A stretch of 26,097 nt of DNA from a virus. A program made the position numbers and the translations under genes. The stretch lies in UHGV virus genome UHGV-0386553. One strand, 5' to 3'. Below are positions 1 through 26,097 of this stretch, piece after piece. Positions within the stretch are counted from its first letter, which is position 1; every line of letters begins with the position of its first letter. The notes beneath the pieces were generated by a model that saw nothing but the letters and a program-made list of their open reading frames with translations, searched no databases and was not told the origin of the DNA.

Positions 1-683
1 GTATAATATGAGTTAAAAACAGCGGCATTTTTGCCTTTGGATATCAACTCCTTAATCATAAAAATATTATCTTCGTAATCAAAAGGAGAAATTATATCCC
101 TCATTTTGCTTTGAAATGTTCGTTGTCTTGCCCCGCTTCCTGACGGTATAAACCAACCAAAACCACCAACAACTCCGGCGATTGCAGCATCGACATAATT
201 ACGCATTGAGCGATTATTTACAGCATCCTGCTCAAGTGATGGATCTGCAAGGTTAGAAATTCTGTTTTGCTTTGCATCGTAATATTTTGCAAGCAAAGAT
301 GGTTTCATCAATGCACGTCTGAACCACCCAAAACATTGCTGGATCAGCATCGTCAGGTAGTCAAAAGCATCTTCATGCACTTCGGGGAAAAATTTTCCCT
401 GATTGCGAAGGTCTGTCTCCTGCACTACATCAAGCACACGATCTATCGTAATTCGCCATCCAGCAGCAAGCGGAGACGGAAGAACAACAGAACCGCCACT
501 ATAAGTGCCCGCCCCAGTTACCGTATAACCGGTATCCAGAACCAATTCTGTTACGTTCCCGTTCAGGTCAGACACCTGAACAACCAGGTCGGATTTTTTG
601 AAAATACGGAAGGTATACGGAAATGATGTCGTAACGCCGTTACCTGTGTATTCGTTGTGGTCAACTTCGGTTGAGACCGTCAT
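1..683 (-). CDS. Tail fibre / tailspike protein, N-terminal part; gene continues beyond the left edge of the window
   Basis: Manual reverse-strand translation from ATG at 681-683 (GGAG 8 nt upstream) gives MTVSTEVDHNEYTGNGVTTSFPYTFRIFKKSDLVVQV..., open to position 1. The pattern resembles the conserved N-terminal virion-attachment domain of podovirus tail fibres (T7 gp17-like). Absent from the ORF track because no stop lies in the window. Confidence 0.65.
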   Translation of the reverse strand, partial: MTVSTEVDHNEYTGNGVTTSFPYTFRIFKKSDLVVQVSDLNGNVTELVLDTGYTVTGAGTYSGGSVVLPSPLAAGWRITIDRVLDVVQETDLRNQGKFFPEVHEDAFDYLTMLIQQCFGWFRRALMKPSLLAKYYDAKQNRISNLADPSLEQDAVNNRSMRNYVDAAIAGVVGGFGWFIPSGSGARQRTFQSKMRDIISPFDYEDNIFMIKELISKGKNAAVFNSYY

Positions 684-786
684 GTTAAATCTCCAGATAG
701 TCGCAGCACCCGTTGCGCCGCATATCTGGCTATTCTATTACCTGAAAAACCACATATGGATAGAAATACTGTGAATACGAATAGAT

Positions 787-803
787 ATTACCTTTCAGGT
801 AAT
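787..803. promoter_or_regulatory. Operator-like inverted repeat, copy 1 (ATTACC-TTTCA-GGTAAT)
   Basis: Perfect 6-5-6 inverted repeat, about 90 nt upstream of the ORF starting at 879. One of five related copies in the window. Confidence 0.55.
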
Positions 804-839
804 TTGCAAAACGTGCTGGATAGCAAACAAATTATTTGT

Positions 840-859
840 TACTGTATAAATATACAGTT
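840..859 (+). promoter_or_regulatory. LexA (SOS) box
   Basis: tACTGTATAAATATACAGtt is CTGT-N8-ACAG and matches the E. coli LexA consensus TACTGTATATATATACAGTA at 18 of 20 positions. It lies 20 nt upstream of the ATG at 879, overlapping the likely promoter. Confidence 0.7.
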
Positions 860-878
860 ATTGCATGGAGAAGATAAG

Positions 879-1136
879 ATGCAGCAGTATCACTATCCAC
901 TGGAAGACGGATTTACCGAAAGGATTCACACGCCGGGAGGCGTCAGGTCACTGGTGGAGGGATCGCACTTGATGAAATTACTCCGGGATCTCGATAAGGA
1001 TGGATTTAATGTCGATGGCCCACTTGCCGAACTGACTGCACTGATTAACTACGTCACCAGCTCACAGATGTCTATGCGGGATCTGCAAACACATCTCGAC
1101 TATTGTGCCGAACAATTACGAAAGCAAACCACATAA
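879..1136 (+). CDS. Small protein (85 aa) homologous to the C-terminal domain of the Bro-N protein; candidate SOS-controlled antirepressor
   Basis: ATG at 879 with GGAG 8 nt upstream. The track ORF 756..1136 is shortened because the LexA box lies inside the longer frame. Product MQQYHYPLEDGFTERIHTPGGVRSLVEGSHLMKLLRDLDKDGFNVDGPLAELT...RDLQTH aligns by eye with residues about 150-220 of the Bro-N protein (roughly 40 percent identity). Confidence 0.6.
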   Translation: MQQYHYPLEDGFTERIHTPGGVRSLVEGSHLMKLLRDLDKDGFNVDGPLAELTALINYVTSSQMSMRDLQTHLDYCAEQLRKQTT

Positions 1137-1158
1137 AGAAAAGGCCGCAAGAGCGGCC
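1133..1158 (-). terminator. Intrinsic terminator for the leftward two-gene operon
   Basis: GGCCGC-AAGA-GCGGCC perfect 6-bp stem at 1143-1158; on the minus strand it is followed by TTTTCTTT. It sits between the convergent genes 879..1136 and 1160..1666. Confidence 0.55.
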
Positions 1159-1159
1159 A

Positions 1160-1666
1160 TTAACAGTCGAAAAATTCTGGGTCCCACAAACTTGCATCGC
1201 GCGGCATGGATTCTAACTTTTTCAGCCGCAAAATTCTGTCACACTCGACAACTAATTTTTGCTTCTGCTCGTCAATTTCTACTGTCTTATGTGCTGGTTC
1301 ATCCCAATAATCCAGAAGGAAGGCATGGCGTTCAGATGTGACCAGATAAATCACATACACGTCACTGGTTGGGATCTTTTTATGCTTGTTAGTGGTCTTG
1401 TCTTTCTTCCCAGACGCCCAGTTTTTCCAGCATTGTTCCGTACCGCTCTCACCAAACTTGTCAGTATAGTTTCCGATGTTTACATGAACGTGGCGTATGT
1501 GATATTCCAGCATCTCTTTCGGTGGATCCCGAAACAGAGTGTCCTTTCCGAAATCCTTATGATGACCGTAGCGCCAGTGATCTATGAACGCGTTTTTGAT
1601 AGGTATTAGCTCAGGGTCCTTCCCAAAAATTCCAGGGTGAACCAACCCCTGGAATTTATTCGGCAT
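1160..1666 (-). CDS. YafO-like toxin-domain protein (168 aa); putative toxin
   Basis: Track ORF 1160..1729; preferred start is the ATG at 1664-1666 (GGAG 10 nt upstream), which overlaps the last codons of the upstream gene. Motifs FGKDTLFRD, HIRHVHVNIGN and YVIYLVTSERHAFLLDYWDEPAHK recall E. coli YafO (FGRDALYDD, AHIHLAN, HLVYCQGAFDEQAWLLIAILKPEPHK). Comparison is from memory. Confidence 0.55.
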   Translation of the reverse strand: MPNKFQGLVHPGIFGKDPELIPIKNAFIDHWRYGHHKDFGKDTLFRDPPKEMLEYHIRHVHVNIGNYTDKFGESGTEQCWKNWASGKKDKTTNKHKKIPTSDVYVIYLVTSERHAFLLDYWDEPAHKTVEIDEQKQKLVVECDRILRLKKLESMPRDASLWDPEFFDC

Positions 1667-2183
1667 CGTCGTAGAGCTCCTGAGCCATATCTTCAGCAGT
1701 GCGTGCAAACATCCTGCGCGAGATTGCATGGGATTTCTCTACGGACATCTTTGGGACCTCATACATAACAAGTTGATGAGTTTTCTCATCAACTTGAAGT
1801 GGCTTGTATAAACGTTGCCACCTTTCGTTAATTTTATCCTTAAAGCCAGCGAAACCACTTTCCTGACTCTTGTATCCAAAATGAGATAAAGCCAAATTCC
1901 TTTCCATTTCATTCCTAATGTACTCAGCAAGGTTGCAGTGGAATACTTCCCCTTGTTTTTTTAGGCATGCTTCATGGTCTGTAACACTGTGACGGCTCTC
2001 ATATAAGTAAATGCGATAGGAATTTTTATTATCCTCTTCTTCATAATTTCTAATCGCATCAGCAGTTGCCATAGCTGCAGCGTAAGCGGCTGCTTCAATC
2101 ACCATCTCTTGCTCTTTTTCTTTTTCAGGCCTTTTCAAGGCAAAGCGTCTATGCCTCATCGCTGTAACTCTCTTCGTGTTCAT
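1656..2183 (-). CDS. Hypothetical protein (175 aa), basic N-terminus and acidic C-terminus; putative partner or antitoxin of the downstream YafO-like gene
   Basis: Track ORF 1656..2195 starts at TTG; the ATG at 2181-2183 gives MNTKRVTAMRH... Its 3' end overlaps the downstream start (ATGCCGAATAA). The C-terminus is acidic (ELYDDAE). No family recognised. Confidence 0.55.
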   Translation of the reverse strand: MNTKRVTAMRHRRFALKRPEKEKEQEMVIEAAAYAAAMATADAIRNYEEEDNKNSYRIYLYESRHSVTDHEACLKKQGEVFHCNLAEYIRNEMERNLALSHFGYKSQESGFAGFKDKINERWQRLYKPLQVDEKTHQLVMYEVPKMSVEKSHAISRRMFARTAEDMAQELYDDAE

Positions 2184-2195
2184 GGGCACCCCCAA

Positions 2196-2210
2196 CTACC
2201 TTTAGGGTAA
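2196..2210. promoter_or_regulatory. Operator-like inverted repeat, copy 5, degenerate (CTACC-TTTAG-GGTAA)
   Basis: Lies between the predicted -10 and the start codon of the leftward operon. Confidence 0.4.
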
Positions 2211-2212
2211 AC

Positions 2213-2242
2213 ATTCTATCGAAAGTATACGCTCACTGGCAA
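2213..2242 (-). promoter_or_regulatory. Sigma70-like promoter of the two-gene operon
   Basis: Minus-strand reading: TTGCCA (2242-2237), 18-nt spacer, TAGAAT (2218-2213), about 30 nt upstream of the ATG at 2183. Confidence 0.45.
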
Positions 2243-2319
2243 AAAAATAGGCAGGTATTTTCTGAAATGGGATCAATCAAACCACATAGGGTTGAAATGA
2301 CGTGAGTTATGCATTTATT

Positions 2320-2336
2320 ATTACCTTTACGGTAAA
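2320..2336. promoter_or_regulatory. Operator-like inverted repeat, copy 2 (ATTACC-TTTAC-GGTAAA)
   Basis: Inverted repeat in the divergent region between the leftward operon and the Bro-N gene. A possible rightward promoter TTGAAA (2292-2297)-N18-TATTAT (2316-2321) overlaps it. Confidence 0.5.
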
Positions 2337-2369
2337 TTTACATCGCACTCCTCTTGTGCCATAGTAATC

Positions 2370-2391
2370 GGGCACTGGCAAAATCCAGTGC
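2370..2391. promoter_or_regulatory. Perfect 8-bp-stem hairpin (GGCACTGG-CAAAAT-CCAGTGCC) of unknown role
   Basis: Seen directly; it has no flanking T-tract on either strand, so it is not a typical terminator. The motif CACTGGCAAAA recurs at 2233-2243. Confidence 0.35.
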
Positions 2392-2602
2392 CGGGATTGG
2401 CGTTCCGGATTACTACAGAGGCACATATGCCGCATAAGCGGTTTTTTTATGTGTAAAGCGCACCTATTCTATGGTGGGCTGTGTGGGGGCACCGAAAGGT
2501 GCGCCGGGTTCCTTTGTAGCCGGTTACGCCAACCCTGCACAGTTCACCACCAACCGATTGGCGTCGGTAGTGGTGATTAACCTAACTACAAAGGTGATCA
2601 CT

Positions 2603-3289
2603 ATGACTGCTAACGTAACCCCATCTGTTTTTCATTTTGAATCAGAAGCAACCATTCGAGCCATTGTTATTGATGGAAATCCTTGGTTTGTTGCCAAAGA
2701 CGTTATTAAAGCTCTTCAACTGACAAACCCCACTATGTCAATAAAATCTCTTGATGATGATGAAAGGGCTAAATTTAACTTAGGCCGTCAAGGCGAAACC
2801 AATATTATCAACGAGTCAGGCCTCTACACACTGATCCTCCGCTGCCGCGACGCAGTGACACCAGGCACTATCCCCTACCGCTTTCGTAAATGGGTTACAG
2901 GTGAGGTTCTTCCTCAGATCCGTCGCACCGGAAGTTACATTAAAAACTCGCTCCCGCAGGAAGAACGCATAAAGATGGTTGCCGACCAGGTAGCCAACGC
3001 CACGGCGTCAGCAGTAATGCAGGCGATGAAGATAGAGAACAAAACCTACAGCGCCCCGCTGAAGCCCGGCTACCGCAGCCTGATTCATTCGCCGTCTGGT
3101 GTTCTCGGCCTGACGGAGAACTCACTGCTGATGAATCTGCTGAACCAGTTACAGGAAGACGGGCACGACGTATCGGGCGCGGCGGCGGAGCTGACCACCA
3201 TGTTCTGTTACATCGTTGGTGTGAGCAAATGCCTGCGTGATATCCAGACGCACGCGGAGTACATCAACGACAAGGCAGGGTTCTTCTGA
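2603..3289 (+). CDS. Bro-N domain protein (228 aa), antirepressor-like
   Basis: ATG at 2603 with AAGGTG RBS; the track ORF starts at 2471 but the upstream part is GC-rich leader. N-terminus VFHFESEATIRAIVIDGNPWFVAKDVIKALQL...NESGLYTLILRCR matches the Bro-N signature (F.F....R.....G..WF.A.DV...L; NESGLY.LIL). The C-terminal domain is paralogous to the product of 879..1136. Confidence 0.7.
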   Translation: MTANVTPSVFHFESEATIRAIVIDGNPWFVAKDVIKALQLTNPTMSIKSLDDDERAKFNLGRQGETNIINESGLYTLILRCRDAVTPGTIPYRFRKWVTGEVLPQIRRTGSYIKNSLPQEERIKMVADQVANATASAVMQAMKIENKTYSAPLKPGYRSLIHSPSGVLGLTENSLLMNLLNQLQEDGHDVSGAAAELTTMFCYIVGVSKCLRDIQTHAEYINDKAGFF

Positions 3290-3296
3290 CGGCGGC

Positions 3297-3320
3297 GGCA
3301 CAGGGACGTGCCTTTAAATA
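3297..3320 (+). terminator. Weak terminator-like hairpin after the Bro-N gene
   Basis: GGCAC-AGGGAC-GTGCC followed by TTTAAATAATT. Short stem. Confidence 0.3.
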
Positions 3321-3332
3321 ATTCTGTACAGA

Positions 3333-3361
3333 TTGCAGACTGTGGGTGAATAGCGTACTAT
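3333..3361 (+). promoter_or_regulatory. Sigma70-like promoter of the 55-aa / 147-aa cassette
   Basis: TTGCAG (3333-3338), 17-nt spacer, TACTAT (3356-3361); operator copy 3 starts at the end of the -10. Confidence 0.45.
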
Positions 3362-3376
3362 TACCTTAAAGGTAAA
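3360..3376. promoter_or_regulatory. Operator-like inverted repeat, copy 3 (ATTACC-TTAAA-GGTAAA)
   Basis: Overlaps the -10/+1 region and abuts the AGGAGG RBS of the ORF starting at 3388. Confidence 0.55.
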
Positions 3377-3387
3377 GGAGGCGCGAT

Positions 3388-3555
3388 ATGACAGCGTTGA
3401 AAAATCGTACTCAGCACAATGAACAAGCCAAGCAATGCTGGGATGTCATTGGAAAAGTTATGCTTGGCCGCGCAAGCAAAGAGCGCGACAAGGATATGGT
3501 TTACCAGACAGGAACATCTTTCAGCGACTTCAAGGCGGCATTTCGCTCCAAATAG
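3388..3555 (+). CDS. Small hypothetical protein (55 aa)
   Basis: ATG at 3388 preceded by AAGGAGG at optimal spacing; manual translation MTALKNRTQHNEQAKQCWDVIGKVMLGRASKERDKDMVYQTGTSFSDFKAAFRSK, stop TAG at 3553-3555. Below the size cut-off of the ORF track. Confidence 0.45.
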   Translation: MTALKNRTQHNEQAKQCWDVIGKVMLGRASKERDKDMVYQTGTSFSDFKAAFRSK

Positions 3556-3575
3556 AAGCACATCAGGAGTTTTCC

Positions 3576-4016
3576 TTGAAGTTTAACATTAGAATATCTA
3601 ATAGTTTTCTACATGGGGAAAGCAACACCCCTTTCGCTGTAGACGGACCTTTCCTTACTGATGATGAAATAAAAATCATACAAAGTTTTTTAGAGGATGT
3701 TGCCAATGGAAGGGCGCTTGTTGGAAAAAACAAGCCCTCGTGGGTTGATGATAACCATGATAAAATTCCCGGCTCAGACAATTATGAGCAAGAGAATTAT
3801 TGGCATTATCATTGTGGGCCAACATGGTATCCAAACACATTTAAGAATTATACCATTAACTTAAATTTCAACCCTGGCGGAAGGCATTCTAATGAATGCA
3901 TTCATTATGCAAAAAATGATAATGAAATTGTCATTGTTGGATTTTCAAGAGAACACATACCTTTCCTTTCATCAGATGGAAACAACAATCCGCTTTTTAA
4001 TGATGAAGAAGAATAG
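3576..4016 (+). CDS. Hypothetical protein (about 146 aa), AT-rich
   Basis: Track ORF 3435..4016 overlaps the 55-aa ORF in another frame. Preferred start is TTG at 3576 with AGGAG 7 nt upstream; no in-frame ATG exists. A strong terminator follows. Sequence ...WHYHCGPTWYPNTFKNY...; no family recognised. Confidence 0.45.
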   Translation: MKFNIRISNSFLHGESNTPFAVDGPFLTDDEIKIIQSFLEDVANGRALVGKNKPSWVDDNHDKIPGSDNYEQENYWHYHCGPTWYPNTFKNYTINLNFNPGGRHSNECIHYAKNDNEIVIVGFSREHIPFLSSDGNNNPLFNDEEE

Positions 4017-4038
4017 CCCGCGCTGCGGGCTTTTTTGT
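4016..4038 (+). terminator. Rho-independent terminator
   Basis: GCCCGC-GCT-GCGGGC stem followed by TTTTTTGT, immediately after the stop at 4014-4016. Confidence 0.75.
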
Positions 4039-4108
4039 GGGCGAAACAAAAGTCAGTGCTACACTCATTGACGCCACATTGAGGTGGCTTATAGATGGAA
4101 ATTTCACA

Positions 4109-4270
4109 ATGAAAAAAGCATTTGCTGCACTGTTCGTTTTGTTGTCTCTGGTAGCTTCAACTCAGGCCTTTGCCGGTCGTTGTCAGCACGACAGCGACAC
4201 TGCTGCTGACGGCTCCCGCTGCGGTGGGCGTTCTGCGGATTCCCGCCCTGGCGGCGGTGGCATTCGTTAA
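4109..4270 (+). CDS. Small predicted secreted peptide (53 aa; signal peptide plus about 31-aa Gly/Cys-containing mature part)
   Basis: Track ORF 4037..4270 begins inside the terminator T-tract. The ATG at 4109 gives MKKAFAALFVLLSLVASTQAFA followed by GRCQHDSDTAADGSRCGGRSADSRPGGGGIR; a terminator hairpin follows. Possible promoter TTGACG (4068-4073)-N16-TATAGA. Weak RBS. Confidence 0.3.
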   Translation: MKKAFAALFVLLSLVASTQAFAGRCQHDSDTAADGSRCGGRSADSRPGGGGIR

Positions 4271-4276
4271 AAACAA

Positions 4277-4300
4277 GGCCGCGAAAGCGGCCTGTTTGAT
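4277..4300. terminator. Hairpin terminator between convergent genes
   Basis: GGCCGC-GAAA-GCGGCC perfect stem (4277-4292) followed by TGTTTGAT on the plus strand and preceded by AAAACAA; lies between the ORF ending at 4270 (+) and the ORF ending at 4300 (-). Confidence 0.6.
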
Positions 4301-5151
4301 CACTGTGCAGTTTTCGCTGATCGATTTTCAGCTCTAAATTCAAGAACCGTTTCAATATTTCTTTCCTTCAGCATATCAATAACATTTTTATTCATTTGAC
4401 TATCACTGGTTAATAACTGGTAAACGTTGCTTCTCTCTTTATCAGAGTTTTCTTTAACAGCTGCTTTGCATGCCAAATGCTTATTGAAATTTTCTACATC
4501 GCTAGTACAGGAATTTACGGCTGCTGATGAAATATCAGACGCTGAAGAAACACCATCATCCAAACGTTTTATAGCATTTTCTATACATGAGTTAAGGGAA
4601 TAAACGACAACTGAGCGATACCCTTCAGACGCACACCATTCTAAATTTCTTGAAGGATCGAGTGGTTTTACTTCGCTGGATTGAATTAACTTGTCAAAAA
4701 CTGACTTATATTCAATCTGTTTTTTATCTATAGCCCATACTTCAGTAGCTGATTTATAATTCCCCGTATGCCTATTAACATCAAATCCATGTTTTATAAG
4801 CAAATCTGCCCATGAAAGATTTATTGATTCATTGTTATGAGGCCATTTTCCTGTCAGAACCGCCCCCATAGACCCCATATATCCGCCATATGATGGTATA
4901 GCACCATGGCTCAGTAACTTCTCAGCAACCACAGGGCAATTAATTACATAAGAGGCGTAAAGCCCATTCCATAAAGCCCCTCTATAGTAATCGCCACGAT
5001 TAGGTTCTTTTAAGTCGATAGCCTTTGATAATTGTTCACACGTTTTGCATGCATCAAAGTTATCCTTATTGCATTGCAATGAACTGGCAGCTGTAGGATT
5101 TACAGAGACTATTGAAAGCACTATGCCAAAAAACAAATTTATTTTTTTCAT
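4300..5151 (-). CDS. Secreted or periplasmic protein (283 aa) with N-terminal Sec signal peptide; possible ankyrin-like repeats
   Basis: N-terminus MKKINLFFGIVLSIVSVNPTAASS is a typical signal peptide. Its ATG lies 1 nt after the stop of the 1129-aa gene (TAGGATG). AT-rich compared with the structural genes. Segments LLSHGA.. and ADLLIKHGFDVN loosely resemble ankyrin repeats (weak). Confidence 0.65.
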   Translation of the reverse strand: MKKINLFFGIVLSIVSVNPTAASSLQCNKDNFDACKTCEQLSKAIDLKEPNRGDYYRGALWNGLYASYVINCPVVAEKLLSHGAIPSYGGYMGSMGAVLTGKWPHNNESINLSWADLLIKHGFDVNRHTGNYKSATEVWAIDKKQIEYKSVFDKLIQSSEVKPLDPSRNLEWCASEGYRSVVVYSLNSCIENAIKRLDDGVSSASDISSAAVNSCTSDVENFNKHLACKAAVKENSDKERSNVYQLLTSDSQMNKNVIDMLKERNIETVLEFRAENRSAKTAQ

Positions 5152-5152
5152 C

Positions 5153-8100
5153 CTATTTCATCTGCTCTTCAACTTTATTTAGTAATGGTGATATCGCCCA
5201 CAGATTCTGAAAAGGTAGCATTTTACGGACAGCGTGGGTTTGCTGGCTGTCAAATTCTCCGTTAAGTACACCATTTGCAACCGTCGCGGCATCACCGCCA
5301 AGATCAAAGGTAGGACCAAGTAAAGCACCAATAGCATTACGACTCTGAAACCTTGATACCGGAGGCGCACCAAACATCGCGCCAAGACCAAACCTACCGC
5401 CGCTTATGTTCTCAACGGTATTCAGCGGCTCAGAGAGCCAGCCAAGCATTCCGCCCCGGTCGATCCCCTCTTTCACAAGGTTATTCCAGCTGTAGTCGAT
5501 ATCGCGACCGCTTAACTTCTGTTTCATCATATAGACCATTGAGCCAAGCGCAATCGTGCCAAGCGCACCAAGATAGAATGCAGCATCGCCCTGCTGGATA
5601 CCAGATACCAGCACCCTGTTATGCTGTGCGAAGATAAACGTTTTAAACTGCGTGATCATCTTCCAGCCTTCTTTACTAAAAAACAGCGGGGTATCACCTA
5701 CGCCAGGCGTTACAATCACTGAGTCTACATCTTTCAGCACTGCAGACTGGAAAATCTCTCTAGCGAAACGGTCATCCCACAGATGACTATGCCCGGTTAA
5801 CAGCCCGTCCATATCCTCTCCGTGCTTCCCGAATTGCTCCCCGATTCGGCGCAGAACATCTTCATTGATGCCGACCTGTGCCATCTTCCGCATTTCACTT
5901 TTGGAGAGCGTGCCACCAGCAGAAACTTGGCGAGCCGCGTCAAGTATCCTCGACTGCACTATCATCCCGGACCATGATTTAAGTGCGCTGTTCCACTGAT
6001 TCATCAGCGTCCAGTTACCGAATTTCTGCGTCATCCAGTTCAGACCTCGCTCAGCGGCGCTTCTCCGGCTATAGGGGTCAGTAAGATCCGCTATAGCCTT
6101 TGTACGCGTAGACAGGACATAATCAAGCCCAACGGCCATTTCTCGCAAATCCCTGGTTGCAATTTTCACTGAGTCCATATTTTTAAGCATGCTTACCATT
6201 GGTCCGAGAGATTTTCTCAGGCCATGCTGCATCATCGGTCGCATCAGATCAGTTGCAGCGGAGACGGTCATTCCACCAAGCAAACGGAGGAAGTTAATAT
6301 TCCTAGCAACTCGCCCGGCACGAACAAAGAAACTGCGTGGATCTTGAGGTGCGCCGTAAGTACCAAGCAGTCGGTCACGCATAGCCGTAATATCCCTAAT
6401 ATCAGCCTCCCGTTGCTTCTCAAGAGCTGCACGTCGTTTAGGTGTTTTAGCCTCTTTTATTAGCCGGGTATATTCCTCACTAACCTGACGGATTTGCTCC
6501 CCCATATCTTTACGGCCAAACTGCGCAGTCAGCTCAATTTCTGGCGCCACCTGCCGGAGATAACTTTCCATGATGTAGTTAACATCTGATTCAAGAAAAT
6601 CTTCTATACGCTCATCAGGAATAAGCAGCGTTCGGCTTTTAGTGAAACCAGCCCGACCAACGAGTCTCTCTGGGATAATATCGGCTGGTACAAGCCCGGA
6701 AGGTGCGCCTATTATTTTATTCACGATCTCGTCAGCAGCGTCCTCTGCTTCCTCTCGGGATAGAGGCTCCATCTGCTTCAGTGCTCGCTCGCGGCTTGCA
6801 TTCAGCCTTGTGGTTGAATTTGCCCGTTTTTGCAGTCGGCGAAGCTCAGAACGATATTTCCGTGGATTATCCAGCAACTCCATATGGCGCTGATAGACAG
6901 GAAGCTCACTCTTTGCCTGCGCTATATCATCAAGGCGTGTTTTAAGGTCAGAGCTTTCTTTCATCATTCTTGCCTGAAGTTTTTCTGATGAAGTCTCGGC
7001 CAACTCTTTTTCTATTCTTGTAAGACGCGCCTGTGTGTCAGTCTCCTGAGATATAAGCTTATTTCGTTTATCCAGTTCTTCCATGAGTAGAATTTTTTTA
7101 CCAGACCATTTCTCCGCTTCAGCGATTTCACTAGCGAGAGCATCAGCGCGCGGTGCTGATTCCTCTGCAGTTTTTAGCAATGAATTTATCTTTTCAATTC
7201 GCTGACCTGCTTTGTCAGCACCTTTGGCACTAATCCCTTGTATCCAGTTGGCAATTCGCCCTCTGAATTCAGTGCGGTCGGAAAGTATCTTATCGAACTT
7301 ATAAATGCGGGGAAGATAACTTTTCGCCGTCACGACATCGATATCCTCAGGAAGGATCCCCAGTTCCTGCATACGGGCTTTTGTGGTCTCGAAAATGGGG
7401 CGGATTCTGGCGGCTGCTTGTGAAACCTCAGGAATATCACTCTGATCACCACGGCGCATAGCCATGCCAACAGCTTCATTGAAATCAATAAAGTTCATCC
7501 TCTTCACGCCGCGGGCGCTAACAGATTTGCTGTACTGCTGGTAAGCATCACGAGTGGCTTCCATCTGCTTATAAAGCATGGCGTCGTATTGCTTAATCTT
7601 AGTCTCGACTGCCGTAAACGTAGCCAACCCCTCATCATTTTTGGCGAAGAAATAGTTATTTTCGGCAAGCTGCTGGTTAATCTGACGGGAGACAAGAGAT
7701 GGTGATTGAGCCAAGCGGCCAGCAGGAGTGACACTCAACGTTTTGTTAGCAAGTCCAAGTCCAGCGAGCTGTTCCTGATCGAGTGTGGTATTGAAAACCT
7801 GAGCTGCACCAATGCTTTGAGGAGAATCCATACCTCGCAAATGATTACCTACTGAGTTAACCACTGCCTCGCGCGCGCTAGGTCCAGCAAGTAGCTGTGC
7901 ACCAGCACCAAGGATCCCACCAACGAGAGCATCAACAACAACGTTCGATACACTCTCCATCGGTGAGCGAGCTTCCTGAGTGGCCTGCAATGCGGCCTCT
8001 GAAGCAACACTGCCAGCAGCATTGGCTAAAGCAAAACGTCCGGCTGTTTCTGCAATACGACCGCCACGAACGACAGCGCCGAACGGAATAAACATAGAAA

Positions 8101-8542
8101 TCGCATTGAATGGATCTGCTAATCTCATTGCTACAGAAGAGACTGTACCAGCAAATCCCAAGCCTGAATTGTATTCCATGTCAGCTCTCTGCTTATCGAT
8201 TCGATGTTTAATTGCCATTGTTTCTTCATGCGAACCGGAGTTGATAAACGAATCTGCAAAATCTTCATAGCCTTTAATATCTGCTGCATCGTTATCAAAT
8301 GGGTTATATCCTTCAACCCTGTCAAACTGACTGAAAGGAGCACTGGCAATAAAGCTACCCAGCGTGTTATCTATACGAAATGCTGCTTGTCTAGACCTTT
8401 GAACGCGTTGATCACTGGTAAATGGGTTCACAGCAGAAAGCAAAGAAGGTGTTTCCATATAGAAATTACTGTCATCAGGTGCTGCTATTTGCTGAATATC
8501 CTCGCCAAGCAACTCTTTAGGATCCTGTTCATATATCGGCAT
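5153..8542 (-). CDS. Internal virion (DNA-ejection) protein, T7 gp16-like by position (1129 aa)
   Basis: Large ORF at the end of the coupled structural block; long coiled-coil-like central region. Called by size and synteny (gp13-gp14-gp15-gp16-like run after the tail tubular genes). No lytic transglycosylase motif recognised. Confidence 0.6.
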   Translation of the reverse strand: MPIYEQDPKELLGEDIQQIAAPDDSNFYMETPSLLSAVNPFTSDQRVQRSRQAAFRIDNTLGSFIASAPFSQFDRVEGYNPFDNDAADIKGYEDFADSFINSGSHEETMAIKHRIDKQRADMEYNSGLGFAGTVSSVAMRLADPFNAISMFIPFGAVVRGGRIAETAGRFALANAAGSVASEAALQATQEARSPMESVSNVVVDALVGGILGAGAQLLAGPSAREAVVNSVGNHLRGMDSPQSIGAAQVFNTTLDQEQLAGLGLANKTLSVTPAGRLAQSPSLVSRQINQQLAENNYFFAKNDEGLATFTAVETKIKQYDAMLYKQMEATRDAYQQYSKSVSARGVKRMNFIDFNEAVGMAMRRGDQSDIPEVSQAAARIRPIFETTKARMQELGILPEDIDVVTAKSYLPRIYKFDKILSDRTEFRGRIANWIQGISAKGADKAGQRIEKINSLLKTAEESAPRADALASEIAEAEKWSGKKILLMEELDKRNKLISQETDTQARLTRIEKELAETSSEKLQARMMKESSDLKTRLDDIAQAKSELPVYQRHMELLDNPRKYRSELRRLQKRANSTTRLNASRERALKQMEPLSREEAEDAADEIVNKIIGAPSGLVPADIIPERLVGRAGFTKSRTLLIPDERIEDFLESDVNYIMESYLRQVAPEIELTAQFGRKDMGEQIRQVSEEYTRLIKEAKTPKRRAALEKQREADIRDITAMRDRLLGTYGAPQDPRSFFVRAGRVARNINFLRLLGGMTVSAATDLMRPMMQHGLRKSLGPMVSMLKNMDSVKIATRDLREMAVGLDYVLSTRTKAIADLTDPYSRRSAAERGLNWMTQKFGNWTLMNQWNSALKSWSGMIVQSRILDAARQVSAGGTLSKSEMRKMAQVGINEDVLRRIGEQFGKHGEDMDGLLTGHSHLWDDRFAREIFQSAVLKDVDSVIVTPGVGDTPLFFSKEGWKMITQFKTFIFAQHNRVLVSGIQQGDAAFYLGALGTIALGSMVYMMKQKLSGRDIDYSWNNLVKEGIDRGGMLGWLSEPLNTVENISGGRFGLGAMFGAPPVSRFQSRNAIGALLGPTFDLGGDAATVANGVLNGEFDSQQTHAVRKMLPFQNLWAISPLLNKVEEQMK

Positions 8543-11289
8543 TATTTGCCCCCTGCGTATATATTGCTCGGAAGGTAATTGGCTGAACCATAACCGAATG
8601 GTTTGGTCAGATCTGGAGGAGTATATCCATCTTTATTGCTGAACTGCGGCAGCAGATTGCCTTCTCTCCGCACTCTAGCCTCATCAACACGTTGTTGCTG
8701 GAACTGAATGGTTTGCCTGTACATTGGAGATGTCAGCTGATCCGGCTTGAAACGAACAGGGAGACCATTTTCTCCAATATAATTTCTCGGTTCTATCGCT
8801 CCGTTTGCGTCAGGCTGTAAAACCATAACAGCATAACTCCTATCCCTTGCCGTAAGGCCATCAGAAACAAGTATTAAGTCCGTATCACTGCGAGGACCGC
8901 CAAAGGATTTTGATTTAAGCTCGCGTTTTTCCTGCTCCCACTGCCCCTGTATCCAGTTACCAGCACCATTATTTACTCCGTACAATGCCTCAGGTGCATA
9001 CTTCATAACCTCTGCTTTGCCATTAACTGTAGAAACTCCCCAGGTGGTTCTGATCATGGCATTGGTCATTTTCTCAGCCTGTTCTGCATCGCCACCTGTC
9101 TGTACAAAGTTAGCATCGTAAATTGTCTGGTAATCTCGCTGATAGGCCGCATTTGATTTTCCTGGATCGGTAATATCCGGAGACCACGAACCAAAGGAAG
9201 TCAGACTGCTGGCGTTATTTTGTGCAGCAGTTGCCCTCGCCGCGACATATTTTTTGTCTCGCATGGCAGTGGAAAGCATCTGTTTCATTCGGTCATCCTG
9301 TTGGAACACCTGGCTGTAAGCCATATCAACAGCCTTATCCTCCGGCACGCCAGCGCGGGAATAATCGTAAACCTTGCCGTAAAATGCCATCGTACTTTTA
9401 TCAAGTGTTGCCGCTGCCGCCGGATTATTATCGAATAACTGACCGTAGAATTTTGCCATCGGGACAACCAGCGCAGGATCTCTTGATGTTGCTCCACTGT
9501 TAAGCATTGTTTTAACCTGAGTTGGTATCATGCCGCTTTTAGTTGTGACGGTGACCAGTGTATTGATGCTCTGCGGATCAGATATGGAAAACGAAGGCGC
9601 GATATCCTGCGCGAAATAACGGTCTACCGCTGCCTGATTGTTTTTGTCGTTCGGGTCCAGCGGGAAGTTATTTTGCATTGAAGACACGAACCTGTTTCTT
9701 CCCTGCTGAATCTCCCACTCCCTATCCATCTCTTTAAATTTGGCCTGCATTTTCTCCCAGCGTTGCTGGTTAGCTGCAAATCCAGGAGCGTTTGGATCCT
9801 GTGGACGTAAACGTTCAAGAATGTCTTGTCGTCCTTCTGGAGTGAGGTCTTTAGCGGCACCAATGACACCTCCATATTGTATCTGCGCCTGCATATCCTT
9901 CCACTTCATAGCGCCAATGCGCGGACCATTGGCCCGGATAAAATCGTCCTCAGAAGGTAACTTCTCAGGTTTCAATCCTTCATCAAGGGCTGAATATGCA
10001 TCTTTAACTACGGTGCTAAGCTGGTCCGCATACTGCTGGCGGTACTGATTTCTCAGCTCATTAGCCTGCCTCAATGCCTGTATTTGCATTTGAGGGCTCA
10101 TAGCATCAAATGCCGCATTGCCCGTATAACGCTTAGGTGAATCAAGGTTAGTTAGACCAAGGGCTGCCGAGATACCAGTTTCAAGCTGTTCGGTGCTATA
10201 AAGCATACTGCCATTTTCGTGTTTAATAATCCCAGCACATAAAGCAGCTAGTGTCTTTGGGTTAGAGATATCAAGCTGATCATTCTCCCCAACACCAAGC
10301 TCACCACACAATGCCCTAATATAAGCATCAGTATTATTACCATCACTAGCCGGAGCATAGCGATTAACAATCTCGCTAACGGTGTCATAGCCTTGACGCT
10401 GGTAAGACAACATATTTTTACCCAACGCGCGGATTCCATGCTCAGGGGTAGCAAACGTTGCAAAACGTCCATCGCTACCGATCTGACCTTCCCACGGGTT
10501 AGATTTGCTCGCTTCAATATTACCAGGGTTATTATTACGTAAACCACGAGCATCCAATGAATTACCATGTGATATTGCACGACTCACACCATCAAGATCC
10601 CCTGGCTCTCCATTAACCTGAAGAAACTCGTTGTATTTTTGAGCGATATTTCCTATCCATGCTTGCTGCCCCATTTGTTCCTTGAGCTGAGTTTTCTGCT
10701 GAACACGCCACTCATCAGGAAGCCCATGCGCATCAGCGTATTGATCAATAGATTCAAATCGCTGCTTGGCTAAATCGACAAATGCTTGGTTATCGCTATA
10801 TAGCCCCGCAGACTGAGTGACAGCCAATGCATTTCCTGACAAATACGTTTGATCTTGGAATTGCTGAAACTGCCCAACTTCATATCGACGTGCCTGATTG
10901 TAATAAGACTGCATAGACTGCTGGAGTTGAAAGGATAATTTATTCCTTTCCTCACTTTCAGGAATTGAGCCTAATAATGCCTGAGCCCTTTCCTGCATAT
11001 TTTTCATAACAGCGTCACTCTGACCAAGAGCGTTTTTACCCTGTTTAGAAATCAGCCCACTTTCAGGGTTGTTAATCTGGTCATCTGCAAATTGGTTAAA
11101 TTGCAGTAACGCCTCCTGGGCCATAGCAACATTCGCTTTCTGCCTGGCTTCACCATATGCCACCGCATACTGATCTGCGACATTCGCCAGCACCTGACCT
11201 GCTTGAGGAACATCGAAGATCTGAAAACCACCGGTTTGCACACCACGACTTTGCACCTGGCGTCCGGATGTAGTAGGAACAACAGGCAT
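8542..11289 (-). CDS. Internal virion protein, T7 gp15-like by position (915 aa)
   Basis: 1-nt overlap coupling with both neighbours. Called by size and synteny. Contains the segment GLRNNNPGNIEASKSNPWEGQIGSDGRFATFATPEHGIRALG, which looks like a conserved enzymatic or binding motif (unverified). Confidence 0.6.
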   Translation of the reverse strand: MPVVPTTSGRQVQSRGVQTGGFQIFDVPQAGQVLANVADQYAVAYGEARQKANVAMAQEALLQFNQFADDQINNPESGLISKQGKNALGQSDAVMKNMQERAQALLGSIPESEERNKLSFQLQQSMQSYYNQARRYEVGQFQQFQDQTYLSGNALAVTQSAGLYSDNQAFVDLAKQRFESIDQYADAHGLPDEWRVQQKTQLKEQMGQQAWIGNIAQKYNEFLQVNGEPGDLDGVSRAISHGNSLDARGLRNNNPGNIEASKSNPWEGQIGSDGRFATFATPEHGIRALGKNMLSYQRQGYDTVSEIVNRYAPASDGNNTDAYIRALCGELGVGENDQLDISNPKTLAALCAGIIKHENGSMLYSTEQLETGISAALGLTNLDSPKRYTGNAAFDAMSPQMQIQALRQANELRNQYRQQYADQLSTVVKDAYSALDEGLKPEKLPSEDDFIRANGPRIGAMKWKDMQAQIQYGGVIGAAKDLTPEGRQDILERLRPQDPNAPGFAANQQRWEKMQAKFKEMDREWEIQQGRNRFVSSMQNNFPLDPNDKNNQAAVDRYFAQDIAPSFSISDPQSINTLVTVTTKSGMIPTQVKTMLNSGATSRDPALVVPMAKFYGQLFDNNPAAAATLDKSTMAFYGKVYDYSRAGVPEDKAVDMAYSQVFQQDDRMKQMLSTAMRDKKYVAARATAAQNNASSLTSFGSWSPDITDPGKSNAAYQRDYQTIYDANFVQTGGDAEQAEKMTNAMIRTTWGVSTVNGKAEVMKYAPEALYGVNNGAGNWIQGQWEQEKRELKSKSFGGPRSDTDLILVSDGLTARDRSYAVMVLQPDANGAIEPRNYIGENGLPVRFKPDQLTSPMYRQTIQFQQQRVDEARVRREGNLLPQFSNKDGYTPPDLTKPFGYGSANYLPSNIYAGGK

Positions 11290-11864
11290 CAGTAACCTCC
11301 TATTTTGAATCGGGAGTCAGAATTCATAAAACCTGAGTTAGATAACATTGGCGTCCCACCACTAGATGTACTTCCTTTAGAGAACGGACTCCACGTCCCA
11401 CCAAACATCTGGTACGCACCGTATGCCTTCAGAGGCGCAGTGAGTAAAGTTGTTGCTGCTCCCACATTCCCCTGTTTACGGGCTGAACTGGCTTCTGCTT
11501 TATAGTTGGCAGCCTGAACCTGATAACCGTAAGCCTCGCGTTGCGCGTTATTCACCGTCGTCAGAGAATCAAGAGCGCCAAACTGGGCAGTGTCGCCAAA
11601 TATATCCAGCGCGTTACCTGTAGATAAATCAGCGCCGGTAGCCCCCATTGTCGCCGCCTGTGTACCAAGCCGCTGTCGGGTCTCTCTGCGTCGTTGCTCA
11701 GCTTCAGCGTTACCTCTGTTTATTGCATCATTTGCCTGAGCTGTGGCTATATCTGCGTTCGCTTCTGCAACCTTCGAGGCATACTTTCCCTGTTGGTACT
11801 GGGTGTATGCCTGAATGCCACTCATGGCGAGCATTGCGCCACCAGCAATAACCGGATCGCACAT
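11289..11864 (-). CDS. Internal virion protein, T7 gp14-like by position (191 aa)
   Basis: Size and position match; Gly/Ala/Gln-rich. Coupled to neighbours. Confidence 0.5.
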   Translation of the reverse strand: MCDPVIAGGAMLAMSGIQAYTQYQQGKYASKVAEANADIATAQANDAINRGNAEAEQRRRETRQRLGTQAATMGATGADLSTGNALDIFGDTAQFGALDSLTTVNNAQREAYGYQVQAANYKAEASSARKQGNVGAATTLLTAPLKAYGAYQMFGGTWSPFSKGSTSSGGTPMLSNSGFMNSDSRFKIGGY

Positions 11865-12328
11865 TATTTTCTCTCCATGTGAAATCTGTGGAAATTAAGA
11901 CCAAGAGCACCATAAGGCGCGGCTTCTTCAAGCCTGAATCCAAGCCAGTGCAGCCATGCTTTGGCAACATGGTTTCGCTCGTCGACGTAGTTTTCCAGGC
12001 GCGGATAAACTGCCAGCATCTGCTGCAATACAGGGCGGCAGTGGCGCAGAAATGTCTTCTGATATTTTTCAATACGGCTGGTTCCTACCAGCCAGGGCGT
12101 ACCATTGCCACCGATCATTGACGCCGGAGATACACCAAACATGGTTACCAGTTCTCCGTTCGCGAACCCTGACCAGGCCATAGTCGCAGTGCGAAGACCA
12201 ACGCGCAGCGCATCTTCGGTAGTCATCAGCGATACCGCATACAGTTCGTCAATATCAGCCTGACGAACATCCGGCAAAATCATCTGAAGATGCTCTTCGG
12301 TAGCGGGAATAATTTGAACATCGATCAT
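11864..12328 (-). CDS. Internal virion protein, T7 gp13-like by position (154 aa)
   Basis: Size and position between the tail tubular B-like and gp14-like genes. Confidence 0.45.
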   Translation of the reverse strand: MIDVQIIPATEEHLQMILPDVRQADIDELYAVSLMTTEDALRVGLRTATMAWSGFANGELVTMFGVSPASMIGGNGTPWLVGTSRIEKYQKTFLRHCRPVLQQMLAVYPRLENYVDERNHVAKAWLHWLGFRLEEAAPYGALGLNFHRFHMERK

Positions 12329-14799
12329 CAGAATCCCCCAACAGTAAGGCGAGGAATAACGGCAAGAACAGACAGCGGCAACGGGTCAAGCTGACGGATT
12401 TTTACACGCCCGTTTTTGCCCCAGTTACTGTCCAGTTTCACTTCTACTTTTCCGGTAGCATCATCAACAGGATCATCGTAGAACTCGAATTCACGCTGTG
12501 GATATTCGTACCATTTACCGCCGGGCGTAGTCGCCCAGATGCCGCGACTGGCATTCACAACCAGAGTAACGGACGGGATCACCTGTTTTTTGTCCAGCAG
12601 CGTTTCCTGTCCGTTAATGTTGATATCCAGTGTTTCGAATTCAGCAGTTATTGGCAGGCCGATGTGCACAACAGCCCCCGGTGATTCCAGCGTGACGGCA
12701 CCTCCGGAAACCACTTTTTGTGGTTCCACGTTCGCATCAGAGAGGATGTTTACGGTCTGGCCTTCAAGATGAGACAAGCCGCCAAATGTCCGGCGCGCCA
12801 TCTGCCAGTTCGTGGTGGCCACATTCCTGAGGGATGGCGGGACGTTCCTGTTAGCACGAACCACTACTGCGGTATTGCTGGTTACAGAAATAATGTCGCA
12901 ACGTAATTCTTTTGACACTTCATCGCCAGTATCAGGATCAGCTCCGGTATAAGGGAACTGTAGTTGCGCACCAACATCACTACTGGTGAAGTACGCACCA
13001 CCAGAAACACTGATTGTATATTCCGCGTGGTAATCCCATTCACCAGAACCACCAGTGATGGTCATCGTTCTGTCAGACGTATTTCTTCCATCATAGCTAA
13101 GGCCAGAATCAACAAAGAAAGCATCTTCATCGCTGGTAAATAAACGGCTGGACAGTCGCTCTATGTATCTCACTGTTTGCCCGTTAACGGTTCGGTTAAC
13201 GACGAAATACACCGCATCTTCATTGCCTTCGCTGATACTGCATGTGCTTTCATATTTCCCGGTACTGGATTGTGGTGCCCATGCAAAAACCTGCTGATCA
13301 CGCAAATAGGTCATCACCAGTAATTTACCGTCATCACGAATGCAGAAGGCGCTGGAGTAAGGGACAATAGAGAAGCACCAGTCAACAATGCTGTGCTTCT
13401 GAAAAAGATGATTGGCAAGGATAGTAAGGTCGTTCCCCTGATAGCCGTCAACATCGAATGAGTAGGCCAGATCACGGACAACACTGCCTTTCTCCTGGAC
13501 GAACAGAGCAATATTCGCCACGGCAATTGGTGGGACATTGCTCGAACCATTTGATCCCTGAGAGCTGAATGCAAATGATGATGGAGTTAATACTTTGTTC
13601 TGGTCGCCGGTGATGACGTACTCACCTCCAGAAGTCAGCGCCACCAGCGAACCAACATCAATCAGGTGGCGGATCTCATTAACCTGACGCCCGGCATAGG
13701 TGTAGATAATTCTGTCGTCATCCTGCGTAGGATTGCTTTTGCCAAAATCCTTATAATCCCCAGTACGGCTGGCCCAGATAGTCTGAGGGAACGCAGTCGA
13801 TGCGGCGAAGTAAAGACGTTGTTGATAATAAACAACAGTGCCAGGATAACCGTTAATACTGTTCCAGGCATATTTAGCCCATTTGTAGCTGGCATTATCC
13901 TCGCCAACAACCTGCGAAGGGATATAGGAAATCACCTCGGCAGTTGCAGTAGTTCCATTTGCAGCAGAGATACGGGCAATGCCAAAACCACTGTGCAGAT
14001 ACTCCCACTCAATGCCGGTATCATCATCACCGGATCCGCCCCAGCCATCCCATGATGTGCCTTCTGTATGCGAAGGGCGCAAAGTGCCTGTTTTGCCTGC
14101 TGTAACGGCGCGATAGTAGTTACTGTCTGCACGGCGAATATCGCCAATCGACGTACTCTTACTGGTTTCCCATACCGGCACAGAATCCACTGCAGGCTGT
14201 TCCAGATAGAACAATTTGCCTACCTGCTCCGCGCCAAAAATAGAGGCGCTTGCCGTTAACGTAATTGTCCCGGTGCTGGCGCTGGCATAAACCGTCACTG
14301 ACTCGTCAATATTGATATCTTCAAATGGCCCGTTCTTCGTTACCACATCAACCAGTTGCCAGTTGTCATGCGCATAGCGGCGCAACTCTTTCGGCGGGTA
14401 TGCCGGATGAACCAGCGTAAGCACGTCTGCGCTTTGCGTGAATTTAATTCGGAACAGATCGGCTTCAGTATATGGCGTGGCAATTTCATAAATAACATTG
14501 CTGCTGTTCAGCACCAACGCACCATCTTTGATAACGCGCATGTACTGGTGTCCGAACTCCAGAGCATAAGTCTGAACCGTCGAGAACTGGAACGGGATCA
14601 GGCGGCATTTCCGATTTGGGTATTTGGCGGCACCGACAAAACGCGTACCAGGTCGATTCTCAACGCCGCCATACTGCCGCACGATAAAGTTATCGCACTT
14701 GCGCAATGCCACCTGGTACTTCGCCATGTCGATACGACCGTACAACGATGGTCCAATCTCACCACCGGCAAAGCTGGGCTGGATCCAACTGATAGCCAT
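12328..14799 (-). CDS. Tail tubular protein B-like (823 aa)
   Basis: N-terminus MAISWIQPSFAGGEIGPSLYGR resembles T7 gp12 MALISQSIKNLKGGISQQPD; size about 800 aa; follows the tubular A-like gene. Confidence 0.65.
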   Translation of the reverse strand: MAISWIQPSFAGGEIGPSLYGRIDMAKYQVALRKCDNFIVRQYGGVENRPGTRFVGAAKYPNRKCRLIPFQFSTVQTYALEFGHQYMRVIKDGALVLNSSNVIYEIATPYTEADLFRIKFTQSADVLTLVHPAYPPKELRRYAHDNWQLVDVVTKNGPFEDINIDESVTVYASASTGTITLTASASIFGAEQVGKLFYLEQPAVDSVPVWETSKSTSIGDIRRADSNYYRAVTAGKTGTLRPSHTEGTSWDGWGGSGDDDTGIEWEYLHSGFGIARISAANGTTATAEVISYIPSQVVGEDNASYKWAKYAWNSINGYPGTVVYYQQRLYFAASTAFPQTIWASRTGDYKDFGKSNPTQDDDRIIYTYAGRQVNEIRHLIDVGSLVALTSGGEYVITGDQNKVLTPSSFAFSSQGSNGSSNVPPIAVANIALFVQEKGSVVRDLAYSFDVDGYQGNDLTILANHLFQKHSIVDWCFSIVPYSSAFCIRDDGKLLVMTYLRDQQVFAWAPQSSTGKYESTCSISEGNEDAVYFVVNRTVNGQTVRYIERLSSRLFTSDEDAFFVDSGLSYDGRNTSDRTMTITGGSGEWDYHAEYTISVSGGAYFTSSDVGAQLQFPYTGADPDTGDEVSKELRCDIISVTSNTAVVVRANRNVPPSLRNVATTNWQMARRTFGGLSHLEGQTVNILSDANVEPQKVVSGGAVTLESPGAVVHIGLPITAEFETLDININGQETLLDKKQVIPSVTLVVNASRGIWATTPGGKWYEYPQREFEFYDDPVDDATGKVEVKLDSNWGKNGRVKIRQLDPLPLSVLAVIPRLTVGGF

Positions 14800-15404
14800 C
14801 AGGACAACCTCGCAATAGTAAACTCGTCAACCGGTGGCTGTGGTTCCTGTGATTCATTCTGGCTATGCGAGCCAGCACTAAGAATCACGCGATTGTACAT
14901 ATTGAGGGCAAACGTACCGAGGTCTGCATTCCCAGTCAGCGCCATGTTAATAGCTGCCGCAAGACGCCAGGCCAACGCCTCCATAAAAATGGCATCAAAC
15001 ATGTTCACATCTGAAACGCGAGAGACATACTTGAGCCATGCCTGCGGCTGGTCTGTGTAGATCAACTTTCCTGTTCCGTTGGTGTCTGCACCAACTTCGT
15101 ACTGAACGCGCATTGCTGCTGTTGGATTGCGTACACCAGGAAGCATAATTTCAGTAATGCGCAGACAATCGGACGGGTACTGATACGCATATTCCCAGTC
15201 AGGCGGTGGATTGCTCGTATTTGCAAGCGCCACGCGTTTGGTAGCAAAGTTCCAGTCAAAATCAGAAAGCACAGCATCACGGCAGGCCTCAAAGTGCAGC
15301 GAACATTCCCCCGCTTCCTTGCTGGCTTCCGTCAGGCTGTTAATGCTGCGGCTGTTGCCAATATTGGACAGCGCACGATTGCAGATCTCTACTACAGAGG
15401 CCAT
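14799..15404 (-). CDS. Tail tubular protein A-like (201 aa)
   Basis: N-terminal SVVEICNRALSNIGNSRSINSL resembles T7 gp11 (SAVNDILASIGEPPVSTL); size about 196 aa; correct synteny. Confidence 0.6.
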   Translation of the reverse strand: MASVVEICNRALSNIGNSRSINSLTEASKEAGECSLHFEACRDAVLSDFDWNFATKRVALANTSNPPPDWEYAYQYPSDCLRITEIMLPGVRNPTAAMRVQYEVGADTNGTGKLIYTDQPQAWLKYVSRVSDVNMFDAIFMEALAWRLAAAINMALTGNADLGTFALNMYNRVILSAGSHSQNESQEPQPPVDEFTIARLS

Positions 15405-15733
15405 TACTCACCCCCATTGCCGTACAGGGTTTCAGCCGCTGATTTTTCTACATCACCGGAAACAGGAGCGATTGCCATATCAGTGATCTGCAGATCGGCG
15501 CTGCGATTAACACCATCGTCAGTTTCTCTGGCATACAGGCCTCGAATAACAGCCTTTGCAGTTATCATCACTTCTGTTCCGACGCCCTGAGGTTGCGCCT
15601 TCAGCTTATTCAATGTGTCGTTATTAAGAGTGATGCACAGCCCCCACGGGTATTCATCGCGAGTTCTGGTTTCTCCTCTCTCATCCTGGTAGCTGTCAGT
15701 GCCGGTTTTGAGGTTTACGAGTTCCATATACAC
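15404..15733 (-). CDS. Hypothetical virion-module protein (109 aa)
   Basis: Coupled ORF; its C-terminus SAAETLYGNGGE shares the motif SAAE[VT]LYG with the scaffold C-terminus. Confidence 0.45.
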   Translation of the reverse strand: MYMELVNLKTGTDSYQDERGETRTRDEYPWGLCITLNNDTLNKLKAQPQGVGTEVMITAKAVIRGLYARETDDGVNRSADLQITDMAIAPVSGDVEKSAAETLYGNGGE

Positions 15734-15777
15734 TCCTGCAATAAAGGGGCCGAAGCCCCTTGTCTGATCCGCGAGGC

Positions 15778-16122
15778 TTACACGCCCAGTTCTTTACGCT
15801 TATCTGCGATCTTCTCGCGGAGCGTTTCAGCTTTGGCGTTATGGTGTGGCTTCTCGTTAAAGAGCAATTCGTACTCTTCACGGAGCTTATCCAGTTCACC
15901 ATCATCTGACACATCGTTGATGATTTTGGTGCTGGTTGCTGCCATTGACACCTTTACTGCAACTTTTGCTTTTGCCTGTCTGGCTGCATCGTTAACAGGT
16001 TCCAGTGCGCTACCAGGCTCACCTTCGTATTCGATTTCTGCCCCCTCCGGCCACAGTGTGTTATGGATATGAGAGAGGCGCAGAACGCGGTATCTTGGTT
16101 TCTCACCTGACATCGATATCAC
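15778..16122 (-). CDS. Hypothetical virion-module protein (114 aa)
   Basis: ORF in the structural block with a charged, helical C-terminal half. No family recognised. Confidence 0.4.
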   Translation of the reverse strand: MISMSGEKPRYRVLRLSHIHNTLWPEGAEIEYEGEPGSALEPVNDAARQAKAKVAVKVSMAATSTKIINDVSDDGELDKLREEYELLFNEKPHHNAKAETLREKIADKRKELGV

Positions 16123-16123
16123 C

Positions 16124-16561
16124 TTAACCAGTTACTTTTGAGCGGATCGGGTACGGCGTATTGGCATCAACATCCAGACTGATACCCGCAGTGAATTTGC
16201 CGGCCGTTAGTGGGCCAGTTGCGACGGAGTAGTTAACACGCAGATATCGCTGAACACCGGCTGGCACCTTTGCAGAAACAACTCGCTTACCTGCTGTCAG
16301 GGTGGCCTTTGCCAACGCACCACTATCATAAATAGTGGTCCAAGAGCTGTTATTCTCACTCGTCTGCAACTGGATGTTTACAGTTGCCTCACTACTTGCC
16401 GTGGCGGCTTCGTTAACCAGCCCCCAAAACTCAAGCGGGTAACCCACACCGATATCGCGACGGTTTCCATCAATTGGACCGAGATCGATTACGTCAGTAG
16501 AAGCCGCGGTATCAGTTACCGCCTGTGCTTCGGAGAACATCAACAGTTTGTCGGTGATCAT
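16124..16561 (-). CDS. Hypothetical structural protein (145 aa), possibly head decoration or minor capsid protein
   Basis: ORF immediately downstream of the major capsid gene; Thr/Ser/Ala-rich. Function inferred from position only. Confidence 0.4.
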   Translation of the reverse strand: MITDKLLMFSEAQAVTDTAASTDVIDLGPIDGNRRDIGVGYPLEFWGLVNEAATASSEATVNIQLQTSENNSSWTTIYDSGALAKATLTAGKRVVSAKVPAGVQRYLRVNYSVATGPLTAGKFTAGISLDVDANTPYPIRSKVTG

Positions 16562-16576
16562 CTTCTTTCTCCATTA

Positions 16577-16596
16577 GTGGGTCTGTTACGACCCAC
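16577..16596 (-). other. Stem-loop immediately after the capsid gene (GTGGGTC-TGTTAC-GACCCAC)
   Basis: Perfect 7-bp stem between the capsid stop (16613) and the next start; no U-tract. Position is analogous to the T7 T-phi element after gene 10. Confidence 0.35.
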
Positions 16597-16612
16597 AGGT
16601 TAATAACAGGCG

Positions 16613-17605
16613 TTACACCACGCGGGCTTCTGTTTCCAGAAGCGCATCAGTTTCACGGATTGGTACACCACGGAATGACGTCCACCACTCGCCTTCAGTC
16701 TCTTTTACGCTAATCGCCAGAGATGTTTTCTCCAGAGACTGCAAATCAAGAGCCTGGCCTACAGTGCGGTTCATGTAGAACACCGGGCGACCCATGCCAC
16801 GGTTTGGAATGCGATGCAGTGCTTTAACCATCAACTTCGCAATATTTGCGGCAGAGGAAGGTTCTGAAAGATTGCTGACATCGATGTTTGCAATGCGAAC
16901 AACATAACGCCAGTCACGCAGAGCAAGTCCGTTGTCCCATTTGTAATGGGTACGGTAGCCTTCGTACTTGCCGCCATTAGCATCTTCCAGTGTCACCTGG
17001 CCTTTATCTTCCATCTGAATGCCAGCCTTCTGCCCTTTCGGGAAGATGCCATGCACGGTGTTTTCGCCCCACACCACTAACCAGATTGAGGTGTTATCTG
17101 TACCCGTGCCACCAGCATCAATGATGTTCTGAGCATTACCTGCAGACAGGCTGGAATAGCGGGAGGACAGTCCCATAAACTGCTGAGGGTTAACGCTGGA
17201 ATCACCATAAAACAGCGTCTGCGCCATCTGCTGATTCATCGCTTCAATAAATGCGCGGTCTTCAGAAAGGCGGAATTCGGCGGTATTGCCGTTCAGATCA
17301 GCCAGTGACTTATCGACTTCAGCATAGGTTTCCAGCATGCCCACGTAATCGGTTACCTGCACTGTGGTTGATTTGCTTGGCTGTACGCCATAGTTCAGCA
17401 AACGCCAGGTAGCTGAAGGTAAACCAGAACGAATGGTGGTTCGGTGTCCGGTAGGAAGGTTCCCTTCGACAAAAGGCATATCCTGAAGGATCGGGTTAGT
17501 TTGACCGAGAAGCTCGATAATCTTATCGACTTTCCCGTTTGGATCGACGCGCTTACCCCAGTCAGCCAGCGTTAGCGCAGTTAAGCCTTTAACAGCCATT
17601 GTCAT
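16613..17605 (-). CDS. Major capsid protein (330 aa)
   Basis: Follows the scaffold gene; size and position typical of an HK97-fold podovirus capsid protein. Start MTMAVKGL has a good RBS context. Confidence 0.7.
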   Translation of the reverse strand: MTMAVKGLTALTLADWGKRVDPNGKVDKIIELLGQTNPILQDMPFVEGNLPTGHRTTIRSGLPSATWRLLNYGVQPSKSTTVQVTDYVGMLETYAEVDKSLADLNGNTAEFRLSEDRAFIEAMNQQMAQTLFYGDSSVNPQQFMGLSSRYSSLSAGNAQNIIDAGGTGTDNTSIWLVVWGENTVHGIFPKGQKAGIQMEDKGQVTLEDANGGKYEGYRTHYKWDNGLALRDWRYVVRIANIDVSNLSEPSSAANIAKLMVKALHRIPNRGMGRPVFYMNRTVGQALDLQSLEKTSLAISVKETEGEWWTSFRGVPIRETDALLETEARVV

Positions 17606-17613
17606 TTCCTCTC

Positions 17614-18315
17614 TTATTTGCCATAGAGCACTTCGGCCGCACTACGCTGGCCTTCATTACCACCGGTGACCATGCCATCTTCAGACATCGCCTTTCCGAT
17701 TTTCACGAACGTTTTGACCAGATCAGGGTGATTACCCAGCCCGGTGGTGTTCAGATATTCTTTGAGTTCAGGTGTCCCGAACTGGTCAAGCGCACGCTGT
17801 GCGGCGCTAAGGTTAGAAATCAACTTGTCGCCACCGATTTCTTTGTCAGCTTTTACATCAGCAGCCCACTGCTCGGTTGTTTTCTGCCAGGCTTCTGCCT
17901 GGCGCTGCTGCACACCTGCCAGAATCTTCGGATAAGCATCAACCAGCTTTTGCGCTTGCTCGTTGGTCAGGTTAAGTTCTCGCGCCACCGGCTCGAACTC
18001 CTTCAACGCTTCTGTATCCAGCTCTACGCCTTCGGCAGCCTGAAACTCGTACTTCTCAGGCGCACCCTCTGGTTTATCGCCGTCCTTTTTTTCATCCTGC
18101 TTATCGTTTTCAGACTTTTTGTCATCAGCAGGTTTATCGCCATCAGCAACAGGTTGTGGCTTATCACCTTCCTGTTGTGATGGATCACCAACTGGAGCAG
18201 GGTTATCACCTGCAGGCGCTGACGGTTCTGACGCAGCCGGAGCTACTCCACCATCGACTGGTTGCTCATTGCAAAGACGGCGATACAGCAAACGCTCAAA
18301 TAAACTCATGATCAC
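17614..18315 (-). CDS. Capsid scaffolding protein (233 aa)
   Basis: Acidic, Pro/Asp/Lys-rich low-complexity N-terminal half and helical C-terminal half; sits between portal and capsid genes. Confidence 0.6.
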   Translation of the reverse strand: MIMSLFERLLYRRLCNEQPVDGGVAPAASEPSAPAGDNPAPVGDPSQQEGDKPQPVADGDKPADDKKSENDKQDEKKDGDKPEGAPEKYEFQAAEGVELDTEALKEFEPVARELNLTNEQAQKLVDAYPKILAGVQQRQAEAWQKTTEQWAADVKADKEIGGDKLISNLSAAQRALDQFGTPELKEYLNTTGLGNHPDLVKTFVKIGKAMSEDGMVTGGNEGQRSAAEVLYGK

Positions 18316-18608
18316 TCCTGTTCACTGGCCTCTTTGGCCATCTTCAAATACTGTTCAGGGCAATGCGCCATAACGCGCTGAAACAGTTCCAGCGCCAGAT
18401 TGCGTTGCCCCTCATTAAATGCCATTGCCATAGCGTCCATCGGCGAGATAGCGGAAAACACACGGCCTTTCTCCAGTACCGACCAGACAACCCGACGCCC
18501 CTGTTCACAGCTCATGACAAAGCGAATGTCATCAATTTCACGCTGTGCCATGTCACGTTGCTTACGGGCGTTTTCTTCTTTCAGTTGATCGTCTTCGTAA
18601 TCTGTCAT
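18312..18608 (-). CDS. Small hypothetical protein (98 aa) between portal and scaffold genes
   Basis: ATGA overlaps at both ends (portal stop / its start; its stop / scaffold start). Confidence 0.45.
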   Translation of the reverse strand: MTDYEDDQLKEENARKQRDMAQREIDDIRFVMSCEQGRRVVWSVLEKGRVFSAISPMDAMAMAFNEGQRNLALELFQRVMAHCPEQYLKMAKEASEQE

Positions 18609-20284
18609 TGTGATTGCCCACCCTGACCACTAACTGCATTCGCCATAGCTGACAAAACACTCGGATCCGAAGTTTTAGCTTCGCTTAGCGTCTTGGCCCC
18701 CTGTGCCGCCGCCATCCCCATCGCCATCATTTGTTGCTGCTGTTGCTGCTGTGCCCGTTGCTGGCGAGCCTGCTCAACCTGTTCCTGCGGAACAATGACG
18801 GTTGGAGACACTCCTGACATATCAGCGAATGCATCGATCGCCTGATCAACGTTGAGTTTGTCGAGAGCTTCTGGTTTCGCTTGCGCAAGTTGACCAATGA
18901 AGTTAACCGTGGACGCCAGACTGGACAGGCCGATAGACTTCTGCGCCTGAGCCATGACGGAAATGTATTCGACCTTCAGGGGCATGCCTTCCATCGCGTC
19001 AGGCGGTGGCGGCAGCATGTTTTTACGCACCATCATCGAGAAAGCGCGGTCAATGAGAGGATTAAGACATTCGTCGTTCAGACGCTCCAGAACCGGCCCC
19101 AACATCAGAAGTTTTTCTTCTTTCATTTCGATCACCGCTTCAACAGGCATCGAGCGGGTATTGATGTTCTGCAACATCATGAACAGATCGACAAAGTAGG
19201 CGCTGTTAATGATTTGACGAGTGTCCTGAATGTCTGCCACCAAATCTGCTGTACTGGGGTTAACCAGATAAGCAGGCCTGAAGCCATCCTGACCAGTAAT
19301 CTGATCGATATACGTGATGTCGCCAGGAAGAAGGGAGGCGCGCTGATTCTTGAGGGAAGTCGGAGCAACCATCGGCGGATTGGTGGCTTTATCAATCAAC
19401 TGCGACTTGCGCTTCTGGAGAAGCTGCAATGCCTTAACAGGTCCAAGCGCCAGCATACCCGGGCATGATGATCCATAAACATCTTCGCCGTTAACTTCCC
19501 AGCGCGGAGCCATAATTGGAAACTCATCGAATCCGGACTCACGCAACAACTTGTCGTTATCGCCACCAACCTCGTAATAAACCGATTTGAATGGCTTGTT
19601 CTTGCTATCCAGCTTCGATGTATCGCGCTCAATGTTCGGGTAAACCGAATGCATCACTTCAATCCACTTCTCGTAGGTGCCGCTTTCCCACATGCTTTTT
19701 ACGGATTCGCTGACGTTATTTAGCCCGAACTCCTGAACAAGCTGACGAACAGTCATAGAGAACTTGCGGAAACAGGTGTCCACACTGCCACGAGGTGAGT
19801 TAGCCAGGTAGTAACTGCCTATAGGGAATGGCATTGTGCGAATGATGTCCTCGTCATCCTCCAGCACCGCCATTGCACCAGTGCTGTATGTGCCGAGGCT
19901 TCCGTATAACTGCGGAAGAGACTGGTAGAGATTCGACTTATTGAACATATCGTTCATGCGGTTCTGCACCGCCTCAAGCCACAACTTAACAGGGCCATAA
20001 TCCATCATTTCAGGATCTGGCGTAGCCAGGCGAAACCACGGACGGGCGGGGCTTGTGATGCCTGACATCATGCCGCTGGCGAGAGTGCGCGCCGCCATAG
20101 TCCCGGTCGAATCAATAATGCGTGTATTGCGTCGATCGTTACGGTTGACCTCAGAAGTCAGAAAGCGGGAACCACGCGGGTTGATGTAATCACTCAACTC
20201 GCGCCAGTGCGGCTCGAACGACTGACGCTCGCTTTCAAGTTGTGCGAACTGTTTGTTCAATCGCTCTTTAGTTGTTTCCGCCAT
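18605..20284 (-). CDS. Portal (head-to-tail connector) protein, T7 gp8-type (559 aa)
   Basis: Size; Gln/Met-rich C-terminal tail QQQQQQQMMAMGMAAAQGA as in T7 gp8; GGAG RBS; immediately upstream of the scaffold and capsid genes. Confidence 0.75.
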   Translation of the reverse strand: MAETTKERLNKQFAQLESERQSFEPHWRELSDYINPRGSRFLTSEVNRNDRRNTRIIDSTGTMAARTLASGMMSGITSPARPWFRLATPDPEMMDYGPVKLWLEAVQNRMNDMFNKSNLYQSLPQLYGSLGTYSTGAMAVLEDDEDIIRTMPFPIGSYYLANSPRGSVDTCFRKFSMTVRQLVQEFGLNNVSESVKSMWESGTYEKWIEVMHSVYPNIERDTSKLDSKNKPFKSVYYEVGGDNDKLLRESGFDEFPIMAPRWEVNGEDVYGSSCPGMLALGPVKALQLLQKRKSQLIDKATNPPMVAPTSLKNQRASLLPGDITYIDQITGQDGFRPAYLVNPSTADLVADIQDTRQIINSAYFVDLFMMLQNINTRSMPVEAVIEMKEEKLLMLGPVLERLNDECLNPLIDRAFSMMVRKNMLPPPPDAMEGMPLKVEYISVMAQAQKSIGLSSLASTVNFIGQLAQAKPEALDKLNVDQAIDAFADMSGVSPTVIVPQEQVEQARQQRAQQQQQQQMMAMGMAAAQGAKTLSEAKTSDPSVLSAMANAVSGQGGQSQ

Positions 20285-20298
20285 TTCAATGACTCCGG

Positions 20299-20505
20299 TT
20301 ACTGACCAAGCAGCGTTTTACCGCTGGTATTAGCGGTTGATGTGTCGCCCTGAGAACCGGTAAGCAGCGTAGAACTACGACCAGCAGCAGCGCGACGGCG
20401 ACGTGTTTCTTCGTCGCGGGCATCAACAACGGCGGCATCCTGCTCCTGTGGTGCTGCCTGAACTTCTGGTGTTGCAGGCACTGATGGTGAGCTACCCATG
20501 CACAT
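20299..20505 (-). CDS. Small low-complexity ORF (68 aa) upstream of the portal gene; uncertain
   Basis: Start context CGGAGTCATTGAtATG duplicates the portal start context CGGAGTCATTGAaATG. Ala/Arg/Thr-rich product. Overlaps another frame (20286..20525) that looks less protein-like. Confidence 0.3.
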   Translation of the reverse strand: MCMGSSPSVPATPEVQAAPQEQDAAVVDARDEETRRRRAAAGRSSTLLTGSQGDTSTANTSGKTLLGQ

Positions 20506-20594
20506 ATCAATGACTCCGTACGCAATTAAATTATTACCAATTTAACGACATATGATTTATTTATCGTAGATAGTTGACATTTAATGCACGAATT

Positions 20595-20611
20595 ATTACC
20601 CTTCAGGTAAG
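20595..20611. promoter_or_regulatory. Operator-like inverted repeat, copy 4 (ATTACC-CTTCA-GGTAAG)
   Basis: 16 nt downstream of a consensus -35 TTGACA (20574-20579); faces the rightward tRNA / Gp49-like unit. Confidence 0.5.
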
Positions 20612-20864
20612 TAAATAGTTCATTCCGGTTATTAACCTGACTGGCTTGTCGTTAAATTGAACAGGTGGAGTGAGCTTTTATTTTGAGCAGTACGGCGTAT
20701 GGCACATGCGACGATAGCGGTCTGGATACGTTTAAGGGGCACCCTCCCTTGCTCGGGCAAACGAACCAGGTAGCCGGAATGTGCAAGTCGAGCGGTTTTA
20801 TTCCGCGCACGGGGATTCACCATCCCGGCGATTTGGTGTGACGCCTCGGAAGAGACGAGGGTAC

Positions 20865-20932
20865 AACGCTGAGAGCATTTATGGAGCCGCGACAAAGTGT
20901 GGCGCCTTAACAGGCTAAGTGCTCTCAGCGTT
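20865..20932 (+). other. 13-bp perfect inverted repeat (AACGCTGAGAGCA ... TGCTCTCAGCGTT) forming a long stem-loop abutting the tRNA 5' end
   Basis: Arms at 20865-20877 and 20920-20932 with a 42-nt loop; the tRNA starts at 20934. Possible precursor-processing structure or small RNA. Confidence 0.4.
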
Positions 20933-20933
20933 G

Positions 20934-21009
20934 TGGCATTAGCTCAGTTGGACAGAGCAACCGCCTTCTAAGAGGTTGGTCGCAGGTTCGAATCCTGCAT
21001 GCCACGCCA
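20934..21009 (+). tRNA. tRNA-Arg (anticodon UCU, reads AGA)
   Basis: Manual cloverleaf: acceptor GTGGCAT/ATGCCAC, D-arm GCTC-AGTTGGACA-GAGC, anticodon loop CTTCTAA (U33, anticodon TCT, A37), T-arm GCAGG-TTCGAAT-CCTGC, discriminator G, encoded CCA. One G-A mismatch in the anticodon stem. Resembles E. coli argU. Confidence 0.8.
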
Positions 21010-21052
21010 GAATCACGCCTAAGGACCGTGATGCCAGAAGTTCCAGGTGCTT

Positions 21053-21096
21053 GGCGGTGATGGTTTCCCTTGAAGGACTATCACCGCCCTTTTTAC
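21053..21096 (+). terminator. Intrinsic terminator downstream of the tRNA
   Basis: GGCGGTGAT ... ATCACCGCC 9-bp stem with an 18-nt loop, followed by CTTTTTAC. Confidence 0.5.
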
Positions 21097-21172
21097 AGCA
21101 GGACGCCATTGCGATGACTTCATGCTGTAAACCCGTACAGACACGGAAGGCATAACTCATTGCTTCCAGTTC

Positions 21173-21197
21173 GCCCGGTTCGCCGGGCATTTTTTTA
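21173..21197 (+). terminator. Intrinsic terminator (UUCG tetraloop)
   Basis: GCCCGG-TTCG-CCGGGC followed by ATTTTTTTA; ends 10 nt before the RBS of the Gp49-like gene. Confidence 0.65.
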
Positions 21198-21207
21198 AGG
21201 TGAGATT

Positions 21208-21564
21208 ATGAACGACCAGCAAATCGAAAAAGAAATCGTTGAGAAAGGCAAAACCGCTCCGCGAGTTACGCCTCAATATATCGAAAGCATCATTCTTGAA
21301 GAGCATTTCTTTACTGCTTATGACGGCATTCGTGCTGCCAATATGGGCGTTGGCGATTCATGGACAGCGCATAAATCTACAGACCTCCTGACTTTCTGCG
21401 TACTGGTGCTGAAGAATGGCTTCACCGTCACCGGAGAGAGTGCCTGTGCAAGCCCGGAAAACTTTGATGCAGAAATTGGTCGGAAGATTGCCCGGCAGAA
21501 TGCTGTAAACAAAATCTGGATGCTTGAAGGTTACTTGCTGAAGCAGAAGTTAAGCGAGCAATAA
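21208..21564 (+). CDS. Gp49-like protein (phage N4 gp49 / Sf6 gene 66 family), 118 aa
   Basis: AAGGTGAG RBS; product contains LTFCVLVLKNGFTVTGESACASPENFDAEIGRKIA...KIWMLEGYLL, which matches my recollection of this family. Opposite strand to the structural genes. Confidence 0.55.
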   Translation: MNDQQIEKEIVEKGKTAPRVTPQYIESIILEEHFFTAYDGIRAANMGVGDSWTAHKSTDLLTFCVLVLKNGFTVTGESACASPENFDAEIGRKIARQNAVNKIWMLEGYLLKQKLSEQ

Positions 21565-21568
21565 CACC

Positions 21569-21580
21569 GTGACATGTCAC
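21569..21580. repeat. 12-bp perfect palindrome GTGACATGTCAC, copy 1
   Basis: Seen directly; an identical 14-nt core CGTGACATGTCACA recurs at about 23832-23845. Confidence 0.5.
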
Positions 21581-21584
21581 AAAC

Positions 21585-21612
21585 AGCCAGCCGATGAGCT
21601 GGCTTTGTTTTA
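21585..21612 (+). terminator. Rho-independent terminator after the Gp49-like gene
   Basis: AGCCAGC-CGATGA-GCTGGCT followed by TTGTTTTA. Confidence 0.7.
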
Positions 21613-21654
21613 TCCTCACCAGAGGATATCTCCGTCATTATCCCCGCTAACGGA

Positions 21655-23130
21655 TTAAGCATAGGGATCGTAATCTGTAATGGTCTTGCCTTGCTGGTTC
21701 TGCTGCCCGGGAATTCGCAGGCGCTTTGACACCGGGAAAGCAAACGTCAGCAGTAGCGCATCGCCTTTACCAGGCGAACGCCCAAGCCGCTCCTTGATAT
21801 CTTCCTTCGGTTCGATAACGATTTTACCGTCCACTCGAACTTTGTACTCTGCCGCCGACAGGTCGTCTGCTGTTTCCTGGTCATCCAGCATGCCGCCAAG
21901 CCTCAGCCATGTCTTGCATGAATTGAACATCTCCCCACGCTTGTTGAGCATCTGCGGGTCAGTAGACGCGCCACCGAACGGAACAAGTTGCCATGTACGA
22001 CCCCAGCCGTCACCGATTGACTTCAGCCCGGTACCGTAACCGAAGTCGATGAACACCGCGTCAGCCTGATACTGGTCTTCAAAGTCAGCGATACGCTTCG
22101 CCATAATCAGATCGTCGGTAGTCTTGTTGCCAGTCCACAGCACCTTACTGTGTAGCCCCTGCCGCAGGTATATCACAGCGTCATCAACGCCTGAATATGC
22201 CGGGTCAACACCGATTATCACCGGAGCATGCGCCACCTGCGCAGCGGTTACCACCCGTTTCATTGCCTCATCAGTAAGACCTGTAGGGATAAACTGCAAT
22301 TCAGATGCATCAGGGAATATGCCACGCACACGGATTTTAACGAAGTCGCTGTCTTCCCCGTAGTCATCAACCCATTTCTGCAACTGCTGTTTGTTAGTGC
22401 CTTCCACCGTCCGGCTGTCAATCTGCGCAGTTTTCCAGCGGTGTTTATATTTGCGGAAACATTCACGGAATCGCCCGGTATTACGCGTCGGGTTTCCGAA
22501 CGCCACCCAGATAATCTCAGTGTCTTCGTCCGTTAGCGCACCTTCGGCAACTTCCCACACCAGATCCGCAATGTTCGACGCTTCATCGAATACCACGATG
22601 ATGCGTTTGCGCTCGTTGTGTAGTCCGGCGAATGCCTCAGTGTTGTGCTCAGACCAGGGGATTGCGTCAGCTCGCCACCGCTTGTCGTGCCCAGGATCAT
22701 TGCTGTACATCGCGGTAGCGGTACAGGTAAACCAGTCTTTCGTGATAGCAAGGTTCGACCACTTGATAATTTCCGGCCAGGTCTTCGTTCGTAGCTGGTT
22801 GTCGGTGTTGGCGGTCACCACGACCTTACAATCCTCGCAAGTGGACATGCCCCAGTTGATCAGCATTGAGATGAATGCGGATTTACCAATACCGTGACCA
22901 GAAGCGCGTGCCAGCATAAGCGGCTGATAGCGCGTCTCTGGATTCTGCAGGTGATCACGTATCTCTCGGAACGCATCAGCCTGCCACTGACGTGGACCGG
23001 TGGCATGTGCCAGTTCAGTCCCCTCTTCCCCCCACGGGAACGCATAGAGGGCATAGCCAAGCGGATCGTGAGTGAACCCTGCAATATCCTCGATCAACTG
23101 CTCTTCAGGAGATAACGCTGCATCTGTCAC
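21655..23130 (-). CDS. Terminase large subunit (491 aa)
   Basis: Follows the small-subunit gene with a 4-nt overlap; size; Walker-A-like segment ARASGHGIGKSAF; C-terminal nuclease-like region with acidic residues. Confidence 0.8.
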   Translation of the reverse strand: MTDAALSPEEQLIEDIAGFTHDPLGYALYAFPWGEEGTELAHATGPRQWQADAFREIRDHLQNPETRYQPLMLARASGHGIGKSAFISMLINWGMSTCEDCKVVVTANTDNQLRTKTWPEIIKWSNLAITKDWFTCTATAMYSNDPGHDKRWRADAIPWSEHNTEAFAGLHNERKRIIVVFDEASNIADLVWEVAEGALTDEDTEIIWVAFGNPTRNTGRFRECFRKYKHRWKTAQIDSRTVEGTNKQQLQKWVDDYGEDSDFVKIRVRGIFPDASELQFIPTGLTDEAMKRVVTAAQVAHAPVIIGVDPAYSGVDDAVIYLRQGLHSKVLWTGNKTTDDLIMAKRIADFEDQYQADAVFIDFGYGTGLKSIGDGWGRTWQLVPFGGASTDPQMLNKRGEMFNSCKTWLRLGGMLDDQETADDLSAAEYKVRVDGKIVIEPKEDIKERLGRSPGKGDALLLTFAFPVSKRLRIPGQQNQQGKTITDYDPYA

Positions 23131-23723
23131 TGATTGCCATCCTGACGTTCTTTCAGTCTCTTCCTGGCTGCCGCTATGCGATCAGCAATTGTCACATTCA
23201 CATTAACATCCAGACGTTCTTTGAACGCGTTGACATCAACATGCTTACCAATCAGCTCAAGGTTCTTCACCTTGTCAGGCCATTTAATTTTTTTGAGGAT
23301 TGTCTCTATCGAATCCTCGTTCATGTTCATGATGGTCGATGACAGATCAAAGCCACTAAGCGTAGTGCGCCAGATTTTCGGCCACTCACGGATTGGTTTA
23401 AGGCTCCCATCGTCGTTGAGGATATCGATCACGTCCATCTGGTCGATCTCCACCAGGCGCATGAGAACGTAATCAGCACTGACGCGCATTCGTTTGTTGC
23501 GCTCCTCCATCAACTCGGCAATCCGTTTTTGAATGCGTTCATCGCGCATCATGACACTGGCTTTAACTGCCGCTGTATTTGGGGAGAATCCTGCGTTAAT
23601 CGCTGCCTGAGTCTGGTTTTCAGGCGTTTTGATGTATGACTGGCAATAAGCCTCCTGCATTGCTGTTAGTGGCTTAAATTGCGTTGATTTGCGTTTATAG
23701 GTTTTAGGTTCAGCAGGCATCAT
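23127..23723 (-). CDS. Terminase small subunit, P27-type (about 198 aa from the Met-Met start)
   Basis: Track ORF 23127..23801; preferred start is MMPAEPKTYKRK... at 23721-23723 because the upstream in-frame codons are tandem DNA repeats. N-terminal region LTAMQEAYCQSYIKTPENQTQAAINAGFSPNTAAVKAS is the typical small-terminase HTH signature. Confidence 0.7.
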   Translation of the reverse strand: MMPAEPKTYKRKSTQFKPLTAMQEAYCQSYIKTPENQTQAAINAGFSPNTAAVKASVMMRDERIQKRIAELMEERNKRMRVSADYVLMRLVEIDQMDVIDILNDDGSLKPIREWPKIWRTTLSGFDLSSTIMNMNEDSIETILKKIKWPDKVKNLELIGKHVDVNAFKERLDVNVNVTIADRIAAARKRLKERQDGNQ

Positions 23724-23730
23724 AACCACC

Positions 23731-23762
23731 GTGGTAATAGTTACCGTTGTGGTAATAGTACC
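23731..23762. repeat. Tandem direct repeat GTGGTAATAGT(T)ACC x2, each containing the palindrome GGTAA-N3-TTACC
   Basis: Seen directly, just upstream of the terminase small-subunit start. Confidence 0.5.
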
Positions 23763-23764
23763 AT

Positions 23765-23792
23765 GCAAAATAAAGCCGCCATAGTTGGCGGC
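23765..23792 (-). terminator. Intrinsic terminator upstream of the terminase genes (leftward)
   Basis: GCCGCC-AACTAT-GGCGGC stem (23775-23792) followed on the minus strand by TTTATTTTGC. Confidence 0.55.
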
Positions 23793-23832
23793 AGTATTCA
23801 AAACACATCAAATTCATCATGCATAATCTACT

Positions 23833-23844
23833 CGTGACATGTCA
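23833..23844. repeat. 12-bp perfect palindrome GTGACATGTCAC, copy 2
   Basis: Identical to the copy at 21569-21580; overlaps the stop codon of the 113-aa ORF. Confidence 0.5.
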
Positions 23845-24183
23845 CACTATTAATTTCGTTTCATGCCAGCCTTTAGTCACCCAGCATTGCGAGTCACCAT
23901 TGCACGGGCATGAATTAACTGGAACTCTCTCGCCGCACTTACCGCAACGTTTTCTGCTGATCGATTTTATACGCCCGCGCACGCGTGCATCATCCTGGCG
24001 GATCAGTAACGCTATATACTCACCAAATTCGTAAGGCGCACGCCCGGGGCGACGCGTGGCACAGTTACGCTCCAGCATTTCAATTTCCTGAGCATCAAGC
24101 ACAATTTCCAGCTTACGCACACCAGATGCAGCTTGTCTGGCTCTCTGAGCGGCTTTGCGCTCTGCTGCTGATTTAGCCATCAA
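23842..24183 (-). CDS. Small basic protein with C-terminal Cys cluster (113 aa), possibly DNA-binding
   Basis: C-terminal C-x2-C ... C-P-C ... C motif suggests a zinc ribbon; the N-terminal basic and helical part may be RHH-like (weak). Start overlaps the ASCH gene end. Confidence 0.45.
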   Translation of the reverse strand: MMAKSAAERKAAQRARQAASGVRKLEIVLDAQEIEMLERNCATRRPGRAPYEFGEYIALLIRQDDARVRGRIKSISRKRCGKCGERVPVNSCPCNGDSQCWVTKGWHETKLIV

Positions 24184-24454
24184 TATTTACCTTTATCGCG
24201 AACACATTTACCGGTTTATCGCCGAAGTGCGGATGTGTGATTGTCTTGATTTCATACCCTTCATACGGGACGTCTATTCTACGACTGGAATCGTCGCGCT
24301 TCGGATATCCCTTTGTGATAATCAGGCGGTCATACTTACGGTTAACGAGGCGCTTATTCCAGTAGTCATTACACAAGCGATACTCTTCCGTTTTCTCTCC
24401 GCGAATCATGGCATCGAAGTATTCACCTTTGACTGCAAGTTGCAGGTTAGCCAC
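24173..24454 (-). CDS. ASCH / PUA-like domain protein (93 aa)
   Basis: KGEYFDAMIRGEKTEEYRLCNDYWNKRL...YDRLIITKGYP resembles the ASCH/DUF3850 signature (EYF-.-..-GEKT-E-R). Confidence 0.5.
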   Translation of the reverse strand: MANLQLAVKGEYFDAMIRGEKTEEYRLCNDYWNKRLVNRKYDRLIITKGYPKRDDSSRRIDVPYEGYEIKTITHPHFGDKPVNVFAIKVNIDG

Positions 24455-25259
24455 GGTTAACCTCCTGCGGCGGTTCCGGTAGCGGCATCCAGTCGGTTAC
24501 ATTGCGGCTTTGTGTTTCAAAAAATTCATCACCATTGCGGACAATATCGAAAAACTCACCGTCTCGATATTGCGCATTAAGAACGAATGCGCCATCACAT
24601 AAAATAATTACGTGCTGACCATCCTCGGGCATTCGCTCACTACAGCTTATCCAACCATCCGGAGTTACCGGATAGTTGCCATTTACATCGAAGTTTGGCT
24701 CTGCGTCCTGAACCAGGAGGATGTAACCATTCTTGGCCGTATCAAGTTCTAACGCCTCGGTGACGGTGCCGAAATAGCGATTACCTAAATCAGCATCACA
24801 AGTGCTTACATCAATGGAAACTTCCATGCCTTCGATTAATTCTGCCAAGTTGTAAGCTTGGCTTACAGGTTCGGCTTCCAGTTCTGCTATGCGCTTATTT
24901 GCTGCTTCCAGCTCAACACGCAGCTTCCCTACCGTTAGCGCAATTTCCTCGTTCTCCTGGTCGCGGCGTTTGATGTATTGCTGGTTTCTTTCCCGTTCAT
25001 CCAGAAGCGCCAGCACAGTAGCCGGATTGGCTGCGGCGATGAATTCAGCATTGGCCTGCTGTTCCATTTGGAAATCTTCATAGAAACGGCTTTCTGGATG
25101 CGCTCCTTCAATTCTGCAAATGGGAATATATCCAGCAGCCTCGCGATGAATTAGTGCATCATCACCATCAAATCGACCCTCTCCATATTCGAGCGACCAC
25201 ACACCACACGTTGCTTTCTCTGCCTTTTCACGCAGTGCCTGATAGTCAATCTTGCTCAT
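24447..25259 (-). CDS. Ead/Ea22-like protein with C-terminal DUF551-like domain (270 aa)
   Basis: N-terminus MSKIDYQALREKAEKATCGVW matches the typical Ead/Ea22 start; C-terminal WISCSERMPEDGQHVII...VTDWMPLPEPP matches the DUF551 signature; central coiled coil. Confidence 0.6.
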   Translation of the reverse strand: MSKIDYQALREKAEKATCGVWSLEYGEGRFDGDDALIHREAAGYIPICRIEGAHPESRFYEDFQMEQQANAEFIAAANPATVLALLDERERNQQYIKRRDQENEEIALTVGKLRVELEAANKRIAELEAEPVSQAYNLAELIEGMEVSIDVSTCDADLGNRYFGTVTEALELDTAKNGYILLVQDAEPNFDVNGNYPVTPDGWISCSERMPEDGQHVIILCDGAFVLNAQYRDGEFFDIVRNGDEFFETQSRNVTDWMPLPEPPQEVNRG

Positions 25260-25260
25260 G

Positions 25261-25560
25261 TCACATCACCCTGAATCCGTTGCATTTACGTAAGAAATCG
25301 CAGATATAGCCCTTCATTTTTTCATGCCAATCTCGATCATTCCCATTGCACCAACCATCAGGTGGAGTCCAGTTTTCTATCAGAGCAGCCATTTTCTTTG
25401 CTTTCGCCGGAGTAGCTGTTGCGGTATCGCAGTAATGACGAGTGTCAACCAACGCATCCATACCATCGATATCAAGTACGCAAAACCATGTGTGATTCGG
25501 CATTTCAACAGATGGTATTTGTTGCCCACGTCGACGTTTATCAATAAGACATACAGTCAC
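25261..25560 (-). CDS. Small hypothetical phage protein (99 aa)
   Basis: ORF coupled to neighbours in the same leftward operon (ATGA-type overlap at 25557-25560). Confidence 0.4.
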   Translation of the reverse strand: MTVCLIDKRRRGQQIPSVEMPNHTWFCVLDIDGMDALVDTRHYCDTATATPAKAKKMAALIENWTPPDGWCNGNDRDWHEKMKGYICDFLRKCNGFRVM

Positions 25561-26097
25561 TGGTTGCCTCCTTTGCGAAGCTGTTCAGCAATACTTACGC
25601 ATATCTCTGCGCCTCTAATCAGCCCCGGAACGTTCTTGTTTGGCCCAACTTCACCATCAACAAAATCAATCATCGCGTTACGAGCCATATCCACGCCCTG
25701 CGCCCGTACTTCAGCCAGGAAAGCATCGGTGGCTGGAGTTTCGCTGTGGTGCAGGGCATCGTTGATAATCATTGCAGCAACTCCGGCCTGCCCTGCATCC
25801 GTGACCGACACATGCTCAAGAGTTACAGCCATTGCATGTTTCAGCCCAGCATTCTCCGCCGCCAGCGCTGAAAAGTTCTCGTGTGCCAACTTAACAGCCG
25901 CATCAGCCTGCTTAATTGACTCAATCGCTTTCTGTTGGTCTTCGGCCAGCGCATTAGCACGCACCAGTTGCACTTCCAGTTGCGTTGCCAAATCGCTGAT
26001 CAGCTTTGCCACACTACGCATATCAACGGCGCCACATTCTGCTTTCAGTTCCGAAGCCATCTCATGCCCGGCGGAAGCAAAGAAAATGGCTGCTCTG
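25557..26097 (-). CDS. Ead/Ea22-like coiled-coil protein, possibly N-terminally truncated by the window edge
   Basis: Track ORF 25557..26060 starts at a Met, but the frame stays open upstream to the window end (...RAAIFFASAGHE-MASELK), so the true start is uncertain. Confidence 0.4.
   Translation of the reverse strand, partial: RAAIFFASAGHEMASELKAECGAVDMRSVAKLISDLATQLEVQLVRANALAEDQQKAIESIKQADAAVKLAHENFSALAAENAGLKHAMAVTLEHVSVTDAGQAGVAAMIINDALHHSETPATDAFLAEVRAQGVDMARNAMIDFVDGEVGPNKNVPGLIRGAEICVSIAEQLRKGGNQ

What the first reader, a model, noticed from the sequence alone, without database searches (positions are those of the whole stretch)
684..5151. 4.4 kb accessory (moron) island between the ejection-protein genes and the tail-fibre gene
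From the capsid gene to the 1129-aa gene every gene is on the minus strand and linked by 1-nt overlaps. Between 5151 and the tail-fibre start (683) the organisation breaks: genes on both strands, own promoters, at least three clean intrinsic terminators (1143-1158, 4016-4038, 4277-4300) and AT-rich segments. None of the seven products looks like a virion protein; they include a LexA-controlled gene, a Bro-N protein, a YafO-like pair, two proteins with signal peptides and an unassigned 55/147-aa pair. This is the typical site where lambdoid and podovirus prophages carry lysogenic-conversion or anti-phage cargo, and the tail-fibre gene downstream would need readthrough or antitermination.
Basis: partly seen in the sequence, partly recalled or inferred. 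Interest (0 to 1): 0.7.

Follow-up and report, generated by a model that had tools for sequence, protein, structure and literature searches.

The report
Antirepressor control region plus mobile cargo
The 4.4-kb stretch is real and variable, but its core is the prophage's known induction switch (an SOS-controlled antirepressor and a second one silenced by a small antisense RNA), and toxin-antitoxin-like and exported-protein cassettes have been inserted around that core.

Summary
The window is an epsilon15/phiV10-type (Uetakevirus-like) E. coli prophage integrated next to guaA. In detail: 684-5151 has genes on both strands, three terminator hairpins at the stated places, AT-rich segments and a perfect LexA box.

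The interpretation as a moron island is only half right.
- **Core, gene 1.** The 85-aa LexA-controlled gene is the ortholog of the characterised Salmonella phage SPC32H antirepressor Ant (PDB 5D50). It sits in the same position next to the tailspike gene. The prophage repressor is SPC32H Rep-like and has no self-cleavage domain.
- **Core, gene 2.** The Bro-N gene carries a second Ant-like domain. It lies behind an IsrK/C4 antisense-RNA module (Rfam 71 and 84 bits). The two C4 loops match two target pairs, one of which covers the bro ribosome-binding site. Loops and targets co-vary perfectly across 46 alleles in six specificity combinations.
- **Cargo.** The rest is mobile: a YafO-type pair, a 55/146-aa pair whose larger protein is predicted to have a RelE fold and has no curated family, a 53-aa secreted peptide, and a 283-aa exported protein in a hypervariable slot after the last ejection gene.

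Island length in relatives ranges from 469 to 6,502 bp. This is the positional and functional analogue of P22 immI. Most parts are known; the interest is modest.

The parts
1..683 (-). 5' part of the tail-fibre/tailspike gene (conserved N-terminal head-binding domain); left flank of the island
   Evidence: PHROG tail families, E down to 2e-132. RefSeq CDS runs off the window.
842..857 (.). LexA (SOS) box CTGTATAAATATACAG in the ant promoter region
   Evidence: Perfect match. Present about 40 nt upstream of 111 of 112 close stand-alone ant genes, and absent upstream of 0 of 120 Bro-fused Ant-like domains. A box sits at the same position in SPC32H.
879..1136 (+). ant: 85-aa SPC32H-type antirepressor, divergent from the tail-fibre gene
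   Evidence: PDB 5D50_E 'Anti-repressor protein', E=4.6e-47. 86.9% identical to the annotated SPC32H ant. Same neighbourhood in SPC32H.
1143..1158 (-). Terminator hairpin, with its T-run on the minus strand, between convergent ant and the YafO-family gene; also a cassette border
   Evidence: Homology with relatives breaks at 1136/1158.
1160..1666 (-). 168-aa YafO-family toxin-like gene
   Evidence: RefSeq name. 11 of 12 family members hit Pfam YafO_toxin; the window copy does not at E<=0.01.
1656..2183 (-). 175-aa upstream partner of the YafO-like gene (candidate antitoxin), overlapping it by 11 nt
   Evidence: No family beyond PHROG 9503, function unknown. YafO-like toxins in sister islands have at least five unrelated upstream partners.
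2337..2365 (+). Predicted isrK promoter (TTTACA-17-CATAGT with TG)
   Evidence: It ends 6 nt before the first position of the isrK model match.
2372..2448 (+). IsrK-like sRNA with its own terminator (hairpin 2429-2442 plus U-run). It contains C4 target sites a1 (2397-2403) and b1 (2413-2421).
   Evidence: Rfam RF01394, 71.2 bits (gathering score 50). RF03163 c4-a1b1, 39 bits. Terminator; site coordinates.
2467..2554 (+). C4-type antisense RNA, with loop b' at 2511-2519 and single-stranded a' at 2526-2532
   Evidence: Rfam RF01695, 84 bits (gathering score 45), full length. Covariation with its targets in 46 alleles.
2558..2594 (+). C4 target sites a2 (2558-2564) and b2 (2586-2594). b2 covers the Shine-Dalgarno sequence of bro.
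   Evidence: three matches to the composite pattern in the window against 0 expected.
2603..3289 (+). bro/ant2: 228-aa protein with a Bro-N domain and a C-terminal Ant-like domain. RefSeq calls a 268-aa form from 2483.
   Evidence: Pfam Bro-N, E=5e-20. Residues 147-223 match 5D50_E, E=1e-13. 38 of 46 alleles have an in-frame stop 5-16 codons upstream of this ATG. The homologous ZX5 ORF4 promotes the lytic cycle when overexpressed (PMC9782041).
3388..3555 (+). 55-aa candidate antitoxin of the 146-aa protein
   Evidence: A homologous small ORF precedes the 146-aa homologues in non-phage contexts in Erwinia and Proteus.
3576..4016 (+). 146-aa toxin-like protein with a predicted RelE/YoeB/HigB fold and no curated family; AT-rich
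4015..4031 (.). Terminator hairpin (strong on +, weak on -) after the 146-aa gene; cassette border
4109..4270 (+). 53-aa secreted peptide gene, a classical moron bracketed by two terminators
   Evidence: PHROG 14503, 'moron... membrane associated protein'. GC 0.574. Present in 67 of 124 unique islands and 498 of 5426 E. coli genomes.
4276..4293 (-). Terminator hairpin between convergent p53 and the 283-aa gene; on the minus strand it ends the late/ejection operon
4300..5151 (-). 283-aa exported protein with a signal peptide, many conserved Cys and a helical-repeat fold prediction. It occupies the hypervariable slot 1 nt after the last ejection gene.
   Evidence: GC 0.367. Found in 23 of 124 unique islands and 106 of 5426 genomes.
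5153..8542 (-). 1129-aa DUF919 internal virion/ejection protein; right flank of the island
   Evidence: RefSeq annotation.

Best explanation
Region 684-5151 is the antirepressor (secondary immunity) control region of an epsilon15/phiV10/SPC32H-type temperate podophage. It occupies the same place as immI in P22 and has been enlarged by mobile cassettes.

1. SOS arm. In the lysogen, host LexA sits on the box at 842-857 and keeps ant (879-1136) off. DNA damage removes LexA, and the 85-aa Ant is made. Ant binds the prophage repressor Rep (two HTH domains, no self-cleavage domain, encoded about 21.5 kb from the island and outside the window). This breaks up the Rep tetramer and induces the prophage. 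Homology, the LexA box and the position are shown here. The biochemistry is taken from SPC32H.

2. RNA arm. Transcripts from the isrK promoter either stop at the IsrK terminator, giving an sRNA that carries sites a1/b1, or read through into a C4-type RNA and the bro mRNA. The C4 loops a' and b' pair with a2/b2, and b2 covers the bro Shine-Dalgarno sequence. This blocks synthesis of the Bro-N::Ant-domain antirepressor. IsrK, which carries the same sites, can compete for C4. Pairing and covariation are shown here. Silencing, and the role of Bro-Ant in induction or in overcoming a resident prophage's immunity, are inferred from P1/P7 c4-ant, Gifsy-1 isrK-anrP and overexpression of ZX5 ORF4.

3. 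Cargo. Four cassettes are interchangeable and absent from most relatives: p175 plus the YafO-like gene; p55 plus the RelE-fold p146; the p53 peptide; and the exported p283. The first two most likely act as toxin-antitoxin or abortive-infection modules. The last most likely acts as an envelope-level exclusion factor. These functions are inferred only.
For: Ant and Rep:
- Ant matches 5D50_E at E=4.6e-47, and the annotated SPC32H ant is 86.9% identical.
- In SPC32H, ant has the same divergent position next to the tailspike gene and a LexA box at the same place.
- Rep matches 5D50_A at E=4e-42 and has HTH domains only.
- The LexA box is conserved in 111 of 112 close homologues.
- The literature summarises Ant as LexA-controlled and as acting by breaking the Rep tetramer (PMC7380047; PMC9638917).

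RNA module:
- The Rfam C4 and isrK matches are above their gathering scores.
- The composite a/b pattern is found exactly three times in the window against 0 expected.
- Three a' variants and three b' variants each match their own a1/a2 and b1/b2 in all 46 unique alleles.
- The Bro C-terminal domain matches Ant at E=1e-13.
- The Gifsy-1 isrK-orf45-anrP mechanism is described in PMC4825925.
- ZX5 Bro-N ORF4 lowers the number of lysogens about 1000-fold when overexpressed (PMC9782041).

Variability and cargo:
- Mosaic structure across relatives.
- Prevalence in E. coli genomes: ant 531, YafO cassette 58, p55/p146 77, p283 106.
- P22 layout.
- p146 fold and the conserved two-gene module outside phages.
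Against: - Nothing here was measured in this prophage. LexA binding, the Ant-Rep interaction, C4 processing and bro silencing all rest on homology and covariation.
- Rep is only distantly similar to SPC32H Rep. I did not compute the identity; the phmmer E-value is 4e-42. The ZX5 paper gives 42% between the phiV10-type and epsilon15 repressors.
- There is no icd-like ORF between C4 and bro as there is in P1.
- In this allele a 1-nt difference fuses the orf45-like frame to bro, so the Gifsy-1 translational-coupling step may not apply.
- Bro alleles differ strongly between phages that share the same Rep, so the cognate Rep may not be the only target of Bro-Ant.
- The window's YafO-like protein does not itself reach Pfam significance.
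- p146 shows no profile similarity to YafO.
- The cargo gives no PADLOC hit.
Confidence: 0.8

Rival explanations
1. Pure accessory (moron) island. All genes between the ejection genes and the tail fibre are lysogenic-conversion or anti-phage cargo, dispensable for the phage's own life cycle.
For: Island length varies from 469 to 6502 bp. Cassettes are bounded by terminators. Some genes are AT-rich. PHROG labels p53 a moron.
Against: ant is in 121 of 124 unique islands, always next to the tail-fibre gene and with a LexA box. It is the ortholog of the antirepressor that SPC32H uses for induction (role as summarised in PMC7380047), and Rep has no self-cleavage domain. The isrK/C4/bro module is a regulatory circuit with co-evolving RNA partners. 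No known defence system was detected.
Confidence: 0.12
2. The Bro-N::Ant protein is aimed mainly at competitors. It inactivates the repressors of other resident prophages on superinfection, rather than regulating its own phage. The C4 specificity classes would then be the product of an arms race between related prophages.
For: There are six a'/b' specificity combinations. Several prophages carry two modules of different specificity. The module is found in 941 E. coli genomes, more than the 531 that carry this ant. It also matches many Stx phages. Bro alleles diverge while Rep is identical among phiV10, ZX5 and phiv142-3. P1/P7 and P22 Ant act in this way (established knowledge).
Against: ZX5 ORF4 overexpression affects its own phage's lysogeny. 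The Gifsy-1 AnrP/IsrK locus is needed for induction of Gifsy-1 itself (PMC4825925). This reading is compatible with the main explanation rather than exclusive of it.
Confidence: 0.35
3. The 85-aa ORF is a decayed remnant (a 3' fragment) of a duplicated bro/ant gene and has no function of its own.
For: It aligns with the C-terminal third of Bro at 41% identity.
Against: It is 97-100% conserved across 80 loci. It is full length relative to the crystallised SPC32H Ant and has its own Shine-Dalgarno sequence and conserved LexA box.
Confidence: 0.01
4. The two-gene cassettes (p175/YafO-like and p55/p146) are not toxin-antitoxin systems. They would be, for example, anti-defence or regulatory pairs, and p283 an ordinary periplasmic moron unrelated to phage exclusion.
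Confidence: 0.25

Closest known systems
SPC32H Rep-Ant antirepression system (Salmonella epsilon15-like podophage; Kim & Ryu 2013, Kim et al. 2016; PDB 5D50/5D4Z)
   Same: Ant is 86.9% identical and the same length. The gene has the same position and orientation next to the tailspike gene and a LexA box at the same distance. Rep is homologous, with two HTH domains and no peptidase domain.
   Different: SPC32H has the minimal island: ant plus a 46-aa membrane protein. Here four cassettes and the isrK/C4/bro module lie between ant and the structural genes. Rep is only distantly similar.
P1/P7 immI (c4 antisense RNA, icd, ant) and Rfam families C4 (RF01695) and c4-a1b1 (RF03163)
   Same: A full-length C4 match. 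Two loop sequences are complementary to site pairs upstream (a1/b1) and downstream (a2/b2), and the downstream pair covers a ribosome-binding site ahead of an antirepressor gene. The specificity variants recall P1/P7 heteroimmunity.
   Different: There is no icd gene. The target is the antirepressor's own ribosome-binding site. The antirepressor is a Bro-N::SPC32H-Ant-domain fusion, not a P1 Ant. The host phage is a podovirus.
Gifsy-1 isrK-orf45(STnc1160)-anrP locus (Hershko-Shalev et al. 2016, PMC4825925)
   Same: An IsrK match above the gathering score, with its terminator, followed by a C4-like RNA region and an antirepressor gene. As in Gifsy-1, the prophage also has a separate LexA-controlled small antirepressor.
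   Different: In this allele the orf45-like frame is fused in frame to bro. No AntQ-type antiterminator is adjacent. The trans-activation of translation by IsrK described for Gifsy-1 is untested here.
P22 immI region with sieA (sieA, mnt, arc, sar RNA, ant) between gene 16 and tailspike gene 9
   Same: The genomic position is identical, between the ejection-protein genes and the tailspike gene. The logic is the same: an antirepressor kept silent partly by an antisense RNA, and an envelope protein gene directly after the last ejection gene.
   Different: The window has no Mnt, Arc or sar homologue, and the antirepressor family differs. The sister phage TL-2011b additionally carries an Arc-Ant pair in this island.
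Type II toxin-antitoxin systems of the YafO and RelE/ParE superfamilies
   Same: A small upstream gene overlaps or abuts a toxin-like gene of 146-168 aa. Relatives of the 168-aa protein hit Pfam YafO_toxin. The 146-aa protein is predicted to have a RelE fold. Partners are shuffled among relatives.
   Different: The 175-aa partner is unlike YafN or Phd. The 146-aa family has no curated model and no detectable sequence link to YafO or RelE. Toxicity is untested.

Membership tests
SPC32H-type Rep/Ant antirepression | Small (about 86 aa) Ant protein homologous to SPC32H Ant | tested here: met
   5D50_E at E=4.6e-47 over residues 2-85; 86.9% identity to SPC32H ant.
SPC32H-type Rep/Ant antirepression | LexA box in the ant promoter | tested here: met
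   Perfect box at 842-857. Conserved in 111 of 112 close homologues. Same place in SPC32H.
SPC32H-type Rep/Ant antirepression | Cognate repressor homologous to Rep and lacking a RecA-dependent self-cleavage (S24) domain | tested here: met
   L005:21497-22081, outside the window: 5D50_A at E=4e-42. Pfam finds only HTH domains.
SPC32H-type Rep/Ant antirepression | Ant binds Rep and releases it from DNA; ant is needed for SOS induction | not testable with these tools
   Needs biochemistry and genetics. Known for SPC32H only (secondary citations).
C4 antisense RNA / P1-type immI | RNA matching the C4 covariance model above the gathering score | tested here: met
   RF01695, 84 bits against 45, positions 1-87 of 87.
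C4 antisense RNA / P1-type immI | Loops a' and b' complementary to site pairs a1/b1 upstream and a2/b2 downstream | tested here: met
   Exact 7-nt complementarity for a' with a1 and a2, and exact 9-nt complementarity for b' with b2. b1 (CTACAGAGG) pairs with b' over 9 nt only with one G-U wobble; the exact match is 5 nt (TGTAG/CTACA). Coordinates. The composite pattern, written with R to accept both b1 and b2, occurs 3 times against 0 expected. All 46 alleles co-vary.
C4 antisense RNA / P1-type immI | Downstream target overlaps the ribosome-binding site that controls antirepressor synthesis | tested here: met
   b2 at 2586-2594 (CTACAAAGG) includes the Shine-Dalgarno sequence, 8 nt before ATG 2603.
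C4 antisense RNA / P1-type immI | icd gene between c4 and ant, with ant translation coupled to icd | tested here: not met
   Only 48 nt separate C4 from the bro ATG. No separate ORF lies there in this allele.
Gifsy-1 isrK locus | IsrK sRNA with an intrinsic terminator, upstream of an antirepressor gene | tested here: met
   RF01394, 71.2 bits against 50. Hairpin 2429-2442 plus T-run. bro lies downstream.
Gifsy-1 isrK locus | Short upstream ORF (orf45) whose translation is coupled to the antirepressor | tested here: inconclusive
   Most alleles have an in-frame stop 5-16 codons before the bro ATG. In the window's allele the frame runs into bro.
YafO toxin family (type II TA) | Match to Pfam PF13957 YafO_toxin | tested here: inconclusive
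   The window protein gives no hit at E<=1, but 11 of 12 aligned relatives hit. RefSeq names it YafO family.
YafO toxin family (type II TA) | Adjacent upstream antitoxin gene (YafN/Phd type in E. coli K-12) | tested here: not met
   An upstream gene overlaps by 11 nt, but it is 175 aa with no Phd/YefM or other Pfam match.
RelE/ParE toxin superfamily (for the 146-aa protein) | RelE-like fold | tested here: met
RelE/ParE toxin superfamily (for the 146-aa protein) | Sequence membership in a curated toxin family | tested here: not met
   No Pfam, NCBIfam or PADLOC hit for the protein or for 56 diverse relatives. No PDB sequence hit.
RelE/ParE toxin superfamily (for the 146-aa protein) | Toxicity neutralised by the adjacent small protein | not testable with these tools
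   Only the conserved gene pairing is shown.
Moron (Hendrix-type autonomous insert in a late operon) | Presence/absence polymorphism among close relatives, own terminator, deviant composition | tested here: met
   Holds for p53, p55/p146, the YafO cassette and p283. Does not hold for ant (121 of 124 unique islands).
P22 immI (mnt-arc-sar-ant) | Arc/Mnt repressors and sar RNA | tested here: not met
   No Arc/Mnt-type Pfam or PHROG hit among the eight products and no sar match in Rfam. The position is the same.

The most novel reading that the evidence does not exclude
Three things could lie beyond the known parts.

(a) The two short C4 loops may form a combinatorial RNA code. Three a' variants and three b' variants were seen, in six of the nine possible combinations. 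This code would sort E. coli epsilon15-like and Stx-type prophages into antirepressor-immunity groups, with Bro-N::Ant serving as a weapon that induces resident competitors of a different code.

(b) p55/p146 may be a previously uncurated toxin-antitoxin or abortive-infection family with a RelE fold and a WHYH...IHY...H active site.

(c) The position 1-11 nt after the last ejection gene may be a hypervariable slot for exported proteins that exclude superinfecting relatives in the periplasm. At least 16 unrelated proteins with a signal peptide, lipobox or transmembrane segment occupy it.
Probability: 0.3. Interest if true: 0.55.

Novelty: new member of a known kind. Interest (0 to 1): 0.35.

Why it matters
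- **Annotation.** These prophages occur in about 10% of complete E. coli genomes. Their ant gene is labelled 'hypothetical protein' in most relatives' records and their regulatory RNAs are not annotated in the records examined, so their induction circuitry is invisible in databases. This case supplies the correct reading.
- **Two inputs.** One repressor family appears to be controlled through two paralogous antirepressor domains. One responds to SOS through LexA. The other is governed by an RNA whose specificity can be read from the sequence. That makes cross-induction and immunity between co-resident prophages predictable and testable.
- **Candidates for defence screens.** The cargo slots offer an uncharacterised RelE-fold pair and a varied set of exported proteins.
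- **Limits.** None of this is a new kind of system.

Tried and rejected
- **p146 as a YafO relative.** I tested this because YafO genes fill the same slot in sister phages. hhalign gave 0.2% and 0.6% probability. The motif order looks similar by eye, but that is not evidence.
- **PADLOC.** On the eight window proteins and on ten cargo representatives from sister islands it gave nothing significant.
- **NCBIfam.** Nothing for any of the eight proteins.
- **Pfam on sister-island cargo.** Only DUF4760 and DUF6236.
- **Fold searches.** The BFVD search for p146 found nothing, and the afdb50 library was unavailable.
- **Promoter scan.** It cannot support 'own promoters' (11 sites against 11.3 expected).
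- **Papers.** The two primary SPC32H papers (PMC3807360, PMC4983836) are not held. The SPC32H mechanism is therefore cited through PDB entries and secondary sources.
- **Rejected readings.** The weak Rfam Trp_leader match at 3932-4038 (E=0.71) is chance. The 85-aa ORF is not a pseudogene fragment.

Full report
**Identity of the window.** The first 8 kb match the chromosome of E. coli GN02461 at 100%. They match phage EC.W1-9 at 98.9% and have partial matches to phiV10, TL-2011b, phiv142-3 and vB_EcoP_ZX5. In GN02461 the element lies between yfgI and guaA and has an integrase next to guaA. This is the attachment site reported for phiV10, epsilon15 and ZX5 (PMC9782041). The window is therefore an epsilon15/phiV10-type (Uetakevirus-like) temperate podophage.

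**Observation check.** RefSeq annotates eight CDS between the tail-fibre start (683) and the 1129-aa DUF919 gene (5153-8542):
- On the + strand: 879-1136, the Bro gene ending at 3289, 3388-3555, 3576-4016 and 4109-4270.
- On the - strand: 1160-1666, 1656-2183 and 4300-5151.

Terminator-like hairpins occur at 1143-1158, 4015-4031 and 4276-4293. Such sites are enriched in 1-6000 (16 against 5.5 +/- 1.8). Promoter-like sites are not enriched (11 against 11.3). GC falls to 0.36-0.37 in the 146-aa and 283-aa genes, against 0.48-0.50 in the structural genes. A perfect LexA box lies at 842-857.

Two details need correcting. The 1-nt overlaps hold only from the capsid-staple gene to the 1129-aa gene. 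The 283-aa gene is still on the minus strand, 1 nt after the 1129-aa gene.

**The LexA-controlled gene is a known antirepressor.**
- The 85-aa product matches PDB 5D50 chain E, 'Anti-repressor protein', at E=4.6e-47 over its whole length. It is 86.9% identical to the gene annotated ant in Salmonella phage SPC32H.
- In SPC32H, ant has the same divergent position next to the tailspike gene and a LexA box at the same distance.
- The prophage's repressor candidate (194 aa, outside the window) matches the SPC32H Rep chain at E=4e-42. It has HTH domains only and no S24 peptidase domain.
- Reviews describe this class as LexA-controlled antirepressors that inactivate a non-cleavable repressor (PMC7380047). 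They describe SPC32H Ant as a tetramer that breaks the Rep tetramer (PMC9638917).
- A perfect box lies about 40 nt upstream of 111 of 112 close stand-alone ant genes. A one-mismatch box lies upstream of 13 of 14 homologues at 60-90% identity. No box lies upstream of any of the 120 Bro-fused Ant-like domains.

**The Bro-N gene is a second antirepressor under antisense-RNA control.** Rfam finds an IsrK-like sRNA at 2372-2448 (71.2 bits, gathering score 50). It finds a full-length C4 antisense RNA at 2467-2554 (84 bits, gathering score 45). It also finds the c4-a1b1 target motif at 2359-2411, below threshold because it overlaps isrK.
- A promoter-like site with an extended -10 ends 6 nt before the IsrK start, and a hairpin plus T-run ends IsrK.
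- The C4 hairpin loop b' (2511-2519, CCTTTGTAG) and the single-stranded a' (2526-2532, ACGCCAA) are complementary to a1/b1 inside IsrK (2397-2403, 2413-2421). b1 pairs with b' with one G-U wobble.
- They are also complementary to a2/b2 (2558-2564, 2586-2594). b2 covers the Shine-Dalgarno sequence 8 nt before ATG 2603.
- The composite pattern occurs exactly three times in the window and never in shuffles.
- In 46 unique alleles from 72 modules, three a' variants (ACGCCAA, AGACCAA, GTGCAAA) always go with TTGGCGT, TTGGTCT or TTTGCAC at both a sites. Three b' variants (CCTTTGTAG, CCACTTAG, CCTTTTAG) always go with their complements at both b sites. Six combinations were seen.
- Some prophages carry two modules of different specificity.
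- The protein has a Bro-N domain, and residues 147-223 match SPC32H Ant at E=1e-13.
- The conserved start is ATG 2603 (228 aa). In 38 of 46 alleles an in-frame stop lies 5-16 codons upstream, so the 268-aa RefSeq call is not conserved.
- The arrangement is that of Gifsy-1 isrK-orf45(STnc1160)-anrP (PMC4825925) and of P1 c4-icd-ant (established knowledge), but without icd.
- The homologous Bro-N ORF4 of ZX5 reduces lysogens about 1000-fold when overexpressed.

**Cargo: the two-gene cassettes.**
- YafO cassette (about 1159-2314). This cassette is absent from phiV10 and most relatives. Eleven of twelve relatives of the 168-aa protein hit Pfam YafO_toxin; the window copy does not. Its 175-aa upstream partner has no known domain. 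YafO-like genes in sister islands have at least five unrelated partners.
- p55/p146 cassette (about 3300/3376-4011). In sister phages this slot holds YafO-family pairs instead.
  - The 146-aa family has 120 clusters at 50% identity and no Pfam model, even for 56 diverse members.
  - H77, H79 and H127 are invariant.
  - The small-plus-large gene pair also occurs next to accA in Erwinia and in a Proteus element.

**Cargo: the single genes.**
- p53 is a secreted 53-aa peptide gene lying between two terminators. It is GC-rich and is the most frequent cargo.
- p283 has a signal peptide, many invariant Cys and an all-helical predicted fold with weak ankyrin-like matches.
- The position directly after the last ejection gene (same strand, gap 1-11 nt) is filled in 82 of 124 unique islands by at least 16 unrelated small proteins. 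Most have a signal peptide, a lipobox or transmembrane segments. One of them, a 137-aa lipoprotein, shares a C-terminal motif with p283.

**Variability.**
- Island length is 645-6278 bp (median 3268) in 77 loci chosen through Ant. It is 469-6502 bp in loci chosen through the ejection gene.
- The shortest islands in the Ant-selected set (645 bp) have room only for ant. SPC32H carries ant plus a 46-aa membrane-protein gene.
- Of 124 unique islands, Ant is in 121, Bro in 94, p53 in 67, p283 in 23 and YafO-like genes in 21.
- Among 5426 complete E. coli genomes the counts are:
  - ant segment: 531
  - isrK/C4 segment: 941
  - p53: 498
  - p283: 106
  - p55/p146: 77
  - YafO cassette: 58

**Synthesis.** P22 carries sieA, mnt, arc, the sar RNA and ant between ejection gene 16 and tailspike gene 9. 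The window's island is the positional and functional counterpart in epsilon15-type phages. It combines an antirepressor region that has an SOS input and an RNA-gated input with an envelope-protein slot and interchangeable toxin-like cassettes. 'All cargo' is wrong for the two regulators.

**Open point.** On the minus strand, the hairpins at 4276-4293 and 1143-1158 and the antisense ant gene lie between the late operon and the tail-fibre gene. This is so even in minimal-island relatives. The tail-fibre gene therefore needs either readthrough or a promoter in 684-878. I could not decide between these.

**Verdict.** Most parts are already described. Ant/Rep was characterised in SPC32H, C4 and IsrK are Rfam families, a Bro-N antirepressor was tested in ZX5, and YafO is a known family. 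The modestly new items are the C4 specificity classes in this phage group, the uncurated RelE-fold pair, and the exported-protein slot.

Noticed in passing
window 787-801 (and 735-750); L172 3904-3918: The palindrome TTACCTTTCAGGTAA lies just upstream of the ant -35 region. It is conserved as TTACCTTACAGGTAA at the same place in SPC32H. It may be an operator for a second regulator of ant or of the divergent tail-fibre gene.
   Followed up: partly
window 2471-2602: The window's allele has one extra T in the C4 hairpin loop (GGGTTCC against GGGTCC). This puts the short orf45-like frame, which starts inside C4, in frame with bro. It explains the 268-272-aa ORF and the RefSeq start at 2483. Most alleles stop 5-16 codons before the bro ATG.
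   Followed up: partly
L006, L025, L041, L048, L054, L073 (IMG/VR relatives): These prophages carry two isrK/C4/bro modules in one island, on opposite strands, and always with different a'/b' specificity.
   Followed up: partly
L004 7145-8329 (phage TL-2011b): This sister phage has a P22-type Arc-like repressor plus Ant pair in the same island, in addition to the SPC32H-type ant and the C4/bro module. That makes three antirepressor genes in one region.
   Followed up: no
window 5152 and the equivalent junction in 124 unique islands: The position 1-11 nt after the last ejection gene is occupied by at least 16 unrelated small proteins with a signal peptide, lipobox or transmembrane segment. P22 has sieA at the corresponding site.
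   Followed up: partly
window 20933-21009 and about 21213-21584: A tRNA-Arg(TCT) gene and a plus-strand Gp49-family gene interrupt the minus-strand late region between the portal-side genes and the terminase genes. This is a second small break in the operon.
   Followed up: no
window 2340-2602 against E. coli genomes and the phage collection: The isrK/C4 segment matches 941 E. coli genomes, more than the 531 that carry this ant. The first 12 kb of the window match about 100 records named as Stx-converting phages, and most records of that search fall in the 80-90% identity band. I did not map which segment those records match. If it is this segment, the RNA-antirepressor module also moves among lambdoid phages.
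   Followed up: partly
window 2213-2321: Two of the three best promoter-like sites in 1-6000 (10 of 12 matches each) lie back to back in the spacer between the 175-aa gene and isrK, at 2242-2213 (-) and 2292-2321 (+). This fits divergent cassette promoters.
   Followed up: no

What the first reader, a model, noticed from the sequence alone, without database searches (positions are those of the whole stretch)
735..2340. Duplicated regulatory region upstream of the two Bro-related paralogues
Segments about 735-805 and 2268-2340 share a collinear pattern (TGAAA..AACCACATA.GG...GAAAT...ATTACCTTT..GGTAA) with the same spacing of about 40 nt between the AACCACATA box and the palindrome. The first lies before the LexA-box gene, the second before the Bro-N gene. 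This suggests the gene and its control region duplicated together, with only one copy gaining or retaining the LexA box.
Basis: seen in the sequence. Interest (0 to 1): 0.45.

Follow-up and report, generated by a model that had tools for sequence, protein, structure and literature searches.

The report
Shared repressor operators at two antirepressor promoters
The two look-alike stretches are real, but they are two copies of a standard control unit (the prophage repressor's binding site plus a second conserved palindrome around a promoter) that an epsilon15/SPC32H-type E. coli prophage uses at many promoters, so this is an ordinary, largely known lysis-lysogeny switch and not a freshly duplicated gene with its control region.

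Summary
Observation confirmed. Segments 735-805 and 2268-2340 align far above chance (score 39 vs 14.5+/-2.4; 0/2000 shuffles). The similarity rests on two palindromes at fixed spacing: a box AACC-N6-GGTT (748-761; 2280-2293) and, 26-27 nt on, TTACC-N5-GGTAA (788-802; 2321-2335). With these removed, the spacer (p=0.09) and downstream flank are not significantly similar.

TTACC-N5-GGTAA is the predicted operator of the prophage repressor. The epsilon15 RefSeq record annotates it as a repressor site, including at the copy-1 position. It clusters around the repressor gene in five related genomes and abuts -10 hexamers.

The window is an epsilon15/phiV10/SPC32H-type (Uetakevirus) prophage. The LexA-box gene is the SPC32H Ant antirepressor (PDB 5D50_E, E=5e-47). 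Copy 2 is the promoter of an isrK-C4 RNA leader followed by a Bro-N protein whose C-terminal 78 residues are 41% identical to Ant.

The paralogy is real, but co-duplication of gene plus control region is not supported. The same box-operator unit serves unrelated genes, and the sequence between control region and gene is unrelated in the two cases.

The box is conserved genus-wide, is not annotated in the epsilon15 record, and has an unknown binder. It is the only possibly new element. Verdict: new member of a known kind; modest interest.

The parts
735..763 (-). Putative leftward promoter of the tailspike gene (ATG at 683, minus strand): -35 CTATCC (763->758), -10 TAATAG (740->735). The box occupies about -33 to -20.
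   Evidence: Inferred from geometry shared with phiV10 p06, p25 and p27: the -10 hexamer always falls at positions 22-27 counted from the first base of the box. The -35 is weak. Not tested.
748..761 (.). Box 1: AACCACATATGGAT, a copy of the palindrome AACC-N6-GGTT with one arm mismatch.
   Evidence: Conserved among 63 distinct variants of the copy-1 region while the next ~20 nt vary. Present in epsilon15, SPC32H and Klebsiella BUCT711 with the same 26-nt gap to the operator.
761..789 (+). Weak sigma-70-like promoter core between box 1 and operator 1: TAGAAA-17-GATATT (8/12).
   Evidence: Same geometry as the copy-2 promoter. Below the threshold of the tool scan. Activity not tested.
788..802 (.). 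Operator 1: TTACCTTTCAGGTAA (extended ATTACC-N5-GGTAAT, 787-803), the predicted Rep operator.
   Evidence: The homologous site in epsilon15 is annotated 'protein_bind: repressor'. Also present upstream of ant in SPC32H.
840..859 (.). LexA box TACTGTATAAATATACAGTT (CTGT-N8-ACAG, 842-857) at the promoter of the small antirepressor gene.
   Evidence: a perfect match, and the only perfect one that is AT-rich and at a promoter. A LexA site overlapping the ant promoter is described for SPC32H (Kim & Ryu 2013, recalled from memory; listed in the references of PMC7380047).
879..1136 (+). ant: an 85-aa SPC32H-type antirepressor (homologue of phiV10 p24 and epsilon15 gp19).
   Evidence: PDB 5D50 chain E 'Anti-repressor protein', E=4.6e-47; phrog_450.
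1125..1135 (.). CAAACCACATA: a half-box at the 3' end of ant, forming the left copy of the 11-bp direct repeat that bounds the inserted cargo module.
   Evidence: Alignment with phiV10, where the complete Pant box overlaps the ant stop codon.
1160..2183 (-). Inserted two-gene cargo. RefSeq names the 169-aa product a 'YafO family toxin'; a 175-aa partner lies upstream. The module is absent from phiV10.
   Evidence: Pfam and NCBIfam gave no match, so the name is RefSeq's only.
2196..2242 (-). Promoter of the cargo operon, TTGCCA-18-TAGAAT (2242->2213), followed by the operator-like CTACCTTTAGGGTAA (2196-2210, one mismatch).
2280..2293 (.). Box 2: AACCACATAGGGTT. Its last two bases overlap the -35 hexamer, and its centre lies about 41.5 bp upstream of the predicted transcription start.
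   Evidence: AACCA.ATA.G.TT is invariant among 45 distinct Pant sequences from three unrelated upstream contexts.
2292..2321 (+). Promoter of the isrK-C4-antirepressor operon (Pant, equivalent to PisrK): TTGAAA-18-TATTAT (10/12).
   Evidence: The hexamers are conserved and the spacer is variable among relatives. In Gifsy-1, PisrK drives isrK-orf45-anrP (PMC4825925).
2321..2335 (.). Operator 2: TTACCTTTACGGTAA. It starts at the last base of the -10 hexamer and covers the predicted transcription start.
2372..2448 (+). isrK-type RNA with an intrinsic terminator (2429-2442 plus a T run).
   Evidence: Rfam RF01394, 71.2 bits against a gathering score of 50; terminator scan.
2467..2554 (+). C4-type antisense RNA. 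Its loop CCUUUGUAG (2511-2519) is complementary to CUACAAAGG (2586-2594), which overlaps the Shine-Dalgarno sequence of the Bro-N gene.
   Evidence: Rfam RF01695, 84 bits against 45; exact 9-nt complement; the leader folds with z=-6.9.
2603..3289 (+). Second antirepressor: a Bro-N domain (residues 18-104) fused to an Ant-like C-terminal domain (residues ~147-224).
   Evidence: Pfam PF02498, E=5e-20. BLASTP against ant: 41% identity over 78 aa, E=2e-16. phrog_130 and phrog_450. A Bro-N antirepressor of the relative ZX5 lowers lysogeny when overexpressed (PMC9782041).
3333..3375 (+). A further operator-bearing promoter: TTGCAG-17-TACTAT followed by TTACCTTAAAGGTAA (3361-3375), upstream of two ORFs of unknown function (3388-3555, 3576-4016).

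Best explanation
Each segment is one copy of a bipartite promoter-control unit of an epsilon15/SPC32H-type prophage. A 14-bp palindrome AACC-N6-GGTT (the 'box') is followed by 26-27 bp holding a sigma-70 promoter core. Then comes the 15-bp palindrome TTACC-N5-GGTAA, the operator of the prophage repressor Rep, which starts at the last base of the -10 hexamer and covers the transcription start.

Copy 2 is the promoter of the isrK-C4-(Bro-N::Ant-like) operon. Copy 1 lies back to back with the tailspike promoter and about 55 bp upstream of the LexA-controlled ant promoter.

Proposed working (inferred): in the lysogen, Rep on the operators silences Pant and the weak copy-1 promoter, while LexA silences the ant promoter. 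That promoter lies downstream of operator 1, so Rep does not block it. DNA damage removes LexA, and Ant is made. Ant dismantles Rep tetramers, as shown for SPC32H. All operator-controlled promoters then open, including Pant. Its transcript yields a second antirepressor carrying the same Rep-binding domain, gated after transcription by the isrK terminator and by C4 RNA pairing with its ribosome-binding site. This gives positive feedback on induction.

The two segments look alike because both must bind the same proteins in the same geometry, not because a segment was recently copied.
For: Shown here:
- The alignment is far above chance, but the signal is confined to the two palindromes.
- TTACC-N5-GGTAA is enriched: 7 sites vs 0.35 expected in the window and 14 vs 0.65 in phiV10. 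It clusters on both sides of the repressor gene in phiV10, GN02461, Tyrion, epsilon15, SPC32H and BUCT711.
- It is the only 5-N-5 palindrome with more than 2 perfect copies in BUCT711, where it has 9.
- The epsilon15 RefSeq record annotates it as 'protein_bind: repressor', including at the copy-1 position.
- Operator arms abut promoter-like hexamer pairs in 22/103 cases against 13/403 for isolated TTACC pentamers (odds ratio 8.1, p=1e-8).
- Phylogenetic footprint: across 45 distinct Pant sequences only the box, the -10 region and the operator are invariant. The copy-1 region shows the same pattern across 63 distinct variants.
- Phasing is fixed: box to operator 40.5-44.5 bp centre to centre, operator to operator 62 bp (61 at one GN02461 pair).
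- Proteins: Ant matches 5D50_E. Rep of the genome identical over 600-3600 matches 5D50_A, has two HTH domains and no S24 peptidase domain.
- isrK and C4 by Rfam; the C4 loop is complementary to the RBS.

From the literature:
- Rep binds palindromic DNA as a tetramer, and Ant breaks the tetramer (PMC9638917; PMC9986798).
- Overexpressing the repressor or a Bro-N antirepressor in phage ZX5 shifts the lysis-lysogeny balance as expected (PMC9782041).
Against: - No binding data for Rep on these sequences were accessible. The operator assignment rests on an annotation that is itself a prediction, plus genomic distribution.
- The repressor gene is not in the window. It is taken from a genome identical over 600-3600, which differs elsewhere.
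- The copy-1 promoter is weak (8/12) and may not fire. Operator 1 may instead serve the tailspike promoter or act only as an anchor.
- All transcription starts are predicted, not mapped.
- The protein that binds the box is unknown.
- If the lysogenic-conversion gene oac is expressed in lysogens, an operator at its putative promoter is unexpected.
- All genomes compared share the same operator core, so no covariation test was possible.
Confidence: 0.75

Rival explanations
1. One reading: an ancestral antirepressor gene and its control region duplicated as one segment. One copy kept or gained the LexA box. The other acquired the isrK/C4 leader and a Bro-N domain. Only the selected binding sites remain recognisable.
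For: The coding regions are paralogous over the Ant domain. Both have the box-operator unit upstream with almost the same spacing, 26 vs 27 nt. The upstream flanks are marginally similar (p=0.03). At 41% protein identity, neutral DNA would no longer be alignable, so absence of spacer similarity does not exclude an old event.
Against: There is no significant similarity outside the two motifs. The same unit stands before unrelated genes. The sequence between control region and gene is non-homologous. The isrK-C4 leader is shared with lambdoid, Stx and Gifsy phages that carry other antirepressors. epsilon15 and SPC32H have copy 1 but no second gene.
Confidence: 0.12
2. The box and the operator are read by different proteins. 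The operator is bound by Rep. The box is bound by a second phage regulator, for example the p55/gp49-like regulator (window 23842-24183, minus strand) acting as a late activator that replaces a poor -35 at the head, tailspike and lysis promoters, or the Cro-like protein.
For: In phiV10 the box lies at about -33 to -20 of three late-gene promoters, with the -10 hexamer at a fixed register, and two of the three have very poor -35 hexamers. No box is found in the repressor/cro intergenic region. The half-site spacing differs by 1 bp from the operator's. Candidate regulators exist: phrog_536 and phrog_35.
Against: Every well-conserved box lies 19.5-52.5 bp from an operator, at roughly whole numbers of helical turns. 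Box-like sequences also lie inside the spacers of early promoters (PL-like and p45), between paired operators, where a late activator is not expected. The p27 lysis promoter (TTAACC-17-TATAAT) looks constitutive and needs a repressor in the lysogen.
Confidence: 0.4
3. The repeat is a by-product of cargo insertion: the right-hand unit arrived with, or was created by, insertion of the YafO-annotated module through recombination at the box. It is a recombination scar and not a regulatory element.
For: The module 1137-2277 is bounded by the 11-bp direct repeat CAAACCACATA. Other loci carry different cargo at the same spot.
Against: Loci without any insert have a complete box-promoter-operator unit at Pant with identical spacing, and the unit is under clear purifying selection.
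Confidence: 0.05
4. Chance resemblance of two AT-rich intergenic regions.
For: None beyond the AT-richness of both regions.
Against: 0 of 2000 shuffles and 0 of 2951 random window pairs reach the observed score. Both motifs are enriched and conserved across genera.
Confidence: 0.01

Closest known systems
Rep-Ant lytic switch of Salmonella phage SPC32H (Kim & Ryu 2013, J Virol 87:11775; Kim et al. 2016 PNAS; PDB 5D50/5D4Z)
   Same: The small gene is about 87% identical to SPC32H Ant, and the repressor is a clear homologue of Rep with no autocleavage domain. There is a LexA box at the ant promoter. The gene order is the same (tailspike <- -> ant). The same TTACC-N5-GGTAA palindrome lies upstream of ant and around rep.
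   Different: SPC32H and epsilon15 have only the LexA-controlled ant. This prophage adds a second, RNA-gated antirepressor carrying the Ant-like domain behind its own operator-bearing promoter, with a cargo module inserted between the two.
Predicted repressor-binding sites of phage epsilon15 (RefSeq NC_004775 features 'protein_bind: repressor'; Kropinski et al. 2007, Virology 369:234)
   Same: The sequence is identical in kind (ATTACC-N5-GGTAAT) and the positions are homologous, including one between gp19 (ant) and the tail-fibre gene.
   Different: The epsilon15 record lists 5 sites and does not annotate the AACC-N6-GGTT box. It places a predicted IHF site in the spacer. Nothing in that record covers a Pant unit, because epsilon15 lacks the operon.
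immI of phage P1/P7 and immA of N15: antirepressor operons controlled by a c4-type antisense RNA (Rfam RF01695), with a promoter under the primary repressor (my own knowledge: Heinrich et al. 1995; Ravin et al. 1999); N15 also has a separate LexA-controlled antirepressor AntC (Mardanov & Ravin 2007)
   Same: A C4-family RNA lies upstream of the antirepressor gene and is complementary to its ribosome-binding region. An operator of the prophage repressor sits on the operon promoter. An SOS-controlled and an RNA-controlled antirepressor coexist in one phage.
   Different: There is no icd gene; a 43-aa ORF follows isrK instead. The repressor family (Rep) and operator are different. Here the two antirepressors share a homologous domain.
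Gifsy-1 isrK-orf45-anrP locus (Hershko-Shalev et al. 2016, PMC4825925)
   Same: The order is the same: promoter, IsrK RNA with a leaky terminator, short ORF, antirepressor-like gene.
   Different: The promoter-control sequences are different, and the downstream protein is different. No AntQ link is evident here.
Cooperative, phased operators of lambda-type switches (OR/OL; auxiliary operators and looping)
   Same: Multiple operator copies lie at fixed helical phase around promoters (62, ~41.5 and 19.5 bp) and are bound by an oligomeric repressor (tetramer).
   Different: The operators are dispersed over 14-15 sites in the genome, a distribution more like P1 C1, and are paired with a second motif class.

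Membership tests
SPC32H-type Rep-Ant antirepression system | Small (~86 aa) Ant protein homologous to SPC32H Ant | tested here: met
   5D50_E, E=4.6e-47 over residues 2-85.
SPC32H-type Rep-Ant antirepression system | LexA-binding site at the ant promoter | tested here: met
   A perfect CTGT-N8-ACAG with an AT-rich core at 842-857, 22 nt before the ATG. LexA binding itself was not tested.
SPC32H-type Rep-Ant antirepression system | Non-cleavable Rep homologue (no S24 peptidase domain) | tested here: met
   Rep of genome NZ_CP095533 (100% identical to window 600-3600) matches 5D50_A at E=4e-42. It has HTH_3 and YdaS-like HTH domains only. The gene lies outside the window.
SPC32H-type Rep-Ant antirepression system | Ant binds Rep and releases it from DNA | not testable with these tools
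   Known for SPC32H only from secondary summaries.
Rep operator (ATTACC-N5-GGTAAT) as annotated for epsilon15 | Sequence matches the annotated repressor sites | tested here: met
   788-802 and 2321-2335 are exact TTACC-N5-GGTAA. The epsilon15 sites are ATTACC-N5-GGTAAT.
Rep operator (ATTACC-N5-GGTAAT) as annotated for epsilon15 | Copies flank the repressor gene and overlap promoters | tested here: met
   Clusters on both sides of rep in six genomes. The operator abuts -10 hexamers with odds ratio 8.1, p=1e-8.
Rep operator (ATTACC-N5-GGTAAT) as annotated for epsilon15 | Operator changes together with repressor specificity in heteroimmune relatives | tested here: inconclusive
   All relatives examined (E. 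coli, Salmonella, Enterobacter, Klebsiella) keep the same core motif, so there was no variation to test.
Rep operator (ATTACC-N5-GGTAAT) as annotated for epsilon15 | Direct binding by Rep | not testable with these tools
   The primary papers are not held.
c4-type antisense-RNA-controlled antirepressor operon (P1 immI / N15 immA) | C4 RNA upstream of the antirepressor gene on the same strand | tested here: met
   RF01695, 84 bits (gathering score 45) at 2467-2554.
c4-type antisense-RNA-controlled antirepressor operon (P1 immI / N15 immA) | C4 loop complementary to the translation-initiation region of the target | tested here: met
   The 9-nt exact complement 2511-2519 / 2586-2594 overlaps the Shine-Dalgarno sequence of the ATG at 2603.
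c4-type antisense-RNA-controlled antirepressor operon (P1 immI / N15 immA) | icd gene between c4 and ant | tested here: not met
   Only a 43-aa ORF (2449-2580) that overlaps C4. The arrangement resembles Gifsy-1 isrK-orf45-anrP instead.
IsrK RNA (RF01394) | Covariance-model match above the gathering score, with a terminator | tested here: met
   71.2 bits against 50 at 2372-2448; terminator at 2429-2442.
   Spacer p=0.09, downstream flank p=0.31, upstream flank p=0.03.
   75 nt with the LexA promoter in one case; about 270 nt of isrK/C4 plus a Bro-N domain in the other.
   41% identity over 78 aa, E=2e-16, confined to the C-terminal domain.

The most novel reading that the evidence does not exclude
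The AACC-N6-GGTT box is a second class of operator. Together with TTACC-N5-GGTAA, four helical turns away, it would let one Rep tetramer, which offers two DNA-binding units formed in trans, clamp both sides of a promoter. The unit would then be a two-way silencer: the operator covers the start site of the promoter reading one way (the antirepressor genes), and the box covers the -35/spacer of the promoter reading the other way (tailspike, lysis and head genes). That would tie late-gene silencing and antirepressor silencing to the same Rep complex, and would give the unusual Rep tetramer structure a natural DNA substrate.
Probability: 0.35. Interest if true: 0.5.

Novelty: new member of a known kind. 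Interest (0 to 1): 0.3.

Why it matters
The result places this E. coli prophage in the experimentally studied SPC32H Rep-Ant family. It suggests how the switch is wired when a second antirepressor is present. Both antirepressor promoters carry the repressor's own operator. One is additionally under LexA, and the other is gated by the isrK and C4 RNAs. That arrangement predicts SOS-triggered induction with positive feedback. The analysis also points to a conserved second palindrome, not annotated in the epsilon15 record, that accompanies the operator at fixed helical phase across the genus. This is a concrete, cheap target for binding assays with Rep and two candidate regulators. For annotation, it indicates that the RefSeq start of the BRO gene runs through the C4 RNA, and that the site between ant and Pant is a hot spot for cargo insertion.

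Tried and rejected
1. Covariation of the operator with repressor type. I fetched epsilon15, Tyrion, SPC32H and Klebsiella BUCT711 hoping for a different operator. All share TTACC-N5-GGTAA, so the test has no power.
2. Primary literature on Rep operators and the ant promoter (Kim & Ryu 2013; Kim et al. 2016; Kropinski et al. 2007) is not held under DOI or PMC id. Only secondary summaries and the epsilon15 feature table could be used.
3. Recent segmental duplication was rejected after masking the motifs.
4. My first promoter-proximity control was biased, because the operator supplies the last T of the -10 hexamer. I replaced it with isolated TTACC pentamers as the control.
5. The 80 IMG/VR loci found with Ant were all 98-100% identical in the gene. 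They were useful for promoter footprints and insert classes but not for deep divergence.
6. Pfam and NCBIfam did not confirm the RefSeq name 'YafO family toxin'.
7. An RNA duplex energy for C4 against the target was only marginally better than shuffles (p about 0.05). I rely on the exact 9-nt loop/RBS complement instead.
8. The degenerate LexA-like match in the copy-1 spacer (769-784) is at chance level.
9. Assigning the box to IHF, DnaA, CRP/FNR or lambda CII-type sites was considered from memory of their consensus sequences and dropped, because the conserved arms do not fit.
Full report
**1. What the window is.**
Bases 600-3600 are 100% identical to a prophage in E. coli GN02461 inserted next to guaA. 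They are 93-97% identical, in pieces, to phiV10, TL-2011b, ZX5 and other members of the genus Uetakevirus, the epsilon15-like podoviruses. The window runs from the 5' end of the tailspike gene (minus strand, ATG at 683) through the structural genes to the terminase genes and the end of the early-right operon. The finding lies in the short region that interrupts the late genes on the opposite strand. In P22 the immI region occupies the equivalent place (from my own knowledge).

**2. The observation.**
Segments 735-805 and 2268-2340 align with score 39. Two thousand dinucleotide shuffles give 14.5 +/- 2.4 and none reaches 39. Among 2951 random pairs of window segments the maximum is 28.

The signal sits in two palindromes:
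- AACC-N6-GGTT, called 'the box' here: 748-761 AACCACATATGGAT and 2280-2293 AACCACATAGGGTT.
- TTACC-N5-GGTAA, called 'the operator' here: 788-802 and 2321-2335.

The gap between them is 26 and 27 nt. When both motifs are masked, the spacers (p=0.09) and the downstream flanks (p=0.31) are no more alike than shuffles. The upstream flanks are marginal (p=0.03).

**3. The operator.**
- Enrichment: TTACC-N5-GGTAA (up to 1 mismatch) occurs 7 times in the window against 0.35 expected, and 14 times in phiV10 against 0.65 expected.
- Location: in phiV10, GN02461, Tyrion, epsilon15, SPC32H and Klebsiella phage BUCT711 it clusters on both sides of the repressor gene. Two or three copies lie between the repressor and the divergent cro-like gene. 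Two or three more lie at the promoter just past the 3' end of the repressor gene. Further copies stand at the starts of other transcription units.
- Uniqueness: in BUCT711 it is the only 5-N-5 palindrome with more than two perfect copies; it has nine.
- Annotation: the epsilon15 RefSeq record marks five ATTACC-N5-GGTAAT sites as 'protein_bind: repressor'. One lies between gp19 and the tail-fibre gene, which is the copy-1 position.
- Promoter context: operator arms lie directly after a promoter-like hexamer pair (at least 8/12, with the -10 ending on the first T of TTACC) in 22 of 103 cases. For isolated TTACC pentamers the figure is 13 of 403 (odds ratio 8.1, p=1e-8). The genomes are related, so these counts are not independent.
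- Phasing: paired operators are 62 bp apart centre to centre in phiV10, Tyrion and epsilon15, and 61-62 bp in GN02461.

The repressor of the GN02461 prophage is a homologue of SPC32H Rep (PDB 5D50_A, E=4e-42). It has two HTH domains and no S24 peptidase domain. Rep is reported to bind palindromic DNA as a tetramer (PMC9638917; PMC9986798). I conclude that the palindrome is the Rep operator. This is an inference from distribution and annotation, not from binding data.

**4. The genes.**
- The 85-aa product of 879-1136 is about 87% identical to the SPC32H antirepressor Ant (5D50_E, E=4.6e-47).
- A perfect LexA box (CTGT-N8-ACAG, 842-857) lies 22 nt upstream of its ATG. In SPC32H, Ant expression is under LexA, and Ant inactivates the non-cleavable Rep. 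I recall this from the abstract of Kim & Ryu 2013, which is listed in the references of PMC7380047.
- The 228-aa product of 2603-3289 has a Bro-N domain (PF02498, E=5e-20). Its C-terminal domain is 41% identical to Ant over 78 residues (E=2e-16). So the paralogy is real but covers only the Ant domain. The first gene is not Bro-related in the Pfam sense.
- Among the 84 related sequences searched (80 IMG/VR loci plus the window, phiV10, Tyrion and epsilon15), 67 hold this second Ant-like domain. epsilon15 lacks it, as does SPC32H. In phiV10 it is split by a frameshift.
- Overexpression of the Bro-N antirepressor of the relative ZX5 lowers lysogeny, and overexpression of its repressor (identical to phiV10 p40) blocks lytic growth (PMC9782041).

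**5. What copy 2 drives.**
Immediately after operator 2 come three elements:
- an isrK-type RNA with a terminator (2372-2448, 71 bits);
- a C4-type antisense RNA (2467-2554, 84 bits);
- a 43-aa ORF (2449-2580) that overlaps C4.

The leader is strongly structured (z=-6.9). The C4 loop CCUUUGUAG (2511-2519) is the exact complement of CUACAAAGG (2586-2594), which overlaps the Shine-Dalgarno sequence of the Bro-N gene. This is the layout of Gifsy-1 PisrK-isrK-orf45-anrP (PMC4825925) and, in its antisense logic, of P1 immI and N15 immA (from my own knowledge).

The promoter TTGAAA-18-TATTAT (2292-2321, 10/12) was found by the mechanical scan. Operator 2 begins at its last base.

**6. Footprints.**
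The 80 IMG/VR loci fall into classes by what lies between ant and isrK:
- nothing: 32 loci, phiV10 type;
- a ~925-bp insert: 26 loci;
- the YafO-annotated insert: 5 loci, the class to which the window also belongs;
- other content, with no isrK found: 17 loci.

In all three classes that have Pant, the sequence upstream of the box is unrelated and the 17-nt spacer drifts. Four things are kept:
- the box (AACCAGATAAGGTT, AACCAAATACGGTT or AACCACATAGGGTT);
- a -35 hexamer overlapping its last two bases;
- the -10 region;
- the operator.

Across 45 distinct sequences the invariant columns are AACCA.ATA.G.TT, TTAT, TTACC and GGTAAAT. Copy 1 behaves the same way across 63 distinct variants: the box and operator are conserved and the ~20 nt between them vary. 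The box-26 nt-operator arrangement upstream of ant also persists in epsilon15, SPC32H and Klebsiella BUCT711.

**7. The box elsewhere.**
- Enrichment: AACCA-N4-TGGTT (up to 1 mismatch) occurs 9 times against 1.2 expected in phiV10 and 6 times against 0.85 in the window.
- Association with operators: all seven phiV10 matches to AAACCAnATA lie within about 45 nt of an operator.
- Spacing: box-to-operator centre distances are 40.5-44.5 bp at ant, Pant and oac/lysis, and at the PL-like and p45 units of Tyrion. The distance is 19.5 bp upstream of p42 and to the second operator of those three-part Tyrion units, and 52.5 bp at p06. These are roughly whole numbers of helical turns.
- Opposite strand: in phiV10 the box occupies about -33 to -20 of promoters for the head (p06), tailspike (p25) and lysis (p27) genes. 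The -10 hexamer is always at positions 22-27 counted from the first base of the box: TAATAA, TAATAG and TATAAT.

In the window this puts box 1 inside a putative leftward tailspike promoter (-10 TAATAG, 740->735). Box 2 has no such partner. The box is therefore a shared element of back-to-back promoters, and at Pant it sits about 41.5 bp upstream of the predicted start.

Who binds it is open. One possibility is Rep itself, using the box as an auxiliary site. This fits the constant association and phasing with operators, the similar ACC/GGT half-sites, and the need to silence a near-consensus lysis promoter in the lysogen. The other is a separate regulator, namely the p55/gp49-like or the Cro-like protein. 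This fits the absence of the box from the repressor/cro region, the poor -35 hexamers of two late promoters, and the half-site spacing, which is 1 bp longer than in the operator.

**8. Why the two segments look alike.**
Both are built from the same two binding sites around a promoter core, in the same geometry. The co-duplication idea is not needed, and three observations weigh against it. There is no similarity outside the motifs. The DNA between control region and gene is unrelated in the two cases. The same unit is present before non-paralogous genes. An ancient co-duplication cannot be excluded, because at 41% protein identity unselected DNA would be unrecognisable.

**9. Proposed mechanism.**
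The steps below are inferred unless marked otherwise.
- In the lysogen, Rep occupies the operators, blocking Pant and the weak copy-1 promoter. Together with the box it keeps the neighbouring late promoter quiet.
- LexA blocks the ant promoter. That promoter lies downstream of operator 1, with centres about 55 bp apart, so it is free of Rep.
- DNA damage removes LexA, and Ant is produced.
- Ant breaks up Rep tetramers (shown for SPC32H).
- Every operator-controlled promoter then opens, including Pant.
- Translation of the Bro-N::Ant-like protein remains subject to the isrK terminator and to C4 pairing with its RBS.
- Once made, that protein adds a second supply of the Rep-binding domain and reinforces commitment to lytic growth.

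**10. Side observations on mosaicism.**
- The cargo module 1137-2277 is bounded by the 11-bp repeat CAAACCACATA (1125-1135 and 2278-2288). This is the left half of the box, which in phiV10 overlaps the ant stop codon.
- Other loci carry a different minus-strand gene at the same place.
- The cargo promoter (TTGCCA-18-TAGAAT) is followed by an operator-like site (2196-2210).

**11. Verdict.**
The pattern is explained by a known kind of element, the operators of the prophage repressor at promoters of its own antirepressors, in a characterised family (SPC32H/epsilon15). The only possibly new item is the conserved, phased second palindrome. Interest is modest.

Noticed in passing
window 1125-1135 and 2278-2288 (module 1137-2277): The two-gene minus-strand cargo that RefSeq calls a YafO-family toxin system is bounded by an 11-bp direct repeat, CAAACCACATA. 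This is the left half of the box, which in phiV10 overlaps the ant stop codon. Other loci carry a different 242-aa minus-strand gene at the same spot, so this looks like an insertion hot spot.
   Followed up: partly
window 1160-1669 and 1656-2183 (minus strand): The RefSeq name 'type II toxin-antitoxin system YafO family toxin' could not be reproduced. Pfam and NCBIfam give no match for either protein, and PHROGs places both in families of unknown function.
   Followed up: partly
window 2196-2242 (minus strand): The cargo operon's promoter, TTGCCA-18-TAGAAT, is followed by an operator-like palindrome, CTACCTTTAGGGTAA. The inserted genes may therefore also be under the prophage repressor, which is unusual for cargo genes normally expressed in lysogens.
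   Followed up: no
window 2483-2602: RefSeq starts the BRO gene at 2483, inside the C4 RNA. The likely true start is the ATG at 2603, which has the Shine-Dalgarno sequence AAGGTGA and matches the start annotated for phiV10 p23. A 43-aa ORF (2449-2580) directly after the isrK terminator may correspond to Gifsy-1 orf45.
   Followed up: partly
window 3333-4016: A fourth operator-bearing promoter (TTGCAG-17-TACTAT plus TTACCTTAAAGGTAA at 3361-3375) precedes two conserved phage ORFs of unknown function (55 aa, phrog_8607; 146 aa, phrog_5954).
   Followed up: no
window 20545-21006: An operator (20596-20610) lies 15 nt after a perfect -35 hexamer, TTGACA (20575-20580), and faces a tRNA-Arg gene (20933-21006, plus strand). 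A degenerate box lies to its left. In phiV10 the same unit sits upstream of the head-gene block (p06) on the other strand.
   Followed up: partly
window 23723-23755: Two operator-like palindromes 18 bp apart (TAACCACCGTGGTAA and TTACCGTTGTGGTAA) lie inside the first codons of the small-terminase gene. They are conserved in phiV10 and Tyrion. Their purpose is unknown; a repressor site and a packaging signal are both possible.
   Followed up: no
L004 (phiV10) 19551-20230: phiV10 p23 (Bro-N) and the tiny p22 together match the Ant-like domain in two frames. They look like a frameshifted version of the Bro-N::Ant-like fusion seen in the window.
   Followed up: partly
L004 31953-32029 and 35070-35146; L087, L088 and L006 equivalents: Operator pairs lie 62 bp apart centre to centre at the PL-like and p45 promoters in phiV10, Tyrion and epsilon15, and 61-62 bp apart in the GN02461 prophage. 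A box-like sequence sits between them, 42.5 and 19.5 bp from the two operators. This suggests a phased multi-site repressor complex.
   Followed up: partly
window 769-784: A degenerate LexA-like sequence (CTGT-N8-ATAG) lies inside the spacer of copy 1. Other variants of this spacer have CCAT-N8-ACAG instead. The match is at chance level in the window.
   Followed up: no

What the first reader, a model, noticed from the sequence alone, without database searches (positions are those of the whole stretch)
787..1136. Near-consensus LexA box in front of a small gene paralogous to the Bro-N C-terminal domain: candidate SOS-inducible antirepressor
The 20-mer TACTGTATAAATATACAGTT (840-859) matches the LexA consensus at 18 of 20 positions and lies 20 nt before the ATG at 879. 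The 85-aa product aligns with the C-terminal about 70 residues of the Bro-N protein at 2603-3289 (Y..PL..G...IH.P.GV..L.E.S.LM.LL..L..DG..V.G...ELT.......RD.QTH, roughly 40 percent identity by eye). In Gifsy-type prophages and in phage 186 (Tum), LexA-controlled antirepressors located far from the immunity region trigger induction. This gene is a strong candidate for that switch, and the Bro-N fusion may be a second antirepressor.
Basis: partly seen in the sequence, partly recalled or inferred. Interest (0 to 1): 0.8.

Follow-up and report, generated by a model that had tools for sequence, protein, structure and literature searches.

The report
Known SOS-controlled phage antirepressor (Ant)

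Summary
TACTGTATAAATATACAGTT (840-859) is the only LexA-consensus match in the window with 3 or fewer mismatches (none in 100 shuffles). It ends 19 nt before an 85-codon gene (879-1136). The product is 41% identical over 78 aa (E 2e-16) to the C-terminus of the Bro-N protein (2603-3289).

The interpretation also holds, but the system is already described. The window is an epsilon15/phiV10-like (Uetakevirus) prophage at guaA in E. coli. The 85-aa protein matches the 'Anti-repressor protein' of Salmonella phage SPC32H (PDB 5D50 chain E, E 5e-47, about 86% identity). It sits in the same slot, divergent from the tailspike gene. The cognate Rep homologue has HTH hits only and no S24 peptidase hit. 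It lies about 3 kb beyond the window end.

CTGT-N8-ACAG is kept upstream of ant in 6 of 8 divergent phages and in 80 of 80 close relatives.

The Bro-N protein is 82% identical to ORF4 of phage vB_EcoP_ZX5, and identical over the C-terminal ~160 aa. Overexpressing ORF4 cut lysogeny about 1000-fold. It is preceded by isrK-like and C4 antisense RNAs, and the C4 loops are complementary to its ribosome-binding site.

New here: two antirepressors share one domain under different controls. Ant has no Pfam or NCBIfam model, and its PHROG family has no assigned function.

The parts
1..683 (-). 5' part of the tailspike/tail-fibre gene, divergent from ant (context)
   Evidence: RefSeq CDS in the 100%-identical E. 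coli GN02461 record ends its N-terminus here. SPC32H, epsilon15 and phiV10 have the same layout.
787..803 (.). Perfect palindrome ATTACCTTTCAGGTAAT, a predicted operator for the phage repressor Rep
   Evidence: The pattern ATTACC-N5-GGTAAT gives 8 matches in the window against 0.56 expected. It clusters around the rep gene of the same prophage. The homologous 17-mer in the epsilon15 GenBank record is annotated protein_bind 'repressor'. The half-sites are invariant in 8 phages. Binding has not been tested.
817..845 (+). Best-conserved candidate ant promoter: -35 TGGATA (817-822), 17-nt spacer, extended -10 TGtTACTGT (837-845)
   Evidence: CTGGATA and T.TG.TA.TGT are invariant columns in the 8-phage alignment. 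This is inference only: the consensus scan did not call a promoter here. An alternative -35, TTGCAA at 804-809, would put the LexA box at about +1 to +20.
840..859 (.). LexA (SOS) box TACTGTATAAATATACAGTT
   Evidence: 18 of 20 positions match the consensus, it is unique in the window, and there were 0 matches in 100 shuffles. CTGT-N8-ACAG is kept while the spacer varies in 6 of 8 divergent Uetakeviruses. It is intact in 80 of 80 close IMG/VR relatives.
867..870 (+). Shine-Dalgarno GGAG, 8 nt before the ATG
   Evidence: Read directly. GGAG is present in all 8 sequences of the alignment, shifted by one column in the two Klebsiella phages.
879..1136 (+). ant: 85-aa antirepressor, orthologue of SPC32H Ant, epsilon15 gp19 and phiV10 p24
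   Evidence: PDB 5D50_E 'Anti-repressor protein' E 4.6e-47 over residues 2-85. The SPC32H gene 'ant' occupies the same position. PHROG 450 at 1e-47, labelled 'unknown function'.
1143..1158 (.). GC hairpin GGCCGCaagaGCGGCC between the convergent ant and YafO-like genes
   Evidence: Called as a terminator on the minus strand, followed by a T-run. On the plus strand no T-run follows, so termination of ant transcription here is only plausible.
2320..2336 (.). Second operator-like palindrome ATTACCTTTACGGTAAA, abutting the -35 of the isrK/C4/Bro-N promoter
   Evidence: One mismatch to the pattern. The promoter-like site TTTACA(2337)-17-CATAGT(2365) ends 7 nt before the isrK start.
2372..2448 (+). 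isrK-like small RNA with its own terminator
   Evidence: Rfam RF01394, 71 bits against a gathering score of 50. Terminator-like hairpin at 2429-2442 plus a T-run.
2467..2554 (+). C4 antisense RNA (P1/P7 immI type)
   Evidence: Rfam RF01695, 84 bits against a gathering score of 45, full length. Its segments CCUUUGUAG (2511-2519) and ACGCCAA (2526-2532) are complementary to 2586-2594 and 2558-2564.
2558..2594 (+). C4 target sites: UUGGCGU (2558-2564) and CUACAAAGG (2586-2594), the latter covering the Shine-Dalgarno of the Bro-N gene
   Evidence: Exact complementarity found by script. This supports ATG 2603 as the true start rather than the RefSeq GTG 2483, which would place the CDS over the C4 RNA.
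2603..3289 (+). Bro-N::Ant-like fusion (228 aa), second antirepressor
   Evidence: Bro-N PF02498 at residues 18-104. The C-terminus matches 5D50_E at 1.1e-13 and the small Ant at 2e-16. It is 82% identical overall to ZX5 ORF4, and the C-terminal ~160 aa are identical. ZX5 ORF4 was tested by overexpression.

Best explanation
The gene at 879-1136 is ant of an epsilon15/phiV10-like temperate podophage integrated at guaA in E. coli. In the lysogen, host LexA sits on the box at 840-859, which overlaps or directly follows the ant promoter, and keeps ant silent. DNA damage activates RecA, LexA cleaves itself, and Ant is made. Ant binds the phage repressor Rep, a protein with HTH hits only and no S24 self-cleavage domain. 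Ant breaks up Rep's DNA-binding tetramer, so the lytic genes are derepressed. The homology, the box, its conservation and the presence of Rep are shown here. LexA binding, SOS induction and the Ant-Rep contact are inferred from the SPC32H orthologue. A second protein (2603-3289) carries the same Ant domain behind a Bro-N domain. It is probably held off in the lysogen by a Rep operator at its promoter and by a C4 antisense RNA that pairs with its ribosome-binding site. That would give an SOS-independent or superinfection route to the same target.
For: There is direct homology to the crystallised antirepressor (5D50_E, E 4.6e-47). SPC32H 'ant' has the same position and orientation next to the tailspike gene. 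The LexA box is unique and non-random. Its half-sites are conserved over a variable spacer, and it is intact in 80 of 80 relatives. No other strong LexA box exists in the window or in the rest of the prophage. A Rep homologue lies in the same prophage (5D50_A, E 4e-42). It has HTH hits only and no S24 peptidase hit. [quoted passage not shown] It also says the Rep C-terminal domain mediates the Ant contact and that Ant is made after LexA self-cleavage. The 98%-identical phage ZX5 is induced by mitomycin C, from 10^7 to 10^9 PFU/mL. For the second copy.
Against: Nothing was measured for this E. coli phage. Its Rep is only 42% identical to the epsilon15/SPC32H Rep, whereas Ant is about 86% identical, so the pairing is assumed rather than shown. 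The promoter is not resolved: the consensus scan found none and two candidate -35/-10 pairs exist. In the two Klebsiella relatives the left half-site is ATGT, not CTGT, so LexA control may not be universal. The primary SPC32H papers were not readable here. Details of them rest on secondary citations and on my memory.
Confidence: 0.88

Rival explanations
1. In the E. coli phages the working antirepressor is the Bro-N fusion, as the ZX5 authors assumed. The small LexA-controlled gene would be redundant or would have another role.
For: Only the Bro-N protein has been tested in an E. coli Uetakevirus (ZX5 ORF4). Rep has diverged to 42% identity from the Salmonella Rep.
Against: The small gene is intact and 98-100% identical in 80 close relatives, each with an intact LexA box. 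It is full length in homologues down to 62% identity. It is the only gene in the prophage with a strong LexA box, yet ZX5 is induced by mitomycin C. In phiV10 the Bro-N copy is the one truncated inside the Ant-like domain. SPC32H and epsilon15 lack the Bro-N module altogether.
Confidence: 0.07
2. The LexA-like palindrome is not a LexA site. It could be an AT-rich promoter element or a site for a phage protein, with ant controlled only by Rep through the operator at 787-803.
For: A perfect Rep-operator-like palindrome lies 37 bp upstream. The left half-site is degenerate in the Klebsiella phages.
Against: The match is 18 of 20 and occurs nowhere else in the window. Conservation follows the LexA rule: CTGT and ACAG are fixed while the 8-nt spacer is free. 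The literature on the orthologue places it under LexA.
Confidence: 0.03
3. The real product is the 126-aa ORF starting at ATG 756, as some gene callers predict.
For: The ORF is open from 756. Database entries of 126-127 aa exist.
Against: The extension would be encoded across the operator and the LexA box. The upstream region aligns with indels and without codon-like conservation. A GGAG precedes ATG 879. The crystallised and annotated protein is 86 aa.
Confidence: 0.02

Closest known systems
Ant/Rep/LexA switch of Salmonella phage SPC32H (Kim and Ryu 2013, J Virol 87:11775; Kim et al. 2016, PNAS 113:E2480; PDB 5D50, 5D4Z)
   Same: The antirepressor is orthologous (E 4.6e-47, about 86% identity). 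It has the same length and the same slot next to the tailspike gene. A LexA box lies in front of it, and Rep is homologous and lacks an S24 domain.
   Different: The host is E. coli. Rep is only 42% identical. This phage also carries a YafO-like pair and an isrK/C4/Bro-N::Ant module downstream of ant, which SPC32H and epsilon15 lack.
Phage 186 Tum and the Gifsy/Fels-2 LexA-controlled antirepressors (Shearwin 1998; Lemire 2011, PMC3121763)
   Same: The logic is the same. The repressor cannot be cleaved, and a small antirepressor gene far from the immunity region is repressed by LexA.
   Different: There is no detectable sequence relationship: no significant Pfam family, including the DinI-type domain. 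These are functional analogues only.
P1/P7 immI (c4 RNA-icd-ant) and Gifsy-1 isrK-anrP modules
   Same: The Bro-N::Ant gene is preceded by full-length Rfam isrK and C4 RNAs. The two single-stranded C4 segments are complementary to sites upstream of the gene, one covering its ribosome-binding site.
   Different: Here the regulated protein ends in the SPC32H-Ant domain. The module sits beside a second, LexA-controlled copy of that domain.
vB_EcoP_ZX5 ORF4 'anti-repressor' (PMC9782041)
   Same: It is 82% identical to the window's Bro-N protein, with the C-terminal ~160 aa identical. The phage genus and the guaA integration site are the same.
   Different: That paper does not mention LexA at all. 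The ZX5 GenBank record annotates the small ant as hypothetical.

Membership tests
SPC32H-type Ant (epsilon15-like phage antirepressor) | Sequence homology to the crystallised Ant over its full length | tested here: met
   5D50_E E 4.6e-47, query 2-85 aligned to chain 3-86.
SPC32H-type Ant (epsilon15-like phage antirepressor) | Gene lies next to and divergent from the tailspike gene, away from the immunity region | tested here: met
   Rep is about 27 kb away in the prophage.
SPC32H-type Ant (epsilon15-like phage antirepressor) | LexA box at the ant promoter | tested here: met
   18 of 20 match, unique in the window. It aligns with the box upstream of SPC32H ant.
SPC32H-type Ant (epsilon15-like phage antirepressor) | Cognate Rep homologue without a RecA-dependent self-cleavage domain in the same phage | tested here: met
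   5D50_A E 4e-42. Pfam gives HTH families only and no Peptidase_S24. The gene lies outside the window.
SPC32H-type Ant (epsilon15-like phage antirepressor) | LexA binding and SOS-dependent expression | not testable with these tools
   Indirect only: the 98%-identical phage ZX5 is induced by mitomycin C.
SPC32H-type Ant (epsilon15-like phage antirepressor) | Ant tetramer binds Rep and releases it from DNA | not testable with these tools
   Known for SPC32H. Not tested for this Ant-Rep pair.
186 Tum / DinI-like antirepressors | Sequence membership (Tum/DinI-type domain) | tested here: not met
   No significant Pfam family. The only match was DUF724 at 17 bits against a cut-off of 38.
P1 immI-type C4-controlled antirepressor module (for the Bro-N gene) | C4 RNA upstream, with loops complementary to the downstream ribosome-binding region | tested here: met
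   RF01695 84 bits. 9-nt and 7-nt exact complementarities at 2586-2594 and 2558-2564.
BRO family (Bro-N domain proteins) | Bro-N domain above the Pfam threshold | tested here: met
   PF02498, 72 bits against a cut-off of 25.6.

The most novel reading that the evidence does not exclude
E. coli, Enterobacter and Klebsiella Uetakeviruses carry two antirepressors built on the same Rep-binding (SPC32H-Ant) domain but wired to different inputs. The stand-alone Ant is under LexA/SOS. The Bro-N::Ant fusion is under a P1-immI-like isrK/C4 RNA circuit. Both sit behind Rep-operator-like palindromes, which would close a positive feedback loop (Rep represses its own inhibitor). More generally, the SPC32H-Ant fold would be an unnamed, portable C-terminal effector module. 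It is found behind Bro-N, AntA, Rha and ORF6N heads.
Probability: 0.45. Interest if true: 0.4.

Novelty: already known. Interest (0 to 1): 0.22.

Why it matters
The switch itself adds nothing new: it re-finds the SPC32H Ant/Rep/LexA mechanism in an E. coli relative. Two practical points remain.

First, there is an annotation gap. The family has no Pfam or NCBIfam model, and its PHROG family is labelled 'unknown function'. It is annotated 'hypothetical protein' in the top-listed hits among the 531 of 5426 complete E. coli genomes (about 10%) that carry this locus. A 2022 experimental paper on a 98%-identical phage never mentions LexA, and the phage's GenBank record annotates ant as hypothetical.

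Second, the paired design is not described in the papers I could search. A LexA-controlled Ant sits next to an RNA-controlled Bro-N::Ant paralogue. This gives a clean genetic system for asking how one repressor integrates SOS and non-SOS induction signals.

Tried and rejected
The primary SPC32H and epsilon15 papers (PMC3807360, PMC4983836, PMC2698709) are not held. Mechanism details therefore come from papers that cite them and from the PDB entry names.

Pfam and NCBIfam gave nothing for Ant.

I looked for other LexA sites. There is none within 3 mismatches in the window or in the rest of the prophage. The bare pattern CTGT-N8-ACAG also occurs at 16583 and 21125. Both have GC-rich spacers, and the site at 21125 has about 8 mismatches to the 20-mer by my count, so I judged both to be chance.

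The consensus promoter scan found no sigma-70 site in front of ant. The promoter assignment rests on conservation only.

The IMG/VR scan returned only near-identical relatives among the 80 loci kept. Diversity therefore came from the 8 GenBank phages.

PADLOC, Pfam and NCBIfam gave no support for the RefSeq name 'YafO family toxin' for 1160-1666, and no defence-system assignment for it or its partner.

I considered and rejected the 126-aa ORF from 756.

I did not run a structure prediction, because 86% identity to a solved chain makes it redundant.

Full report
**Observation.** The sequence is as described. TACTGTATAAATATACAGTT occupies 840-859 and differs from the E. coli LexA consensus TACTG(TA)5CAGTA at two positions. 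It is the only site within three mismatches on either strand of the window, and none appeared in 100 dinucleotide-preserving shuffles. GGAG lies at 867-870 and is followed by ATG 879. The reading frame ends at 1136, giving 85 codons. The product aligns without gaps to residues 147-224 of the 228-aa protein encoded at 2603-3289 (32/78 identical, E 2e-16). The N-terminal half of that protein is a Bro-N domain (PF02498, E 5e-20).

**What the window is.** The region is 100% identical to a prophage in E. coli GN02461. That prophage is bounded by lysis genes next to yfgI on one side and by an integrase next to guaA on the other. The DNA matches phiV10, TL-2011b, vB_EcoP_ZX5 and other Uetakeviruses (epsilon15-like podophages) at 93-98%. 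The small gene corresponds to phiV10 p24 and epsilon15 gp19. It lies between the minus-strand tailspike gene (window 1-683) and the minus-strand virion genes.

**Identity of the small protein.** A search of PDB sequences gives one hit. It is chain E of 5D50, 'Anti-repressor protein', 86 aa, E 4.6e-47, aligned end to end. This is Ant of Salmonella phage SPC32H. The SPC32H GenBank record names the gene 'ant' (SPC32H_020), and it sits in the same place beside the tailspike gene.
- Papers that cite the original work state that Ant is a tetramer which binds two Rep dimers and breaks the Rep tetramer.
- They also state that the Rep C-terminal tetramerisation domain makes the contact with Ant.
- In these Salmonella phages, Ant is made after LexA self-cleavage and inhibits the repressor by protein-protein interaction.
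- From my own memory of Kim and Ryu 2013, LexA repression of ant was shown experimentally. I could not read the paper here.

**The cognate repressor.** About 3 kb beyond the right end of the window, the same prophage encodes a 194-aa protein. It matches 5D50 chain A, 'Repressor', at E 4e-42 and is 42% identical to the epsilon15 repressor. Pfam finds only HTH families in it and no S24 peptidase. It therefore has no recognisable self-cleavage module, which fits a need for an antirepressor.

**Is the LexA box functional?** I aligned the tailspike-ant intergenic region of eight phages from E. coli, Salmonella, Enterobacter and Klebsiella (mean column identity 75%).
- Six of the eight keep TACTGT and ACAGT exactly, while the eight bases between them vary (ATAAATAT, GTATTTAT, ATGTTTAT, ATAAGCAT, ACATATAT). 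This is the pattern expected for a LexA site.
- The two Klebsiella phages have ATGT in the left half.
- All 80 close relatives fetched from IMG/VR carry an intact box 19-20 nt before the start codon, again with changes confined to the spacer.
- No other strong box exists in the window or in the rest of the prophage. Two bare CTGT-N8-ACAG matches elsewhere have GC-rich spacers and look like chance.
- Phage ZX5, 98% identical here, rises from 10^7 to 10^9 PFU/mL with mitomycin C.

**Promoter geometry (inference).** The consensus scan calls no promoter in front of ant. The best-conserved candidate is -35 TGGATA (817-822), a 17-nt spacer, and an extended -10 TGtTACTGT (837-845). All of these positions are invariant columns, and this places the left half of the LexA box on the -10. 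A second candidate, -35 TTGCAA at 804-809, would place the box at about +1 to +20. Either way, LexA would block initiation.

**A second control element.** A perfect palindrome, ATTACCTTTCAGGTAAT (787-803), lies 37 bp upstream of the box.
- The pattern ATTACC-N5-GGTAAT occurs 8 times in the window against 0.56 expected.
- It clusters around rep in the same prophage, including two copies that flank a TTGACA-17-AATTAT promoter just downstream of rep.
- The homologous 17-mer in the epsilon15 record is annotated as a repressor-binding site.
- If Rep binds here, it would repress its own inhibitor. This is a prediction only.

**The Bro-N paralogue.** Its C-terminal ~80 residues match 5D50_E at E 1.1e-13. 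The protein is 82% identical to ORF4 of ZX5, with the last ~160 residues identical. Overexpressing that ORF reduced lysogens from 10^9 to 10^6 and repressor mRNA by 75%. That paper never mentions LexA, and the ZX5 record annotates the small ant as hypothetical.

Upstream of the gene, Rfam finds an isrK-like RNA (2372-2448, 71 bits) and a full-length C4 antisense RNA (2467-2554, 84 bits). The two unpaired C4 segments are exactly complementary to 2558-2564 and to 2586-2594. The latter covers the AAGGUG ribosome-binding site of ATG 2603. This is the phage P1 c4/immI arrangement. It also argues that the RefSeq start at GTG 2483 is wrong. An operator-like palindrome (2320-2336) abuts the -35 of the promoter that would start isrK.

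The isrK-C4-Bro-N::Ant module is present in phiV10, ZX5, Tyrion and a Klebsiella prophage, but not in SPC32H or epsilon15. In phiV10 the fusion is truncated inside the Ant-like domain.

**Breadth of the domain.** A profile of the Ant domain finds only 64 clusters at 50% identity among 1.84 billion representatives. Most are stand-alone proteins of 80-95 aa. The longer ones carry Bro-N, AntA, Phage_pRha or ORF6N domains at the N-terminus. The domain has no Pfam or NCBIfam model, and its PHROG (450) is labelled 'unknown function'.

**Verdict.** Both the observation and the interpretation are right. The system is the published SPC32H-type antirepression switch, so it is not novel. The residual interest is threefold. 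One is the two-antirepressor design with separate SOS and RNA inputs. Another is the possible Rep feedback through the operator-like sites. The third is the annotation gap: the locus is present in about 10% of complete E. coli genomes and is labelled 'hypothetical protein' in the top-listed hits.

Noticed in passing
window 1160-2183 (minus strand): A two-gene cassette (175 aa then 168 aa, overlapping by 11 nt) is inserted between ant and the Bro-N module, convergent with ant. RefSeq calls the second gene a 'YafO family toxin', but Pfam, NCBIfam and PADLOC give no significant match (PHROGs 9503 and 1651, function unknown). Only 5 of 80 close relatives carry it in this arrangement. An operator-like site (2195-2211, 2 mismatches) lies just downstream of its predicted promoter (TTGCCA 2242 ... 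TAGAAT 2213).
   Followed up: partly
window 2483 vs 2603: RefSeq starts the BRO-family CDS at GTG 2483 (268 aa), which would overlap the whole C4 RNA. The C4 loop is complementary to the Shine-Dalgarno of ATG 2603, so the 228-aa form is more likely.
   Followed up: yes
L002 3840-4424 (phiV10 p23): The phiV10 Bro-N protein is identical to the window's up to ...SLLMN and then ends after an out-of-frame tail (RTTGMMYQARRRS). The Ant-like domain is therefore truncated in the type phage phiV10.
   Followed up: partly
L009 2690-2947, L008 2646-2903 and P0093/P0111/P0119/P0120: In the Klebsiella and some Enterobacter phages, the stand-alone Ant has the segment DGHDVSGAAAEL, which is identical to the Bro-N C-terminal paralogue. 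The E. coli and Salmonella Ants have DGFNVDGPLAEL instead. This could be gene conversion between the two paralogues or the ancestral state.
   Followed up: no
window 733-753: A block is invariant in all 8 phages: TTCTATTACC, then ~6 variable nt, then ACC, 2 nt, ATATG. It lies between the tailspike start and the operator, and contains one perfect operator half-site (ATTACC). It may be a tailspike promoter, a second Rep contact, or the IHF site annotated nearby in epsilon15. It remains unexplained.
   Followed up: no
window 3360-3376, 20595-20611, 23722-23756: Further ATTACC-N5-GGTAAT-like palindromes occur in front of the small gene at 3388, near the tRNA and portal region, and as a tandem pair inside the small-terminase gene. 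The epsilon15 record annotates repressor sites at comparable places. This suggests Rep touches many transcription units, not only the immunity region.
   Followed up: partly
window 20933-21006: A phage-borne tRNA gene (Rfam 63 bits; RefSeq annotates tRNA-Arg) is followed by a Gp49/Sf6 gene-66 family gene (21208-21564, PF13876). Both are on the plus strand, opposite to the flanking virion genes.
   Followed up: no
window 879-1136 vs L003 21497-22081: Ant is about 86% identical between the E. coli and Salmonella phages, whereas their Reps are only 42% identical. The operator half-sites look the same. The uneven divergence is unexplained. It could mean that Ant recognises a small conserved surface, or that it acts across immunity types.
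   Followed up: no

What the first reader, a model, noticed from the sequence alone, without database searches (positions are those of the whole stretch)
1160..2242. Overlapping two-gene operon: unrecognised 175-aa protein plus a YafO-like toxin homologue
Gene A (2183-1656) and gene B (1666-1160) overlap by 11 nt (ATGCCGAATAA), typical of toxin-antitoxin pairs. Gene B carries three YafO-like blocks (FGKDTLFRD; HIRHVHVNIGN; YVIYLVTSERHAFLLDYWDEPAHK) with an extra N-terminal region and a 35-aa insertion. Gene A is not a YafN/Phd-like antitoxin: it is 175 aa, basic at the N-terminus, acidic at the C-terminus and matches no family I recognise. The pair has its own promoter (TTGCCA-N18-TAGAAT) with an operator-like palindrome and its own terminator. 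Chromosomal yafO is SOS-controlled, and this pair sits next to a LexA-box gene. It may be a non-canonical toxin-antitoxin or abortive-infection module.
Basis: partly seen in the sequence, partly recalled or inferred. Interest (0 to 1): 0.8.

Follow-up and report, generated by a model that had tools for sequence, protein, structure and literature searches.

The report
Prophage toxin-antitoxin pair, new antitoxin
A 1.2-kb two-gene insert in an E. coli phiV10-like prophage most likely encodes an RNA-cutting toxin of the YafO/RelE kind and a previously undescribed antitoxin, and its promoter carries the prophage's own operator rather than a private one.

Summary
Gene A (2183..1656) and gene B (1666..1160) overlap by 11 nt. 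The promoter is TTGCCA-N18-TAGAAT, a palindrome follows it, and there is a strong terminator.

Gene A has no known family and only 25 relatives among 1.84 billion representative proteins. It has a basic MxTK[KR] N-terminus, a hypervariable, poorly folded middle, and a conserved acidic C-terminal ~35 aa ending ELYDDAE. That C-terminus diverges in step with the toxin, so it is the likely neutralising module (inferred, not shown).

The pair is a 1178-bp insert (1137-2314) in the antirepressor region of a phiV10-like prophage integrated next to guaA. Its palindrome belongs to a family, TTACC-N5-GGTAA, found at about 15 sites across the prophage, including both sides of the repressor gene, and in phiV10, which lacks the pair. 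So the operon is probably controlled by a prophage regulator, not by LexA or by gene A.

I rate it a new variant of a known kind, of moderate interest. Toxicity, neutralisation and any role in phage defence are untested.

The parts
1137..2314 (-). Whole inserted cassette: terminator, gene B, gene A, operator, promoter and about 70 bp of upstream DNA.
   Evidence: Relative to phiV10, window 249-1136 matches L009 3250-4137 and window 2315-3299 matches L009 4163-5140. So 1178 bp here replace about 25 bp there.
1133..1158 (-). Intrinsic terminator of the operon: GGCCGC-TCTT-GCGGCC followed by TTTTCTTT.
   Evidence: Terminator scan. RNA fold -13.5 kcal/mol, z = -3.71, and 0 of 200 shuffles fold as well.
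1160..1666 (-). Gene B, 168 aa: a long-form YafO-family toxin with a RelE/HigB-type fold, presumed to be a ribosome-dependent mRNA endonuclease.
1656..2183 (-). Gene A, 175 aa: presumed antitoxin of an undescribed family.
   Evidence: It overlaps gene B by 11 nt. It has no Pfam or NCBIfam hit and matches phrog_9503, of unknown function. It has only 25 relatives among 1.84 billion representative proteins. The AlphaFold2 model is poor, with pLDDT 59.7 and pTM 0.20.
1659..1769 (-). Conserved C-terminal module of gene A (residues 139-175, VMYEVPKMSVEKSHAISRRMFARTAEDMAQELYDDAE): the presumed toxin-binding and neutralising part.
   Evidence: It is nearly invariant across A variants whose other parts are unrelated. 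Two predicted helices, 148-159 and 163-172, carry the best pLDDT in the model, about 80. Its identity between loci tracks toxin identity, with Spearman 0.87, against 0.43 for the rest of A. A diverged form...ELSFRMLNSLEDRMKEEEFDAFE, accompanies the 170-aa toxin clade.
1770..2150 (-). Hypervariable middle of gene A (residues about 12-138).
   Evidence: Homology to phage EC.W1-9 breaks exactly at 1770 and resumes at 2151. In E. coli genomes with toxins 97-99% identical, this part is only 29-44% identical. Of the 58 E. coli genomes that carry the cassette, 43 have a different middle.
2151..2183 (-). Conserved basic N-terminal tail of gene A (MNTKRVTAMRH). The motif M-x-T-K-[KR] recurs in most variants.
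   Evidence: Alignment A6. The pI of residues 1-30 is 10.4. Its function is unknown.
2189..2193 (-). Ribosome-binding site GGGGG, 5 nt upstream of the gene A ATG.
   Evidence: Read directly from the sequence.
2196..2210 (.). Operator CTACCTTTAGGGTAA, a 1-mismatch copy of the palindrome TTACC-N5-GGTAA. It lies 3 nt downstream of the -10 hexamer, over the expected transcription start.
   Evidence: The window has 7 sites against 0.35 expected. phiV10 has 14 against 0.77 expected, including sites on both sides of its repressor gene. In the complete prophage of strain GN02461, 15 of 16 sites lie inside the prophage. A site lies 13-150 nt upstream of gene A in every cassette examined.
2213..2242 (-). 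Sigma-70-type promoter TTGCCA-N18-TAGAAT.
   Evidence: Promoter scan, 10 of 12 consensus positions. The sequence is conserved in other E. coli copies of the cassette.

Best explanation
Window 1137-2314 is a two-gene accessory insert (a 'moron') in the antirepressor region of a phiV10/epsilon15-like (Uetakevirus) prophage integrated next to guaA. It is a toxin-antitoxin-type operon read on the minus strand: promoter, operator, gene A, gene B, terminator.

Gene B (shown): it has a RelE/HigB-type fold and is a remote relative of YafO. Inferred: it is a ribosome-dependent mRNA endonuclease that arrests translation. The residues it shares with YafO (G40, D42, R58, H61, Y107, H126) are candidates for the active site.

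Gene A (shown): it is always immediately upstream of gene B and overlaps it. Its last ~35 residues are conserved and diverge in step with the toxin, while the rest of the protein is freely replaced and is predicted to be poorly folded. Inferred: the acidic C-terminal helical hairpin ending in ELYDDAE binds and blocks the toxin, as the disordered tails of RelB, YefM or HigA2 do.

Regulation: gene A has no recognisable DNA-binding domain. Shown: its promoter carries, over the expected start site, one copy of a 15-bp palindrome (TTACC-N5-GGTAA). That palindrome lies in most intergenic (presumed promoter) regions of the prophage, including both sides of the repressor gene, and in phiV10, which lacks the pair. 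Inferred: transcription is set by a prophage regulator, most likely the main HTH repressor. On that reading the operon is low or silent in a stable lysogen and comes on at derepression or on fresh infection.

The biological purpose is not determined. Candidates are host translation shut-off during lytic growth, killing of cells in which the lytic programme is derailed, and exclusion of competing phages.
For: - Anatomy.
- YafO link: BLASTP E 0.002 and hhalign E 0.003 over 110 columns. PF13957 is hit by 11 of 15 homologues, and four (P0047, P0046, P0005, P0057) reach the 25-bit cut-off. RefSeq uses the same name.
- Conserved synteny: an upstream partner overlaps the toxin gene by 11-14 nt in Klebsiella, Salmonella, Serratia and Yersinia.
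- Modular antitoxin.
- Disorder of gene A, with confident C-terminal helices.
- Operator family, and its presence in phiV10 and across the complete prophage.
- Insert boundaries.
Against: - The window protein itself does not reach any threshold for PF13957 or NCBIfam.
- The hhalign probability against E. coli YafO is only 10%.
- No complex could be modelled, so the binding of A to B is inferred only from gene order and co-divergence. The pairwise identities used are not independent.
- Which protein binds the palindrome is unknown.
- An operon repressed in the lysogen is unusual for a prophage accessory insert, and its purpose is unexplained.
- No known defence-system model matches gene B, and gene A gave only three weak PADLOC matches (E 0.001-0.003) that I read as chance.
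Confidence: 0.68

Rival explanations
1. It is a conventional self-regulated type II toxin-antitoxin module. Gene A, through its basic N-terminus, or the A-B complex, binds the palindrome at its own promoter. The operon is expressed in the lysogen and acts as an abortive-infection or stabilisation device.
For: The palindrome accompanies every cassette examined, across five genera. Gene A has a conserved basic N-terminal tail. The cassette sits in a hotspot that elsewhere holds HicAB-like and SocA/Panacea pairs.
Against: The same palindrome occurs 14 times in phiV10, which has no gene A or B, and it flanks the repressor gene. So another protein must bind it. No DNA-binding fold or family was found in gene A. 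Gene B has no PADLOC match, and gene A has only three weak ones (E 0.001-0.003) that I read as chance.
Confidence: 0.17
2. Gene B is a RelE-fold protein that has lost nuclease activity or has another role, for example as a ribosome-binding or regulatory factor in the lysis-lysogeny switch next to the antirepressor. Gene A is then a partner or chaperone rather than an antitoxin.
For: Sequence similarity to YafO is marginal for the window protein. The pair sits among antirepressor control elements: the isrK and C4 RNAs, the Bro-N gene and a LexA-box gene. The catalytic residues of YafO are not defined structurally, since no structure is in the PDB.
Against: A set of His and Arg residues (H30, R32, H35, H36, R58, H61, R113, H126) is invariant or nearly so across 41 family members. 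That fits an active RNase better than a decayed one. The tightly overlapping genes and the co-diverging C-terminus of A are the standard signature of a toxin-antitoxin pair.
Confidence: 0.1
3. The ORFs are chance reading frames or decayed pseudogenes with no function.
For: None beyond the absence of curated family hits for the window proteins.
Against: Both proteins are conserved at full length in many genomes and genera. The cassette is present in 58 of 5426 complete E. coli genomes and in phage EC.W1-9. The gene B model is confident, and the promoter and terminator are intact.
Confidence: 0.01

Closest known systems
E. coli YafN-YafO (the dinB operon type II toxin-antitoxin system; Pfam PF13957 YafO_toxin)
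   Same: The toxin shares the blocks FG[KR]D.L[FY], R..H[IV]H and P.HK, and an upstream antitoxin gene overlaps it. By homology, it probably cleaves mRNA in a ribosome-dependent way (YafO biology from PMC7781912 and PMC7180214).
   Different: - The toxin is 168 aa against 132 aa, with an internal insertion of about 22 aa and about 19 extra C-terminal residues.
- The window protein falls below the Pfam threshold.
- The antitoxin is unrelated to YafN/Phd (hhalign probability 0.1%).
- It is not in the dinB operon and has no LexA box.
- It is carried by a prophage. The 2011 census found YafO neither on phages nor on plasmids (PMC3141249).
Vibrio cholerae HigB2-HigA2 and other RelE/HigB toxins (PDB 5mje, 5jaa, 7nbu, 6af3)
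   Different: Sequence identity is only 7-16%. Gene B is about 55 residues longer. HigA2 has an HTH DNA-binding domain and its neutralising segment is N-terminal. Gene A has no HTH domain and its conserved segment is C-terminal.
paaR2-paaA2-parE2 of E. coli O157 prophages (a toxin-antitoxin system with a separate regulator)
   Different: Here no dedicated regulator gene sits in the cassette. The promoter appears to borrow the prophage-wide operator instead. The toxin is of the YafO/HigB type rather than ParE, and there is no sequence similarity between the antitoxins.
Scattered-operator immunity systems such as the phage P1 C1 repressor, with its immI c4-ant module
   Same: One operator sequence is distributed over many transcription units of the prophage. 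An adjacent antirepressor is controlled by a C4-type antisense RNA (RF01695 at 2467-2554).
   Different: The operator sequence is different and palindromic. Its binder in phiV10-like phages has not been identified. A toxin-antitoxin operon belonging to such a regulon has not been described, as far as my searches show.

Membership tests
YafO toxin family (Pfam PF13957) | The protein scores at or above the Pfam gathering threshold of 25 bits. | tested here: not met
   The window protein and P0001 (98% identical) give no hit even at E <= 10. Relatives P0047 (about 60% identical, 35.8 bits) and P0046 (about 50% identical, 33.3 bits) do pass, so membership is only transitive.
YafO toxin family (Pfam PF13957) | Detectable homology to E. 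coli YafO itself. | tested here: inconclusive
   BLASTP gives E 0.002 over 54 residues at 31% identity. hhalign gives E 0.003 over 110 columns but a probability of only 10%. The three motif blocks align in the same order.
YafO toxin family (Pfam PF13957) | The toxin is paired with a Phd/YefM-type antitoxin (YafN). | tested here: not met
   Gene A has no Pfam hit. hhalign of the gene A family against YafN gives a probability of 0.1%.
YafO toxin family (Pfam PF13957) | Ribosome-dependent mRNA cleavage 11-13 nt downstream of the start codon. | not testable with these tools
   This is a biochemical property, described for YafO in PMC7781912.
RelE/ParE (HigB-like) toxin superfamily | The characteristic alpha/beta RelE fold. 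| tested here: met
RelE/ParE (HigB-like) toxin superfamily | Catalytic His, Arg and Tyr residues positioned at the RNA-binding face. | tested here: inconclusive
   H30, H36, R58, H61, Y107, R113 and H126 are invariant in 41 family members. Their spatial equivalence to RelE or HigB catalytic residues was not checked, because no model coordinates were available.
Type II toxin-antitoxin system | Two small co-transcribed genes, with the antitoxin upstream and translationally coupled to the toxin. | tested here: met
   The genes overlap by 11 nt and share one promoter and one terminator. The same arrangement, with 11-14 nt overlaps, occurs in five genera.
Type II toxin-antitoxin system | The antitoxin protein binds and neutralises the toxin. 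| not testable with these tools
   Support is indirect only. The C-terminal 35 aa of A diverge in step with B.
Type II toxin-antitoxin system | The antitoxin carries a DNA-binding domain and autoregulates the operon. | tested here: not met
   No DNA-binding family or fold was detected in gene A. The promoter palindrome belongs to a prophage-wide family that is also present in phiV10, which has no gene A.
Known anti-phage defence systems (PADLOC-DB 2.0) | A match to a model of a described defence protein. | tested here: not met
   Gene B has no hit. Gene A has only three chance-level hits, with E 0.001-0.003 and 15-16 bits, to unrelated models.

The most novel reading that the evidence does not exclude
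The hypervariable middle of the antitoxin may be a sensor, not a spacer. On this reading the pair is a prophage-wired abortive-infection or competition device. The conserved C-terminal hairpin holds a YafO-type RNase in check. The swappable middle, 29-44% identical between cassettes whose toxins are 97-99% identical, recognises different triggers, such as proteins of rival phages or satellites. The whole operon is gated by the prophage repressor, so it is armed only when the prophage is derepressed. Some prophages carry two insulated paralogous cassettes flanking the antirepressor, which would broaden the range of triggers.
Probability: 0.15. Interest if true: 0.8.

Novelty: new variant of a known kind. 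Interest (0 to 1): 0.5.

Why it matters
YafO is one of the least understood ribosome-dependent toxins. No structure of it is in the PDB, and the 2011 census found only 25 members, none on phages or plasmids (PMC3141249).

This pair adds three things:
- It shows a phage-borne, longer YafO lineage with a confident RelE/HigB-type model.
- It defines a new antitoxin family with a compact C-terminal motif ending in ELYDDAE. That motif could be tested directly as a minimal YafO-type inhibitor.
- It gives an example of a toxin-antitoxin operon that seems to have handed its transcriptional control to the prophage's own operator network.

If confirmed, that control would tie toxin expression to the lysis-lysogeny switch. 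The mosaic antitoxin, with constant ends and a swapped middle, also offers a tractable case for asking what drives antitoxin diversification.

Tried and rejected
- AFDB Foldseek, to compare with the AlphaFold model of YafO: the library was not available.
- BFVD viral structures: no significant match for gene B.
- Sequence profiles of A and B against PDB sequences: chance-level hits only.
- YafO against PDB sequences: no structure exists.
- NCBIfam and PADLOC: no usable hits.
- YafN against the gene A family: no relationship. An apparent resemblance of the acidic C-termini (DM...F/Y-D-D) is therefore not counted as evidence.
- The second small gene pair at 3388-4016 as a possible paralogous toxin: hhalign probability 0.2%, so rejected.
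- SOS control of the pair: rejected, because there is no LexA box near 2196-2260.
- The 12-bp hairpin inside gene A as a quasipalindrome correction: the one comparison strain had the same sequence, so this is unresolved.
- Literature: four searches found no paper on this pair or on toxin-antitoxin modules of Uetakevirus prophages.

Full report
**1. What is in the sequence**

On the minus strand, gene A runs 2183..1656 (175 aa) and gene B runs 1666..1160 (168 aa). They overlap by the 11 nt ATGCCGAATAA. The longer in-frame ORF from 1729 is not used, because all homologues start at the MPNK/MLNK position.

- Upstream is the best sigma-70-type match in the region: TTGCCA (2242-2237), an 18-nt spacer, then TAGAAT (2218-2213).
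- A GGGGG ribosome-binding site lies 5 nt before the ATG.
- Directly after the gene B stop codon is a six-GC-pair hairpin with a T-run at 1158-1133. It folds at -13.5 kcal/mol, and none of 200 shuffles fold as well.
- The operator-like palindrome is TACCCTAAAGGTA at 2197-2209.
- The LexA-box neighbour is real. CTGTATAAATATACAG at 842-857 sits just upstream of the 85-aa gene 879..1136 on the plus strand.

Two descriptive details are not. Compared with E. coli YafO, gene B has no N-terminal extension, because the first shared block starts at residue 39 against residue 38. The internal insertion is about 22 aa, with about 19 further residues at the C-terminus.

**2. Where the pair sits**

The window is a phiV10/epsilon15-like (Uetakevirus) prophage. 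An identical copy of the cassette lies in a complete ~39.5-kb prophage next to guaA in E. coli GN02461.

Compared with phiV10, window 1137-2314 (1178 bp) replaces about 25 bp between the epsilon15p19-like gene and the Bro-N antirepressor promoter. So the pair is a discrete accessory insert with its own promoter and terminator.

Immediately to its right, Rfam finds an isrK sRNA (2372-2448, 71 bits) and a C4 antisense RNA (2467-2554, 84 bits) ahead of the Bro-N/Ant gene. This is an immI-like antirepressor control region.

The cassette is found in 58 of 5426 complete E. coli genomes, always on the chromosome, and in phage EC.W1-9.

**3. Gene B**

The window protein hits nothing in Pfam, NCBIfam or PADLOC and matches only phrog_1651, of unknown function. 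The link to YafO is nevertheless real, though remote:
- Of 15 homologues, 11 hit PF13957. P0047 scores 35.8 bits and P0046 scores 33.3 bits, against a gathering score of 25.
- BLASTP against E. coli YafO gives E 0.002.
- hhalign gives E 0.003 over 110 columns, but a probability of only 10%.
- RefSeq already calls this protein and its relatives 'type II toxin-antitoxin system YafO family toxin'.

All 40 or so full-length relatives are 166-175 aa long, so they form a distinct long clade.

Invariant His and Arg residues (H30, H36, R58, H61, R113, H126) fit an active RNase. R58, H61, Y107 and H126 line up with residues of YafO.

**4. Gene A**

Gene A has no Pfam or NCBIfam family, matches phrog_9503 (unknown function), and has no relative with a solved structure. 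An exhaustive HMM search of 1.84 billion representative proteins returns only 25 proteins.

Aligning these reveals a three-part architecture:
- a short basic N-terminus, usually M-x-T-K-[KR];
- a middle of 60-130 residues that is so variable that several versions are unalignable;
- a conserved C-terminal ~35 residues, [IV]P.M[ST]...ALS.RM[FY]....[ED][ED]M..ELYDDAE.

AlphaFold2 gives a poor model overall (pLDDT 59.7, pTM 0.20). The best-supported elements are a long helix at 20-54 and two C-terminal helices at 148-159 and 163-172. That pattern is typical of antitoxins that fold on their toxin.

In the 170-aa toxin clade (Salmonella, Serratia, Yersinia, and a second cassette in some E. coli), the upstream gene encodes 105-113 aa. 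It overlaps the toxin gene by 14 nt and ends in ...ELSFRMLNSLEDRMKEEEFDAFE, a diverged form of the same motif.

Over eight A/B pairs, identity of the C-terminal 35 aa tracks toxin identity (Spearman 0.87), while the rest of A does so only weakly (0.43). These pairwise values are not independent, so the coefficient is descriptive only.

Within E. coli the contrast is stark. Toxins are 97-99% identical, the A C-terminus is 97% identical and the promoter is nearly identical, but the rest of A is only 29-44% identical. The homology break with phage EC.W1-9 falls exactly at 1770 and 2151.

I infer that the C-terminal hairpin is the toxin-binding, neutralising module. Gene A is unrelated to YafN.

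**5. Regulation**

The palindrome at the gene A promoter is not private. Relaxed to TTACC-N5-GGTAA, it occurs 7 times in the window against 0.35 expected. It occurs 14 times in phiV10 against 0.77 expected. It occurs 16 times in the 49-kb GN02461 locus, and 15 of those lie inside the prophage.

In both complete phage genomes, two sites lie between the HTH repressor gene and the divergent cro-like gene, and two lie just beyond the other end of the repressor gene. Others lie in the intergenic regions upstream of the Bro-N/ant gene, the LexA-box gene, and the replication, lysis and integrase genes.

phiV10 lacks genes A and B, so the binder cannot be gene A. The main prophage repressor is the most economical candidate, but this is an inference. 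A paper on the related phage ZX5 shows that this repressor shuts off lytic transcription, but it defines no operator (PMC9782041).

At the gene A promoter the site starts 3 nt after the -10 hexamer, over the expected start point. At the divergent ant promoter (TTGAAA-N18-TATTAT, 2292-2321) a second copy at 2321-2335 is placed the same way.

Every cassette examined in the five genera has such a site 13-150 nt upstream of its gene A.

No LexA box lies at the pair's promoter. The suggested SOS link is at most indirect, through derepression of the prophage by the LexA-controlled neighbour.

**6. Most likely mechanism**

This is a toxin-antitoxin-type operon whose toxin is a RelE/HigB-fold, YafO-family, probably ribosome-dependent mRNA endonuclease. 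The antitoxin neutralises it through a short acidic C-terminal hairpin. The promoter is controlled by the prophage's operator network rather than by the antitoxin.

| Status | Points |
|---|---|
| Inferred | Nuclease activity, A-B binding, identity of the operator-binding protein, repression in the lysogen |
| Unknown | What the module is for |

A repressor-gated toxin could serve host shut-off during lytic growth, killing of cells whose induction is derailed, or competition with other phages. I could not discriminate between these.

**7. Comparison with what is known**

It works like YafNO and HigBA-type modules. It fails the strict family tests for YafO at the level of the window protein, and it clearly fails the YafN-partner and dinB-operon features.

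The 2011 census of type II systems lists YafO as a small superfamily of 25 members. Its partners there were Phd or unclassified antitoxins, and it was not seen on phages or plasmids (PMC3141249). Reviews note that YafO was set apart from RelE for lack of structural data (PMC7180214).

The nearest conceptual parallel for an antitoxin without a DNA-binding domain and with an external regulator is the prophage paaR2-paaA2-parE2 system (from my own knowledge).

Four literature searches found nothing on this pair.

**8. Verdict**

This is a real, conserved prophage operon. The toxin identification is already in RefSeq. What is new is the antitoxin family, its modular and mosaic structure, and its apparent wiring to the prophage operator. 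I rate it a new variant of a known kind, with interest 0.5.

Noticed in passing
window 788-802, 2196-2210, 2321-2335, 3361-3375, 20596-20610, 23723-23737, 23741-23755; also L017 (phiV10) and L018: A 15-bp palindrome, TTACC-N5-GGTAA, is scattered over most intergenic (presumed promoter) regions of phiV10-like prophages. phiV10 has 14 sites against 0.8 expected, and in strain GN02461 15 of 16 sites lie inside the prophage. Pairs of sites lie on both sides of the HTH repressor gene. This looks like the undescribed operator of the prophage's main repressor.
   Followed up: partly
window 2372-2448 (+) and 2467-2554 (+): Rfam finds an isrK Hfq-binding sRNA (71 bits) and a C4 antisense RNA (84 bits) in the leader of the Bro-N/Ant gene. 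This is an immI-like antirepressor control region next to the cassette. The N-terminal part of ORF 2471..3289, and its Pfam 'Ash' hit, overlap the C4 RNA. The real Ant start is probably the ATG at 2603.
   Followed up: partly
window 842-857 and 879-1136 (+): A perfect LexA box, CTGTATAAATATACAG, lies just upstream of an 85-aa epsilon15p19-like gene (phrog_450). This protein resembles the C-terminal part of the neighbouring Ant protein. It is probably a LexA-controlled small antirepressor, convergent with gene B and sharing its terminator region.
   Followed up: partly
L019 3650-4017 and L020 3754-4089 (E. coli IMT16316 and Combat2C1): Some E. coli prophages carry a second, paralogous cassette on the other side of the antirepressor gene. 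It has a 108-aa antitoxin-like gene ending ...EISFRQLNSLETHMKEEEFDVFE and a 170-aa YafO-family toxin, and it has its own copy of the operator.
   Followed up: partly
window 3388-3555 and 3576-4016 (+), with the operator at 3361-3375: At the position where other prophages hold the second YafO-type cassette, this window has a 55-aa ORF followed by a 146-aa ORF (phrog_5954, unknown function). There is no detectable relationship to gene B (hhalign probability 0.2%). This may be another small two-gene accessory insert.
   Followed up: partly
window 1769-1796 (-): A perfect 12-bp-stem hairpin, CAAGTTGATGAG-AAAA-CTCATCAACTTG, lies inside gene A (codons 130-139), exactly at the junction between the variable middle and the conserved C-terminal module. 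It is found only in this variant of gene A. Its meaning is unknown.
   Followed up: partly
window 20933-21009 (+): A tRNA-Arg gene (anticodon TCT) is carried by the prophage between the portal and terminase region genes.
   Followed up: no
window 4037-4270 (+) and 4300-5151 (-): Two further accessory ORFs have N-termini that look like signal peptides (MKKAFAALFVLLSLVASTQAFA and MKKINLFFGIVLSIVSVNPTAASS). The larger one is phrog_6118, of unknown function.
   Followed up: no
L008 906-1364; L014 1335-2227; L011 4557-4940: The same prophage region in Klebsiella, Serratia and Salmonella carries other small modules: a DUF1902/HicA pair, a SocA_Panacea pair and a Rap1a-like gene. This suggests a hotspot for toxin-antitoxin, immunity or defence cargo next to the antirepressor.
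   Followed up: no
protein P0040: A gene A variant with an unrelated N-terminal part is recorded on a contig of exactly 26097 bases, the same length as this window. Its sequence is not encoded here, since only its C-terminal 57 residues match (at 1659-1814). The equal length is unexplained and may be coincidence.
   Followed up: partly

What the first reader, a model, noticed from the sequence alone, without database searches (positions are those of the whole stretch)
3333..4038. Self-contained promoter-operator-55aa-147aa-terminator cassette of unknown function
A compact unit: TTGCAG-N17-TACTAT promoter, operator copy 3, an ORF with a near-perfect RBS (AAGGAGG) encoding a 55-aa protein, then 20 nt later a TTG-initiated, AT-rich ORF of about 146 aa, ended by a strong terminator. 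Neither product resembles anything I recognise. A small protein followed by a larger one under a repressible promoter is the layout of antitoxin/toxin, immunity or small defence systems.
Basis: partly seen in the sequence, partly recalled or inferred. Interest (0 to 1): 0.6.

Follow-up and report, generated by a model that had tools for sequence, protein, structure and literature searches.

The report
Prophage RelE-fold toxin-like gene pair
The cassette is real: an exchangeable two-gene cargo of an E. coli prophage whose larger protein has the fold of RelE-type toxin ribonucleases and whose small protein is its conserved partner; a published virulence gene, "orf10", is a mis-called frame inside the larger gene.

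Summary
The anatomy is confirmed. It holds a weak promoter, operator copy 3, a 55-aa ORF behind AAGGAGG, a TTG-started 146-aa AT-rich ORF and a hairpin-plus-T terminator. RefSeq annotates both ORFs.

The window is a Uetakevirus (epsilon15/phiV10-like) prophage of E. coli.

The 55-aa protein is a basic two-helix peptide with no DNA-binding domain. A homologous roughly 50-aa module lies directly upstream of the larger gene in most lineages examined.

The operator is the phage's genome-wide operator. A sister phage carries a small ORF plus a Pfam-supported YafO toxin in the same slot.

The published "orf10" deletion in phage phiv142-3 removes residues 44-97 of this protein. That mutant grew normally in LB and was less serum-resistant.

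Best reading (about 0.55): a new sequence family of RelE-fold toxin-antitoxin-like module under phage-repressor control. Toxicity and RNase activity are untested.

The parts
3333..3361 (+). Candidate sigma-70 promoter: -35 TTGCAG (3333-3338), 17-nt spacer, -10 TACTAT (3356-3361)
   Evidence: Sequence. It matches the consensus at 7 of 12 positions, below the scan threshold. It has the same register as the operator-2 promoter TTGAAA-N18-TATTAT. The flanking ~80 nt are conserved in 379 E. coli genomes, only 77 of which carry this cassette. Published data show 'orf10' rising 2^4.12 while the upstream antirepressor rises 2^1.31, which argues for a separate promoter.
3361..3375 (.). Operator copy 3, palindrome TTACCTTAAAGGTAA (TTACC-N5-GGTAA). 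It overlaps the last base of the -10 and the first base of the RBS.
   Evidence: 4 copies in the window against 0.04 expected. 10 exact copies in phage phiv142-3 against 0.00 expected, and 15 with at most 1 mismatch against 0.49 expected. Copies lie on both sides of the repressor gene.
3375..3381 (+). Ribosome-binding site AAGGAGG, 6 nt before the ATG
   Evidence: Sequence
3388..3555 (+). 55-aa basic partner protein (candidate antitoxin or inhibitor), pI 9.8
   Evidence: PGAP CDS WP_000125783. phrog_8607, function unknown. No Pfam, NCBIfam or PADLOC match. Homologues at 80-98% identity in Enterobacteriaceae and at 38% in Erwinia. Related to a ~50-aa module upstream of every family member examined. 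AF2 predicts two helices, 2-35 and 45-54, with pLDDT 69.
3565..3569 (+). Ribosome-binding site AGGAG, 6 nt before the TTG start
   Evidence: Sequence
3576..4016 (+). 146-aa RelE/ParE-fold protein (candidate toxin or ribonuclease), TTG start, pI 4.9
3706..3864 (+). Segment deleted in the published 'delta-orf10' mutant of phiv142-3. 'orf10' is an out-of-frame 52-aa call; the deletion removes residues 44-97 of the 146-aa protein.
   Evidence: Primer arms from PMC7724020 map to 3646-3705 and 3865-3924. The 'orf10' frame carries 5-11 stops in the window and in homologues.
4015..4037 (+). Intrinsic terminator: hairpin AGCCCGCGCTGCGGGCT plus TTTTTT, overlapping the stop codon
   Evidence: Terminator scan. 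Folding energy -14.6 kcal/mol.

Best explanation
The cassette is a two-gene toxin-antitoxin-like module of a previously unrecognised sequence family. It rides as exchangeable cargo in a fixed slot of a Uetakevirus prophage.

The 146-aa protein adopts the RelE/ParE toxin fold. I infer that it is a histidine-dependent endoribonuclease of the RelE/YafQ/YoeB/HigB type that cuts mRNA, probably on the ribosome.

The 55-aa protein is its cognate binding partner. It is a short basic helical peptide without a DNA-binding domain, and I infer that it holds the nuclease inactive. An ATG start with a perfect Shine-Dalgarno sequence for the partner, against a TTG start for the nuclease, would keep the partner in excess.

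Transcription is not autoregulated by the pair. It is set by the phage's global operator (TTACC-N5-GGTAA), presumably bound by the prophage repressor. The pair would then be low in a quiet lysogen and rise when the prophage is derepressed.

Shown: the anatomy, the fold (on a predicted model), family conservation, partner co-conservation, the operator regulon, the variable cargo slot, and published transcription and knockout data.

Inferred: nuclease activity, inhibition by the partner, which protein binds the operator, and the biological role.
For: Fold:
- The AF2 model has pLDDT 91.6 and pTM 0.86.
- Foldseek ranks the same families first, but weakly.

Active-site-like conservation:
- H77, H79 and H127 are invariant in 94 diverse relatives.
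- G50, N52, K53, S55, Y78, Y111 and F130 are conserved in at least 90%.
- H77 and H79 form an i/i+2 pair on a strand. H127-x-x-F130 follows the last strand. This recalls the strand pair K52/K54 and the C-terminal R81...Y87 of RelE, and H87...F91 of YafQ (sequences and residues checked). The mapping itself is my inference.

Cognate partner:
- An upstream same-strand ORF ends within about 50 nt of the start in all 18 genome loci examined, and likewise in Klebsiella, Proteus and a Vibrio filamentous prophage.
- Most of these ORFs carry the same ~50-aa module; the Enterobacter adelaidei partner (L020) does not clearly show it.
- A profile built only from the non-E. coli-type partners (E. coli and Erwinia sequences left out) scores the 55-aa protein above 1993 of 2000 shuffles, and its Erwinia homologue above all 2000.
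- All 77 E. coli genomes that carry the cassette have both genes.

Mobility typical of such modules:
- The pair sits in four kinds of prophage and also as isolated islets between housekeeping genes.

Context:
- In phage TL-2011b the same promoter-operator is followed by a 59-aa ORF plus a 181-aa protein. That protein passes Pfam's YafO_toxin threshold (26.3 bits against a cutoff of 25).

Experiment (PMC7724020):
- The region is transcribed in a lysogen. It is induced 17-fold in serum together with early genes orf40 and orf41.
- Removing residues 44-97 leaves growth in LB normal, as expected when a toxin rather than an antitoxin is lost.
Against: - No sequence-level link to any known toxin family was found. 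Pfam, NCBIfam and PADLOC give nothing. PDB sequence searches give nothing real. hhalign against YafO-like proteins and YafQ gives probability 0.13 or less.
- The fold match rests on a predicted structure. Z stays below 8 and Foldseek E-values are 0.15 or worse.
- The charge pattern is reversed relative to classical RelBE: the fold-bearing protein is acidic (pI 4.9) and the partner is basic (pI 9.8). Ribosome-dependent RNases are usually basic.
- The partner has no predicted DNA-binding domain and its model is only moderately confident.
- In Pasteurellaceae and Neisseria the partner carries a long N-terminal part with a hydrophobic, signal-peptide-like segment. That is odd for a cytoplasmic antitoxin.
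- The published mutant shows a loss of fitness in serum and roughly 2-fold lower capsule-gene transcripts. A silent toxin-antitoxin module does not predict this.
- Toxicity, complex formation and RNA cleavage have never been tested.
Confidence: 0.55

Rival explanations
1. A phage developmental endoribonuclease in the manner of T4 RegB. The RelE-fold protein would be made when the repressor is lifted. It would inactivate host or early phage mRNAs to speed the switch in gene expression. The 55-aa protein would be a timing or dosage modulator rather than an antitoxin that protects a lysogen.
For: - The cassette carries the same operator as the sites flanking the repressor gene and the early operons.
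- Its transcript rises with early genes orf40 and orf41 in serum.
- In Klebsiella lambdoid prophages the module sits in the early-right nin region, between Ea22-like genes and NinB/NinE/NinG/Q.
- RegB is a phage-encoded RNase of about 150 aa with two catalytic histidines. It has a RelE/YoeB-like structure without sequence similarity (PMC3014915).
Against: - The pair also occurs as isolated chromosomal islets with no phage genes nearby. Examples are Erwinia between accA and an mtnA-like gene, Neisseria and Kingella next to nuo-operon genes, and Actinobacillus.
- It occurs in a non-lytic filamentous prophage.
- It occurs among tail genes of Mu/P2-like prophages.
- It is optional cargo, found in only 3 of 50,697 phage records.
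Confidence: 0.2
2. A non-toxic lysogenic-conversion factor. The RelE-fold protein would bind or process specific RNAs, or act on another target, to raise K1-capsule gene expression and serum resistance. There would be no toxin-antitoxin relationship with the 55-aa protein.
For: - In PMC7724020 the deletion of window 3706-3864 lowered survival in 50% chicken serum to about 60%.
- It lowered kpsF, kpsE, kpsC and kpsM transcripts about 2-fold.
- It lowered blood and heart loads to 7-8% of wild type. Complementation was reported to restore the bacterial loads.
- The protein is acidic, unlike ribosome-binding toxins.
Against: - The authors worked with a mis-called 52-aa frame. The complementing insert is undefined because its primers are not listed.
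- The effects are modest and could be indirect, for example through altered prophage derepression or polar effects.
- The family occurs in many bacteria in which a K1-capsule or serum-resistance role is unlikely.
- Three invariant histidines and a strictly linked partner point to a controlled enzyme.
Confidence: 0.12
3. A ParE-like gyrase poison rather than a ribonuclease, neutralised by the 55-aa partner in the way ParE2 is by PaaA2.
Against: - Invariant histidines are characteristic of the RNase branch (YafQ, YoeB, HigB, RegB) and not of ParE (established knowledge of these families).
Confidence: 0.06

Closest known systems
RelE/YafQ/YoeB/HigB ribosome-dependent mRNA endonuclease toxins (RelE/ParE superfamily, type II toxin-antitoxin systems)
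   Same: - A small partner gene lies directly upstream in the same operon.
- Conserved His, Lys and aromatic residues sit on the sheet and after the last strand.
- It is carried on mobile elements.
   Different: - No detectable sequence or profile similarity.
- About 55 residues longer, with long loops inserted.
- Acidic rather than basic.
- The partner lacks a DNA-binding domain.
- The operator belongs to the phage, not to the pair.
YafO toxin family (Pfam PF13957)
   Same: - A Pfam-supported YafO protein with a small basic upstream ORF occupies the identical slot in phage TL-2011b.
- It shares an HxH motif and a histidine after the last hydrophobic strand.
- It shows the same acidic-large, basic-small charge pattern.
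   Different: - The Pfam YafO_toxin model does not match any of the 94 family members.
- hhalign aligns only 13 columns around HxH, at probability 0.13.
PaaR2-PaaA2-ParE2 three-component system of E. coli O157 prophages
   Same: - A RelE/ParE-fold toxin is paired with a roughly 60-aa helical antitoxin that has no DNA-binding domain.
- Transcription is controlled by a separate repressor.
- It is prophage-borne.
- The ParE2-PaaA2 complex is among the fold matches. The rest is from established knowledge of that system.
   Different: - No regulator gene lies inside the cassette. Control comes from the phage-wide operator.
- The toxin is closer to the RNase branch than to ParE.
Bacteriophage T4 RegB endoribonuclease
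   Same: A phage-encoded protein of about 150 aa with a RelE/YoeB-like structure, no sequence similarity to them, histidine catalysis and early expression.
   Different: - RegB has no known partner protein and belongs to a virulent phage.
- This module also lives outside lytic phages.
PfiT/PfiA of the Pf4 filamentous prophage
   Same: - A member of the present family sits in a Vibrio filamentous prophage.
   Different: A different sequence family. Any role in prophage production is untested here.

Membership tests
RelE/ParE toxin superfamily (type II toxin-antitoxin toxins) | RelE/ParE fold: two N-terminal helices packed on an antiparallel sheet | tested here: met
   [not shown]
RelE/ParE toxin superfamily (type II toxin-antitoxin toxins) | Match to a curated sequence model of a member family (ParE_toxin, YafQ, YoeB, HigB, YafO and others) | tested here: not met
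   No Pfam or NCBIfam hit for the protein or for any of 94 relatives. No PDB sequence hit. hhalign against YafQ gives probability 0.08.
RelE/ParE toxin superfamily (type II toxin-antitoxin toxins) | Catalytic residues placed as in RelE, YafQ or YoeB | tested here: inconclusive
   H77, H79 and H127 are invariant and K53, Y111 and F130 nearly so. They lie on strands and after the last strand.
RelE/ParE toxin superfamily (type II toxin-antitoxin toxins) | Cognate antitoxin gene adjacent in the same operon | tested here: met
   The 55-aa ORF ends 20 nt upstream. A homologous ~50-aa module lies upstream of most examined relatives across Enterobacterales, Pasteurellaceae, Vibrio, Aeromonas and Neisseriaceae. 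The antitoxin function itself is not shown.
RelE/ParE toxin superfamily (type II toxin-antitoxin toxins) | Antitoxin carries a DNA-binding domain and the complex autoregulates its own operator | tested here: not met
   The partner is predicted as two helices with no family match. The operator is one of at least 10 phage-wide copies and is present in phages that lack this cassette.
RelE/ParE toxin superfamily (type II toxin-antitoxin toxins) | Growth arrest by the toxin, relieved by the antitoxin | not testable with these tools
   There is only indirect evidence. A published deletion within the 146-aa gene is viable with normal growth in LB.
YafO toxin family (PF13957) | Match to the YafO_toxin profile or to YafO-like proteins | tested here: not met
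   No PF13957 hit. hhalign against the two YafO-like proteins of this phage group gives probability 0.13, covering only the HxH motif.
PaaR2-PaaA2-ParE2 three-component systems | Dedicated regulator gene next to a DNA-binding-domain-less antitoxin and a ParE toxin | tested here: not met
   There is no third gene between the promoter and the terminator. Only the feature 'small antitoxin without a DNA-binding domain' is shared.
T4 RegB endoribonuclease | Sequence or close structural relationship to RegB; GGAG-specific, S1-stimulated cleavage | tested here: not met
   [not shown]
Known anti-phage defence systems (PADLOC-DB) | Match to a defence-system protein model | tested here: not met
   No hit for either protein at E up to 1.

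The most novel reading that the evidence does not exclude
The module is a repressor-gated RelE-fold nuclease that a prophage uses to reprogramme its host. When the prophage is partly derepressed in blood or serum, the enzyme is released from its 55-aa inhibitor. It then remodels the host transcriptome, including K1-capsule expression, and raises serum resistance and systemic colonisation. This would be a toxin-fold RNase working as a virulence regulator rather than as an addiction or abortive-infection device. It would have a His-triad active site and an acidic surface that imply a target other than the ribosomal A site.
Probability: 0.15. Interest if true: 0.7.

Novelty: new member of a known kind. 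Interest (0 to 1): 0.5.

Why it matters
1. It gives a fold and a testable mechanism to two 'hypothetical' proteins carried by about 1.4% of complete E. coli genomes. Relatives occur in Klebsiella, Proteus, Erwinia, Haemophilus, Neisseria and Vibrio prophages.
2. It defines a rare family with a RelE/ParE fold, a His triad and no profile in Pfam, NCBIfam or PADLOC. The family has 121 clusters among 1.84 billion representatives. Its partner is a minimal ~50-aa module.
3. It corrects the literature. The APEC virulence determinant 'orf10' of phiv142-3 is an out-of-frame call, and the phenotype belongs to the 146-aa RelE-fold gene.
4. It shows a cargo slot whose junction is the phage operator itself. 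In at least two phages the slot holds a small ORF plus a toxin-like gene, all under the phage repressor's regulon.

Tried and rejected
- Pfam, NCBIfam and PADLOC scans of both proteins gave nothing. PHROGs gave only unknown-function families.
- PDB sequence searches with the single protein and with two profiles gave nothing real. A cytochrome c555 repeat hit is an artefact of one short helix.
- Direct homology to YafO looked plausible by eye (GK[DN]...HxH...H). hhalign did not support it, with either a single sequence or a two-sequence profile. YafQ gave the same negative result.
- Foldseek against viral predicted structures (BFVD) gave no meaningful match. The AlphaFold database library was unavailable.
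- Pfam scans of 94 distant relatives, run to catch a bridge to a known family, found none.
- Long relatives were inspected for partner-toxin fusions. They show only zinc-ribbon-like N-terminal or unrelated C-terminal extensions.
- A profile search for more partners was limited by the word index and added only two proteins.
- RNA explanations were checked. There is no Rfam family in 3250-4120 above noise. Minus-strand promoter-like hits inside the AT-rich ORF are at chance level.
- The idea that the 55-aa protein binds the operator is rejected, because phages without it keep the same operator.
- The long 193-aa reading of the second ORF (ATG at 3435) is rejected. Relatives start at the TTG-equivalent position and the extension overlaps the conserved 55-aa frame.
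- Full-text search for the motifs and PHROG ids found no paper.
Full report
**Observation**

- TTGCAG (3333-3338), a 17-nt spacer, and TACTAT (3356-3361).
- The palindrome TTACCTTAAAGGTAA (3361-3375).
- AAGGAGG (3375-3381), 6 nt before the ATG of a 55-aa ORF (3388-3555).
- AGGAG (3565-3569), 6 nt before a TTG that opens a 146-aa ORF (3576-4016).
- A 7-bp G+C-rich hairpin with a T-run (4015-4037), which overlaps the stop codon.

NCBI's pipeline annotates both ORFs, the second with the TTG start. The second ORF has 34-40% G+C next to a gene of 50-60%.

There are three weak points. The promoter matches the consensus at only 7 of 12 positions and was not picked up by the scan. The terminator's energy is not unusual against shuffles. 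No terminator separates the cassette from the antirepressor gene upstream.

The promoter is nevertheless credible. It has the same register as the strong promoter at operator copy 2. The roughly 80 nt around it are conserved in 379 of 5426 complete E. coli genomes, only 77 of which carry this cassette. In published data the cassette's transcript rises 2^4.12 while the upstream gene rises 2^1.31.

**Where it is**

The window is a prophage of the genus Uetakevirus (epsilon15/phiV10-like). The cassette is 99.7% identical to phage phiv142-3 and 100% identical to E. coli GN02461. It lies between a BRO-N antirepressor gene and a conserved 52-aa signal-peptide protein gene. The whole region sits between the tail-fibre gene and the internal virion protein genes. 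77 complete E. coli genomes carry the whole cassette, always with both genes.

**The 146-aa protein**

Pfam, NCBIfam and PADLOC give nothing, and PHROGs gives only an unknown-function family.

Relatives are few. There are 34 clusters in 5.8 billion proteins. A profile search of 1.84 billion representatives found 121 clusters at E up to 0.001.

The close family shares the motifs GKNKPSW, YWHYHCG, IHY.K and IVGYS..H.PF. Across 94 diverse members, H77, H79 and H127 are invariant. F11, G50, N52, K53, S55, Y78, Y111 and F130 are conserved in at least 90%. None of the 94 matches a Pfam family.

AlphaFold2 with the family alignment gives a confident model, with pLDDT 91.6 and pTM 0.86.
- Foldseek puts the same families first, with weak E-values of 0.15-1.

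I take the fold as established on a predicted model. The RNase branch is the closer one.

The invariant histidines lie as an i/i+2 pair on a strand (75-79) and just after the last strand (117-124), followed by F130. This resembles RelE's K52/K54 pair and its C-terminal R81...Y87, and YafQ's H87...F91. I verified those sequences and residues. The correspondence itself is my inference, because I could not superpose coordinates.

Sequence-level bridges failed. hhalign to YafO-like proteins aligned only the HxH motif, at probability 0.13. hhalign to YafQ found nothing.

**The 55-aa protein**

It has close homologues (80-98% identity) only in Enterobacteriaceae and a 38%-identical homologue upstream of the Erwinia family member. 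Looking upstream of more distant family members shows the same ~50-aa module: E-[Y/A]-K-[K/Q]-x2-D-x-V-[L/M]-L-[S/G]-R, a spacer, then G-[S/T]-S-x3-F.
- It forms the whole protein in a Vibrio filamentous prophage (50 aa) and in Proteus (62 aa).
- It forms the C-terminal end of a 102-aa protein in Klebsiella.
- It forms the C-terminal end of 160-211-aa proteins in Pasteurellaceae and Neisseriaceae.

A profile built only from the non-E. coli-type partners (E. coli and Erwinia sequences left out) scores the 55-aa protein above 1993 of 2000 shuffles, and the Erwinia protein above all 2000. That is modest on its own. It becomes convincing together with the fixed position directly upstream of the larger gene. 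The gap is 2-21 nt in Pasteurellaceae, 0 nt in Vibrio and 20 nt here.

AlphaFold2 predicts two helices (2-35 and 45-54) at moderate confidence and no globular DNA-binding domain.

**Regulation**

The palindrome TTACC-N5-GGTAA occurs 4 times in the window against 0.04 expected. In the complete phiv142-3 genome it occurs 10 times exactly against 0.00 expected, and 15 times with at most one mismatch against 0.49 expected. Copies lie in the divergent region between the Cro-like gene and the repressor gene, just downstream of the repressor ahead of the recE/recT operon, ahead of the replication genes and ahead of the terminase genes.

The repressor has two helix-turn-helix domains and no matching self-cleaving peptidase domain. 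This fits induction through antirepressors. The operator is therefore the phage's global operator, presumably the repressor's site; that assignment is inferred.

Phages that lack the cassette keep the operator. The 55-aa protein is therefore not its ligand.

The published transcript data agree. In chicken serum the cassette region (log2 4.12) rises with early genes orf41 and orf40 (4.56 and 3.68).

**A cargo slot**

In sister prophages the same promoter-operator is followed by other cargo, and always by the same 52-aa gene afterwards:
- a 59-aa ORF plus a 181-aa protein that passes Pfam's YafO_toxin threshold (TL-2011b);
- a 72-aa plus a 125-aa ORF;
- a 69-aa ORF plus a 251-aa hydrophobic, probably membrane, protein;
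- a single 210-aa protein.

The sequences diverge exactly after the operator's GGTAA. In one strain the sequence 5' of the operator differs too. The operator therefore acts as the recombination boundary.

Elsewhere the module sits in several other places:
- the nin region of Klebsiella lambdoid prophages;
- between the tape-measure and baseplate genes of Mu/P2-like Pasteurellaceae prophages;
- a Vibrio filamentous prophage;
- isolated islets between housekeeping genes in Erwinia, Actinobacillus and Neisseria/Kingella.

This kind of autonomous, promiscuous two-gene mobility is typical of toxin-antitoxin modules.

**A published experiment, re-read**

Li et al. 2020 (PMC7724020) reported that 'orf10' of phiv142-3 promotes serum resistance and colonisation by avian pathogenic E. 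coli.

GenBank's Orf10 is a 52-aa ORF in a different frame inside the 146-aa gene, which that record does not annotate. The deletion primers map to window 3646-3705 and 3865-3924. The mutant therefore lacks 3706-3864, which is residues 44-97 of the 146-aa protein, including GKNKPSW and WHYHCG. The 'orf10' frame carries 5-11 stops in the window and in homologues, while the 146-aa frame is open in all but one.

The mutant showed the following:
- normal growth in LB;
- about 60% of wild-type survival in 50% serum;
- roughly 2-fold lower kps transcripts;
- blood and heart loads of 7-8% of wild type.

The complementing insert is not defined. These data show that the gene is transcribed in lysogens and is dispensable, and that its loss has a phenotype. 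They do not show how.

**Mechanism and rivals**

Best explanation (0.55): a RelE-fold, histidine-dependent endoribonuclease held in check by its cognate 55-aa partner. This would be a toxin-antitoxin-like module whose transcription is gated by the phage repressor rather than by itself. The strong ATG/Shine-Dalgarno signal of the partner, against the TTG start of the nuclease, fits an excess of partner. Relatives use ATG or GTG at that start.

Points against this reading:
- There is no sequence link to known toxins.
- The charges are reversed, at pI 4.9 for the fold-bearing protein and 9.8 for the partner. The YafO cassette in the same slot shows the same reversal, and family pI ranges from 4.8 to 10.7.
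- The long, partly hydrophobic N-terminal parts of some partners are unexplained.
- There is no functional test.

Rivals:
- A RegB-like developmental RNase of the lytic programme (0.2). It is supported by the regulon and the nin-region location and has a precedent in T4 RegB. It is weakened by the phage-free islets and the filamentous prophage.
- A non-toxic regulator of host virulence genes, as the published phenotype suggests (0.12).
- A ParE-like gyrase poison (0.06).

**Comparison and novelty**

It works like a RelE/YafQ-type module. It passes the fold and gene-pair tests for the superfamily. It fails every sequence-model test and the 'autoregulating DNA-binding antitoxin' test.

The nearest architectural analogue is PaaR2-PaaA2-ParE2, which has a small antitoxin without a DNA-binding domain and a separate repressor. 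Here no regulator lies in the cassette.

I file it as a new member (a new sequence family) of a known kind. Interest is moderate. The biology is probably conventional. However, the family is unannotated, the active-site signature is unusual, the regulatory wiring is distinctive, and a published virulence gene is re-assigned.

Noticed in passing
window 2372-2448 and 2467-2554 (+): Rfam finds an IsrK sRNA (71 bits) and a C4 antisense RNA (84 bits) between operator copy 2 (2321-2335) and the BRO antirepressor ORF. This arrangement resembles P1/P7 immI and the Gifsy-1 isrK-antirepressor locus, here in a Uetakevirus.
   Followed up: partly
window 20573-21009 (+): A fourth operator copy (20596-20610) lies just after a perfect TTGACA. 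It is followed by about 300 nt without a credible ORF and then by tRNA-Arg(UCU) at 20933-21009. This may be an operator-controlled non-coding RNA plus tRNA transcript.
   Followed up: partly
window 1160-2195 (-): A second toxin-like pair lies on the other strand. A 168-189-aa protein that RefSeq names a YafO-family toxin is preceded by an overlapping ~175-aa ORF. It is 30% identical to the Pfam-supported YafO of TL-2011b. It does not itself reach Pfam or NCBIfam thresholds. The pair is absent from phiv142-3, so it is an insertion.
   Followed up: partly
L022 3562-4336; L024 2562-3678; L025 2562-3268; L026 2555-3273; L027 2509-3164: The slot after the antirepressor gene holds at least five different cargos in E. 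coli prophages. The breakpoint is exactly at the 3' end of the operator (GGTAA|). In strain CRKP-1 the 5' side differs as well. The operator seems to serve as the recombination boundary.
   Followed up: partly
window 3706-3864 (+); MN187550.1 6498-6656: GenBank record MN187550 annotates a 52-aa out-of-frame 'Orf10' and misses the 146-aa gene. The virulence phenotype published for orf10 (PMC7724020) therefore belongs to the 146-aa gene.
   Followed up: yes
window 4112-4270 (+): A 52-aa protein with a signal-peptide-like N-terminus (phrog_14503, 'membrane associated protein') has a plausible operator-less promoter at about 4066-4095 (TTGACG-N16-TATAGA). The same protein (WP_000708858) follows every cargo variant of the slot.
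   Followed up: no
window 756-1136 (+): The ORF behind operator copy 1 (RefSeq calls an 85-aa version) shares its C-terminal part with the C-terminal domain of the BRO antirepressor (phrog_1760 'anti-repressor', E 8e-7). It may be a truncated or stand-alone antirepressor domain under the same operator.
   Followed up: no
window 4300-5151 (-): An AT-rich 283-aa ORF with a signal peptide (phrog_6118, function unknown) occupies a position where phiv142-3 has an unrelated 118-aa gene. This is another variable cargo position.
   Followed up: no
L004-L016, L018, L019 (ORF directly upstream of the match): In Pasteurellaceae and Neisseriaceae the partner is 160-211 aa long and has a hydrophobic, signal-peptide-like N-terminal segment. 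Only its last ~50 aa resemble the E. coli 55-aa protein. What the long part does, and whether it is exported, is unknown.
   Followed up: partly
L034 (PQ189326.1) 1453-2055 (-): A 9.8-kb Vibrio cyclitrophicus filamentous prophage (Tubulavirales) carries a minimal version of the module. It has a 50-aa partner directly abutting a 149-aa relative that is 42% identical. This is one of only three phage records with the gene among 50,697.
   Followed up: partly
P0099, P0120 (distant relatives): Some distant family members carry an N-terminal Cys-rich, zinc-ribbon-like extension (CxxC...CxC). Others (P0131, P0137) carry a ~100-aa C-terminal extension.
   Followed up: no

What the first reader, a model, noticed from the sequence alone, without database searches (positions are those of the whole stretch)
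4300..5155. AT-rich gene for a signal-peptide protein translationally coupled to the last ejection-protein gene
The 283-aa ORF starts 1 nt after the stop of the 1129-aa gene (TAGGATG), so it is co-translated with the ejection proteins, yet it has a classical Sec signal peptide and AT-rich composition suggesting foreign origin. A periplasmic protein made from the late operon is unusual. Candidate roles are superinfection exclusion acting on incoming phage DNA ejection in the periplasm, envelope modification, or a secreted lysogenic-conversion factor. Possible ankyrin-like repeats are a weak impression only.
Basis: partly seen in the sequence, partly recalled or inferred. Interest (0 to 1): 0.65.

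Follow-up and report, generated by a model that had tools for sequence, protein, structure and literature searches.

The report
Periplasmic ankyrin inhibitor of phage wall-cutter
The last gene of this prophage's virion operon encodes an exported two-domain protein, and relatives of its ankyrin-like half sit next to the same cell-wall-cutting enzyme that the phage carries in its DNA-ejection machinery, so it is most likely a periplasmic blocker of that enzyme that keeps further phages out.

Summary
A 283-aa ORF lies on the minus strand at 4300..5151. It starts 1 nt after the stop of the 1129-aa internal-virion gene (TAGGATG). It is AT-rich (GC 0.37 against 0.475) and has a Sec-type signal peptide. 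A hairpin terminator follows it.

The protein has no Pfam, NCBIfam or PADLOC match and belongs to a PHROG of unknown function. It has two domains, and each also exists as a separate family of secreted proteins.
- The N-domain has a divergent ankyrin-repeat fold.
- The C-domain is a Cys-containing helical bundle that also occurs as a stand-alone gene in accessory slots of other prophages.

Stand-alone N-domain homologues lie directly beside a gene for an Enc34-type (PHA02564) peptidoglycan hydrolase in 8 of 11 independent loci. Those hydrolases lack signal peptides. The same hydrolase domain sits in this phage's 915-aa ejection protein, and in all four phage lineages that carry the gene. A related phage with an SLT domain at that position lacks the gene.

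My best reading is a periplasmic immunity-type inhibitor of the virion-borne wall hydrolase. That would make it functionally like T4 Spackle, but with an unrelated fold and a different enzyme. Binding, inhibition and expression timing are untested.

This is a new variant of a known kind. Interest is about 0.6.

The parts
4300..5151 (-). Target gene: 283-aa exported two-domain protein (stop codon at 4300-4302)
   Evidence: 100% identical in Escherichia phage EC.W1-9. Present in 106 of 5426 complete E. coli genomes. phrog_6118, function unknown. No Pfam, NCBIfam or PADLOC hit.
5083..5151 (-). Sec-type signal peptide, aa 1-22/23 (MKKINLFFGIVLSIVSVNPTAAS); SPase I type, no lipobox
   Evidence: Sequence. 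Heuristic scores 14 of 14 family members as signal-peptide-like. pLDDT is below 50 for residues 1-23. Conservation starts at Cys27.
4657..5082 (-). N-domain, aa 24-165: Cys-rich cap (C27, C35, C38, C72) plus about 3 divergent ankyrin-like repeats
4303..4656 (-). C-domain, aa 166-283: helical bundle with C173, C189, C215, C228 and the motif LDDGVSxASDI
   Evidence: pLDDT 88-95 over residues 171-270. Stand-alone secreted homologues of 110-155 aa exist. They lie in prophage accessory positions, including directly downstream of a CI-like repressor.
5152..5155 (-). Junction: TAG stop of the 1129-aa gene plus a 1-nt spacer before the target ATG
4268..4293 (-). Intrinsic-terminator-like hairpin (AGGCCGC-TTTC-GCGGCCT, then TGTTTTT) 6 nt after the stop. 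It ends the late operon and coincides with a mosaic boundary.
   Evidence: About 400 E. coli genomes match only the sequence from window ~4295 downwards.
10153..10548 (-). Proposed target: Enc34-type (PHA02564) peptidoglycan-hydrolase domain, aa 248-379 of the 915-aa internal virion protein (gene 8542..11289). The catalytic Glu equivalent is E358 in IIKHENGS.
   Evidence: PDB 7q47 at E 2e-16 and 9vvp_L at E 4e-36. Identity and catalytic residues of 7q47 (PMC8943055). Coordinates.
5153..8542 (-). 1129-aa internal virion (ejection) protein gene, immediately upstream and co-oriented
8542..11289 (-). 915-aa internal virion protein gene that carries the hydrolase domain
   Evidence: (phrog_1044/873/7182)

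Best explanation
The gene encodes a Sec-exported, disulfide-bonded periplasmic protein made of two fused modules. I propose that the N-terminal ankyrin-repeat module is an immunity-type binder of the Enc34-type (PHA02564) peptidoglycan-hydrolase domain. This phage carries that domain inside its 915-aa ejection protein.

The proposed mechanism is as follows. The protein sits in the periplasm of a cell that harbours the phage. There it captures the hydrolase domain of ejection proteins delivered by incoming phages of the same or related type. The cell wall is then not opened, so DNA entry is blocked and wall damage (lysis from without) is avoided. This is what T4 Spackle does to the gp5 lysozyme.

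What is shown:
- the ORF, its junction, its composition and its terminator;
- signal-peptide features and conserved cysteines;
- the ankyrin fold;
- the two-module architecture;
- the genomic pairing and co-divergence with Enc34-type domains;
- the accessory (dispensable, replaceable) status of the gene.

What is inferred:
- export;
- physical binding and inhibition;
- the exclusion phenotype;
- when the gene is expressed. The sequence suggests late expression with the virion operon. That could protect induced cells from phage released by neighbours that lyse earlier, but this is my speculation.

The role of the C-terminal module is unknown. It could be a second binder or an anchoring or oligomerisation domain.
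For: 1. Stand-alone N-domain homologues lie directly beside an Enc34-type hydrolase gene in 8 of 11 independent intact loci.
- The loci are L011/12, L013-15, L016/17, L018, L019, L020, L030 and L034.
- They show three different gene arrangements and two hydrolase subfamilies.

2. Compartments are asymmetric, as in effector-immunity pairs. Signal-peptide-like N-termini occur in 29 of 34 stand-alone N-domain proteins and 14 of 14 full-length proteins. They occur in 0 of 5 hydrolase partners.

3. Distances between N-domains mirror distances between their cognate hydrolase domains over 11 pairs. Mantel r is 0.79, and 0 of 5000 permutations reach it.

4. All four phage lineages that carry the gene have the Enc34-type domain in the ~915-940-aa virion protein.
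- The lineages are E. coli, Serratia, Morganella and the distant L038.
- L038 was examined as a test after the hypothesis was formed.
- TL-2011b has an SLT domain at that position and lacks the gene.
- The one Vibrio relative examined (L005) has neither the domain nor the gene.

5. The hydrolase domain is homologous to the muralytic Enc34 endolysin and keeps the catalytic Glu.

6. The N-domain has an ankyrin fold, a protein-binding scaffold.

7. The gene is dispensable for the phage. Near-identical prophages and a Klebsiella phage keep the hydrolase domain but carry other cargo in the slot.

8. An orphan copy sits in a non-prophage chromosomal site. C-domain homologues sit next to a CI-like repressor. 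Both point to a host-protective role.

9. There are precedents.
- T4 Spackle (PMC7677548).
- The Bdellovibrio ankyrin Bd3460, which acts on its own endopeptidase (PMC4686830).
- The periplasmic ankyrin immunity protein Tli.
Against: - No binding, inhibition or phenotype data exist.
- Three intact stand-alone loci (L029, L031/32, L033) have no Enc34-type neighbour.
- The 8 positive loci fall into only about two deep bacterial clades. With the phage clade that makes three, so the number of independent events is small.
- The gene is the last cistron of the late operon and no promoter of its own was found. Expression in the lysogen, where exclusion matters most, is therefore unsupported. Spackle, in contrast, is an early gene.
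- The Morganella prophage's own endolysin is Enc34-type, 42% identical to its virion domain. A broad inhibitor made late would oppose that phage's own lysis unless it is specific.
- Two relatives keep the domain without the gene.
Confidence: 0.5

Rival explanations
1. Orphan immunity against bacterial toxins. The prophage carries the protein to protect its host from Enc34-type cell-wall hydrolases delivered by competing or predatory bacteria, not from phages.
For: The stand-alone pairs look like bacterial effector-immunity modules, several in Bdellovibrio-like MAGs. An orphan full-length copy exists outside any prophage. L033 looks like an immunity-gene cluster.
Against: Every phage lineage with the gene carries the same domain in its own ejection protein, and the two co-diverge. 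The phage-clade hydrolase domains are closest to one another, not to the bacterial partners. No Enc34-type bacterial toxin is known in Enterobacterales from the data gathered here.
Confidence: 0.13
2. Self-management of the phage's own enzyme. The protein limits or times the activity of the phage's own hydrolase. It might quench leftover ejected enzyme in the periplasm, or tune lysis in phages with an Enc34-type endolysin. On this view it does not exclude other phages.
For: It is co-transcribed with the ejection genes in all lineages. The Morganella prophage has an Enc34-type endolysin. Bd3460 is a self-protection precedent.
Against: The E. coli prophage's endolysin is GH19, not Enc34-type. 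Newly made ejection protein is cytoplasmic until lysis. Close relatives do without the gene.
Confidence: 0.12
3. Unrelated periplasmic cargo. The protein is an ankyrin-based binder of some host or environmental protein (lysogenic conversion, envelope function), and the link to Enc34-type domains is inherited synteny without a functional interaction.
For: No known-family match. Three stand-alone loci lack the hydrolase neighbour. The slot carries unrelated cargo in other phages. The C-domain family has no link to hydrolases.
Against: Adjacency persists through three gene arrangements and about 35% sequence identity. The compartment asymmetry is typical of immunity pairs. The association reappears in phages where the two elements are not adjacent.
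Confidence: 0.2
4. Virion or assembly protein: a structural component or chaperone of the ejection proteins.
For: Its position as the last gene of the virion operon, and the 1-nt coupling.
Against: A conserved signal peptide and 8 invariant Cys indicate the periplasm. The gene is absent from near-identical prophages that are otherwise complete. It is AT-rich accessory DNA.
Confidence: 0.03

Closest known systems
T4 Spackle (gp61.3), periplasmic inhibitor of the tail lysozyme gp5 (PMC7677548, PMC7650644)
   Same: It is phage-encoded, has a signal peptide, and is a small disulfide-containing helical protein in the periplasm. It targets the cell-wall hydrolase carried by the infecting virion. The result is superinfection exclusion and protection from lysis from without. 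It is selective for the virion enzyme over the endolysin.
   Different: There is no sequence or fold relationship: this protein is ankyrin repeats plus a separate helical module, 260 aa mature against 75 aa. The target enzyme is Enc34-type (PHA02564), not a T4-type lysozyme. The host phage is a temperate podophage. The gene is last in the late operon, whereas Spackle is early. The function here is inferred, not shown.
Bdellovibrio Bd3460, ankyrin self-protection protein against the DD-endopeptidase Bd3459 (PMC4686830)
   Same: It is a periplasmic ankyrin-repeat protein encoded next to a secreted peptidoglycan hydrolase, which it neutralises. Several stand-alone homologues of the N-domain are from Bdellovibrio-like MAGs.
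   Different: No detectable sequence homology: Bd3460 was not among the PDB profile hits. The enzyme class differs (endopeptidase against glycosidase). The system is bacterial, not phage.
Periplasmic immunity proteins of type VI effectors, e.g. the ankyrin-repeat Tli of Enterobacter cloacae
   Same: The immunity protein is exported and the effector has no signal peptide. The genes are adjacent. An ankyrin scaffold is used as the inhibitor.
   Different: Tli neutralises a phospholipase and is a lipoprotein. Here there is no lipobox, the partner is a wall hydrolase, and no T6SS genes were seen near the stand-alone pairs.
P22 sieA and other prophage morons placed after the ejection-protein genes
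   Same: It occupies an accessory slot right after the last ejection gene. Its content varies between relatives. It is AT-rich and followed by a terminator, and an antirepressor region lies nearby. The position of P22 sieA is from my own knowledge.
   Different: SieA is an inner-membrane protein with a different mechanism. I found no promoter of its own for this gene.

Membership tests
Ankyrin-repeat proteins | Match to Pfam ANK profiles (PF00023, PF12796 and relatives) | tested here: not met
   No Pfam family at E <= 0.1. Stand-alone homologues also have none.
Ankyrin-repeat proteins | Fold: stacked repeats of beta-hairpin/loop plus two antiparallel helices | tested here: met
Sec (SPase I) secreted proteins | Positively charged n-region, 10-15-residue hydrophobic h-region, small residues at -3/-1, no lipobox | tested here: met
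   Sequence is MKK / INLFFGIVLSIVSV / NPTAAS|S. Heuristic is positive for 14 of 14 family members. SignalP was not available and export was not tested.
T4 Spackle-type superinfection exclusion | Binds and inhibits the virion-borne cell-wall hydrolase | not testable with these tools
   Only genomic association is available.
T4 Spackle-type superinfection exclusion | Sequence or fold homology to gp61.3 | tested here: not met
T4 Spackle-type superinfection exclusion | Expressed before or independently of virion genes (early, or in the lysogen) | tested here: inconclusive
   It is the last cistron of the late operon with a 1-nt spacer, and no sigma-70-like promoter lies within 600 nt upstream. No transcript data exist.
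Effector-immunity pairs for periplasm-acting wall hydrolases | Immunity gene adjacent to the hydrolase gene | tested here: met
   8 of 11 independent stand-alone N-domain loci. In the phage the two are in one operon, separated by one gene.
Effector-immunity pairs for periplasm-acting wall hydrolases | Immunity protein exported, effector without a Sec signal | tested here: met
   29 of 34 against 0 of 5
Effector-immunity pairs for periplasm-acting wall hydrolases | Cognate co-variation of the two partners | tested here: met
   Mantel r 0.79, 0 of 5000 permutations. Co-inheritance alone could produce this.
Phage morons | Deviant composition, and presence or absence among close relatives | tested here: met
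   GC 0.37 against 0.475. The gene is also AT-rich in Serratia, Morganella, L038 and L040. It is replaced by other genes in L003 and L028.
Phage morons | Own promoter and terminator | tested here: inconclusive
   A terminator is present. No promoter was found.
Enc34-type / PHA02564 hydrolase (the proposed target domain in the 915-aa protein) | Sequence homology to the Enc34 endolysin catalytic domain, with the catalytic Glu and the aromatic residues | tested here: met
   7q47 at E 2e-16. E358 aligns with Glu131, Y323 with Tyr95, and Y311 replaces Trp79. Enzymatic activity of this particular domain was not tested.

The most novel reading that the evidence does not exclude
The protein founds an undescribed class of prophage-encoded, periplasmic, ankyrin-based inhibitors of virion-borne Enc34-type wall hydrolases. 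Because that domain occurs in 806 sequenced phages, it could act as a broad entry-level defence for lysogens. Those phages include the T7-like 'DNA ejectosome' proteins of Escherichia, Salmonella and Klebsiella phages, at about 50% identity. The stand-alone pairs in bacteria, including Bdellovibrio-like predators, would then be a new hydrolase-immunity family. The fused C-domain would be a second, independent exclusion module.
Probability: 0.25. Interest if true: 0.8.

Novelty: new variant of a known kind. Interest (0 to 1): 0.6.

Why it matters
To my knowledge, only one phage protein has been shown to inhibit a virion-borne wall hydrolase: T4 Spackle.

If this reading holds, it shows three things:
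- The strategy would also be used by temperate podophages, with an unrelated (ankyrin) scaffold against a different enzyme family.
- It would name the function of a protein present in about 2% of complete E. coli genomes, and in Klebsiella, Serratia, Morganella and Providencia prophages.
- It would predict a defence acting before DNA entry that current defence catalogues do not list (no PADLOC hit).

It also matters for phage therapy. Lysogens carrying the gene might resist T7-like phages whose ejectosome uses the same domain.

Independently, it defines a candidate hydrolase-immunity gene pair in environmental and predatory bacteria.

Tried and rejected
- Pfam, NCBIfam and PADLOC scans of the protein and of both stand-alone families gave nothing.
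- A profile search against PDB with the whole family gave only weak DARPin hits.
- I first recalled PDB 7q47 as the Pae87 muramidase. The papers showed it is the Enc34 endolysin domain, and I corrected this.
- The first genome scan, with the 15-sequence alignment, failed for lack of a conserved stretch. A 7-sequence alignment worked but gave few loci.
- Two promoter scans upstream of the gene found nothing convincing. A perfect TTGACA lies 22 nt from TAAAAT, which is too far apart.
- A lipoprotein reading was rejected because no family member has a lipobox.
- Literature searches for the accession numbers, the phage name, and ankyrin-based superinfection exclusion found no prior description.
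Full report
**The observation**

The window is a temperate podophage of Escherichia. It is 100% identical over this gene to phage EC.W1-9, and it is integrated next to yfgI in strains such as APEC O18.

The ORF in question is on the minus strand, 4300..5151, 283 aa. The gene upstream, 5153..8542 (-), encodes a 1129-aa internal virion protein (phrog_342). It follows a 915-aa and a 191-aa (T7 gp14-family) internal virion protein. On the coding strand the junction reads TAG-G-ATG.

A hairpin with a T-run lies 6 nt after the stop (4293..4268). GC is 0.367 against 0.475 for the two ejection genes, and GC3 is 0.28 against 0.42-0.44.

The N-terminus is MKK, then INLFFGIVLSIVSV, then NPTAAS, with no lipobox.

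**The family**

The protein has no Pfam, NCBIfam or PADLOC match, and its PHROG has no function.

Full-length relatives are few. They occur in Klebsiella (84-89% identity), Serratia (61%), metagenomes (54-59%), and Morganella and Providencia (about 40%). All have a signal-peptide-like N-terminus (14 of 14 in a heuristic). Eight cysteines are invariant, which fits a disulfide-bonded periplasmic protein.

The gene is in 106 of 5426 complete E. coli genomes. The neighbouring ejection gene is in 120.

**An accessory gene in a cargo slot**

The homologues in Serratia, Morganella and a distant metagenomic prophage (L038) sit in the same place. In each case the gene is the last one after the large ejection gene, with a gap of 11-31 nt.

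The gene is nevertheless dispensable:
- Klebsiella phage ST512-KPC3phi13.3 (1129-aa protein 92% identical) has an unrelated 204-aa gene there.
- E. coli strain 13081 (98% identical) has two other small genes there, one of them also secreted.
- TL-2011b has different genes on the other strand.

About 400 E. coli genomes share only the DNA that starts at the terminator, near window position 4295. A mosaic boundary therefore lies at the 3' end of the gene.

The gene is AT-rich in every host:

| Host / locus | Gene GC | Comparison GC |
|---|---|---|
| Serratia | 0.40 | 0.54 (ejection genes) |
| Morganella | 0.35 | 0.52 (ejection genes) |
| L038 | 0.375 | 0.54 (ejection genes) |
| L040 orphan (between copA/cueR-like and nfeD/band-7 genes) | 0.43 | 0.635 (rest of the chromosomal locus) |

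**Two modules**

An exhaustive HMM search showed that the protein is a fusion.

Residues 1-165 match a family of stand-alone secreted proteins of about 160-175 aa. The phage protein keeps all 17 invariant residues of that family.

Residues 166-283 match a different family of secreted proteins of 110-155 aa, with the motif C...LDDG[VI]SPASDIA...C.

The C-domain is a confidently predicted helical bundle with no informative structural neighbour.

**The key lead**

I looked at where the stand-alone N-domain genes lie. In Paraburkholderia unamae and in several metagenomic contigs, the next gene encodes a small protein that begins ...RGIRNNNPGNIR...F-TFDTPEHGIRA...RWAP..ENNT.AY...HENG. The same domain occupies residues 248-379 of this phage's own 915-aa ejection protein.

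By sequence that domain is homologous to two solved structures:
- PDB 7q47 (E 2e-16), the catalytic domain of the Hafnia phage Enc34 endolysin;
- the N-terminus of a 1295-aa phage protein, Gp29, in 9vvp (E 4e-36).

The Enc34 domain belongs to family PHA02564. It is muralytic, with catalytic Glu131 plus Trp79 and Tyr95, and it was proposed to be an N-acetylglucosaminidase (PMC8943055). The phage protein keeps the Glu (E358) and the Tyr, and has Tyr in place of Trp.

**How strong is the association?**

I built HMMs of the three domains and searched six-frame ORFs of every fetched locus.

Eight of 11 independent loci with an intact stand-alone N-domain gene and usable flanks have an Enc34-type gene directly adjacent. 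The gap is 0-25 nt, or the genes overlap.
- N-domain gene then hydrolase: L011/12, L013-15, L034.
- Hydrolase then N-domain gene: L016/17, L018, L030.
- Convergent: L019, L020.

Three loci have none: L029, L031/32 and L033. L033 instead has two more small secreted ORFs and an ORF that looks like a GH24 lysozyme. Three further loci end at contig edges, and two hold degraded copies.

The hydrolase partners have no signal peptide (0 of 5). The N-domain proteins do (29 of 34). This is the compartment asymmetry of effector-immunity pairs.

Pairwise distances of N-domains and of their cognate hydrolase domains are correlated over 11 pairs (Mantel r 0.79, 0 of 5000 permutations). The pairs fall into three clades: phage, 'RNNNPGN' bacterial, and 'RNQNPGN'+DUF3892 bacterial. 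Co-inheritance could give the correlation by itself, so the number of truly independent events is small.

**Tests within the phages**

If the link is functional, phages that carry the gene should carry the domain.
- E. coli, Serratia and Morganella prophages do.
- I then fetched the distant L038 prophage, whose 939-aa protein is only about 30% identical overall. It also has the domain (E 9e-56).
- TL-2011b, a relative whose 905-aa protein has an SLT transglycosylase domain at the same position (aa 263-342), lacks the gene. The one Vibrio relative I examined (L005) has neither.
- Two phages keep the domain without the gene, as expected for an accessory function.

**Mechanism proposed**

The protein is exported. 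In the periplasm its ankyrin module binds the Enc34-type hydrolase domain of ejection proteins delivered by incoming virions. This prevents local wall digestion, and so prevents channel formation and DNA entry, or wall damage at high multiplicity.

This is what T4 Spackle does to the gp5 lysozyme. Spackle is periplasmic, a 75-aa helical bundle with a disulfide, and has a weak effect, if any, on the T4 endolysin (PMC7677548).

Periplasmic ankyrin proteins that neutralise a cognate enzyme are known:
- Bdellovibrio Bd3460 (PMC4686830);
- E. cloacae Tli.

The C-domain's relatives are also prophage cargo. One lies directly downstream of a CI-like repressor, the classical place for exclusion genes, and another lies beside tail and lysis genes. 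The fusion may therefore combine two protective modules, but I have no evidence for what the C-domain binds.

**Weak points**

- Nothing biochemical is shown.
- The gene looks late-expressed. It has a 1-nt spacer and a poor Shine-Dalgarno sequence, and two scans found no promoter. Exclusion in lysogens needs expression from the prophage. A late-made inhibitor could still protect induced cells from phage released by neighbours that lyse earlier, but that is my speculation.
- The Morganella prophage's endolysin is itself Enc34-type, 42% identical to its virion domain. The inhibitor would have to be specific, as Spackle is.
- Rival readings remain open and are scored in the report sections. They are orphan immunity against bacterial toxins, self-management of the phage's own enzyme, and unrelated periplasmic cargo.

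**Comparison and novelty**

In function the closest known system is Spackle. In architecture the closest are ankyrin immunity proteins. The protein is homologous to none of them: there is no shared PHROG, and no Spackle or Bd3460 among the structural or profile hits.

I found no paper that mentions the protein or ankyrin-based superinfection exclusion. The searched library is incomplete.

The Enc34-type domain occurs in 806 phage records. These include 'DNA ejectosome component / internal virion protein D' of T7-like Escherichia, Salmonella and Klebsiella phages, at about 50% identity. Only one phage record holds the N-domain. If the inhibitor is not strictly specific, it could act as a prophage-borne defence against such phages.

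**Verdict**

I rate this a new variant of a known kind. Confidence in the full mechanism is about 0.5, and somewhat higher for the narrower claim that the N-domain is a cognate binder of Enc34-type hydrolases. Interest is 0.6.

Noticed in passing
window 4109..4270 (+): A 53-aa ORF: signal peptide MKKAFAALFVLLSLVASTQAFA plus a 31-aa Gly/Ser/Asp-rich peptide with two Cys. PGAP calls it 'transmembrane anchored protein'. It is convergent with the target and shares the hairpin at 4276-4293. The module that starts at window ~4295 and contains this ORF is matched, in whole or in part, in about 500 E. coli genomes, far more than carry the target.
   Followed up: partly
L028 7849-8289 (-) and 8302-8751 (+); L003 7558-8172; L004 7638-8201 (-): The slot after the last ejection gene is a cargo hot-spot. 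Other prophages carry unrelated small genes there, including another protein with a signal peptide (L028, 146 aa) and one that looks membrane-anchored (TL-2011b, 187 aa).
   Followed up: partly
L006/L007 12247-12723: The Morganella prophage that carries a target homologue uses an Enc34-type endolysin. It is 42% identical to the hydrolase domain of its own virion protein.
   Followed up: partly
L040 9492-10316: A full-length homologue (P0017) sits as an orphan in a 63.5% GC chromosome, between cueR/copA-like and nfeD/band-7 genes. There are no phage genes in the 11.9-kb contig. Its own GC is 42.8%, and a 260-nt upstream intergenic region precedes it.
   Followed up: partly
L033 745-2905: A stand-alone N-domain homologue is followed by two further small secreted ORFs and an ORF that looks like a GH24 lysozyme on the other strand. 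The layout resembles an immunity-gene cluster.
   Followed up: no
L025 1614-2843: A stand-alone C-domain homologue (P0082) lies 64 nt downstream of, and co-oriented with, a CI-like repressor gene (HTH_3 + Peptidase_S24). This suggests expression in the lysogen.
   Followed up: no
L016-L020, L030 (hydrolase partners): One subfamily of the bacterial Enc34-type partners has the motif RNQNPGN and ends in ..ERAEGKF. In L016 the C-terminal extension that follows matches DUF3892. Several are from Bdellovibrio-like (Bacteriovoracia, Oligoflexia) MAGs. How they are exported is unknown.
   Followed up: no
window 8542..11289 (-) compared with L004 1895-4612: The homologous ejection proteins of related phages carry different wall-degrading domains at the same position: Enc34-type here and SLT (PF01464) in TL-2011b. 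This is a domain swap.
   Followed up: partly
window 1160..2195 (-) and 2471..3289 (+): The accessory region beyond the target holds a BRO-N/Ant-type antirepressor. In APEC O18, PGAP calls the corresponding pair of genes a YafO-family toxin with a small upstream partner. NCBIfam gave no hit for the window ORFs as I delimited them.
   Followed up: no

What the first reader, a model, noticed from the sequence alone, without database searches (positions are those of the whole stretch)
20574..21197. Phage-borne tRNA-Arg(UCU) unit with a structured leader, inserted between the terminase and portal genes
A rightward unit opposite to the structural operon: TTGACA promoter with operator copy 4, a leader of about 330 nt ending in a 13-bp perfect stem that abuts the tRNA 5' end, the tRNA (20934-21009) and two terminators. 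tRNA-Arg(UCU) decodes the rare AGA codon, so it may boost translation of AGA-rich cargo or late genes. Such tRNAs are usually found near Q in lambdoid phages, not between terminase and portal.
Basis: partly seen in the sequence, partly recalled or inferred. Interest (0 to 1): 0.5.

Follow-up and report, generated by a model that had tools for sequence, protein, structure and literature searches.

The report
Conserved phage early-leader RNA plus tRNA-Arg
The tRNA-Arg gene is real but ordinary for this kind of prophage; the surprise is its roughly 325-base "leader", whose ~170-base core is an unannotated, pseudoknotted RNA that sits just behind early promoters in about a third of complete E. coli genomes and may let RNA polymerase read through terminators.

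Summary
ARAGORN and Rfam call tRNA-Arg(UCU) at 20933-21009. Upstream lie a TTGACA promoter overlapped by a repressor operator, and a 19-bp stem ending inside the tRNA. Two terminators follow the tRNA.

The window is a phiV10/epsilon15-like (Uetakevirus) prophage. Relatives carry this tRNA in the same terminase-portal gap, so its position is not unusual. Evidence for AGA enrichment is weak.

The leader is not a tRNA-specific leader. Its core (20691-20865) has no Rfam match. It recurs at 70-82% identity in unrelated temperate phages: P1/P7 (between trnI and ban), N-less lambdoid phages (directly behind pL) and other Uetakeviruses. It is found in 1834 of 5426 complete E. coli genomes and is never annotated. 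Of 154 loci, 105 have no tRNA nearby.

Covariation supports four nested helices and one pseudoknot, joined by invariant junctions that include a 19-mer; a second proposed pseudoknot is invariant.

In phages with an HK022-like pL, the core occupies the place of putL, and terminators are enriched downstream. My best reading, at about 0.4, is a put-like cis-acting antiterminator in an early accessory unit. A processed trans-acting early RNA is nearly as likely. Function is untested.

The parts
20574..20602 (+). Early promoter: -35 TTGACA (20574-20579), 17-nt spacer, weak -10 TACCCT (20597-20602)
   Evidence: Read from the sequence. The same TTGACA-N17-TACCTT architecture is conserved upstream of the element in dozens of Uetakevirus loci. 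The strict consensus scan did not call it.
20596..20610 (.). Repressor operator TTACC-N5-GGTAA overlapping the -10
   Evidence: 7 copies in the window against 0.35 expected; no shuffle reached 7. Other copies precede the isrK/C4 immunity RNAs and other early units.
20613..20680 (+). Upstream 'H' hairpin with the inner motif GUCGUUAAAU (diverged copy)
   Evidence: Paired in the minimum-free-energy fold. The consensus has a 13-bp base stem, and 6 pairs show compensatory change across 9 homologues.
20691..20865 (+). Conserved pseudoknotted core RNA. P1 20693-20700/20706-20713 (loop GGCAC). P2 20721-20724/20767-20770. Invariant 19-mer 20769-20787. P3 20792-20795/20803-20806. P4 20812-20815/20823-20826. 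PK2 20818-20821/20835-20838. P6 20844-20848/20856-20860.
   Evidence: Covariance-model hit of 136.5 bits. Alignment A2: 93.8% of cells paired, 11 pairs with compensatory change, 0 of 500 shuffles as good. Alignment A3 (51 sequences): 97.4% paired, 11 of 21 pairs compensatory. No Rfam match at E<=10.
20863..20934 (+). P7 clamp stem (19-bp arms) enclosing a 34-nt variable insert; its 3' arm ends in tRNA nucleotides 1-2
   Evidence: Inverted repeat I17. The stem is conserved in 70+ loci with inserts of 10-237 nt. Relatives carry an A.G mismatch where the window has a C-G pair.
20933..21009 (+). tRNA-Arg(UCU) with encoded CCA; G30.A40 mismatch in the anticodon stem
   Evidence: ARAGORN; Rfam 63.3 bits; variant comparison.
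21053..21094 (+). Intrinsic terminator T1 (14-bp stem, then CTTTTT)
   Evidence: -22.8 kcal/mol in my own scan.
21173..21196 (+). Intrinsic terminator T2, ending 12 nt before the start codon of the next ORF
21208..21564 (+). Accessory ORF, Phage_gp49_66 family (N4 gp49 / Sf6 gene 66); no promoter of its own was recognised
   Evidence: Pfam PF13876, E = 1.7e-34. No promoter-like site in 20300-21700.
21585..21610 (+). Terminator T3, closing the rightward unit before the convergent large-terminase gene

Best explanation
**What it is (shown; about 0.9-0.95 confidence for this part)**

Interval 20574-21610 is a repressor-controlled early transcription unit of a phiV10/epsilon15-like prophage. It lies in an accessory slot between the portal-side genes and the large-terminase gene. 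Its order is: promoter/operator, H hairpin, a ~170-nt pseudoknotted core RNA, clamp stem P7, tRNA-Arg(UCU), two intrinsic terminators, and a gp49/gene-66-family ORF.

The core belongs to an unannotated RNA family that temperate enterobacterial phages place just behind early, repressor-controlled promoters. These phages include Uetakeviruses, N-less SfV/cdtI-type lambdoid phages and P1-like phage-plasmids.

**How it most likely works (inferred; about 0.4)**
- As the core emerges from RNA polymerase it folds.
- It then acts in cis on the elongation complex, as HK022 put RNA does, although the two folds are unrelated.
- The polymerase can then pass the terminators that separate the leader from downstream cargo. 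Here those are T1 and T2, before the gp49-like gene.
- The tRNA is a passenger. RNase P would release it, and the long P7 stem would serve as the processing or insulating boundary.
For: **Family and structure**
- The core has homologues at 70-82% identity in P1/P7, cdtI, mEp460, Stx2c/Stx2a phages and other Uetakeviruses.
- Collection scans gave more than 120 viral loci and 23 genomic loci from Enterobacterales.
- It is present in 1834 of 5426 complete E. coli genomes and in 590 plasmids, with nothing annotated under the listed matches.
- Four nested helices and pseudoknot PK2 are supported by compensatory changes. 0 of 500 shuffles matched the observed values, and slid controls pair only 25-48% of cells. 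The second proposed pseudoknot, PK1, never varies, so it is untested.
- Conserved G-U pairs are strand-specific, which points to an RNA read from the + strand.

**Position behind early promoters**
- The core lies about 5-120 nt downstream of an operator-bearing promoter in nearly all contexts.
- In cdtI it follows the cI terminator, a TTGACA promoter and operators that match oR. Phage Ayreon's own annotation marks a terminator and a promoter at the same place.
- In L047, L039 and L153 the pL/oL segment is 85-88% identical to that of HK022. Homology stops where HK022 has putL, and these loci have the core instead.

**Need for read-through**
- 69% of the 510-nt windows downstream of the core contain an intrinsic terminator, against 27% of control windows.
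- The window's ORF follows two terminators and has no recognisable promoter.
- No N gene is annotated in the carriers cdtI, Ayreon or mEp460.
- Specialists have already proposed a put-like RNA for N-less lambdoid phages with this type of early-left operon (PMC12315714).
Against: - No transcript or activity data exist for this RNA.
- In P1 the core lies about 2.3 kb from Pban, after several genes and directly after trnI. This does not fit a promoter-proximal loader.
- There is only one copy per phage, with no putR-like partner.
- Phage LLS is N-less and has a related early-left operon. It lacks the core but keeps the H hairpins and terminators. Any RNA-based antitermination there cannot depend on the core.
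- In Uetakeviruses the unit is very short (a tRNA plus one or two small ORFs), which is a modest payoff for processive antitermination.
- The core is flanked by likely processing sites (a tRNA, the long P7 stem). This fits release of a free RNA equally well.
- The terminator enrichment comes from related loci, so the counts are not independent.
Confidence: 0.4

Rival explanations
1. The core is a processed, trans-acting early RNA. It would be cut out of the early transcript by tRNA-processing enzymes and by cleavage in the long P7 or H stems. It would then act as a stable RNA that binds a conserved host or defence factor, as a decoy, sponge or inhibitor.
For: - It fits every context, including P1, where the core starts 15 nt after trnI.
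- The core is bracketed by a tRNA or H hairpin on one side and the conserved 17-19-bp P7 stem on the other.
- In some loci a hairpin and T-rich stretch follow the core, then a convergent gene (L033, L046, L089).
- The same slot carries accessory or anti-defence cargo: Tad2-like proteins in two phage types and gp49-like proteins.
- LLS does without the core, as expected for optional cargo.
Against: - No binding partner or target is known.
- No processing sites have been mapped.
- In HK022-type pL regions the core occupies the place of putL, and terminators are enriched downstream. A pure cargo model predicts neither.
Confidence: 0.3
2. The core is a new self-cleaving ribozyme that cuts the early transcript, for example to free the adjacent tRNA or to define RNA ends.
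For: - Its architecture is typical of ribozymes: invariant junction nucleotides, a supported pseudoknot, and hypervariable peripheral stems.
- It is repeatedly adjacent to tRNAs on the same strand, in 49 of 154 loci.
Against: - It matches no ribozyme family in Rfam.
- At about 170 nt it is larger than most small self-cleaving classes.
- No cleavage-site signature can be named.
- 105 of 154 loci have no tRNA nearby.
Confidence: 0.08
3. The core is a riboswitch-like sensor. It would bind a metabolite, second messenger or tRNA and gate early transcription, linking host physiology to phage development.
For: - It is a conserved aptamer-like core in a 5' leader upstream of terminators.
- The internal ACCA-containing loop pairs with GGUG (PK2), and a free GGUAG resembles motifs that bind tRNA 3' ends. 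This resemblance rests on my own knowledge and was not tested.
Against: - No terminator or RBS overlaps the 3' part of the core.
- The nearest terminator is 190-330 nt away, with unrelated modules in between.
- Downstream genes are unrelated to one another.
Confidence: 0.07
4. This is the first reader's reading: an ordinary precursor leader whose only role is to express and process a tRNA that decodes the rare AGA codon.
For: - The tRNA is real and directly abuts the leader.
- AGA and AGG are somewhat more frequent in tail and accessory genes.
Against: - The core is conserved without any tRNA in 105 of 154 loci.
- Purifying selection on 19 invariant unpaired bases is not explained by tRNA processing.
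- AGA enrichment over the host sample is not significant.
- This tRNA copy carries a destabilising mutation.
Confidence: 0.05
5. The conservation reflects a protein-coding gene on the minus strand (the 87-aa ORF at 20632-20895) or a DNA-level site, not an RNA.
For: - An antisense ORF of at least 60 aa is intact in 79 of 154 loci.
- Some GenBank records annotate small CDSs here.
Against: - The spacing between invariant motifs varies in all three classes modulo 3 (58, 27 and 23 sequences).
- 28 of 108 distinct cores have no open minus-strand frame.
- The ORF has no Pfam hit.
- Variation is concentrated in paired positions with compensatory changes. The G-U pairs are valid on the + strand only.
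Confidence: 0.03

Closest known systems
HK022 put RNA (putL/putR), a factor-independent RNA antiterminator
   Same: - It sits directly downstream of a repressor-controlled early promoter of a lambdoid phage that lacks N.
- It is followed by terminators.
- In phages with an HK022-like pL/oL, the core occupies the place of putL (PMC9378689).
   Different: - put is about 70 nt and consists of two stem-loops. The core is about 170 nt, with four supported nested helices plus variable P3 and a supported pseudoknot.
- No sequence or covariance-model similarity was found.
- put comes as a pair (L and R), whereas the core is single-copy.
- No antitermination activity has been shown for the core.
Lambda-type nut sites (boxA + boxB) with N protein
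   Same: - It occupies the same place in the early-left leader.
- The 3' arm of P7 reads UGCUCUC or UGCUCUUU, which resembles boxA. In many loci it is followed about 12 nt later by a small hairpin, GCGCAGGCUGAUGCGC.
   Different: - No N gene is annotated in the carriers examined.
- The boxA-like run is base-paired within P7 and is not conserved in all variants.
- The window has the tRNA where the small hairpin would be.
Leader-embedded phage regulatory RNAs processed by RNase P (P1/P7 C4, P4 CI RNA)
   Same: - These are structured RNAs encoded in the leaders of repressor-controlled operons of the same phages and matured from a longer transcript.
- A C4/isrK pair lies elsewhere in this window, at 2372-2554.
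   Different: - The Rfam C4, isrK and c4-a1b1 models do not match the core.
- No complementary target sites were identified.
Phage-borne rare-codon tRNA genes (for example tRNA-Arg in Uetakeviruses; the tRNA cluster in the P1 ban operon)
   Same: - tRNA-Arg(UCU) is annotated at the same locus in O157 typing phages 9 and 10, SPN9TCW, SPC32H/N and RefSeq prophages.
- P1 places tRNAs in the same operon as the core.
   Different: - This copy has a unique G30.A40 mismatch.
- The tRNA is an optional passenger of the leader rather than its reason for existing.

Membership tests
tRNA (Rfam RF00005), isoacceptor Arg-UCU | Cloverleaf scoring above the family's gathering threshold, with a 7-nt anticodon loop carrying UCU | tested here: met
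   63.3 bits against a gathering score of 29. ARAGORN calls the anticodon tct.
tRNA (Rfam RF00005), isoacceptor Arg-UCU | All four stems fully paired, as in sister copies | tested here: not met
   The anticodon stem has a G30.A40 mismatch (GAGGT here; GCGGT in the 28 other copies of this lineage). The effect on function is unknown.
HK022 put antiterminator RNA | About 70 nt, two stem-loops, sequence related to putL/putR | tested here: not met
   The core is about 170 nt with pseudoknot(s). Covariance model R1 finds nothing in the HK022 pL region. The HK022 putL sequence read directly shows no similarity.
HK022 put antiterminator RNA | Located just downstream of an early promoter, upstream of terminators, in a phage without N | tested here: met
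   annotations.
HK022 put antiterminator RNA | Makes RNA polymerase terminator-resistant in cis; depends on the beta-prime zinc-binding domain | not testable with these tools
   Requires in-vitro transcription or reporter assays, and rpoC mutants.
Lambda-type nut site | Single-stranded boxA followed by a boxB hairpin, together with a cognate N protein | tested here: inconclusive
   A boxA-like run lies within the paired P7 3' arm, and a following hairpin is present in many loci but not in the window. No N gene is annotated in carriers. N homologues were not searched for exhaustively.
Any curated Rfam family (4227 models) | A match at or above the gathering score, or at least a credible E-value, over 20600-20932 | tested here: not met
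   No hit covers the core at E<=10 in the window, nor at E<=0.5 in the P1, cdtI, L047 and LLS loci.
Transcriptional riboswitch | Aptamer whose 3' part overlaps a terminator or antiterminator expression platform | tested here: not met
   The nearest terminator is about 190 nt (window) to 200-330 nt (lambdoid phages) beyond P6, with other modules in between.
Protein-coding gene (antisense 87-aa ORF) | Reading frame preserved across homologues | tested here: not met
   Indels fall in all classes modulo 3, and 28 of 108 cores have no open minus-strand frame. No Pfam hit.

The most novel reading that the evidence does not exclude
The core is neither a leader nor an antiterminator. It would be a phage-encoded RNA countermeasure: a stable aptamer or decoy released early in infection that binds and neutralises a host immune component or signalling molecule. 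Under this reading it sits in the same early 'anti-defence' slot that in sister phages holds Tad2-like sponge proteins. A more conservative novel reading has a probability of about 0.35-0.4: a second, structurally unrelated class of RNA-only antiterminator, which would explain N-independent early transcription in SfV/cdtI-type lambdoid phages.
Probability: 0.1. Interest if true: 0.9.

Novelty: new variant of a known kind. Interest (0 to 1): 0.65.

Why it matters
- **Prevalence without annotation.** An RNA with this degree of conservation, a 19-nt invariant junction and a covariation-supported pseudoknot is present in about one third of complete E. coli genomes. It is also present in the classic phage P1. 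Yet it has no annotation and no Rfam family.
- **An open question becomes testable.** If it is an antiterminator, it gives a concrete candidate for how lambdoid phages that lack N transcribe their early-left operon. It would also be a second, independent RNA solution beside HK022 put.
- **If it is a free early RNA.** It would be a new player in host takeover or anti-defence.
- **Tractability.** Either way it can be tested with P1, phiV10 or Stx2c phages.
- **Annotation.** Several hypothetical CDSs in GenBank records over this region are probably artefacts.
- **The tRNA itself.** It is ordinary.

Tried and rejected
- **Rfam.** I ran it at gathering and at permissive thresholds on the window and on four related loci. 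Only tRNA, C4 and isrK appeared, with nothing over the core or the H hairpins.
- **Single-sequence folding of the core.** It was uninformative (z = +0.62). The RNAalifold consensus mixed P1 with a long-range alternative, so I defined helices by hand and tested them.
- **Search for a second, putR-like copy.** Covariance model R1 found none in the window, the whole cdtI genome, or the HK022 and LLS regions searched. L027 has a decayed duplicate.
- **More divergent relatives.** A second motif pattern yielded only single-base variants of the 19-mer plus chance hits. The four non-enterobacterial genome hits (L136, L140, L146, L156) are chance matches in coding DNA, and the model rejects them.
- **A universally linked protein gene.** None was found.
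- **The antisense ORF.** Rejected.
- **AGA enrichment.** It was not significant against a small sample of host genes, part of which lies near genomic islands.
- **Literature.** Seven full-text searches found no description of this RNA. The P1 genome paper was not held. A P1 transcriptome preprint says nothing about the trnI-ban spacer.
- **My own error.** I briefly took a P1 tRNA for a second tRNA-Arg lineage. That was a regex artefact; it is tRNA-Asn.
Full report
**1. Checking the observation**

ARAGORN finds a single tRNA in the 26-kb window: tRNA-Arg with anticodon tct at 20933-21009 on the + strand. Rfam's tRNA model scores it at 63.3 bits against a gathering score of 29.

Upstream, TTGACA (20574-20579) is followed after 17 nt by TACCCT. 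The -10 is weak, which is why the consensus scan reported no promoter in 20300-21700. The same TTGACA-N17-TACCTT arrangement is conserved in dozens of related loci.

The -10 lies inside the palindrome TTACC-N5-GGTAA (20596-20610). That motif occurs 7 times in the window against 0.35 expected. One other copy lies just ahead of an isrK/C4 immunity-RNA pair at 2372-2554. It therefore behaves as the phage repressor's operator.

The stem next to the tRNA has 19-nt arms, 20863-20881 and 20916-20934, and includes tRNA nucleotides 1-2. Terminators follow at 21053-21088 and 21173-21188.

**2. What the window is, and whether the tRNA is unusual**

The region is 92-98% identical to phiV10, O157 typing phages 9 and 10 and other Uetakeviruses (epsilon15-like podoviruses).

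- In these phages the portal gene, a small epsilon15-gp03-like gene, this rightward insert and the large-terminase gene have the same order.
- Several GenBank records and RefSeq prophages already annotate the tRNA-Arg there.
- phiV10 instead annotates a CDS (p04) antisense over the tRNA, which is very likely an artefact.

So the tRNA is known and its position is normal for the genus.

The codon argument is weak. The 26 plausible ORFs use AGA at 6.4 per 1000 codons and AGG at 5.7 per 1000, mostly in tail, injection and accessory genes. The capsid, portal and terminase genes use almost none. Sixteen host genes from a strain carrying this prophage type gave 5.3 and 3.1 per 1000 (AGA p = 0.42; AGG p = 0.03). 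From general knowledge, the E. coli genome-wide figures are lower, roughly 2 and 1 per 1000. Some enrichment is therefore likely but modest.

This copy of the tRNA has GAGGT where the 28 other copies of the same lineage have GCGGT, which gives a G30.A40 mismatch in the anticodon stem.

**3. The leader is an independent, widespread RNA**

Rfam has nothing over 20600-20932, even at E<=10. Yet a sensitive BLAST search with the leader found the segment 20692-20935 at 70-82% identity in unrelated temperate phages:

- P1 and P7, between trnI and ban.
- cdtI, mEp460, Ayreon, Stx2c and Stx2a phages, directly after the cI repressor gene on the same strand.
- Other Uetakeviruses that have no tRNA.

The core occurs in 1834 of 5426 complete E. 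coli genomes, with up to 4 copies per genome, and in 590 plasmids, mostly of P1-like size. No feature is annotated under the listed matches.

Among 154 oriented loci:

| tRNA context | Loci |
|---|---|
| tRNA-Arg(UCU) about 163-228 nt downstream | 29 |
| tRNA-Ile2(CAU) ending about 96 nt upstream of the invariant 19-mer, i.e. about 15 nt before the core (P1 type) | 18 |
| tRNA-Ile(AAU) about 530 nt downstream | 2 |
| No tRNA within 600 nt | 105 |

When a tRNA is present it is always on the same strand. No protein gene is consistently linked to the core.

**4. Structure**

In a 34-sequence alignment, conservation is block-like. Invariant runs are GGCACAUG, AGCGGUC, the 19-mer, GGCG and GGAAGAG. 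Between them lie hypervariable hairpins with indels. I proposed these elements:

| Element | Sequence |
|---|---|
| P1 | CGGCRUAU-GGCAC-AUGYGCCG |
| P2 | UCYG/CRGG, closing a variable domain |
| P3 | variable hairpin, not scored |
| P4 | 4 bp with a 7-nt loop, YUCACCA |
| PK2 | loop CACC pairing with downstream GGUG |
| P6 | CCUCG-GAAGAGA-CGAGG |
| PK1 (possible) | P1 loop GCAC pairing with GUGC in the 19-mer |

Counted on that alignment:

- 93.8% of cells pair, against 85.8% in shuffles.
- 11 pairs show changes on both sides.
- 0 of 500 shuffles reach the observed values.
- Slid controls pair only 25-48% of cells.
- PK2 covaries: CACC/GGUG becomes AACC/GGUU in five sequences.
- PK1 never varies, so it is untested.

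A covariance model built from these helices recovered 51 loci at 117-160 bits and rejected the four chance 18-mer hits. On that 51-sequence alignment, 97.4% of cells pair and 11 of 21 pairs are compensatory. That alignment is fitted to the model, so it leans towards the structure.

Frequent conserved G-U pairs are valid only on the + strand. The alternative of a minus-strand gene fails. Spacing between invariant blocks varies in all classes modulo 3, and 28 of 108 distinct cores have no open minus-strand frame. The 87-aa ORF has no Pfam match.

**5. The flanking modules**

Its base, CAACGAUGAGAGCA / UGCUCUCAGCGUUG(UGG), is conserved in more than 70 distinct contexts. The apical insert ranges from 10 to 237 nt and is unrelated between phages. 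Relatives carry an A.G mismatch at the sixth pair. The window alone has C-G, which makes the stem perfect.

A homologous hairpin, which I call H, has the form CAACaUGAAAGCGCAC...GUGCGCUUCCAGgUGUG, often with an inner GUCGUUAAAU.

- It lies upstream of the core in Uetakeviruses; the window's diverged copy is at 20613-20680.
- It has a 13-bp base stem with 6 compensatory pairs in 9 sequences.
- It is repeated before terminators in lambdoid early-left leaders.

**6. Genomic logic**

In nearly every context the core lies 5-120 nt behind a strong promoter that carries operators.

- In cdtI, the cI stop codon is followed by a terminator, then TTGACA, two operators matching those at oR, and then the core. 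This is the pL leader.
- Ayreon's authors independently annotated a terminator and a promoter at that spot.
- In L047, L039 and L153 the pL/oL segment is 85-88% identical to HK022 pL/oL. Homology ends where HK022 has putL, and these phages have the core instead.

Downstream, 69% of 510-nt windows contain an intrinsic terminator, against 27% of control windows on the same strand. Several leaders run 0.5-1 kb, with terminators and even convergent inserted genes, before the first early ORF.

cdtI, Ayreon and mEp460 have no annotated N gene. For the related N-less phage LLS, Casjens, Smith and colleagues suggested a put-like RNA mechanism (PMC12315714).

In the window, the gp49/gene-66-family ORF (Pfam E = 1.7e-34) starts 12 nt after the second terminator and has no recognisable promoter. 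In sister phages the same slot holds Tad2-like (anti-Thoeris) proteins. It is therefore an early accessory slot.

**7. Mechanism**

*Shown:*
- The family and its structure.
- Its strand.
- Its position behind early promoters.
- The terminators downstream.

*Inferred:*
- The nascent core acts on RNA polymerase as put does, allowing read-through.
- The tRNA is a passenger released by RNase P.
- P7 and H are processing or insulating stems.

*Evidence against this reading:*
- In P1 the core is far from Pban and follows genes and tRNAs.
- There is one copy per genome.
- LLS keeps H hairpins and terminators but lacks the core.
- The core is bracketed by probable processing sites.

The main rival explains all contexts at least as simply: a free early RNA acting in trans, perhaps on a host or defence factor. 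A ribozyme or a sensor cannot be excluded. I put antitermination at about 0.4, a trans-acting RNA at about 0.3, a ribozyme at about 0.08, and a riboswitch at about 0.07. A plain tRNA leader gets about 0.05, and a protein-coding or DNA-level artefact about 0.03.

**8. Comparison and novelty**

The core works most like HK022 put in its placement, but it fails put's defining structural features. put is about 70 nt with two stem-loops (PMC9378689), and the covariance model finds no similarity. I therefore do not file it as a put family member.

It is not a nut site by the tests I could make, although the 3' arm of P7 resembles boxA and many loci add a small hairpin after it. It matches no Rfam family, and seven literature searches found no description of it.

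**Verdict**
- The tRNA is already known.
- The leader core is a new RNA family. It is most plausibly a new variant of phage early-leader regulatory RNAs.
- Interest is 0.65. The RNA is very common, strongly constrained and unannotated. It also makes the question of N-independent early transcription testable. Its function remains unproven.

Noticed in passing
window 2372-2448 and 2467-2554 (+); operator at 2321-2335: An isrK Hfq-binding RNA (71 bits) and a C4 antisense RNA (84 bits) lie in tandem just behind an operator copy. This is a P1-type immI module in a Uetakevirus prophage. The same pair occurs in phage cdtI (L004:277-465).
   Followed up: partly
window 788, 2196, 2321, 3361, 20596, 23723, 23741: Seven copies of the operator TTACC-N5-GGTAA are scattered P1-style around the prophage. 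Three of them (788, 2321, 20596) share an AACCACATAkG-like motif a few tens of nt upstream, which may be a second regulatory site.
   Followed up: partly
window 20972 (tRNA position 40) and 20869 (P7): Two substitutions are unique to this prophage. C40->A breaks an anticodon-stem pair. A->C turns the conserved A.G mismatch of P7 into a Watson-Crick pair. This could be early decay or a compensating adaptation.
   Followed up: partly
window 20939-21190 (-) and 20632-20895 (-): These ORFs of 83 and 87 aa lie antisense to the tRNA and to the core. phiV10 annotates the first as p04, and mEp460 and Ayreon annotate small CDSs over the core. They are probably annotation artefacts.
   Followed up: yes
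L009:2511-3032; L072 (+358 to +933 from the 19-mer): In a Klebsiella Uetakevirus-like phage and in a P1-like element, the ORF right after the leader has a Tad2-like (Thoeris anti-defence 2) domain. This suggests the slot is an early anti-defence cargo site.
   Followed up: partly
L177:5700-6400 (-) (phage LLS); L047:7240-7560; L054: 'H' hairpins (CAACrUGAAAGCGCAC...GUGCGCUUCCAGUUGUGG) alternate with intrinsic terminators in long untranslated early-left leaders of N-less lambdoid phages, including LLS, which lacks the core. Their 3' arm is boxA-like, and a hairpin GCGCAGGCUGAUGCGC often follows. They have no Rfam family and could be the real antitermination signals.
   Followed up: partly
L027:3995-4154 (-): A second, mutated copy of the core lies about 650 nt downstream of the intact one, with an oppositely oriented ORF between them. 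The invariant 19-mer and AGCGGUC are both altered. It appears to be a recombination scar between two leader types.
   Followed up: no
L008/L010/L013 and L104, inside the P7 insert: Some P7 apical inserts contain T-arm-like hairpins (GGTTCAATTCC, GGTTCGATTCC) and acceptor-like stems that ARAGORN does not call. They may be tRNA remnants or tRNA-like modules.
   Followed up: no
window 25381-25410 and 26068-26097: A 30-nt inverted repeat, 97% complementary, with arms 657 nt apart, lies at the right end of the window.
   Followed up: no
L181 (E. coli TCM3e1, NZ_CP066806.1 1425981-1466687): A prophage of this type, with a 100% identical core, is integrated between guaA and yfgI. It carries a different ORF (272 aa) in the slot after the tRNA.
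   Followed up: no
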